DNA of 11,632 bases, taken from assembly GCA_048938295.1 (NCBI GenBank), contig JBHLMI010000047.1:1-11632 (forward strand), read 5' to 3'. Of the stretch, positions 1 through 11,632 are shown piece by piece. The notes under the pieces are model-generated. The model searched no databases. It saw only the letters and a program-made list of their open reading frames with translations, and was not told the origin of the DNA. The position numbers were made by a program, and so were the translations under genes. The DNA comes from Promethearchaeota archaeon. Its GTDB lineage: Archaea; Asgardarchaeota; Hermodarchaeia; Hermodarchaeales; Hermodarchaeaceae. How positions within the stretch are numbered: the first letter of the stretch is position 1; the number at the start of each line of letters is the position of its first letter.

Positions 1-84
1 TGGGGTCTACGAATGGGTAGATACCCCCGCGGCTTAGTCTTCGGGACGCTGACCCTTGGACAGGTCCCCCGCACAGCTGGTGGC
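1..84 (-). ncRNA. Unassigned GC-rich structured RNA candidate (5' part only, runs off window start)
   Basis: Minus strand reads GCCACCAGCUGUGCGG-GGGAC...GUCCC-GAAGACUAAG-CCGC-GGGGUAUCUAC-CCAUUC-GUAGACCCC, i.e. stacked hairpins just downstream of a BRE/TATA-like element. No family signature recognised. Confidence 0.35.
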
Positions 85-104
85 GTGACAAAGTTGTTTT
101 GGTG

Positions 105-118
105 CTTAAAATTGCTTC
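105..118 (-). promoter_or_regulatory. Putative archaeal BRE/TATA promoter (GAAGCAA-TTTTAAG)
   Basis: Purine-rich BRE-like run then TTTTAAG on the minus strand, same layout as the tRNA promoters in this window. Confidence 0.4.
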
Positions 119-153
119 GCGTAGGTGACTGGATGGTGAAAGTGGGGGGTTGG

Positions 154-330
154 AGAGGTGGCGAGAATAACGCATGAACTACTTCTGCAATTAAGCAGGA
201 GTTTCCATCGAGTCCACTATCCATGGGTTGTAGGATAGGGCTGTGTGTCGATGCAAGCCATTCCAAAACTTTTGTAATGGCTCCCCGTTCACAAGGGGTT
301 GCTGCAATAGGAACCGAACCATGATGTTAA
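154..330 (-). ncRNA. Putative TnpB omegaRNA (reRNA): scaffold overlapping the tnpB 3' end, guide approx. 173->154
   Basis: Minus-strand hairpin ACTCCTGC-TTAATT-GCAGAAGT (202->181, one mismatch, stop codon in the loop) followed by AGTTCAT (180->174). The 5' boundary is a guess from typical omegaRNA length. Confidence 0.5.
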
Positions 331-1510
331 CTGCGGCATTTTGATCACGATTAAAGGGGGTTCCACAATTGCACTGGATAGTACGTTCTGATAACGGTCG
401 ATTTCGGATTCTACCACACACACAACAGGTCTTAGTTGTTCGTGCCTCGTCAATTCTTATTACTCTTTTACCTACGTTCAGGGCCTTGTAGGTTAAGAAT
501 TGGGCGAATCGCCCTAATAAGCCTGTGTTATAGATTGAATGGTTCAATGTTCGAATAGCCTTACATCTTCTGCGACCCTCCGAGGTTCGCCGTCTTTGTG
601 CCATAGACTTTACAGCAATATTACCGATAATGAAGGTGTGAGCCCGTGAATTTGTAATCACCACCTTTGATATTTTGTGTTGGAAATCTCGCATCTGGTT
701 GGCAAGTTTTCGGTACATCTTCTTCCATTTTCGATGATAGAAATGCCACTTCTTACTGGACTTCTGACAATAGTCACGGCGTGATTGCACCTCCCGAAGT
801 TTCTTTCTCCAGTATAGATCAGGGCGTCGACTCTGAATTTGGATAAATCTTCCATGCATGTTAACAGCTGTGATTAGGTTCGTGATGCCTAAGTCAATGG
901 CCTGGTATAATCCGTTATCCATAAAGGTAGGGACCTTTGAGGAAACAGTGATTGCTACAAACCACCGGTTCTTCGCATCTCGAACGATTTCTACTTGTTT
1001 GATTTCTCCCTTAAGTGACAACCAAGGCAATGCAAATTCAAGAACTATCTTCGAAGGATGTCGATGAGTGAACGTTATCGTCTTTCTTTCGATATTGATG
1101 TTAAATCCTGATTGATTGTAGCATAGAGTTGTGAAGAATTTCTTCCCTTTGAACCGGGGCGGTCTTGCGTCCTTACGACCTTTTTTCCTGCTAACGTAAA
1201 AGGATTTGAAATCAGCATCCAACTTTTGCAGGGTCATTTGGAGAACTTTGGAATAAACCCACTTATATTCTGGAAATTGATCTTTAAGACTGGGTAAAGC
1301 GTTCTGTTGCATCGAGTAGGTGATATAGTTTCGCTTAGTCTTTGGTCTCCTTCGATTTATTTCCCAATTTTGACGGCGTTCGGCTAAGGCAAAGTTGTAG
1401 AGGAGCCGACACTTCTCAGATAGAGCCCACATGATCTCCTCTTGTTGAGGTGTTGGTACGATTCGTATTTTTTGAGTCAGCATCTGATGGCTCATGCTAT
1501 CGATAATTTA
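174..1510 (-). mobile_element. IS200/IS605-family tnpB-only (IS1341-like) element; right end near 174, left end not defined
   Basis: tnpB ORF followed by a subterminal hairpin and GTAGTTCAT, resembling the GTAGTTCAC-type right ends of archaeal IS605-group elements. No tnpA between tnpB and the tRNA-Met promoter. The 1510 boundary is approximate. Confidence 0.6.
191..1495 (-). CDS. tnpB: RNA-guided endonuclease TnpB (rearranged RuvC-II type)
   Basis: N-terminal HTH-like KIRIVPTPQQEE...CRLLYNFAL, PRFKGK, RuvC-I AIDLG (D201), Zn finger CCVCG...CNCG, RuvC-III NRDQNAAVNI (D384). The real start may be Met5 at 1483. Confidence 0.95.
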   Translation of the reverse strand: MSHQMLTQKIRIVPTPQQEEIMWALSEKCRLLYNFALAERRQNWEINRRRPKTKRNYITYSMQQNALPSLKDQFPEYKWVYSKVLQMTLQKLDADFKSFYVSRKKGRKDARPPRFKGKKFFTTLCYNQSGFNINIERKTITFTHRHPSKIVLEFALPWLSLKGEIKQVEIVRDAKNRWFVAITVSSKVPTFMDNGLYQAIDLGITNLITAVNMHGRFIQIQSRRPDLYWRKKLREVQSRRDYCQKSSKKWHFYHRKWKKMYRKLANQMRDFQHKISKVVITNSRAHTFIIGNIAVKSMAQRRRTSEGRRRCKAIRTLNHSIYNTGLLGRFAQFLTYKALNVGKRVIRIDEARTTKTCCVCGRIRNRPLSERTIQCNCGTPFNRDQNAAVNIMVRFLLQQPLVNGEPLQKFWNGLHRHTALSYNPWIVDSMETPA

Positions 1511-1593
1511 CCATTTTTAGTTTTTCAGTATGAGGGGGTTACGGATAACTATCGACGTGCTTCAGTCCTTCCATAAGTGCTAGAGATTTTCTG

Positions 1594-1608
1594 CAAAATA
1601 GTTAAAAG
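1594..1608 (+). promoter_or_regulatory. Putative BRE/TATA promoter for the tRNA-Met/tRNA-Thr pair
   Basis: CAAAA-TAG-TTAAAAG about 23 nt upstream of tRNA-Met. Confidence 0.5.
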
Positions 1609-1630
1609 GTACGGGCTGGGGTTTAGTGCT

Positions 1631-1814
1631 GCCGAGGTAGCTTAGCCTGGTTGAGCGCCAGACTTGTAACCATTCGTGGGATATTAGGGCGATACTCATA
1701 GGGCTTTGCCCCAGGGTCAAAATATGATGATTGCTGGCGCACCGGAGAAATCTGGAGGTCGCGGGATCGAACTGAAGTCTGTAGGGCTTCACGAAATGCC
1801 CGCCCTCGGCACCA
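1631..1814 (+). tRNA. tRNA-Met(CAU), elongator type, with three introns: 30/31 (1662-1693), 37/38 (1701-1749), 59/60 (1772-1797)
   Basis: Acceptor GCCGAGG/CCUCGGC plus A-CCA, anticodon stem CCAGA/UCUGG, T stem GCGGG/CCCGC. Intron 1 has a full BHB (UGAG/CUCA, CGCC/GGCG, bulges AG|A and AU|A). Intron 2 has central helix CUCA/GGAG (one mismatch). Intron 3 has AUCG/CGAA (one mismatch) with outer helix UGAAGUC/GGCUUCA. G1-C72 and no three-GC anticodon stem argue against initiator. Confidence 0.88.
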
Positions 1815-1827
1815 TTTAGTCTGTTGA

Positions 1828-1904
1828 GCCTCGGTGGCATAGCGTGGTAGCGCATCGCCTTGGTAAGGCGAGGGTCGCGGGTTCAAATCCCGCCCGAGGC
1901 TCCA
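1828..1904 (+). tRNA. tRNA-Thr(GGU), intronless
   Basis: GCCUCGG/CCGAGGC acceptor, UCGCC-UUGGUAA-GGCGA anticodon arm, GCGGG-UUCAAAU-CCCGC T arm, U73-CCA. Confidence 0.95.
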
Positions 1905-2008
1905 CTCTTTTTCCTGAGTGCGCGAACTGGTTTGCGTCGTGGGATGATGAATTTTTAAGTGTCAAATGGTTGAAGTGCTATGTGCCCAATTGAGTGTACA
2001 GGTGCCGA

Positions 2009-2698
2009 ATGTTGACGGTTGATGAAGAAAAACGGTTTGCTGCTGAAGCGGCGGTAACACATGTTTCCGATGGGATGTGTCTGGGAGTGGGTACAGGATC
2101 CACGGTTGAGATATTCATTGACCTCTTAGTGGAAAAAATTGCCTCTGAAAACATTACCATCACCGCGGTGCCGAGTTCATATGCAACTGAGTTGCGATTA
2201 CATGATGTAGGAATTTCCACAGTATCGCTGGGTGCTGTTACCAGTTTGGCTTGTGCTGTGGATGGAGCGGATGAGGTGGATTCAAATCTTGCATTGATTA
2301 AGGGTGGAGGTGCTGCCCTTCTCCGCGAAAAGATCTTGGCTGAAGCCGCGCAACAACTAATCATTATTGTTGATAACTCAAAACTCGTGGATGTCCTAGG
2401 AACAACGGTTCCCGTTCCAGTTGAGGTGCTTCCCGCTGCCTTAGCTCTCTCTATGGATCGCATTCAACGTCTTGGTGGCTCTCCGATACTCCGACAAGCC
2501 CAGCGAAAGGCTGGACCCGTAATCACCGATAACGGTAACTTCATCATCGATGTCTCATTTCCAGAAATCACTGATCCAAGGCAATTAGATTCCCAACTGA
2601 ATGCCATTCCCGGGGTTCTCGAAAATGGTCTTTTTCCCACCCAGGCGGATGTTGTCTATATAGGTCAAGATAAAGGTGCGAAGTTACTCACGAGATAA
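2009..2698 (+). CDS. rpiA: Ribose-5-phosphate isomerase A
   Basis: Motifs GVGTGST, DGADEVD, IKGGGAALLREK, GPVITDNGN. ATG at 2009 has an SD-like AGGTG upstream; the ORF track start at 1994 is a GTG overlapping that SD. Confidence 0.97.
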   Translation: MLTVDEEKRFAAEAAVTHVSDGMCLGVGTGSTVEIFIDLLVEKIASENITITAVPSSYATELRLHDVGISTVSLGAVTSLACAVDGADEVDSNLALIKGGGAALLREKILAEAAQQLIIIVDNSKLVDVLGTTVPVPVEVLPAALALSMDRIQRLGGSPILRQAQRKAGPVITDNGNFIIDVSFPEITDPRQLDSQLNAIPGVLENGLFPTQADVVYIGQDKGAKLLTR

Positions 2699-2700
2699 AA

Positions 2701-2716
2701 CGAAACATGCTTAAAG
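2701..2716 (+). promoter_or_regulatory. Putative BRE/TATA promoter for tRNA-Arg
   Basis: CGAAA-CATGC-TTAAAG about 30 nt upstream of the tRNA. Confidence 0.5.
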
Positions 2717-2746
2717 TACCATCTTCTTTGCACACTAGTATTCCCT

Positions 2747-2869
2747 GGGCCCGTGGCCAAGCCGGATAGGCTCTTCTTCCCCGGAGAAGGCGCCAGCCTC
2801 CTAAGTTGGTAACCCCGGGTTCGAATACGATCGATAGCGTTGACGTCGAAATTCCCGGCGGGCCCGCCA
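2747..2869 (+). tRNA. tRNA-Arg(CCU) with two non-canonical introns: D-loop 20a/21 (2768-2786) and T-loop 59/60 (2826-2852)
   Basis: GGGCCCG/CGGGCCC acceptor, G73-CCA, CCAGC-CUCCUAA-GUUGG anticodon arm. D-loop intron central helix CCGG/CCGG with bulges AU|A and AG|A. T-loop intron central helix UUCG/CGAA with bulges AA|U and AU|U. Confidence 0.9.
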
Positions 2870-2885
2870 TTCTTCTATAGTTACT

Positions 2886-3476
2886 CTATTTTTCAGCAAC
2901 AATATCAGCAGGGGATACAAGATAGTACGTTGTTTCCCCCTGTCGGTCTAACACTGCAAGCATCAATTTCTTCCGGTTACGTTTCGCTTGTTTGCTAAAC
3001 GCATCCAGCTCTTCCACCTTCAAGGGAGAACCCTCAGAAATCGCGCAAACAAAATACTGAGCAGTTGCCTCATTGAGTTTAGCGCCTCTAGGATATACGC
3101 GGAACAACAATCCTTTCCCATACCCCGTCCGCACTACATATCCTCGGCTTCGAAGATCACTGTATACAAGAAAACGAGTCCAAAGACCCGGATGCCCCTC
3201 TGATAAGCGCATCAGCAGCAAAGAAAATTCCAGCTCCTCCTTTCGTGGCAGACTCACCGCTATACGCTGTCGCCGAGCCAATAATAGCGCCTCTTCAGGC
3301 TCAAGTTCTAATTTCTGCTCACCCTTGAGCGTACCATAATACCCCGCCTCATACAACACAGACGCATACTCACCTTCCACCACCACTTTCCCCCGAATTA
3401 GTCTCGCCGGAATAGGTTCATCAGGGAGCGGAAGGCGCTCCTCTTCTGAAAATCGATCCTCATTTTCCTCTGCCAT
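2886..3476 (-). CDS. endA: tRNA splicing endonuclease subunit, probably the structural (non-catalytic) subunit
   Basis: EndA family motifs YYG..., LEPEEALLL, VYSDLRSRGYVVR, RKKLMLAVLD..G..TYY. The catalytic His position is Thr138 and the KFGxDF motif is degenerate. Confidence 0.9.
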   Translation of the reverse strand: MAEENEDRFSEEERLPLPDEPIPARLIRGKVVVEGEYASVLYEAGYYGTLKGEQKLELEPEEALLLARRQRIAVSLPRKEELEFSLLLMRLSEGHPGLWTRFLVYSDLRSRGYVVRTGYGKGLLFRVYPRGAKLNEATAQYFVCAISEGSPLKVEELDAFSKQAKRNRKKLMLAVLDRQGETTYYLVSPADIVAEK

Positions 3477-3544
3477 ACGTATGCACCACTATCTGAAGCG
3501 ACAAGATGCGAAGCTATATAACATTCTTCCCGTTTCCTGACTTG

Positions 3545-4033
3545 ATGATATCCTGGCAACGCCGTCTTACAGAAGCCTTCACAAACGCACCGAAAATCGC
3601 CATCCTCGGCATCGGAAACGACCTCAAAGCTGACGATGGTATCGGCCCTTACATCATTGACCGACTTCAAGGTCGCAATCCGCCCCATGTAGAACTTATT
3701 AATGCCAGCACGGTTCCTGAAAACTTCATCAGTCATCTCATCGACTCCCATCCCCACCTCATCCTCCTCATTGACGCTGCCCTTATGCAAGTTGAGCCCG
3801 GCACCATTAAACTCATTGACAAAGACTCCATTGGTGGCATTGCCTTCTCCTCCCACCAACTCCCCCTCGCCTTCTTCGTCGAATACCTCGAAAGCAACAT
3901 CGCCACCACCATCCTCATCCTCGGCATTCAACCCTTCACCGACGAATTCACCCAACCTCTCTCCGAGCCAGTCCAACACGCTGCCAACAAAATCATCACC
4001 ACCCTTACCCGACTTTTCACTAAAACCCTTTGA
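3545..4033 (+). CDS. hycI: Hydrogenase maturation protease (HycI-like)
   Basis: LGIGNDLKADDGIG, PENF, LIDAA, SSHQLPL, LGIQP motifs. ATG 3545 is preferred over 3506 because a TATA-like CTATATAA lies at about 3514-3521. Confidence 0.9.
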   Translation: MISWQRRLTEAFTNAPKIAILGIGNDLKADDGIGPYIIDRLQGRNPPHVELINASTVPENFISHLIDSHPHLILLIDAALMQVEPGTIKLIDKDSIGGIAFSSHQLPLAFFVEYLESNIATTILILGIQPFTDEFTQPLSEPVQHAANKIITTLTRLFTKTL

Positions 4034-4046
4034 AAACGCTTATAAG
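4032..4046 (+). promoter_or_regulatory. Putative BRE/TATA promoter for tRNA-Tyr
   Basis: GAAAA-CGC-TTATAAG about 28 nt upstream of the tRNA. Confidence 0.55.
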
Positions 4047-4074
4047 CTAATCTCGCAAACCTATTTTTCGCAAT

Positions 4075-4207
4075 CCCGGCGTAGCTCAATCTGGTAGAGC
4101 GTCTGGCTGTAGGTACACACCGCACCTCGAGCCATTATGGCAATGACCCGGTGTCAACCAACGCAGACACCAGATGGTTCCTGGTTCAAATCCGGGCGCC
4201 GGGACCA
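4075..4207 (+). tRNA. tRNA-Tyr(GUA) with a 56-nt canonical 37/38 intron (4113-4168)
   Basis: CCCGGCG/CGCCGGG acceptor (C1-G72), A73-CCA, UCUGG/CCAGA anticodon stem, short variable loop, central helix CUGU/GCAG with bulge AC|A. Confidence 0.95.
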
Positions 4208-4234
4208 TTATCACCAAACCAACCACTCCGCCCA

Positions 4235-4250
4235 GAGCAACCTTTAAATT
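4235..4250 (+). promoter_or_regulatory. Putative BRE/TATA promoter for tRNA-Asp
   Basis: GAGCAA-CC-TTTAAATT about 27 nt upstream of the tRNA. Confidence 0.5.
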
Positions 4251-4276
4251 TCATAAAAGAATCCACACAAAATCGT

Positions 4277-4385
4277 GCCCAAGTAGTGTAGCTCGGTCTA
4301 TCATCTGGGACTGTCAACGGTCGATGATGATTCATTGATCTGCGGATCTCCTAGGACTCGGGTTCAAATCCCGGCTTGGGCGCCA
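4277..4385 (+). tRNA. tRNA-Asp(GUC) with a 31-nt canonical 37/38 intron (4317-4347)
   Basis: GCCCAAG/CUUGGGC acceptor, G73-CCA, UGGGA/UCCUA anticodon stem, central helix CUGU/GCGG, bulges CA|A and AU|C, intron hairpin GGUCGAUGA/UCAUUGAUC. Confidence 0.94.
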
Positions 4386-4424
4386 TTTCTTTCTTAGGCG
4401 TCGATGTTTTTTCAATCAAAAATA

Positions 4425-4997
4425 TTATGGTTTTCTTTGTGTTGGATGAAAGGGAGTTTTGGTTTCGATGATTCTTCCGTAGGTATCCCACACTACATGC
4501 GTGGGGTGTGTTGGGATGTCTTTGAGGAGTTCGATGAGGATGGTGGGTTTAAAGTTGATCTCGTTGAGTTTTGTGAGGTCGAACCATTTGAAGTGTAACG
4601 TGGTCCTGCCTTCGGGGAGGTGCCAGAAGTTGTCTGCGTCAAGGAAGTCTTCTTGACCTTCAAACTCGTGTTGTTCCCAAATTCCGGTTGGTTCTCTGGG
4701 TGTTACAAGGAAGTAGAATTCAAGGATGTGGTGTTTCTTGGCATGGAAGATGAAAAAATTCTCGATTACCCAGAGGAGTCGTTGGACCGTGATTTCGAAG
4801 TTTGCTTCTTCGAAGAGTTCTCTTTCGACGGTTTCTTGGAGGGTTTCATGCAGCCTTATTCCGCCGCCGGGAAGAACCCAGAGATCATCTCCTTCCAGTT
4901 GACATAGCAGGACTCGGTTCTTTTCGTCAAGCATTACGCCTGTGGCTCTCGAACCGAACCAATCCTTCTCCGATTCAATTACAATCTTCATTGGCAC
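4425..4997 (-). CDS. Nudix family hydrolase
   Basis: Nudix box LPGGGIRLHETLQETVERELFEEAN (GX5EX7REUXEEX, terminal Gly replaced by Asn). GTG start with AGAGG upstream; alternative ATG at 4991. Confidence 0.9.
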   Translation of the reverse strand: MPMKIVIESEKDWFGSRATGVMLDEKNRVLLCQLEGDDLWVLPGGGIRLHETLQETVERELFEEANFEITVQRLLWVIENFFIFHAKKHHILEFYFLVTPREPTGIWEQHEFEGQEDFLDADNFWHLPEGRTTLHFKWFDLTKLNEINFKPTILIELLKDIPTHPTHVVWDTYGRIIETKTPFHPTQRKP

Positions 4998-5150
4998 TGC
5001 TCAAACCTCTCGCAAAACACAAATTATGAAAAAAACGTTCCTGCTGGTCCAATATAAACCCCTAGCCATGAAACGGGCGTGATTTTTCCTTTTCAGTGGA
5101 TGTTGGGGCGAATAGTTTAGGGTTTTTCTGTGTTTTTGAAATGGATAATC

Positions 5151-5165
5151 GAAAGCTTAAAAAGG
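5151..5165 (+). promoter_or_regulatory. Putative BRE/TATA promoter of the rpoB-rpoA1-rpoA2 operon
   Basis: GAAAG-CTTAAAAAG about 250 nt upstream of rpoB; SD-like GAGG at 5402-5405. Confidence 0.4.
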
Positions 5166-5412
5166 CGTTTGTACATTGTCGGCGTAACTTCGCAGACGGT
5201 CTGCTTCGCTGGAGCGACGGCTGGTTTGGCGCCGCATGTTTCTGCCCGGGCAAAATTACTATTGAGACAATGTTCCCGTTCTGCTTCATAGACACAGGGT
5301 TCCACGTTTCTCATGCGGACTATAGCTATATGGGCTCATGGAAGCATGGTGCCGTCTGGTGAGGGTAAGAATCCTGTCATATATTGGGCAGATTCGTCTC
5401 TGAGGGTAGAAT

Positions 5413-8400
5413 ATGGCACTTTCGACTGAAGACCGTTGGGCAGTTATGAAATCCTTCTTTCTCTCGAAGGGTTTAGTCCGGCAGCACCTGGACTCGTACA
5501 ATCACTTTGTTGAGCGGCGGATTCAACAGATTGTAAGTGATGTTGGAAAGGTCGAGCCCGATATTCCGAACTATTATGTGCGCCTTGGACGTGTTGAGGT
5601 TCAAAATCCTTCCGTACGTGAGGCGGACGGGTCGGTCCGTAATATCGCCCCTGCGGAAGCGCGGATTCGAAACCTCACCTATTCTTCTCCCATTTACTTA
5701 GAAATGACTCCCGTATATCGGGATGAGAAAACCGGGATGGAGTATGATGAAGAAACAATTAGTGTGTATGTGGGCCGGCTTCCCATTATGCTCAAATCTG
5801 CGTTTTGCCGGCTCTCGGCAATGACGCCGGAAGAACTCGTTGAAGCCGGTGAAGATCCAAATGATCCTGGTGGCTATTTCATCATTAACGGGTCAGAGCG
5901 CGTGCTTGTCACACAGGAAGATCTTGCGCCTAACCGCATCCTCATCGAAGAAGCGACGAGTAGCAGCTCGTGTACACACATGGCCAAGGTGTTCTCAACC
6001 GCCCGAGGATTTCGAGCCCCCGTGACCATGGAGCGACGGGCTGATCATACGTTTCGCGTATCATTTCCATCAGTACCAGGAAAAATTCCTTTAGTCGTTC
6101 TGATGCGGGCCCTGGGCCTGGTTACCGATCGCGAAATCGTTTCGGCAATCACTGACGACGCAACACTCGCGCAAGAACTAATTCCTAGTTTTCATGCAGC
6201 GGAATCATTAGTAGCTCCGAAGGACCCCCAAACCACTCGTGAAAATGCCTTGGATTATATTGGTAAACGGGTTGCCGTTGGTCAAACAAAGGATTACCGT
6301 CTCCGCCGAGCCGAACAGGTGCTCAACCGCTACCTGCTACCTCACGTAGGGACAGATACAGGGTCTGCAGTGAGTAAGGCCCATTATGTTGGTCAAATGA
6401 CCCAGCGCCTTCTTGAACTCAGCGTCAATCGACGAAATCAAGATGACAAGGATCACTATGCGAATAAACGGCTCAAACTTGCTGGAGACTTGTTGACTAG
6501 TCTGTTTCGAGTAGCATTCCTCAATCTTTGTCGCGACATCAAATACCAGCTTGAACGCACCGCCACGCGAGGCCGCAAACCAAACATCAAAACCGCCGTA
6601 CGAGCCGACGTGATTACCGAAAGGCTGCGCCATGCCCTTGCCACAGGAAACTGGGTTGGGGGAAAGGCAGGAGTGAGTCAGCTACTTGATCGCGTCAACT
6701 ACATGTCGTCAATAAGTCACCTTCGCCGCGTGGTATCACCTCTCAGTCGCAGCCAACCACACTTCGAAGCCCGAGACCTACATCCAACCCATTGGGGCAA
6801 AATTTGTCCAAATGAGACGCCTGAAGGTCCCAACTGTGGACTTGTAAAGAATCTCGCTTTAATGTCATACATCTCAGTGGGTTCTGATGAAGCCGAAGTG
6901 GAAGAAGCTCTCTTAACCCTTAAAGTCCAACCTATCGATGCTAAAGCCGACACGGCTAAGAAGGGTGCCTACGTTTATCTAAATGGTCGATTTGTCGGCA
7001 ACCATACACAACCCGAATTATTAGTTACTCGCCTTCGTGATCGTCGCCAGCGGAACGAGCTCAGCGATCAAGTAAACGTCGCCTTCTATCCCGACACCAA
7101 TGAGGTGGAAATCAACTCTGACGCGGGACGCGTTCGTCGTCCCCTTATCATCGTCAAAGATGGCGCTCCGCTTCTGGAAAAGCAACATATAGAGCGCGTA
7201 CGGAATCGTGAGATATCTTGGGATGACTTGGTGAAAGCAGGGATAATCGAATATCTTGATGCAGAAGAAGAAGAAAACACTCTCATTGCCATGAACCTTG
7301 AGGATATAACGCCAGAACACACTCATCTCGAAATTGTCCCTGAAACGATTTTAGGCATTTGTGCAAGCCTTGTCCCCTTTGCTGAACACAACCAATCCCC
7401 ACGCAACACTTACGAAGCAGGCATGGCCAAACAAGCTCTCGGTCTCTATTCAGCGAACTTCGGCCTCCGAGTGGACACACGCAGTCACATTCTGCATTAT
7501 GTTCAAAGCCCCATTGTCACAACACGACCCATGGAAGTAATTGGGTATCATCGACGCCCTGCAGGACAAAACTTCATTGTAGCCATTCACTCCTTCCAAG
7601 GCTACAACATCGAAGATGCCCTAGTGCTCAACAAAGCTTCTATTGAACGGGGTATTGCCCGATCTTCATTCTTCCGAAGCTATGACGCCGAGGAACGCAA
7701 GTATCCGGGTGGCCAAGAAGACAAATTCGAAATTCCCAGCCGCGAAGTGCGTGGATACCGAGCATCAGAAGCCTATCGACTGCTCAGTGAAGACGGTGTC
7801 ATCGAACCTGAATTCCAAGTTGCTGGCGATGAAATCCTCATCGGGCGAACCAGTCCCCCACGGTTCTTAGAAGAATACACCGAACTTGAAGTCCCTGGAC
7901 CCAAGCGCCGCGAAACATCAATCAGCCTCCGTCACGGAGAAGAAGGTACAATCGATAAAGTGCTCATAACAGAAACGATTGACGGAAACCGCCTGGTCAA
8001 AGTAAAAGTCAGGGATGAACGCATACCCGAATTAGGCGATAAATTTGCAAGTCGCCATGGACAAAAAGGTGTCATTGGACTCCTCGCCCCACAAGAAGAC
8101 ATGCCTTTCACCGAATCAGGAATCGTACCCGACCTCGTAGTCAATGCTCATGCCTTCCCCAGCCGCATGACCCTCGGACAAATCCTTGAATCTATGGGCG
8201 GCAAAATCGGCTGCTTACAAGGCAAACCAATCGACGGCACTCCGTTCTCTGGAAAGAAGCTAGATCAAATGTTCCGTGATCTCCACAATCTTGGCTTCAA
8301 ATATAGCGGGCGAGAAACGATGTATAACGGAGTGACAGGTCACAAATATGACGTTGACCTATTCGTCGGTGTGGTTTACTATCAGAAACTCCACCATCTT

Positions 8401-8775
8401 GTTGCAGATAAGATGCATGCACGTGCCCGAGGCCCAGTGCAAATTCTGACACGCCAGCCCACCGAAGGCCGAGCACGAGAGGGTGGACTGCGCTTCGGTG
8501 AAATGGAGCGAGACTGCTTAATTGGCCACGGAGCAGCACTACTACTCCGCGAACGACTATTAGAAGAATCTGACAAATACACAGCGATGGTTTGTGAAGA
8601 ATGTGGTATGCTAGCCGAATATGATCGAAATCGTGATCGGTTCCGATGCCGTGTCTGTGCACCTAAAACAACCACAATTAGCCGAGTTGAAATGTCCTAT
8701 GCATTCAAACTCGTCATACAAGAGCTAATATCACTTGGTATATGGCCTCGACTGAAATTAACTGACAGAACATGA
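5413..8775 (+). CDS. rpoB: DNA-directed RNA polymerase subunit B (Rpo2, undivided)
   Basis: 1120 aa; GGYFIINGSE, RDLHPTHWGKICPNETPEGPNCGLVKNL, GDKFASRHGQKG, RFGEMERDC and a C-terminal Zn finger. Confidence 0.99.
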   Translation: MALSTEDRWAVMKSFFLSKGLVRQHLDSYNHFVERRIQQIVSDVGKVEPDIPNYYVRLGRVEVQNPSVREADGSVRNIAPAEARIRNLTYSSPIYLEMTPVYRDEKTGMEYDEETISVYVGRLPIMLKSAFCRLSAMTPEELVEAGEDPNDPGGYFIINGSERVLVTQEDLAPNRILIEEATSSSSCTHMAKVFSTARGFRAPVTMERRADHTFRVSFPSVPGKIPLVVLMRALGLVTDREIVSAITDDATLAQELIPSFHAAESLVAPKDPQTTRENALDYIGKRVAVGQTKDYRLRRAEQVLNRYLLPHVGTDTGSAVSKAHYVGQMTQRLLELSVNRRNQDDKDHYANKRLKLAGDLLTSLFRVAFLNLCRDIKYQLERTATRGRKPNIKTAVRADVITERLRHALATGNWVGGKAGVSQLLDRVNYMSSISHLRRVVSPLSRSQPHFEARDLHPTHWGKICPNETPEGPNCGLVKNLALMSYISVGSDEAEVEEALLTLKVQPIDAKADTAKKGAYVYLNGRFVGNHTQPELLVTRLRDRRQRNELSDQVNVAFYPDTNEVEINSDAGRVRRPLIIVKDGAPLLEKQHIERVRNREISWDDLVKAGIIEYLDAEEEENTLIAMNLEDITPEHTHLEIVPETILGICASLVPFAEHNQSPRNTYEAGMAKQALGLYSANFGLRVDTRSHILHYVQSPIVTTRPMEVIGYHRRPAGQNFIVAIHSFQGYNIEDALVLNKASIERGIARSSFFRSYDAEERKYPGGQEDKFEIPSREVRGYRASEAYRLLSEDGVIEPEFQVAGDEILIGRTSPPRFLEEYTELEVPGPKRRETSISLRHGEEGTIDKVLITETIDGNRLVKVKVRDERIPELGDKFASRHGQKGVIGLLAPQEDMPFTESGIVPDLVVNAHAFPSRMTLGQILESMGGKIGCLQGKPIDGTPFSGKKLDQMFRDLHNLGFKYSGRETMYNGVTGHKYDVDLFVGVVYYQKLHHLVADKMHARARGPVQILTRQPTEGRAREGGLRFGEMERDCLIGHGAALLLRERLLEESDKYTAMVCEECGMLAEYDRNRDRFRCRVCAPKTTTISRVEMSYAFKLVIQELISLGIWPRLKLTDRT

Positions 8776-8797
8776 TAATGAAAAGAGGAAAAAAACA

Positions 8798-11446
8798 ATG
8801 TCACACCCCCTCAAACAGATTGGAAGCGTCTGGTTCGGACTACTCTCCCCTGAAATAATTCGTAAAATGAGTGTAACACAGGTTATTACAGCTGACACCT
8901 ATGACGAAGACGGCCTTCCCATTTCCTCTGGACTGATGGACCCCAAACTAGGCACCATTGAACCCGGTCAGCGCTGCAAATCCTGTGGAAACCGAGTCGG
9001 CGAATGTCCTGGTCACTTTGGCCACATTGAACTGGCTCGTCCTGTCGTGCACGTCAGCTTCGCGAAGGAGATTAAGAAATTCCTCAAGGCACTCTGTAGA
9101 CGCTGTGCTCGATTAAAACTAAAAGAGGAATCTCGACAAACACTCAAAGAACGAATTGATACGTACTATGAAAAATACGGTCATTTAGACCAAGTTCTCG
9201 CTGATGAAGTCCTAAAAGAAGCTGGAAAAGCCACCACATGCCCCCACTGCGAGGCAGAACAATACAAAATCAAGTTCGAAAAACCTACAACCTTCTACGA
9301 AGAGAAGATGGAAGGCAGTGTCCGCCTTACACCTACTGATATTCGCGACCGACTAGAACGAATCACACCTGAAGATGCCTACCTCATGGGCATCGACACC
9401 CGTGTCTCCAAGGCTGAATGGATGATTCTCACCGTCCAACCTGTACCTCCAGTAGCAGTTCGTCCATCCATCACATTAGAATCTGGTGTAAAATCAGAAG
9501 ATGACCTTACCCACAAGCTTGTGGATGTCATCCGAATTAATCAACGACTCCGAGAAAACATCGAAGCTGGTGCACCACAACTGATTGTGGAAGACCTTTG
9601 GGAGCTGCTTCAATATCATATAACTACTTATTTCAATAATGAAGTTTCTGGCATTCCACCAGCGCGCCATCGATCCGGTCGTGCCTTACGAACATTAGCC
9701 CAACGATTAAAAGGAAAGGAAGGGCGATTCCGAAGCAATCTTTCTGGAAAACGTGTCGACTTTTCTGCTCGAACAGTGATTTCGCCTGATCCTAACCTCT
9801 CCATCAACGAAGTAGGCGTTCCTTTAGAAATTGCCAAAACCCTAACGGTTCCTGAACGGGTCACCGAATGGAATATCGAAGATATGCGGGAACTCGTCCT
9901 TAAGGGTCCTCAGGGCTACCCAGGCTGTAATTATGTTGTACGCCCTGATGGGAAACGCATTGATCTACGCTATGTAAAAGATCGGAAGACTAACGCCGAT
10001 GGATTAGCCCCTGGCTACGTGATTGAAAGACACCTTCGGTCAGGGGATATTGTCCTCTTCAACCGTCAACCGTCACTTCACCGTATGTCTATCATGGCCC
10101 ATGAAGTGAAGGTAATGAAATACCGTACATTCCGGCTCCACCTTGTTGTCTGCCCGCCGTATAACGCAGATTTCGATGGCGACGAAATGAATCTCCACGT
10201 CCCCCAAAGCGAAGAAGCTCGAGCTGAAGCACGAATTCTCATGCTTGTTCAAGAACAGATTCTTAGCCCCCGTTATGGTGGTCCTATAATCGGCGGAATT
10301 CAAGACTACATCTCTTCCGCGTTCTTACTTACGCGAAAAGGCTCAATATTCAATAAACGCCAAACCTGCCAACTTTTAGCCTCAGCTGGCTACCGAGAAG
10401 ACCTTCCACCACCCACCATCAAAGAGCCCGAACCAATGTGGACCGGGAAACAAATCTTTAGCATGCTGCTGCCAAAGGGTCTGAACCTATCCTTGAAAGC
10501 CCGAATTTGCCAGAAATGCGATAAGTGCCAAAAAGAAAGGTGCCCATATGATGCCTATGTGCTCATTCGTGACGGTCAGCTCCTAACCGGTGTAATTGAT
10601 AAGAAGGCCATTGGAGCTGCACAACCCGAAAGTGTTCTACACAGAATTGCAAAAGACTATGGAAACTCTGCAGCTCGAAGATTTCTCGACGCGCTCTGTC
10701 CCCTACTTGTTGTACTCATCACCAACATGGGCTTTAGCATGGGAATTGATGATGTCATTCTCACACCAACTGCCATACGGCAAATTGAACAGATTCTCAA
10801 AGACGCAGAAGCAGAAGGAAGCCAGTTAGTTCAAATCTATGAAGCAGATCAACTTCAGCGGCTTCCAGGTCGTTCAATTGAGGAAACCTTCGAAATGAAA
10901 ATGATTGAGATTCTTGCTCGTGCACGTGACGAAGCTGGCGAAGTGGCGGCACAACAACTCGGACTTGATAAGCATGCGGTAATAATGACTGGTACAGGTG
11001 CGAAAGGTAACCCCCTTAACTTGGCACAAATGGCCGCCAGCGTTGGGCAACAAGCGGTCCGTGGTCAACGCATCTCTCGAGGGTATCGGAGACGAACACT
11101 CCCCCACTTTGTTCAAGGCGATTTGTCTCCACAGGCTCGAGGATTTGTGGTTGCCAGTTATCGAAAAGGATTGAATCCTATCGAATTCTTCTTCCATGCA
11201 ATGGGAGGCCGAGAAGGCTTAGTTGATACTGCTGTTCGAACCAGCACTAGTGGGTATATGCAACGCCGGCTCATCAACGCACTCCAAGACATCAAAGTCG
11301 AATACGATGGTACCGTACGAAATTCAAACGGAGAAATCATCCAATTCAAATATGGCGAAGATGGAGTCGACCCCGCTCGAAGCGATCATGGCAAGGCAGT
11401 AAACCTTGACGTAATCATTGAACGCGTCTTAAGCCAAGAGAAGTGA
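8798..11446 (+). CDS. rpoA1: DNA-directed RNA polymerase subunit A' (Rpo1N)
   Basis: 882 aa; CPGHFGHIEL, GKRVDFSARTVISPD, catalytic NADFDGDEMN, bridge helix DTAVRTSTSGYMQRRL. Confidence 0.99.
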   Translation: MSHPLKQIGSVWFGLLSPEIIRKMSVTQVITADTYDEDGLPISSGLMDPKLGTIEPGQRCKSCGNRVGECPGHFGHIELARPVVHVSFAKEIKKFLKALCRRCARLKLKEESRQTLKERIDTYYEKYGHLDQVLADEVLKEAGKATTCPHCEAEQYKIKFEKPTTFYEEKMEGSVRLTPTDIRDRLERITPEDAYLMGIDTRVSKAEWMILTVQPVPPVAVRPSITLESGVKSEDDLTHKLVDVIRINQRLRENIEAGAPQLIVEDLWELLQYHITTYFNNEVSGIPPARHRSGRALRTLAQRLKGKEGRFRSNLSGKRVDFSARTVISPDPNLSINEVGVPLEIAKTLTVPERVTEWNIEDMRELVLKGPQGYPGCNYVVRPDGKRIDLRYVKDRKTNADGLAPGYVIERHLRSGDIVLFNRQPSLHRMSIMAHEVKVMKYRTFRLHLVVCPPYNADFDGDEMNLHVPQSEEARAEARILMLVQEQILSPRYGGPIIGGIQDYISSAFLLTRKGSIFNKRQTCQLLASAGYREDLPPPTIKEPEPMWTGKQIFSMLLPKGLNLSLKARICQKCDKCQKERCPYDAYVLIRDGQLLTGVIDKKAIGAAQPESVLHRIAKDYGNSAARRFLDALCPLLVVLITNMGFSMGIDDVILTPTAIRQIEQILKDAEAEGSQLVQIYEADQLQRLPGRSIEETFEMKMIEILARARDEAGEVAAQQLGLDKHAVIMTGTGAKGNPLNLAQMAASVGQQAVRGQRISRGYRRRTLPHFVQGDLSPQARGFVVASYRKGLNPIEFFFHAMGGREGLVDTAVRTSTSGYMQRRLINALQDIKVEYDGTVRNSNGEIIQFKYGEDGVDPARSDHGKAVNLDVIIERVLSQEK

Positions 11447-11452
11447 TTCAAA

Positions 11453-11632
11453 ATGGCCAAATCAACACAAGCAACTAAAAAGATGATTGATAGTAAGCTA
11501 GTTACCCTTCGAAAACGTGAAAAAATTCCTCCCTTGGTGTTAGACGGGCTACGCGAACGTCTTCTCGAACAGAAAATTAACACAAAACAACTTAGCACAA
11601 TTATCAAAGAAGTCGAAGCTGCATACGACAAC
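11453..11632 (+). CDS. rpoA2: DNA-directed RNA polymerase subunit A'' (Rpo1C), N-terminal 60 aa, truncated by window end
   Basis: ATG 6 nt after the rpoA1 stop; open frame MAKSTQATKKMIDSKL...IPPLVLDGLRERL...IIKEVEAAYDN matches the helical A'' N-terminus and conserved operon order. Not in the ORF track. Confidence 0.88.
   Translation, partial: MAKSTQATKKMIDSKLVTLRKREKIPPLVLDGLRERLLEQKINTKQLSTIIKEVEAAYDN

Follow-up and report, generated by a model that had tools for sequence, protein, structure and literature searches.

TnpB proteins with a relocated RuvC-II glutamate have been described under several names: 'TnpB2' (Jiang et al., 2023, Sci Adv, PMC10530073), the 'Ealt + D-hydrophobic-G' clade (Yoon et al., 2023, NAR, PMC10711439) and the RIIr branches, such as RIIr-5 (Altae-Tran et al., 2023, PNAS, PMC10691335). 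The alternative glutamate was defined by the Ealt pattern ExxxxxxCxxC (Yoon et al., 2023, PMC10711439), and its combination with a DPG motif in RuvC-I was given as the fingerprint of Fanzors and pro-Fanzors (PMC10711439); the shift of the glutamate between strands beta-4 and beta-5 was described by Altae-Tran et al. (2023, PMC10691335). TvTnpB of Thermoplasma volcanium, an example of TnpB2, was found to cleave DNA in a TAM-dependent manner and with no collateral activity (PMC10530073). In the Fanzor2 of Acanthamoeba polyphaga mimivirus (ApmFanzor2 or ApmFNuc, PDB 9b0l), Asp324, Glu467 and Asp501 were assigned as the Mg-coordinating triad in the structure paper (PMC11832414), and the D324A and E467A substitutions were assayed as catalytic-dead mutants (PMC10530073). 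By comparison, ISDra2 TnpB of Deinococcus radiodurans (PDB 8h1j and 8exa) carries the canonical glutamate (GTEHL), uses the TAM TTGAT and has collateral ssDNA cleavage, whereas the rearranged class was reported without it (PMC10530073). The statement of the original prediction that Fanzors and a related prokaryotic TnpB clade use an alternative glutamate agrees with this literature, in which the arrangement was published as Ealt, TnpB2 and RIIr (PMC10711439, PMC10530073, PMC10691335).

In the window, by which we mean the whole 11,632-nt stretch of DNA that was analysed, the longest ORF over the site (191 to 1495, minus strand; 434 aa by translation) very probably encodes a TnpB of this known class. 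Its RuvC-II glutamate position is taken by Gly291, Glu350 would serve instead within a D201-E350-D384 triad, and the gene lies in a non-autonomous, tnpB-only element of IS200/IS605 type, with an omegaRNA at its 3′ side and a proposed role in homing. Three Pfam domains, HTH_OrfB_IS605, OrfB_IS605 and Cas12f1-like_TNB, scored over their cut-offs in the 434-aa ORF, and NCBIfam guided_TnpB (NF040570) matched it with 211 bits, well above the cut-off of 100. Pfam, NCBIfam and fold matches together delineated the domain architecture of TnpB, with HTH/WED-REC, a split RuvC and a zinc finger. Since the homologs begin at the second Met (first residues MLTQKIRI), the start of tnpB is probably at window 1483, which would give a 430-aa protein and lower all residue numbers by 4; the numbers used here are those of the 434-aa ORF.

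Every residue and codon named in the original prediction, which had D201 and D384 intact, a glycine at the RuvC-II position and E350 ahead of the zinc finger, was confirmed by script. On the minus strand, RuvC-I Asp201 (AIDLG) is encoded at window 893 to 895, Gly291 at the canonical RuvC-II glutamate position (FIIGNIAVKSM) at 623 to 625, the predicted alternative catalytic Glu350 (RIDEARTTKTC) at 446 to 448 and RuvC-III Asp384 (NRDQN) at 344 to 346, and the zinc finger cysteines C357, C360, C375 and C377 lie within 365 to 427. E350 stands six residues ahead of the first CxxC (E350-ARTTKT-C357-CV-C360) and fits the ExxxxxxCxxC pattern. D201, G291, E350, D384 and the four cysteines showed no variation in 42 homologs of 52–77% identity; a lack of conservation of E350 among homologs had been named with the prediction as evidence that would speak against it.

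The two glutamate positions were compared in a more distant set of 105 full-length representatives with 28–54% identity, drawn from 1.8 billion clusters. Among these, every one of the 38 with Gly at column 291 and a residue at column 350 had Glu at the latter, and the representatives with the canonical RuvC-II glutamate at column 291 had Glu at column 350 in none of 65. Pro occupied the E350 column in 52 of these 65, consistent with the VxPxxTS-type motif that the original prediction had placed at this site in canonical TnpBs, and ISDra2 TnpB carries Pro-type residues there. As judged from these sequences, the G291 plus E350 state and the E291 plus non-E350 state are mutually exclusive, far beyond chance. 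On a FastTree of the 105 representatives, a quick and unrooted tree built without Fanzor1, Fanzor2, pro-Fanzor or other published references, the 40 Ealt-side rows lay on one side of a single branch with a support of 99, with the query nested inside, and the glutamate trait changed once. Furthermore, the TnpB copy departed from columns of at least 90% conservation at 7 positions, all conservatively, against a family median of 6, and is without sign of decay.

By sequence and profile alignment, D201, E350 and D384 aligned column for column with Asp324, Glu467 and Asp501 of ApmFanzor2, and FIIGNIAVKS of the TnpB came to lie opposite ICIGKLNVKS, with G291 at the Gly of the latter. The AF2 model, built from the 42 homologs with a pLDDT of 80.6, matched ISDra2 TnpB, several Cas12f structures and ApmFanzor2 in Foldseek, with an E value of 1e-16 for the TnpB/Cas12f folds. 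In its topology, G291 is at the end of the beta strand 287–292 and E350 directly follows the strand 344–349, which matches the beta-5 versus beta-4 shift of Altae-Tran et al. A phmmer register that set E278 of ISDra2 TnpB opposite I293 was rejected as a 2-residue slip from the shared IIG; G291 is taken as the equivalent of the canonical glutamate because the spacing to VKSM/VKGM and the ApmFanzor2 alignment both fix the register.

The locus therefore shows what the rearranged class was described by, namely a non-acidic residue (Gly/Pro) at the canonical glutamate, a conserved alternative glutamate and a grouping with Ealt proteins. In common with TnpB2/Ealt/RIIr it has Gly at the RuvC-II glutamate, Glu six residues before CxxC, a hydrophobic middle residue in the RuvC-I DxG, DRDxN in RuvC-III, a length of ~400–440 aa, an omegaRNA at the gene 3′ end and an IS200/IS605 context. 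It differs from TvTnpB, whose TAM is NTGAC, in its candidate TAM TTTAA. With ISDra2 TnpB it shares domain order and fold over the full length (Foldseek E 1e-16; profile E 3.9e-27), an omegaRNA made of the gene 3′ end and the right element end, and an insertion 3′ of a 5-nt motif with no duplication. With ApmFanzor2 it shares the triad columns and the surroundings of the glutamate (VNEYLTTKTC compared with IDEARTTKTC), but only the C-terminal ~230 residues align well, and ApmFanzor2, which comes from a virus of eukaryotes and an IS607 context, carries a structured extension at its N terminus and reads DPG in RuvC-I, whereas the protein here is a compact archaeal TnpB with DLG.

The bounds of the element were determined from a sister genome (L090; RpoB 99% identical) that has the same gene neighbourhood without tnpB. 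Its uninterrupted site reads CCGTACCTTTTAA joined directly to GCATTATTCTC (longer right part, GCATTATTCTCAGGG), and at the occupied site here CCGTACCTTTTAA is followed by the element, beginning with CTATTTTGCAG and ending with GTAGTTCAT, and then by GCGTTATTCTCGCC, so that the element lies between TTTAA and GCGTTATTCTC in the host genome. The comparison of the two sites gives a tnpB-only element of IS200/IS605 type at window 174 to 1601 (minus strand; 1,428 bp), with no target-site duplication. Its left end comprises the 106 nt between the element boundary and the ORF (1496 to 1601, minus); conserved blocks such as GATAGTTATCC stand out in the aligned upstream regions, and the boundary is set by the empty site. 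The TTTAA at 1602 to 1606 (minus), directly 5′ of the left end, is the insertion target and candidate TAM. Insertion 3′ of TTTAA without duplication is the behaviour of IS200/IS605 elements, and a short 5′ motif, the lack of duplication and asymmetric ends were all found here. Precise excision in the sister lineage would explain the empty site of L090 equally well. Synteny with an Odinarchaeota-labelled rpoB-bearing contig (L010) was rejected, as its flanks are not homologous, which indicates a separate insertion.

The same boundaries were found in relatives. Homology ended exactly at the right end of the element, where nucleotide conservation, which spanned the final ~130 nt of the ORF and continued for 17 nt after its stop codon, broke off abruptly at GTAGTTCA(C/T), the last base being T here and C in most relatives. 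At the left boundary TTTAA was present in five of seven close relatives, which supports it as the candidate TAM, and the other two carried TTTAC and CTTAA. Six copies of a mobile sub-family, 90–96% identical and ~1,457 bp long, had different flanks and ended at the same GTAGTTCAC; the left flanks of mobile relatives were TTTAA, TTTTA or TTTA.

At the 3′ end of tnpB lies a structured omegaRNA, which overlaps the gene and stops at the right element end. Its scaffold (window 174 to 319, minus) overlaps the last ~43 tnpB codons, extends 17 nt past the stop and ends with GTAGTTCAT. RNAalifold with 15 relatives gave five helices in the paired region 174 to 292, and compensatory changes occurred at 24 of the 38 pairs; 94.7% of the alignment cells were paired, compared with 30–42% with slid partners, double changes were found at 24 pairs against 3–6 in the slid controls, and none of 500 shuffles reached the observed values. 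The terminal GTTCAT pairs with GTGAAC upstream. A search of Rfam with the omegaRNA matched no family. Based on the known TnpB/omegaRNA layout, the predicted guide would be the ~20 nt of flank directly 3′ of the right end, GCGTTATTCTCGCCACCTCT (154 to 173, minus; length assumed), a sequence that is also found 3′ of TTTAA in the empty site of L090. In other genomes of the genus, four solo fragments (G005:C3:3447-3751, G006:C74:9419-9798, G006:C24:8940-9099 and G009:C90:4461-4590) matched only the last 130–380 nt of the element, its omegaRNA part, with 79–84% identity, and may represent either degenerate copies or stand-alone omegaRNA remnants.

By this layout, an omegaRNA would be transcribed from the 3′ end of tnpB, its scaffold ending with GTAGTTCAT and being followed by ~20 nt of flank as the guide. 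The complex would recognize 5′-TTTAA followed by a guide match, that is, the joint left by excision of the element; a cut at this joint and recombination with an occupied copy would restore the element. The original prediction had taken the protein for an active nuclease of the rearranged type and not for a dead TnpB. The arrangement shared with Fanzors was borne out, and conservation, covariation, the intact omegaRNA and the precise insertion with an empty site in the sister genome speak for a functional gene; the nuclease activity itself we infer, as we do the TAM function of TTTAA, the guide length and the homing role. By analogy with TvTnpB and Fanzors, the TnpB would be expected to lack collateral cleavage.

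In its mobilising enzyme the locus differs from TnpB2/Ealt/RIIr systems, as neither the element nor the genome, which is 91.6% complete, yielded a transposase gene. Within its 1,428 bp the element has tnpB as the only gene and no TnpA, and Y1 TnpA, serine recombinase and Cas1 (PF01797, PF00239 and PF01867) gave no match in the genome. Since tnpB-only elements are common in the TnpB family, the missing TnpA, whether Y1 or serine, is no bar to membership. In Thermoplasmata relatives of the family, the gene directly upstream of tnpB is that of a Y1 TnpA. The single Y1 TnpA among the 14 other genus genomes searched (in G013) adjoins a different, canonical-Glu TnpB; it belongs to that IS605 element and was rejected as the mobiliser. 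Because no Y1, serine recombinase or Cas1 gene was found, yet the element shows precise presence and absence between genomes and has multi-copy relatives, one could think of an Asgard tnpB-only family that moves or persists without a known partner transposase, perhaps homing on promoters by means of an unrecognised mobilising enzyme or of TnpB-driven homing alone. Homing on promoters comes into question because TTTAA is similar to the TATA box of archaea and, at this site, falls on the likely TATA box of the neighbouring tRNA gene; overall, we regard this proposal as rather unlikely.

The best named matches of the RpoB encoded in the window were from Promethearchaeota, Hodarchaeota and Hermodarchaeota (92–95%), which identifies the host as an Asgard archaeon. 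Asgard MAGs frequently carry the TnpB family and account for most of the relatives with 52–77% identity, and the family occurs also in Methanoculleus, Thermoplasmata, Bathyarchaeota, DPANN archaea and a few bacteria; the nearest relative among 5.8 billion proteins was 77% identical. Ten of the 14 other genus genomes searched contained the family, with up to 10 matches per genome, and their relatives of this copy had at most 72% DNA identity. Two paralogs in its own genome (66% and 60% identical) carry the same glutamate arrangement, and a near-identical second copy was found neither there nor among the genus relatives.

The loss of the RuvC-II glutamate could also mean that the protein is catalytically dead or exapted, with no role left but RNA-guided DNA binding or regulation. 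Gly at the canonical position and the single copy in the genome would fit this explanation, and many inactivated, exapted TnpB branches were described by Altae-Tran et al. (2023, PMC10691335). However, the compensating E350 is invariant, strictly co-varies with Gly291 and aligns with the catalytic Glu467 of ApmFanzor2, and there is no defect in either Asp residue or in the zinc finger. Moreover, the element is delimited in the manner of a mobile IS, its site is empty in the sister genome, it is not fixed beside host genes, and it has relatives that are multi-copy and mobile. We therefore consider a dead or exapted TnpB very unlikely.

A further alternative is that the protein is a pro-Fanzor, a member of the prokaryotic lineage from which eukaryotic Fanzors arose, in this case within the archaeal group nearest to eukaryotes. 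The Ealt arrangement is common to Fanzors, the C-terminal RuvC half matched mimivirus Fanzor2 with E values of 8e-13 (single sequence) and 7e-21 (profile), and the host is an Asgard archaeon; the original prediction had called the nuclease of extra interest if its host were an Asgard archaeon, which implied a special Fanzor kinship. Against this, RuvC-I reads DLG and not DPG, the Leu after D201 being nearly invariant in the family, so that the Ealt-plus-DPG fingerprint is missing and the TnpB falls in the D-hydrophobic-G Ealt clade, which published trees set apart from the DPG/Fanzor clade (PMC10711439). The likeness to ISDra2 TnpB extends over the full length and is at least as strong (E 1.4e-13 with the single sequence, 3.9e-27 with the profile) as the partial one to Fanzor2, so the Asgard host adds no link to Fanzors, and no Fanzor1 structure was among the PDB matches. 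Host and context are likewise not those of Fanzors and pro-Fanzors (a eukaryote or giant virus, or a cyanobacterial IS607 element with a serine recombinase): the element is tnpB-only and IS605-like, its Thermoplasmata relatives come with a Y1 TnpA and not an IS607 serine recombinase, and the class is widespread in archaea, with family members also in a few bacteria. That the protein is a pro-Fanzor is thus extremely improbable, and neither the implied Fanzor kinship nor the extra interest attached to an Asgard host was sustained. It was also observed that ten metagenomic relatives, ~30–46% identical (P0128, P0133, P0138, P0154, P0157, P0169, P0177, P0198, P0244 and P0267), have both Ealt and a RuvC-I DPG motif, as in the published Fanzor fingerprint; they were scattered on the quick tree, with at least 4–5 changes, which suggests that DPG may have arisen repeatedly within the Ealt clade.

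That another acidic residue completes the triad of an active enzyme, for example E306 in the loop 15 residues past G291, which is poorly modelled (pLDDT <50 for 295–301), with E350 being structural only, can hardly be credited, since E306 is outside the invariant and nearly invariant columns of the family, whereas E350 is invariant, aligns with the solved catalytic Glu467 and is present in perfect step with the loss of the canonical glutamate.

The TnpB of the relocated-glutamate class described here is a new, cleanly delimited natural example from an Asgard archaeon, which comes with its element ends, an empty site, the candidate TAM TTTAA, a predicted guide and an omegaRNA structure. It offers a compact ~430-aa candidate for genome-editing screens and a ready construct to probe E350. 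The picture of TnpB and Fanzor evolution is unchanged by it: the arrangement has been in the literature since 2023, biochemical validation exists for one archaeal member, and DLG places the protein outside the Fanzor-specific lineage.

A probable tRNA with two introns, a long one after the anticodon loop and a second in the T arm, lies at window ~1628 to 1822 on the plus strand (acceptor GCCGAGG...CCTCGGCACCA); it was missed by ARAGORN and Rfam. Its likely TATA box (TTAAAA, 1602 to 1607) coincides with the TTTAA of the IS insertion, so that the region upstream of the tRNA promoter is now formed by the IS left end. Two further intron-containing tRNA genes were found on the plus strand at 4075 to 4204 and 4277 to 4382, with matches spanning 130 and 106 nt, and a tRNA-splicing endonuclease gene is located near them at 2886 to 3476 (minus). 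The window begins at a contig end, past which a second assembly (L009) extends, and the contig breaks inside an apparent tRNA-Leu(TAA) gene (window 1 to 74, minus; L009 ~6410 to 6565). The 5′ acceptor strand of this gene, GTGCGGGGG, is parted from the rest by a ~65-nt intron; Rfam matched model positions 9–63 only, with 27 bits, just below the cut-off, and ARAGORN missed it. Beyond the window start, L009 carries a second extra block of 2.25 kb (6923 to 9175) relative to L090 in the same tRNA cluster. A LAGLIDADG-like ORF (PF14528, E 1.7e-9) lies at L009 6868 to 7515, its first ~55 nt being common to L090, and a 377-aa TnpB of the canonical-glutamate type (IIVLEDL) is encoded in the block as well. 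The tRNA cluster is a hotspot of insertion.

Follow-up and report, generated by a model that had tools for sequence, protein, structure and literature searches.

Nested introns and a plausible order of splicing in a three-intron elongator tRNA-Met gene of a Hermodarchaeota archaeon

The window considered here (the whole stretch of 11,632 nucleotides that was analysed) belongs to the genome of a Hermodarchaeota archaeon, a 2.5 Mb MAG of 66 contigs with a completeness of 91.6%. At positions 1631-1814 of the plus strand it harbours a tRNA(CAU) gene broken by three BHB introns, the exons of which sum to 77 nt. Exon 1 (1631-1661) contributes the 5' strand of the acceptor stem, the D-arm, G26 and the anticodon-stem nucleotides 27-30 (CCAG), and is nearly invariant across 15 orthologs. 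It is followed by intron 1 (1662-1693; 32 nt), which lies at position 30/31 and is bounded by a strict hBHBh' motif, and by exon 2 (1694-1700), a 7-nt micro-exon (ACUCAUA) covering positions 31-37 with the anticodon CAU. Intron 2 (1701-1749; 49 nt) occupies the canonical position 37/38 and is present in all 15 orthologs, while exon 3 (1750-1771) supplies A38, the 3' strand of the anticodon stem, the variable loop, the 5' strand of the T-stem and T-loop nucleotides 54-59. Intron 3 (1772-1797; 26 nt) interrupts the T-loop at 59/60, and exon 4 (1798-1814) provides G60, the 3' strands of the T-stem and acceptor stem, the discriminator A and an encoded CCA, as is found on nearly all tRNAs of the host genome. 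Deletion of the three introns yields a 77-nt cloverleaf with encoded CCA that is accepted by ARAGORN. The unspliced gene is detected neither by ARAGORN nor by the Rfam tRNA model, both of which call only the tRNA-Thr(GGU) at 1828-1904.

This intronless tRNA-Thr(GGU) gene, also on the plus strand, starts 13 nt after the CCA of tRNA-Met, and the same neighbour is found 11-14 nt downstream in 15/15 orthologs. The two genes are bridged by RNA-library contigs of relatives and probably form one transcription unit. A TATA-like element, TTAAAAGG (1602-1609, plus strand), precedes the 5' end of the tRNA by about 22-29 nt; it is conserved in 15/15 orthologs of two genera while its flanks vary, and is likely to be the promoter of tRNA-Met. 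Further upstream, on the minus strand, lies a TnpB/IS605 OrfB-type gene (191-1495) with Cas12f1-like TNB, OrfB_IS605 and HTH domains, the start of which is located approximately 135 nt upstream of tRNA-Met. Downstream, the plus strand bears tRNA-Tyr(GUA) at 4075-4207, with an intron of approximately 56-59 nt, and tRNA-Asp(GUC) at 4277-4385, with an intron of approximately 31-33 nt.

The introns were resolved with our own SPLITS-like solver, which recursively excises BHB-bounded segments from acceptor-plus-CCA-anchored stretches and then applies a cloverleaf test. At depth 3, the three introns described above constitute the sole solution for tRNA-Met; in a genome-wide run at depth 4, the same solution ranks top of two by score. 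The solver solved tRNA-Asp but not tRNA-Tyr, thus the BHB of the latter is probably relaxed. The genome-wide census, in which most tRNAs of the host carry 0-2 introns, is incomplete, as tRNA-Ile(UAU), tRNA-Tyr and a 170-nt gene are unsolved.

Of the three motifs, that of intron 1 is complete: the central helix (H) pairs CGCC with GGCG at 4/4 positions (1656-1659/1688-1691), the outer helix (h) pairs UGAG with CUCA over 4 bp (1652-1655/1695-1698), the h' helix has 2 bp and the bulges lie at 1660-1662 and 1692-1694. Along an ACT repeat, the boundary may be shifted by up to 3 nt with the product unchanged. The central helix of intron 2, CUCA/GGAG (1695-1698/1744-1747), has 3/4 pairs with an A.G mismatch; its h' helix (1702-1703/1742-1743) has 2 bp and its h helix is the anticodon stem, interrupted by intron 1 and therefore offering 1 bp in the full precursor versus 5 bp without intron 1. 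For intron 3, the central helix AUCG/CGAA (1766-1769/1792-1795) has 3/4 pairs with an A.A mismatch, h is the T stem (5 bp) and h' (1773-1779/1785-1791) has 6 bp. The bases cited in the sequence-only reading (UGAG at 1652-1655, CUCA at 1695-1698 and GGAG at 1744-1747) proved correct, and its proposal of a three-intron tRNA(CAU) with these junctions is borne out by the ARAGORN cloverleaf, the solver solution and conservation in 15 genomes.

The stems of the gene set it apart from an initiator tRNA: it has G1-C72 and an anticodon stem CCAGA/UCUGG, and lacks the initiator features (A1-U72 and an anticodon stem closed by three G-C pairs). Apart from it, the genome yielded one further CAU tRNA, the initiator (C47:76913-76990), with A1-U72 and a GGGG/CCCC stem. 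The gene is thus apparently the sole elongator tRNA-Met gene, a statement that refers to a 91.6%-complete MAG and to home-made detection that misses some multi-intron tRNAs. Most archaea have a tRNA-Ile2(CAU), in which C34 is converted to agmatidine and AUA is read, and a CAU anticodon with G1-C72 fits either identity. Nevertheless, on indirect evidence, such an assignment is very improbable here: AUA is already covered by a tRNA-Ile(UAU) gene in the same genome, a search of the 91.6%-complete host genome (G000) gave no TiaS_FLD domain of TiaS, which was detected in four out of four archaeal control genomes, and the genome would be left without any elongator tRNA-Met found. The tRNA-Ile(UAU) gene (C44:26169-26314), called by ARAGORN as tRNA-Met(CAU), resolves best as a two-intron gene with introns at 29/30 (HBh'; H 4/4, h 0, h' 3) and 37/38. 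Together with the missing TiaS, it suggests that the lineage reads AUA with a UAU anticodon.

Two further readings of the locus were discarded. A pseudogene is rejected, as the exons, the promoter and the BHBs are all conserved across 15 genomes and no other elongator tRNA-Met was found. Removal of one large intron could also create a UGU (Thr) anticodon loop from the CUUGUAA that follows CCAGA at the start of intron 1; this motif is unconserved (CUAGUAA, CUUGGAA and CUUGCAG occur in its place) and an intronless tRNA-Thr(UGU) is present at C35:35013-35087.

Conservation of the tRNA-Met gene extends over 15 genomes from two genera. Intron 1 is present in six of these (G000, G001, G003, G006, G010 and G014) and absent from nine, namely five of the same genus (G002, G008, G011, G012 and G013) and all four sister-genus genomes. 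In each of the nine, its absence takes the form of an exact 32-column gap at the predicted junction, so that these natural alleles equal the predicted ligation product. As for intron 3, the h' helix shows compensatory changes at 5/7 pairs, and its junction matches the uninterrupted T-loop UUCGAAG of a single-intron relative (L018); one pair of the D stem has also undergone a compensatory change. Taken together, the conserved gene, the nine exact intron-1-less orthologs, the intact T-loop of L018 and the covariation in intron 3 argue against a chance pattern. Covariation cannot test the helices that create the conflict described below, because these consist of invariant exon bases. T-loop position 54 (window position 1766) is A in G000 and G001 and U in the other 13 orthologs, which produces both the A.A mismatch in the central helix of intron 3 and an unusual A54 in the mature tRNA.

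The BHBs of introns 1 and 2 compete for the same exon bases, C27-C28 and C32-A35. In the fold of intron 1, C27-C28 belong to the central helix and C32-A35 to the outer helix, while the fold of intron 2 has to build the anticodon stem from nucleotides 27-31 and its central helix from 32-35. The two motifs are therefore mutually exclusive, as had been proposed for C32-A35, and the conflict extends to C27-C28. The accompanying claims, that the 37/38 partner is GGAG and that the flanking anticodon stem is interrupted until intron 1 is removed, hold equally: the stem grows from 1 bp to 5 bp. In agreement with this, the solver takes intron 2 only once intron 1 is gone, and the motif of intron 2 in the full precursor (H 3 bp, h 1, h' 2) is weaker than those of all other introns accepted in the genome census.

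Folding was modelled with ViennaRNA (nearest-neighbour model, 37 C; constrained folds and pair probabilities), in which proteins, tertiary tRNA folding and co-transcriptional kinetics are left out. The MFE structure of the full precursor includes the intron-1 BHB (pair probabilities of approximately 0.55); the probability of the intron-2 BHB is 0.00 and its ddG +15.8 kcal/mol. Among the six three-intron orthologs, formation of the intron-2 BHB in the full precursor costs +13.6 to +16.5 kcal/mol; with intron 1 deleted in silico, the cost in the same six falls to +4.0 to +6.1 kcal/mol, as in the seven natural two-intron orthologs (+3.1 to +5.9 kcal/mol). The folding of intermediates called for by the sequence-only reading thus agrees with it, in that the penalty on intron 2 drops once intron 1 has been removed. 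According to the model, the presence of intron 1 would make the intron-2 BHB costlier by roughly 10 kcal/mol, and excision of intron 1 would restore the ordinary situation. In silico, intron 2 forms its BHB only after intron 1 has been excised, which is the order dependence termed "nested". The central helix of intron 1 is still able to form after removal of intron 2.

The main competitor in the full precursor (approximately 0.43) pairs exon nucleotides G24-G30 with CUGGCGC inside intron 2. This intronic segment (1734-1740) is perfectly complementary to G24-G30 (GCGCCAG; 1655-1661) and is invariant in 15/15 orthologs, while the adjoining AU-rich stretch is variable. In the model, it is this pairing that leaves the intron-2 BHB 3-6 kcal/mol uphill even in genes without intron 1, and the absolute folding numbers are unreliable for that reason. 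In the sister genus, part of the CUGGCGC segment doubles as the h' strand. Just upstream of it in intron 2 lies a box-C-like AUGAUGA (1724-1730). A box C/D guide in intron 2 was considered and rejected: box D/D' is not consistently present, both the spacing and the presumed target differ from one ortholog to the next, and the sister genus lacks box C.

The splicing machinery bears directly on how strictly the order would be imposed. Two EndA-family genes are present in the genome. The copy in the window (2886-3476, minus strand; 196 aa), with the Pfam domains tRNA_int_endo and tRNA_int_endo_N, has Thr at the catalytic His position when aligned to M. jannaschii EndA and appears to be a beta-like structural subunit. 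It lies 1.1 kb from the three-intron tRNA, inside a cluster of four tRNAs of which three bear introns. The copy on contig C1 (186 aa; region of C1:9416-9670) matches, at E = 2e-45, the alpha (catalytic) subunit of the (alpha-beta)2 enzyme from Aeropyrum pernix and keeps the catalytic Tyr/His/Lys (FAVY, IDHS, VRKR). It aligns with 3P1Z_B through the Crenarchaea-specific loop, in which K44 is retained and R46 is replaced by K; experiments have established that broad substrate specificity is conferred by this loop (PMC3241643). With one catalytic paralog and one without the catalytic His, the enzyme appears to be of the (alpha-beta)2 broad-specificity type. An RtcB ligase is encoded on contig C61 (E = 1.5e-170).

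On these grounds, a preferred pathway can be proposed. In the primary transcript, the intron-1 BHB, in which the D-arm and nucleotides 26-28 would pair with the intronic GGCG and with C32-A35 of the anticodon loop, and the independent T-loop BHB of intron 3 should both be able to form. The canonical intron-2 BHB would be blocked, because intron 1 splits the anticodon stem and the fold of intron 1 sequesters CUCA. Removal of intron 1 would rebuild the anticodon stem and free CUCA, turning intron 2 into an ordinary 37/38 substrate; the preferred pathway would therefore take intron 1 before intron 2, and intron 3 at any time. All three introns would be cut by the (alpha-beta)2 endonuclease and the exons rejoined by RtcB. 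We infer this order of excision in cells from the modelled folds.

An alternative is that no order is enforced: a broad-specificity (alpha-beta)2 EndA would read each bulge pair largely independently, the conformers of the precursor would interchange, and the shared bases would cause only a mild kinetic bias. The specificity loop of the alpha subunit, with both basic residues still basic, speaks for this view, as enzymes with such a loop cleave relaxed and non-canonical motifs (PMC3241643). The same genome provides a case in point in the anticodon-stem intron of tRNA-Ile(UAU), with H 4/4 yet h = 0, which EndA must presumably cut without an outer helix. The relaxed intron-2 motif (H 3, h 1 and h' 2 bp) might likewise be cut in the full precursor, and removal of intron 2 first would be no dead end, given that the central helix of intron 1 still forms afterwards. 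Against it stand the weakness of intron 2 in the full precursor relative to every other accepted intron of the genome census, the approximately 10 kcal/mol by which its BHB is costlier than in orthologs without intron 1, and the observation that, in the single three-intron tRNA studied by experiment, the 37/38 intron is the last to be removed despite independent BHBs (PMC3728597). We regard the absence of an enforced order as rather unlikely, though clearly in contention.

The earlier statement that intron 1 must be excised before intron 2 is accordingly retained in part: the order itself is plausible, but "must" is too strong in view of the broad-specificity loop of the EndA alpha subunit and of the HBh' intron that would have to be cut in tRNA-Ile(UAU). 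Removal of intron 1 before intron 2 is best described as a plausible preference suggested by the modelled folds, and not as an obligatory order. An elongator tRNA-Met with nested BHB introns, in which intron 1 leaves before intron 2, intron 3 may leave at any time and the mismatch is no timing device, is the reading that we consider fairly probable.

The last element of this reading concerns the A35.G mismatch (GGAG in place of UGAG), for which the sequence-only reading had suggested a role in enforcing the order, a mechanism in which the mismatch would have evolved so that intron 2 resists cleavage as long as intron 1 is in place. In its favour, all six carriers of intron 1 have GGAG, the three UGAG variants (G008, G012 and G017) are all without intron 1, and with UGAG the intron-2 BHB is cheaper in the model by approximately 2-3 kcal/mol (L015). 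However, this 6-versus-3 split among related genomes is not significant. GGAG occurs in 12/15 orthologs and additionally in a truncated copy (G005); it is found in 6/9 orthologs without intron 1, including 3/4 of the outgroup genus, and the mismatch therefore predates intron 1. Moreover, nested 30/31 and 37/38 introns coexist with a perfect UGAG (G041 twice, G025 and G043) or with UGGG (G295) in other Asgard families, and the split anticodon stem and sequestered CUCA account for the dependency without any mismatch. A timing role evolved for this purpose is hence hardly credible, and the comparison of orthologs marks the A.G mismatch as an inherited, tolerated imperfection and not an order-enforcing adaptation.

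No RNA run containing the tRNA-Met gene of this genome was found; four metatranscriptome runs share a few words with the region, and their contigs come from related species only. One RNA contig from run X18 joins 1616-1661 to 1694-1848, so that exactly intron 1 is missing, and retains the leader, introns 2 and 3 and read-through into tRNA-Thr. The contig comes from another species, as 19 positions differ from this genome. Although it looks as an intron-1-first intermediate should, it counts as a lead and not as evidence, since the genus has DNA alleles without intron 1 and RNA libraries may contain DNA. A contig of a related species from run X16 starts at 1750, the first base of exon 3 and the 3' cleavage site of intron 2, and continues across intron 3 as far as tRNA-Thr; since contig ends are not readable as RNA ends, it is no more than a curiosity.

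The distribution of intron 1 points to a history of its own. A nucleotide tree of rpoB places the with/without pairs G006/G002 and G010/G013 in clades of 100% support and G014/G012 in one of 83%; the basal lineages and the outgroup are without intron 1. The intron-1 sequences are alignable among the six carriers, and the most economical account is therefore a single gain followed by at least three precise losses in the genus. Exchange of alleles between species could conceivably take the place of repeated loss. Errors of binning are unlikely to account for the distribution, because rpoB lies on the contig of the tRNA gene in most genomes (the exceptions being G003, G013 and G015). The rpoB ortholog of G014 (L039, G014:C1:241314-244673) is full length with two in-frame stops, one TGA and one TAA, which could be an assembly error or something else.

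On a wider scale, the pattern GAGCGCCRG-N(14-60)-GGYGNN-ACTCATA was searched in 400 genomes of the phylum and was found in 13 of them, belonging to five families; the reversed control pattern gave 0 matches. The introns at 30/31 across these five Asgard families measure 20-32 nt and are unrelated in sequence. All pattern-bearing genes also carry a 37/38 intron, so the ACUCAUA micro-exon is intron-flanked in each of them. One of them (L020) has its three introns at the same positions as the present gene, with the same dependency of intron 2 on intron 1. In G041, a member of another Asgard family, two tRNA-Met copies lie approximately 2.3 kb apart (C169:7751-7789, L055, and 10113-10148, L068), both with 30/31 and 37/38 introns and with differing intron-1 sequences (23 and 20 nt).

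A more speculative interpretation, which we put forward tentatively and hold to be doubtful on balance, is that position 30/31 of the Asgard elongator tRNA-Met is a recurrent hot spot of intron gain and loss, used in at least five families and cleared by precise, repeated removal within genera. The invariant GAG(22-24)/CUC(32-34) and CGCC(25-28) would pre-supply most of the BHB, so that unrelated inserts ending in GGYG could settle there. If this were true, the with/without pairs named above would offer a tractable system for the arrival and departure of archaeal tRNA introns. Likewise, if an obligatory two-step excision around the anticodon of the sole elongator tRNA-Met were real, it could serve as a checkpoint on the supply of tRNA-Met.

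The locus is of interest on several counts. Three successive splicings, two of them structurally coupled, would be needed to produce the apparently sole elongator tRNA-Met of a Hermodarchaeota archaeon, and the gene is a clear case of a functional tRNA that is invisible to standard tRNA finders. The comparative set, with exact presence and absence of intron 1 and recurrence in five families, bears on the gain and loss of archaeal tRNA introns, and the two-intron genes along with the GGAG and UGAG variants constitute natural controls for in vitro tests of splicing order.

Much of the background is already established, namely nested BHB introns, ordered removal and multi-intron Asgard tRNAs. What is new is the presence and absence of intron 1 among sister species, the 30/31 and 37/38 pair around ACUCAUA in five Asgard families, and an (alpha-beta)2-type EndA in the genome with the gene for its beta-like subunit in the same window. 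The suggestion that three-intron tRNAs are known mainly from a few TACK lineages was overstated in framing and in rarity, since the host belongs to the Asgard Hermodarchaeota, multi-intron tRNAs are documented in Asgard archaea and nested BHBs in archaea. [quoted passage not shown] The nested multi-intron genes of Thermoproteales (Sugahara et al. 2007 RNA; 2008 Mol Biol Evol; summarised in PMC3728597 and PMC4033280) share with the present gene a last intron whose BHB awaits removal of the others, as well as a host (alpha-beta)2 EndA with the specificity loop; their hosts are crenarchaeal, whereas here the host is an Asgard archaeon.

Among Asgard archaea, introns interrupt 92-95% of tRNA genes in Atabeyarchaeia and Freyarchaeia, and more than half contain several (PMC11291895); repeated gains of tRNA introns have been catalogued in 90 Asgard genomes (bioRxiv 10.64898/2026.10.13.758758). 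The present gene resembles the tRNAs of both reports in having several BHB introns at non-canonical positions and in being missed by standard annotators, here ARAGORN and Rfam. It differs in that repeated gains are reported there, while the data here favour one gain and precise losses within the genus, and in that the tRNAs of Atabeyarchaeia and Freyarchaeia are heavily interrupted, whereas this genome is less so. Neither Hermodarchaeota nor an order of excision came up in a text search of the two reports. An experimental parallel in intron placement is offered by a red alga, Cyanidioschyzon merolae, in its tRNA-Ile(UAU) (PMC3728597; PMC9602550), which is likewise interrupted in its 5' half, at 37/38 and in the T-loop. 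In this three-intron tRNA, the 37/38 intron goes last by RT-PCR, and the order correlates with BHB stability (PMC3728597). The algal system is, however, eukaryotic and its BHBs fold independently instead of being nested, whereas in the Hermodarchaeota gene the order would follow from the bases that introns 1 and 2 share.

Follow-up and report, generated by a model that had tools for sequence, protein, structure and literature searches.

The stretch of DNA analysed here (11,632 nucleotides, the window) encodes, at positions 1631–1814 of the forward strand, an elongator tRNA-Met(CAU) whose T-loop, after excision of three introns, reads AUCGAAG, with A54 and G60 replacing the near-universal U54 and pyrimidine 60. 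The locus exemplifies a recurrent and apparently undescribed trait; it represents a known molecule in variant form and no new system. A review describes U54 as universally conserved save in the eukaryotic initiator (PMC7912444); Westhof extends the exceptions to eukaryotic tRNA-Ala and a small number of others (PMC7566577). A literature search that did not extend to subscription journals and may have missed older mentions yielded no paper dealing with A54 in the tRNAs of archaea or phages. On comparative evidence, the gene probably specifies a working elongator tRNA with an A54–A58 pair, tolerated once a purine occupies position 60 and convergent with eukaryotes. The A54 loop recurs as an alternative form of the tRNA elbow and does not indicate a role at start codons.

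The gene was delimited by in-silico splicing and ARAGORN, and 15 orthologues lie at the equivalent place. Unspliced, it was missed by both ARAGORN and Rfam because of its three introns; the spliced 77-nt cloverleaf, with G1-C72, A73 and an encoded CCA, is called tRNA-Met(CAU) by ARAGORN, and all its stems are perfect. The D-loop (1644–1652) has an extra base, 17a (C16 C17 U17a), and U21 in place of the usual A. A at position 21 is conserved in tRNAs generally; at this position (window 1652) there is U here, C in the sister genus and A in two species. A 32-nt intron at 30/31 (1662–1693) forms a strict BHB with 4/4 central pairs, and is followed by a 7-nt second exon (1694–1700) housing the anticodon CAU (1696–1698) and by the canonical 37/38 intron of 49 nt (1701–1749), whose BHB is relaxed (3/4 central pairs). 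The unspliced arm would give the anticodon UGU (Thr), a reading set aside on account of the strict BHB of the 30/31 intron and of the absence of that intron in relatives, where the anticodon exon is contiguous with exon 1 and the arm is unbroken. The sequence-only reading had assigned the gene to elongator Met, and both the spliced CAU cloverleaf and an acceptor that matches elongator Met in DPANN and other Asgard genomes bear this out; the body with G1-C72 and A73 differs from those of the initiator and of Ile(CAU).

In the T-arm, the 5′ strand of the T-stem (positions 49–53; 1761–1765) pairs fully with 1799–1803, the derived base A54 (U in nearly all tRNAs) lies at 1766, and a 26-nt intron at 59/60 (1772–1797), present in 16/16 family orthologues, precedes G60, which is the first base of the last exon (1798) and is ancestral in the family. 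The BHB of this intron has 3/4 central pairs (A54 faces A), 6/6 inner and 3/3 outer pairs; the CGAA at its end pairs with loop bases 55–57 and mismatches A54. When all eight cut positions leaving a 7-nt T-loop were scored over 16 orthologues, 59/60 was the only one to give a full BHB together with a conserved mature loop, with means of 3.9 central, 5.6 inner and 3.0 outer pairs and at least three central pairs in 16/16. Other T-arm registers were discarded, since only 59/60 combines central, inner and outer helices. The register test agrees with the loop as first read, with A at 1766 and G at 1798, and the contrast then drawn with the window's four other tRNAs also holds: Thr, Arg(CCU) after splicing, Tyr and Asp all have UUC(A/G)AAU. 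The tRNA-Arg(CCU) gene (2747–2869), interrupted by a 59/60 intron and with an insertion in its D-loop, is itself missed by ARAGORN and Rfam.

From the genome, that of an Asgard archaeon of Ca. Hermodarchaeia (G000; 91.6% complete), 40 tRNA genes were parsed, and two of these have the anticodon CAU: the tRNA-Met gene at 1631–1814 and an ordinary initiator with the loop UUCAAAU (C47:76913-76990). A second elongator Met gene, the absence of which had been named as a point to check, was not found among the 40. A role in elongation is indicated because this gene is the only candidate and because its body has G1-C72, C50-G64 and G51-C63 and no run of three G-C pairs. Among the parsed genes A54 is unique to tRNA-Met, and G60 is common to tRNA-Met and an intron-less tRNA-Leu(UAA). 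The latter, with U54/G60, lies on the minus strand of C35 at about 35270–35360, is missed by ARAGORN, and is conserved across Hermodarchaeia. The second Met call made by ARAGORN, on C44, was rejected as an elongator Met gene: it is Ile(UAU) once introns are removed. This tRNA-Ile(UAU) (C44:26169-26314) has two introns, and in it the G19-C56 pair, near-universal in tRNAs, is replaced by A19-U56, a compensatory exchange. An Ile(CAU) gene was not found in the genome, and for this reason the AUA codon may be read by tRNA-Ile(UAU).

The window also encodes the structural (beta-like) subunit of the splicing endonuclease (2886–3476, minus strand; Pfam and NCBIfam). The catalytic EndA-family subunit, with Tyr/His/Lys motifs, is encoded on contig C1, giving two EndA-family genes in the genome; the two-subunit type of EndA cleaves non-canonical introns (PMC5829648). 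Genes for Pus10, a TrmY-like protein and TrmI are present. Loss of the enzymes acting on position 54 was rejected as the cause of A54, since Pus10 and TrmY-like genes are found in five A54 genomes.

Comparison of 16 GTDB orthologues from the family (15 beside the window copy) allows the order of changes to be read. The exons of tRNA-Met are nearly invariant and the introns drift. G60 is present in 16/16 and stays constant while the adjoining intron bases vary, and U54 is found in 14 of the 16; the idea that A54 and G60 arose as two concerted changes has accordingly to be given up. Nor do the close relatives all carry UUCGAAU, given that all 16 have G60 and several relatives have A54. On these alignments G60 appears old in the family and A54 young. 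A54 occurs also in L266 (this species, assembled independently), in G001, which is a sister species, in L267 and L037 (relatives of G001) and in L257; the further assemblies with A54 number at least five, and A54 is known from at least two species. Because it is present in independent assemblies and in a sister species it is not an error, as the sequence-only reading had also argued on other grounds. A tree built from the flanking DNA places G000, G001 and their A54-bearing kin in one clade with 100/100 support, nested within U54/G60 species; L257 is not part of this main clade, and a grouping of all A54 genes was rejected (p-AU 0.029). A54 has thus probably arisen twice within the genus, and recombination could be an alternative source of the A54 in L257.

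A54 is younger than the 59/60 intron, as had been proposed, for relatives combine this intron with U54. CGAA is indeed the end of the intron, but this says little for pairing with an ancestral UUCG: members of the genus with U54 have CGGA at this point, CGAA being a derived state that occurs with A54 in the main clade. The change from CGGA to CGAA converts a U55-G wobble to a U-A pair; since L257 combines A54 with CGGA, CGAA is not a required compensation for A54. The suggestion that the intron came from another tRNA does not hold for any recent time, an intron of matching length being at the site in 16/16 family orthologues. The possibility that G60 is a by-product of the 59/60 intron was also rejected: U60 is found in five other genes of the genome that have this intron, and G60 in intron-less ones. 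Members of the genus differ in whether they have the 30/31 intron. L037 lacks it though nearly identical to G001, which points to a recent precise loss or to recombination.

A survey of Met T-loops across the Asgard phylum, proposed at the outset, showed A54 in many elongator Met genes. Of 91 distinct genes parsed, 38 have A54, 16 have C54 and 37 have U54, counts which are neither frequencies nor phylogenetically independent, part of the set having been sought by the A54 pattern. Judged by these sequences, U54 with pyrimidine 60 is not a defining feature of elongator Met in Asgard archaea, since many orthologues depart from it. A purine is found at position 60 in 27/33 genes with A54 and A58. 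In Heimdallarchaeaceae, 16/16 full elongator Met genes that were read have A54, and nine of the 16, mostly without a T-arm intron, have AUCGAAA, the loop of the eukaryotic initiator; Ca. Heimdallarchaeum aukensis and H. endolithica are among the species with AUCGAAA. One subgroup of the family has AUCGAGU, with A54 and no purine at 60, and other families labelled Heimdallarchaeia have U54. AUC(G/A)AAG is found in the elongator Met of five further families, including Lokiarchaeia-like and Helarchaeales-like groups and a large family, which we infer to be Thorarchaeia, where C54 is the commonest state. C54 opposite A58, the usual elongator Met state in that one large family, is present also in a Lokiarchaeia-like family (C54 genomes: L108, L109, L118-L120, L124-L130, L211-L214 and L216). 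Intron-less genes encode AUCGAAG and AUCGAAA directly.

Beyond elongator Met, A54 was absent from roughly 70 other tRNAs read in H. aukensis and G121, and elsewhere in Asgard archaea it occurs also in Ile, Thr(GGU), Ala and Tyr. Every Asgard initiator seen, those of Heimdallarchaeaceae included, has U54 and a pyrimidine at 60. In a second class of T-loop, A54 lies opposite U58, reversing the 54–58 pair; this class is found in Thr(GGU) and elongator Met (L069, L107, L228, L232, L237, L242, L244, L246, L247, L248 and L251) and also in phage arrays, and it has a short D-loop and mostly a pyrimidine at 60. This class and the AUCGAGU subgroup show that A54 does not strictly demand a purine at position 60.

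Outside Asgard, the archaea sampled were Methanobacteriota, a DPANN phylum and a Thermoproteota-like phylum. No A54 or purine 60 was seen in the 150 arms listed from 101 Methanobacteriota genomes, bar one evident chance match, and 151 genomes of the DPANN phylum gave no true A54 and one elongator Met with G60. The 141 genomes of the third phylum, which is taken to be Thermoproteota because a type IB topoisomerase gene adjoins one of the tRNA genes, gave about 20 Met-like arms with U54/A60 and six verified A54 elongator Met genes, five of them with A60. AUCGAAG is also frequent in phage tRNA arrays (IMG/VR contigs), mostly in initiator-type Met and in Pro. A54 as an Asgard-specific feature is ruled out by the Thermoproteota-like genomes and the phage tRNAs; the loop is specific neither to eukaryotes nor to Asgard. 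The 199-kb IMG/VR record L318 has 12 A54 arms, and the phage arrays L338, L348, L350 and L355 have A54 loops in many genes. Three apparent A54 hits of the survey (L271, L286 and L373) were set aside as chance matches.

Where the D-loop is unbroken, base 17a accompanies A54/G60 in 29/30 Asgard genes, whereas of the A54 genes in which position 60 is A or a pyrimidine 0/26 have it. On viral contigs it accompanies A54/G60 in 25/31; the genes are related, so p-values computed from these counts overstate. An A54–A58 pair with an extra D-loop residue and purine 60 has been described in eukaryotic tRNA-Ala (Westhof 2020, PMC7566577).

The body of the molecule is that of a known class. Archaeal elongator tRNA-Met genes with BHB introns, of the kind known from two reports (Valentin-Alvarado 2024, PMC11291895; bioRxiv 10.64898/2026.10.13.758758), share with this gene G1-C72, A73, CAU, and 37/38 and non-canonical introns, but here A54 and G60 replace U54 and a pyrimidine, and U21 is present. 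Multi-intron, heavily interrupted Asgard tRNA genes are already on record, and single copy and a two-subunit EndA in the genome are further shared features. A54, G60 and the T-loop are not mentioned in the preprint, nor raised in tRNA passages of PMC11291895.

With the eukaryotic cytosolic initiator tRNA-Met the molecule shares A54 opposite A58, a purine at 60 and the methionine anticodon (PMC3950347, PMC10602860). In that initiator A54–m1A58, A60 and A20 form a network (PMC3950347, PMC10602860), whereas here there are G60 and U20 and bases 17 and 17a; G1-C72 stands in place of A1-U72, and A29-U41, G30-C40 and A31-U39, as in an elongator body, in place of three G-C pairs. By sequence the tRNA lies outside the eukaryotic initiator class, from which it departs in three of four sequence tests. 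The distribution is also mirrored: in Asgard archaea A54 belongs to the elongator and not to the initiator, and in eukaryotes the reverse is true. The original description of the loop as eukaryote-like is sound only for the likeness itself, since the loop recurs in other archaeal lineages and in phage tRNAs and is absent from Asgard initiators. The closest functional precedent, by analogy, would be eukaryotic tRNA-Ala(AGC), which is likewise of elongator type with A54–A58, purine 60 and an extra D-loop residue (Westhof 2020, PMC7566577). It differs in that here G15 goes with C48 (no R15-A48), C16 is not a purine, A59 is not a pyrimidine, and C3-G70 is present and not G3-U70; the tRNA-Ala pairs are stated to be unseen in bacteria or archaea (PMC7566577). 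The phage-encoded AUCGAAG tRNAs share the loop and mostly base 17a, but they are mostly initiator-type Met and Pro, or of many isotypes per array, and are intron-less and accessory rather than essential.

A working scheme may be proposed in which the two-subunit EndA would remove the three BHB introns, the A54/A mismatch being tolerated like the mismatch at the 37/38 intron, and MetRS would charge the product. A54 would pair with A58 in a trans Watson-Crick/Hoogsteen purine–purine pair, as in yeast initiator tRNA and insect tRNA-Ala, and U55-G18 and C56-G19 would hold the elbow shut; U55, C56, G18 and G19 are all intact. The A54–A58 pair is longer than T54–A58 (PMC7566577). A59 and G60 are predicted to stack within a core widened by D-loop base 17a, and it would be purine 60, housed by this larger D-loop, that lets the core accept the longer pair. 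Purine 60 would thus have been fixed first, after which the change from U54 to A could be nearly neutral and recur. A54 placed in yeast tRNA-Phe disturbed the fold (PMC10602860), and tolerance of A54 therefore depends on context. Position 54 would escape modification by Pus10 and TrmY, and A58 would still be open to methylation by TrmI. In yeast, A54 permits m1A58 without prior T54 and pseudouridine 55 (PMC10602860), and by analogy such independence is a possible benefit of A54 here. The mature tRNA would be delivered to internal AUG codons by aEF1A. Structure alone leaves the preference for elongator Met as the carrier of A54 unexplained.

That preference, with repeated origins concentrated in one isotype and three outcomes at position 54, might instead reflect positive selection, either for escape from elements that target tRNA 3′ halves (integrases, TnpB guides, tRNA nucleases) or for tuning of an essential single-copy Met tRNA through loss of modification at 54. 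The wide use of A54 in phage tRNA arrays, and the TnpB genes that adjoin the tRNA-Met/tRNA-Thr pair here and in related genomes, fit such a view. The TnpB element of the window, however, occupies the promoter rather than the tRNA and is lacking in A54 relatives; the 59/60 intron already splits the DNA target in all family members; and U54 relatives persist. Selection seems rather unlikely. The exact AUCGAAA loop in Heimdallarchaeaceae, and the fact that elongator and initiator Met tRNAs are served by one synthetase, raise the further question of whether the eukaryotic initiator loop could be descended from an Asgard elongator Met loop, for instance by T-arm conversion between Met genes in the host lineage. 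Against this, all Asgard initiators seen keep U54 and pyrimidine 60, other families labelled Heimdallarchaeia have U54, eukaryotic elongator Met has U54 (PMC3950347), and a loop that evolves so easily and so often makes a seven-base identity weak evidence; descent is very unlikely. It is quite unlikely, too, that in the Asgard host lineage A54/A60 first appeared in elongator Met and was passed to the initiator in eukaryogenesis, which would make the Hermodarchaeia genes a living intermediate series with purine 60 first and A54 second.

An elongator tRNA with a tolerated A54–A58 pair also has to be weighed against readings in which the molecule is something else. In yeast initiator tRNA, A54 and A60 tune start-codon accuracy (PMC3950347), which would suit a second or alternative initiator; with a normal initiator at C47:76913-76990, and a cell that would be left without elongator Met, this is highly improbable. 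It is hardly credible that the mature tRNA is an ordinary one arising through another splice register or through RNA editing. A cut at 60/61 would indeed leave C, U or A at position 60 in the orthologues, but it has about 1/4 central pairs and yields four different loops, against two for 59/60; no register restores U54, the intron-less genes encode their A54 loops directly, and A-to-U editing of archaeal tRNAs is not known to us. A draft metagenome assembly, a non-standard base 21 and a mobile element in the promoter might suggest sequencing error or a decaying pseudogene. The chance of this is close to negligible, given A54 in the further assemblies and species listed above, perfect stems, a promoter that is intact in A54 relatives, and the lack of any other elongator Met gene among those parsed.

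A54 and C54 are thus seen in archaeal tRNAs that are essential and single-copy; they have arisen there many times and mostly in elongator Met. The natural series lets the order of changes be read, and the simple rule that G60 goes with D-loop base 17a is open to testing, while the origin of the eukaryotic initiator loop becomes testable. There is also a warning, that an A54 loop alone marks neither an initiator nor a eukaryotic origin.

The tRNA-Met gene is followed by a tRNA-Thr(GGU) gene (1828–1904, forward strand) with the ordinary loop UUCAAAU, and the two are probably co-transcribed. A TATA-like box upstream of the pair (1602–1607, forward strand) is conserved in the genus on comparison with relatives, and is presumably an archaeal promoter element; a scan for bacterial promoters, which does not cover archaeal ones, gave no match. 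An IS605-type TnpB element (about 174–1601, with tnpB at 191–1495 on the minus strand) sits in this promoter, between an upstream purine-rich element and the TATA-like box and beside TTTAA on the minus strand. The insertion is found in this species only (G000, L266) and is absent in the six relatives compared. Other mobile genes occur at the tRNA cluster in relatives (L258-L260, L257 and L268), where a gene for a 449-aa Cas12f/TnpB-like protein lies just upstream of rpiA and LAGLIDADG genes lie upstream of the tRNAs.
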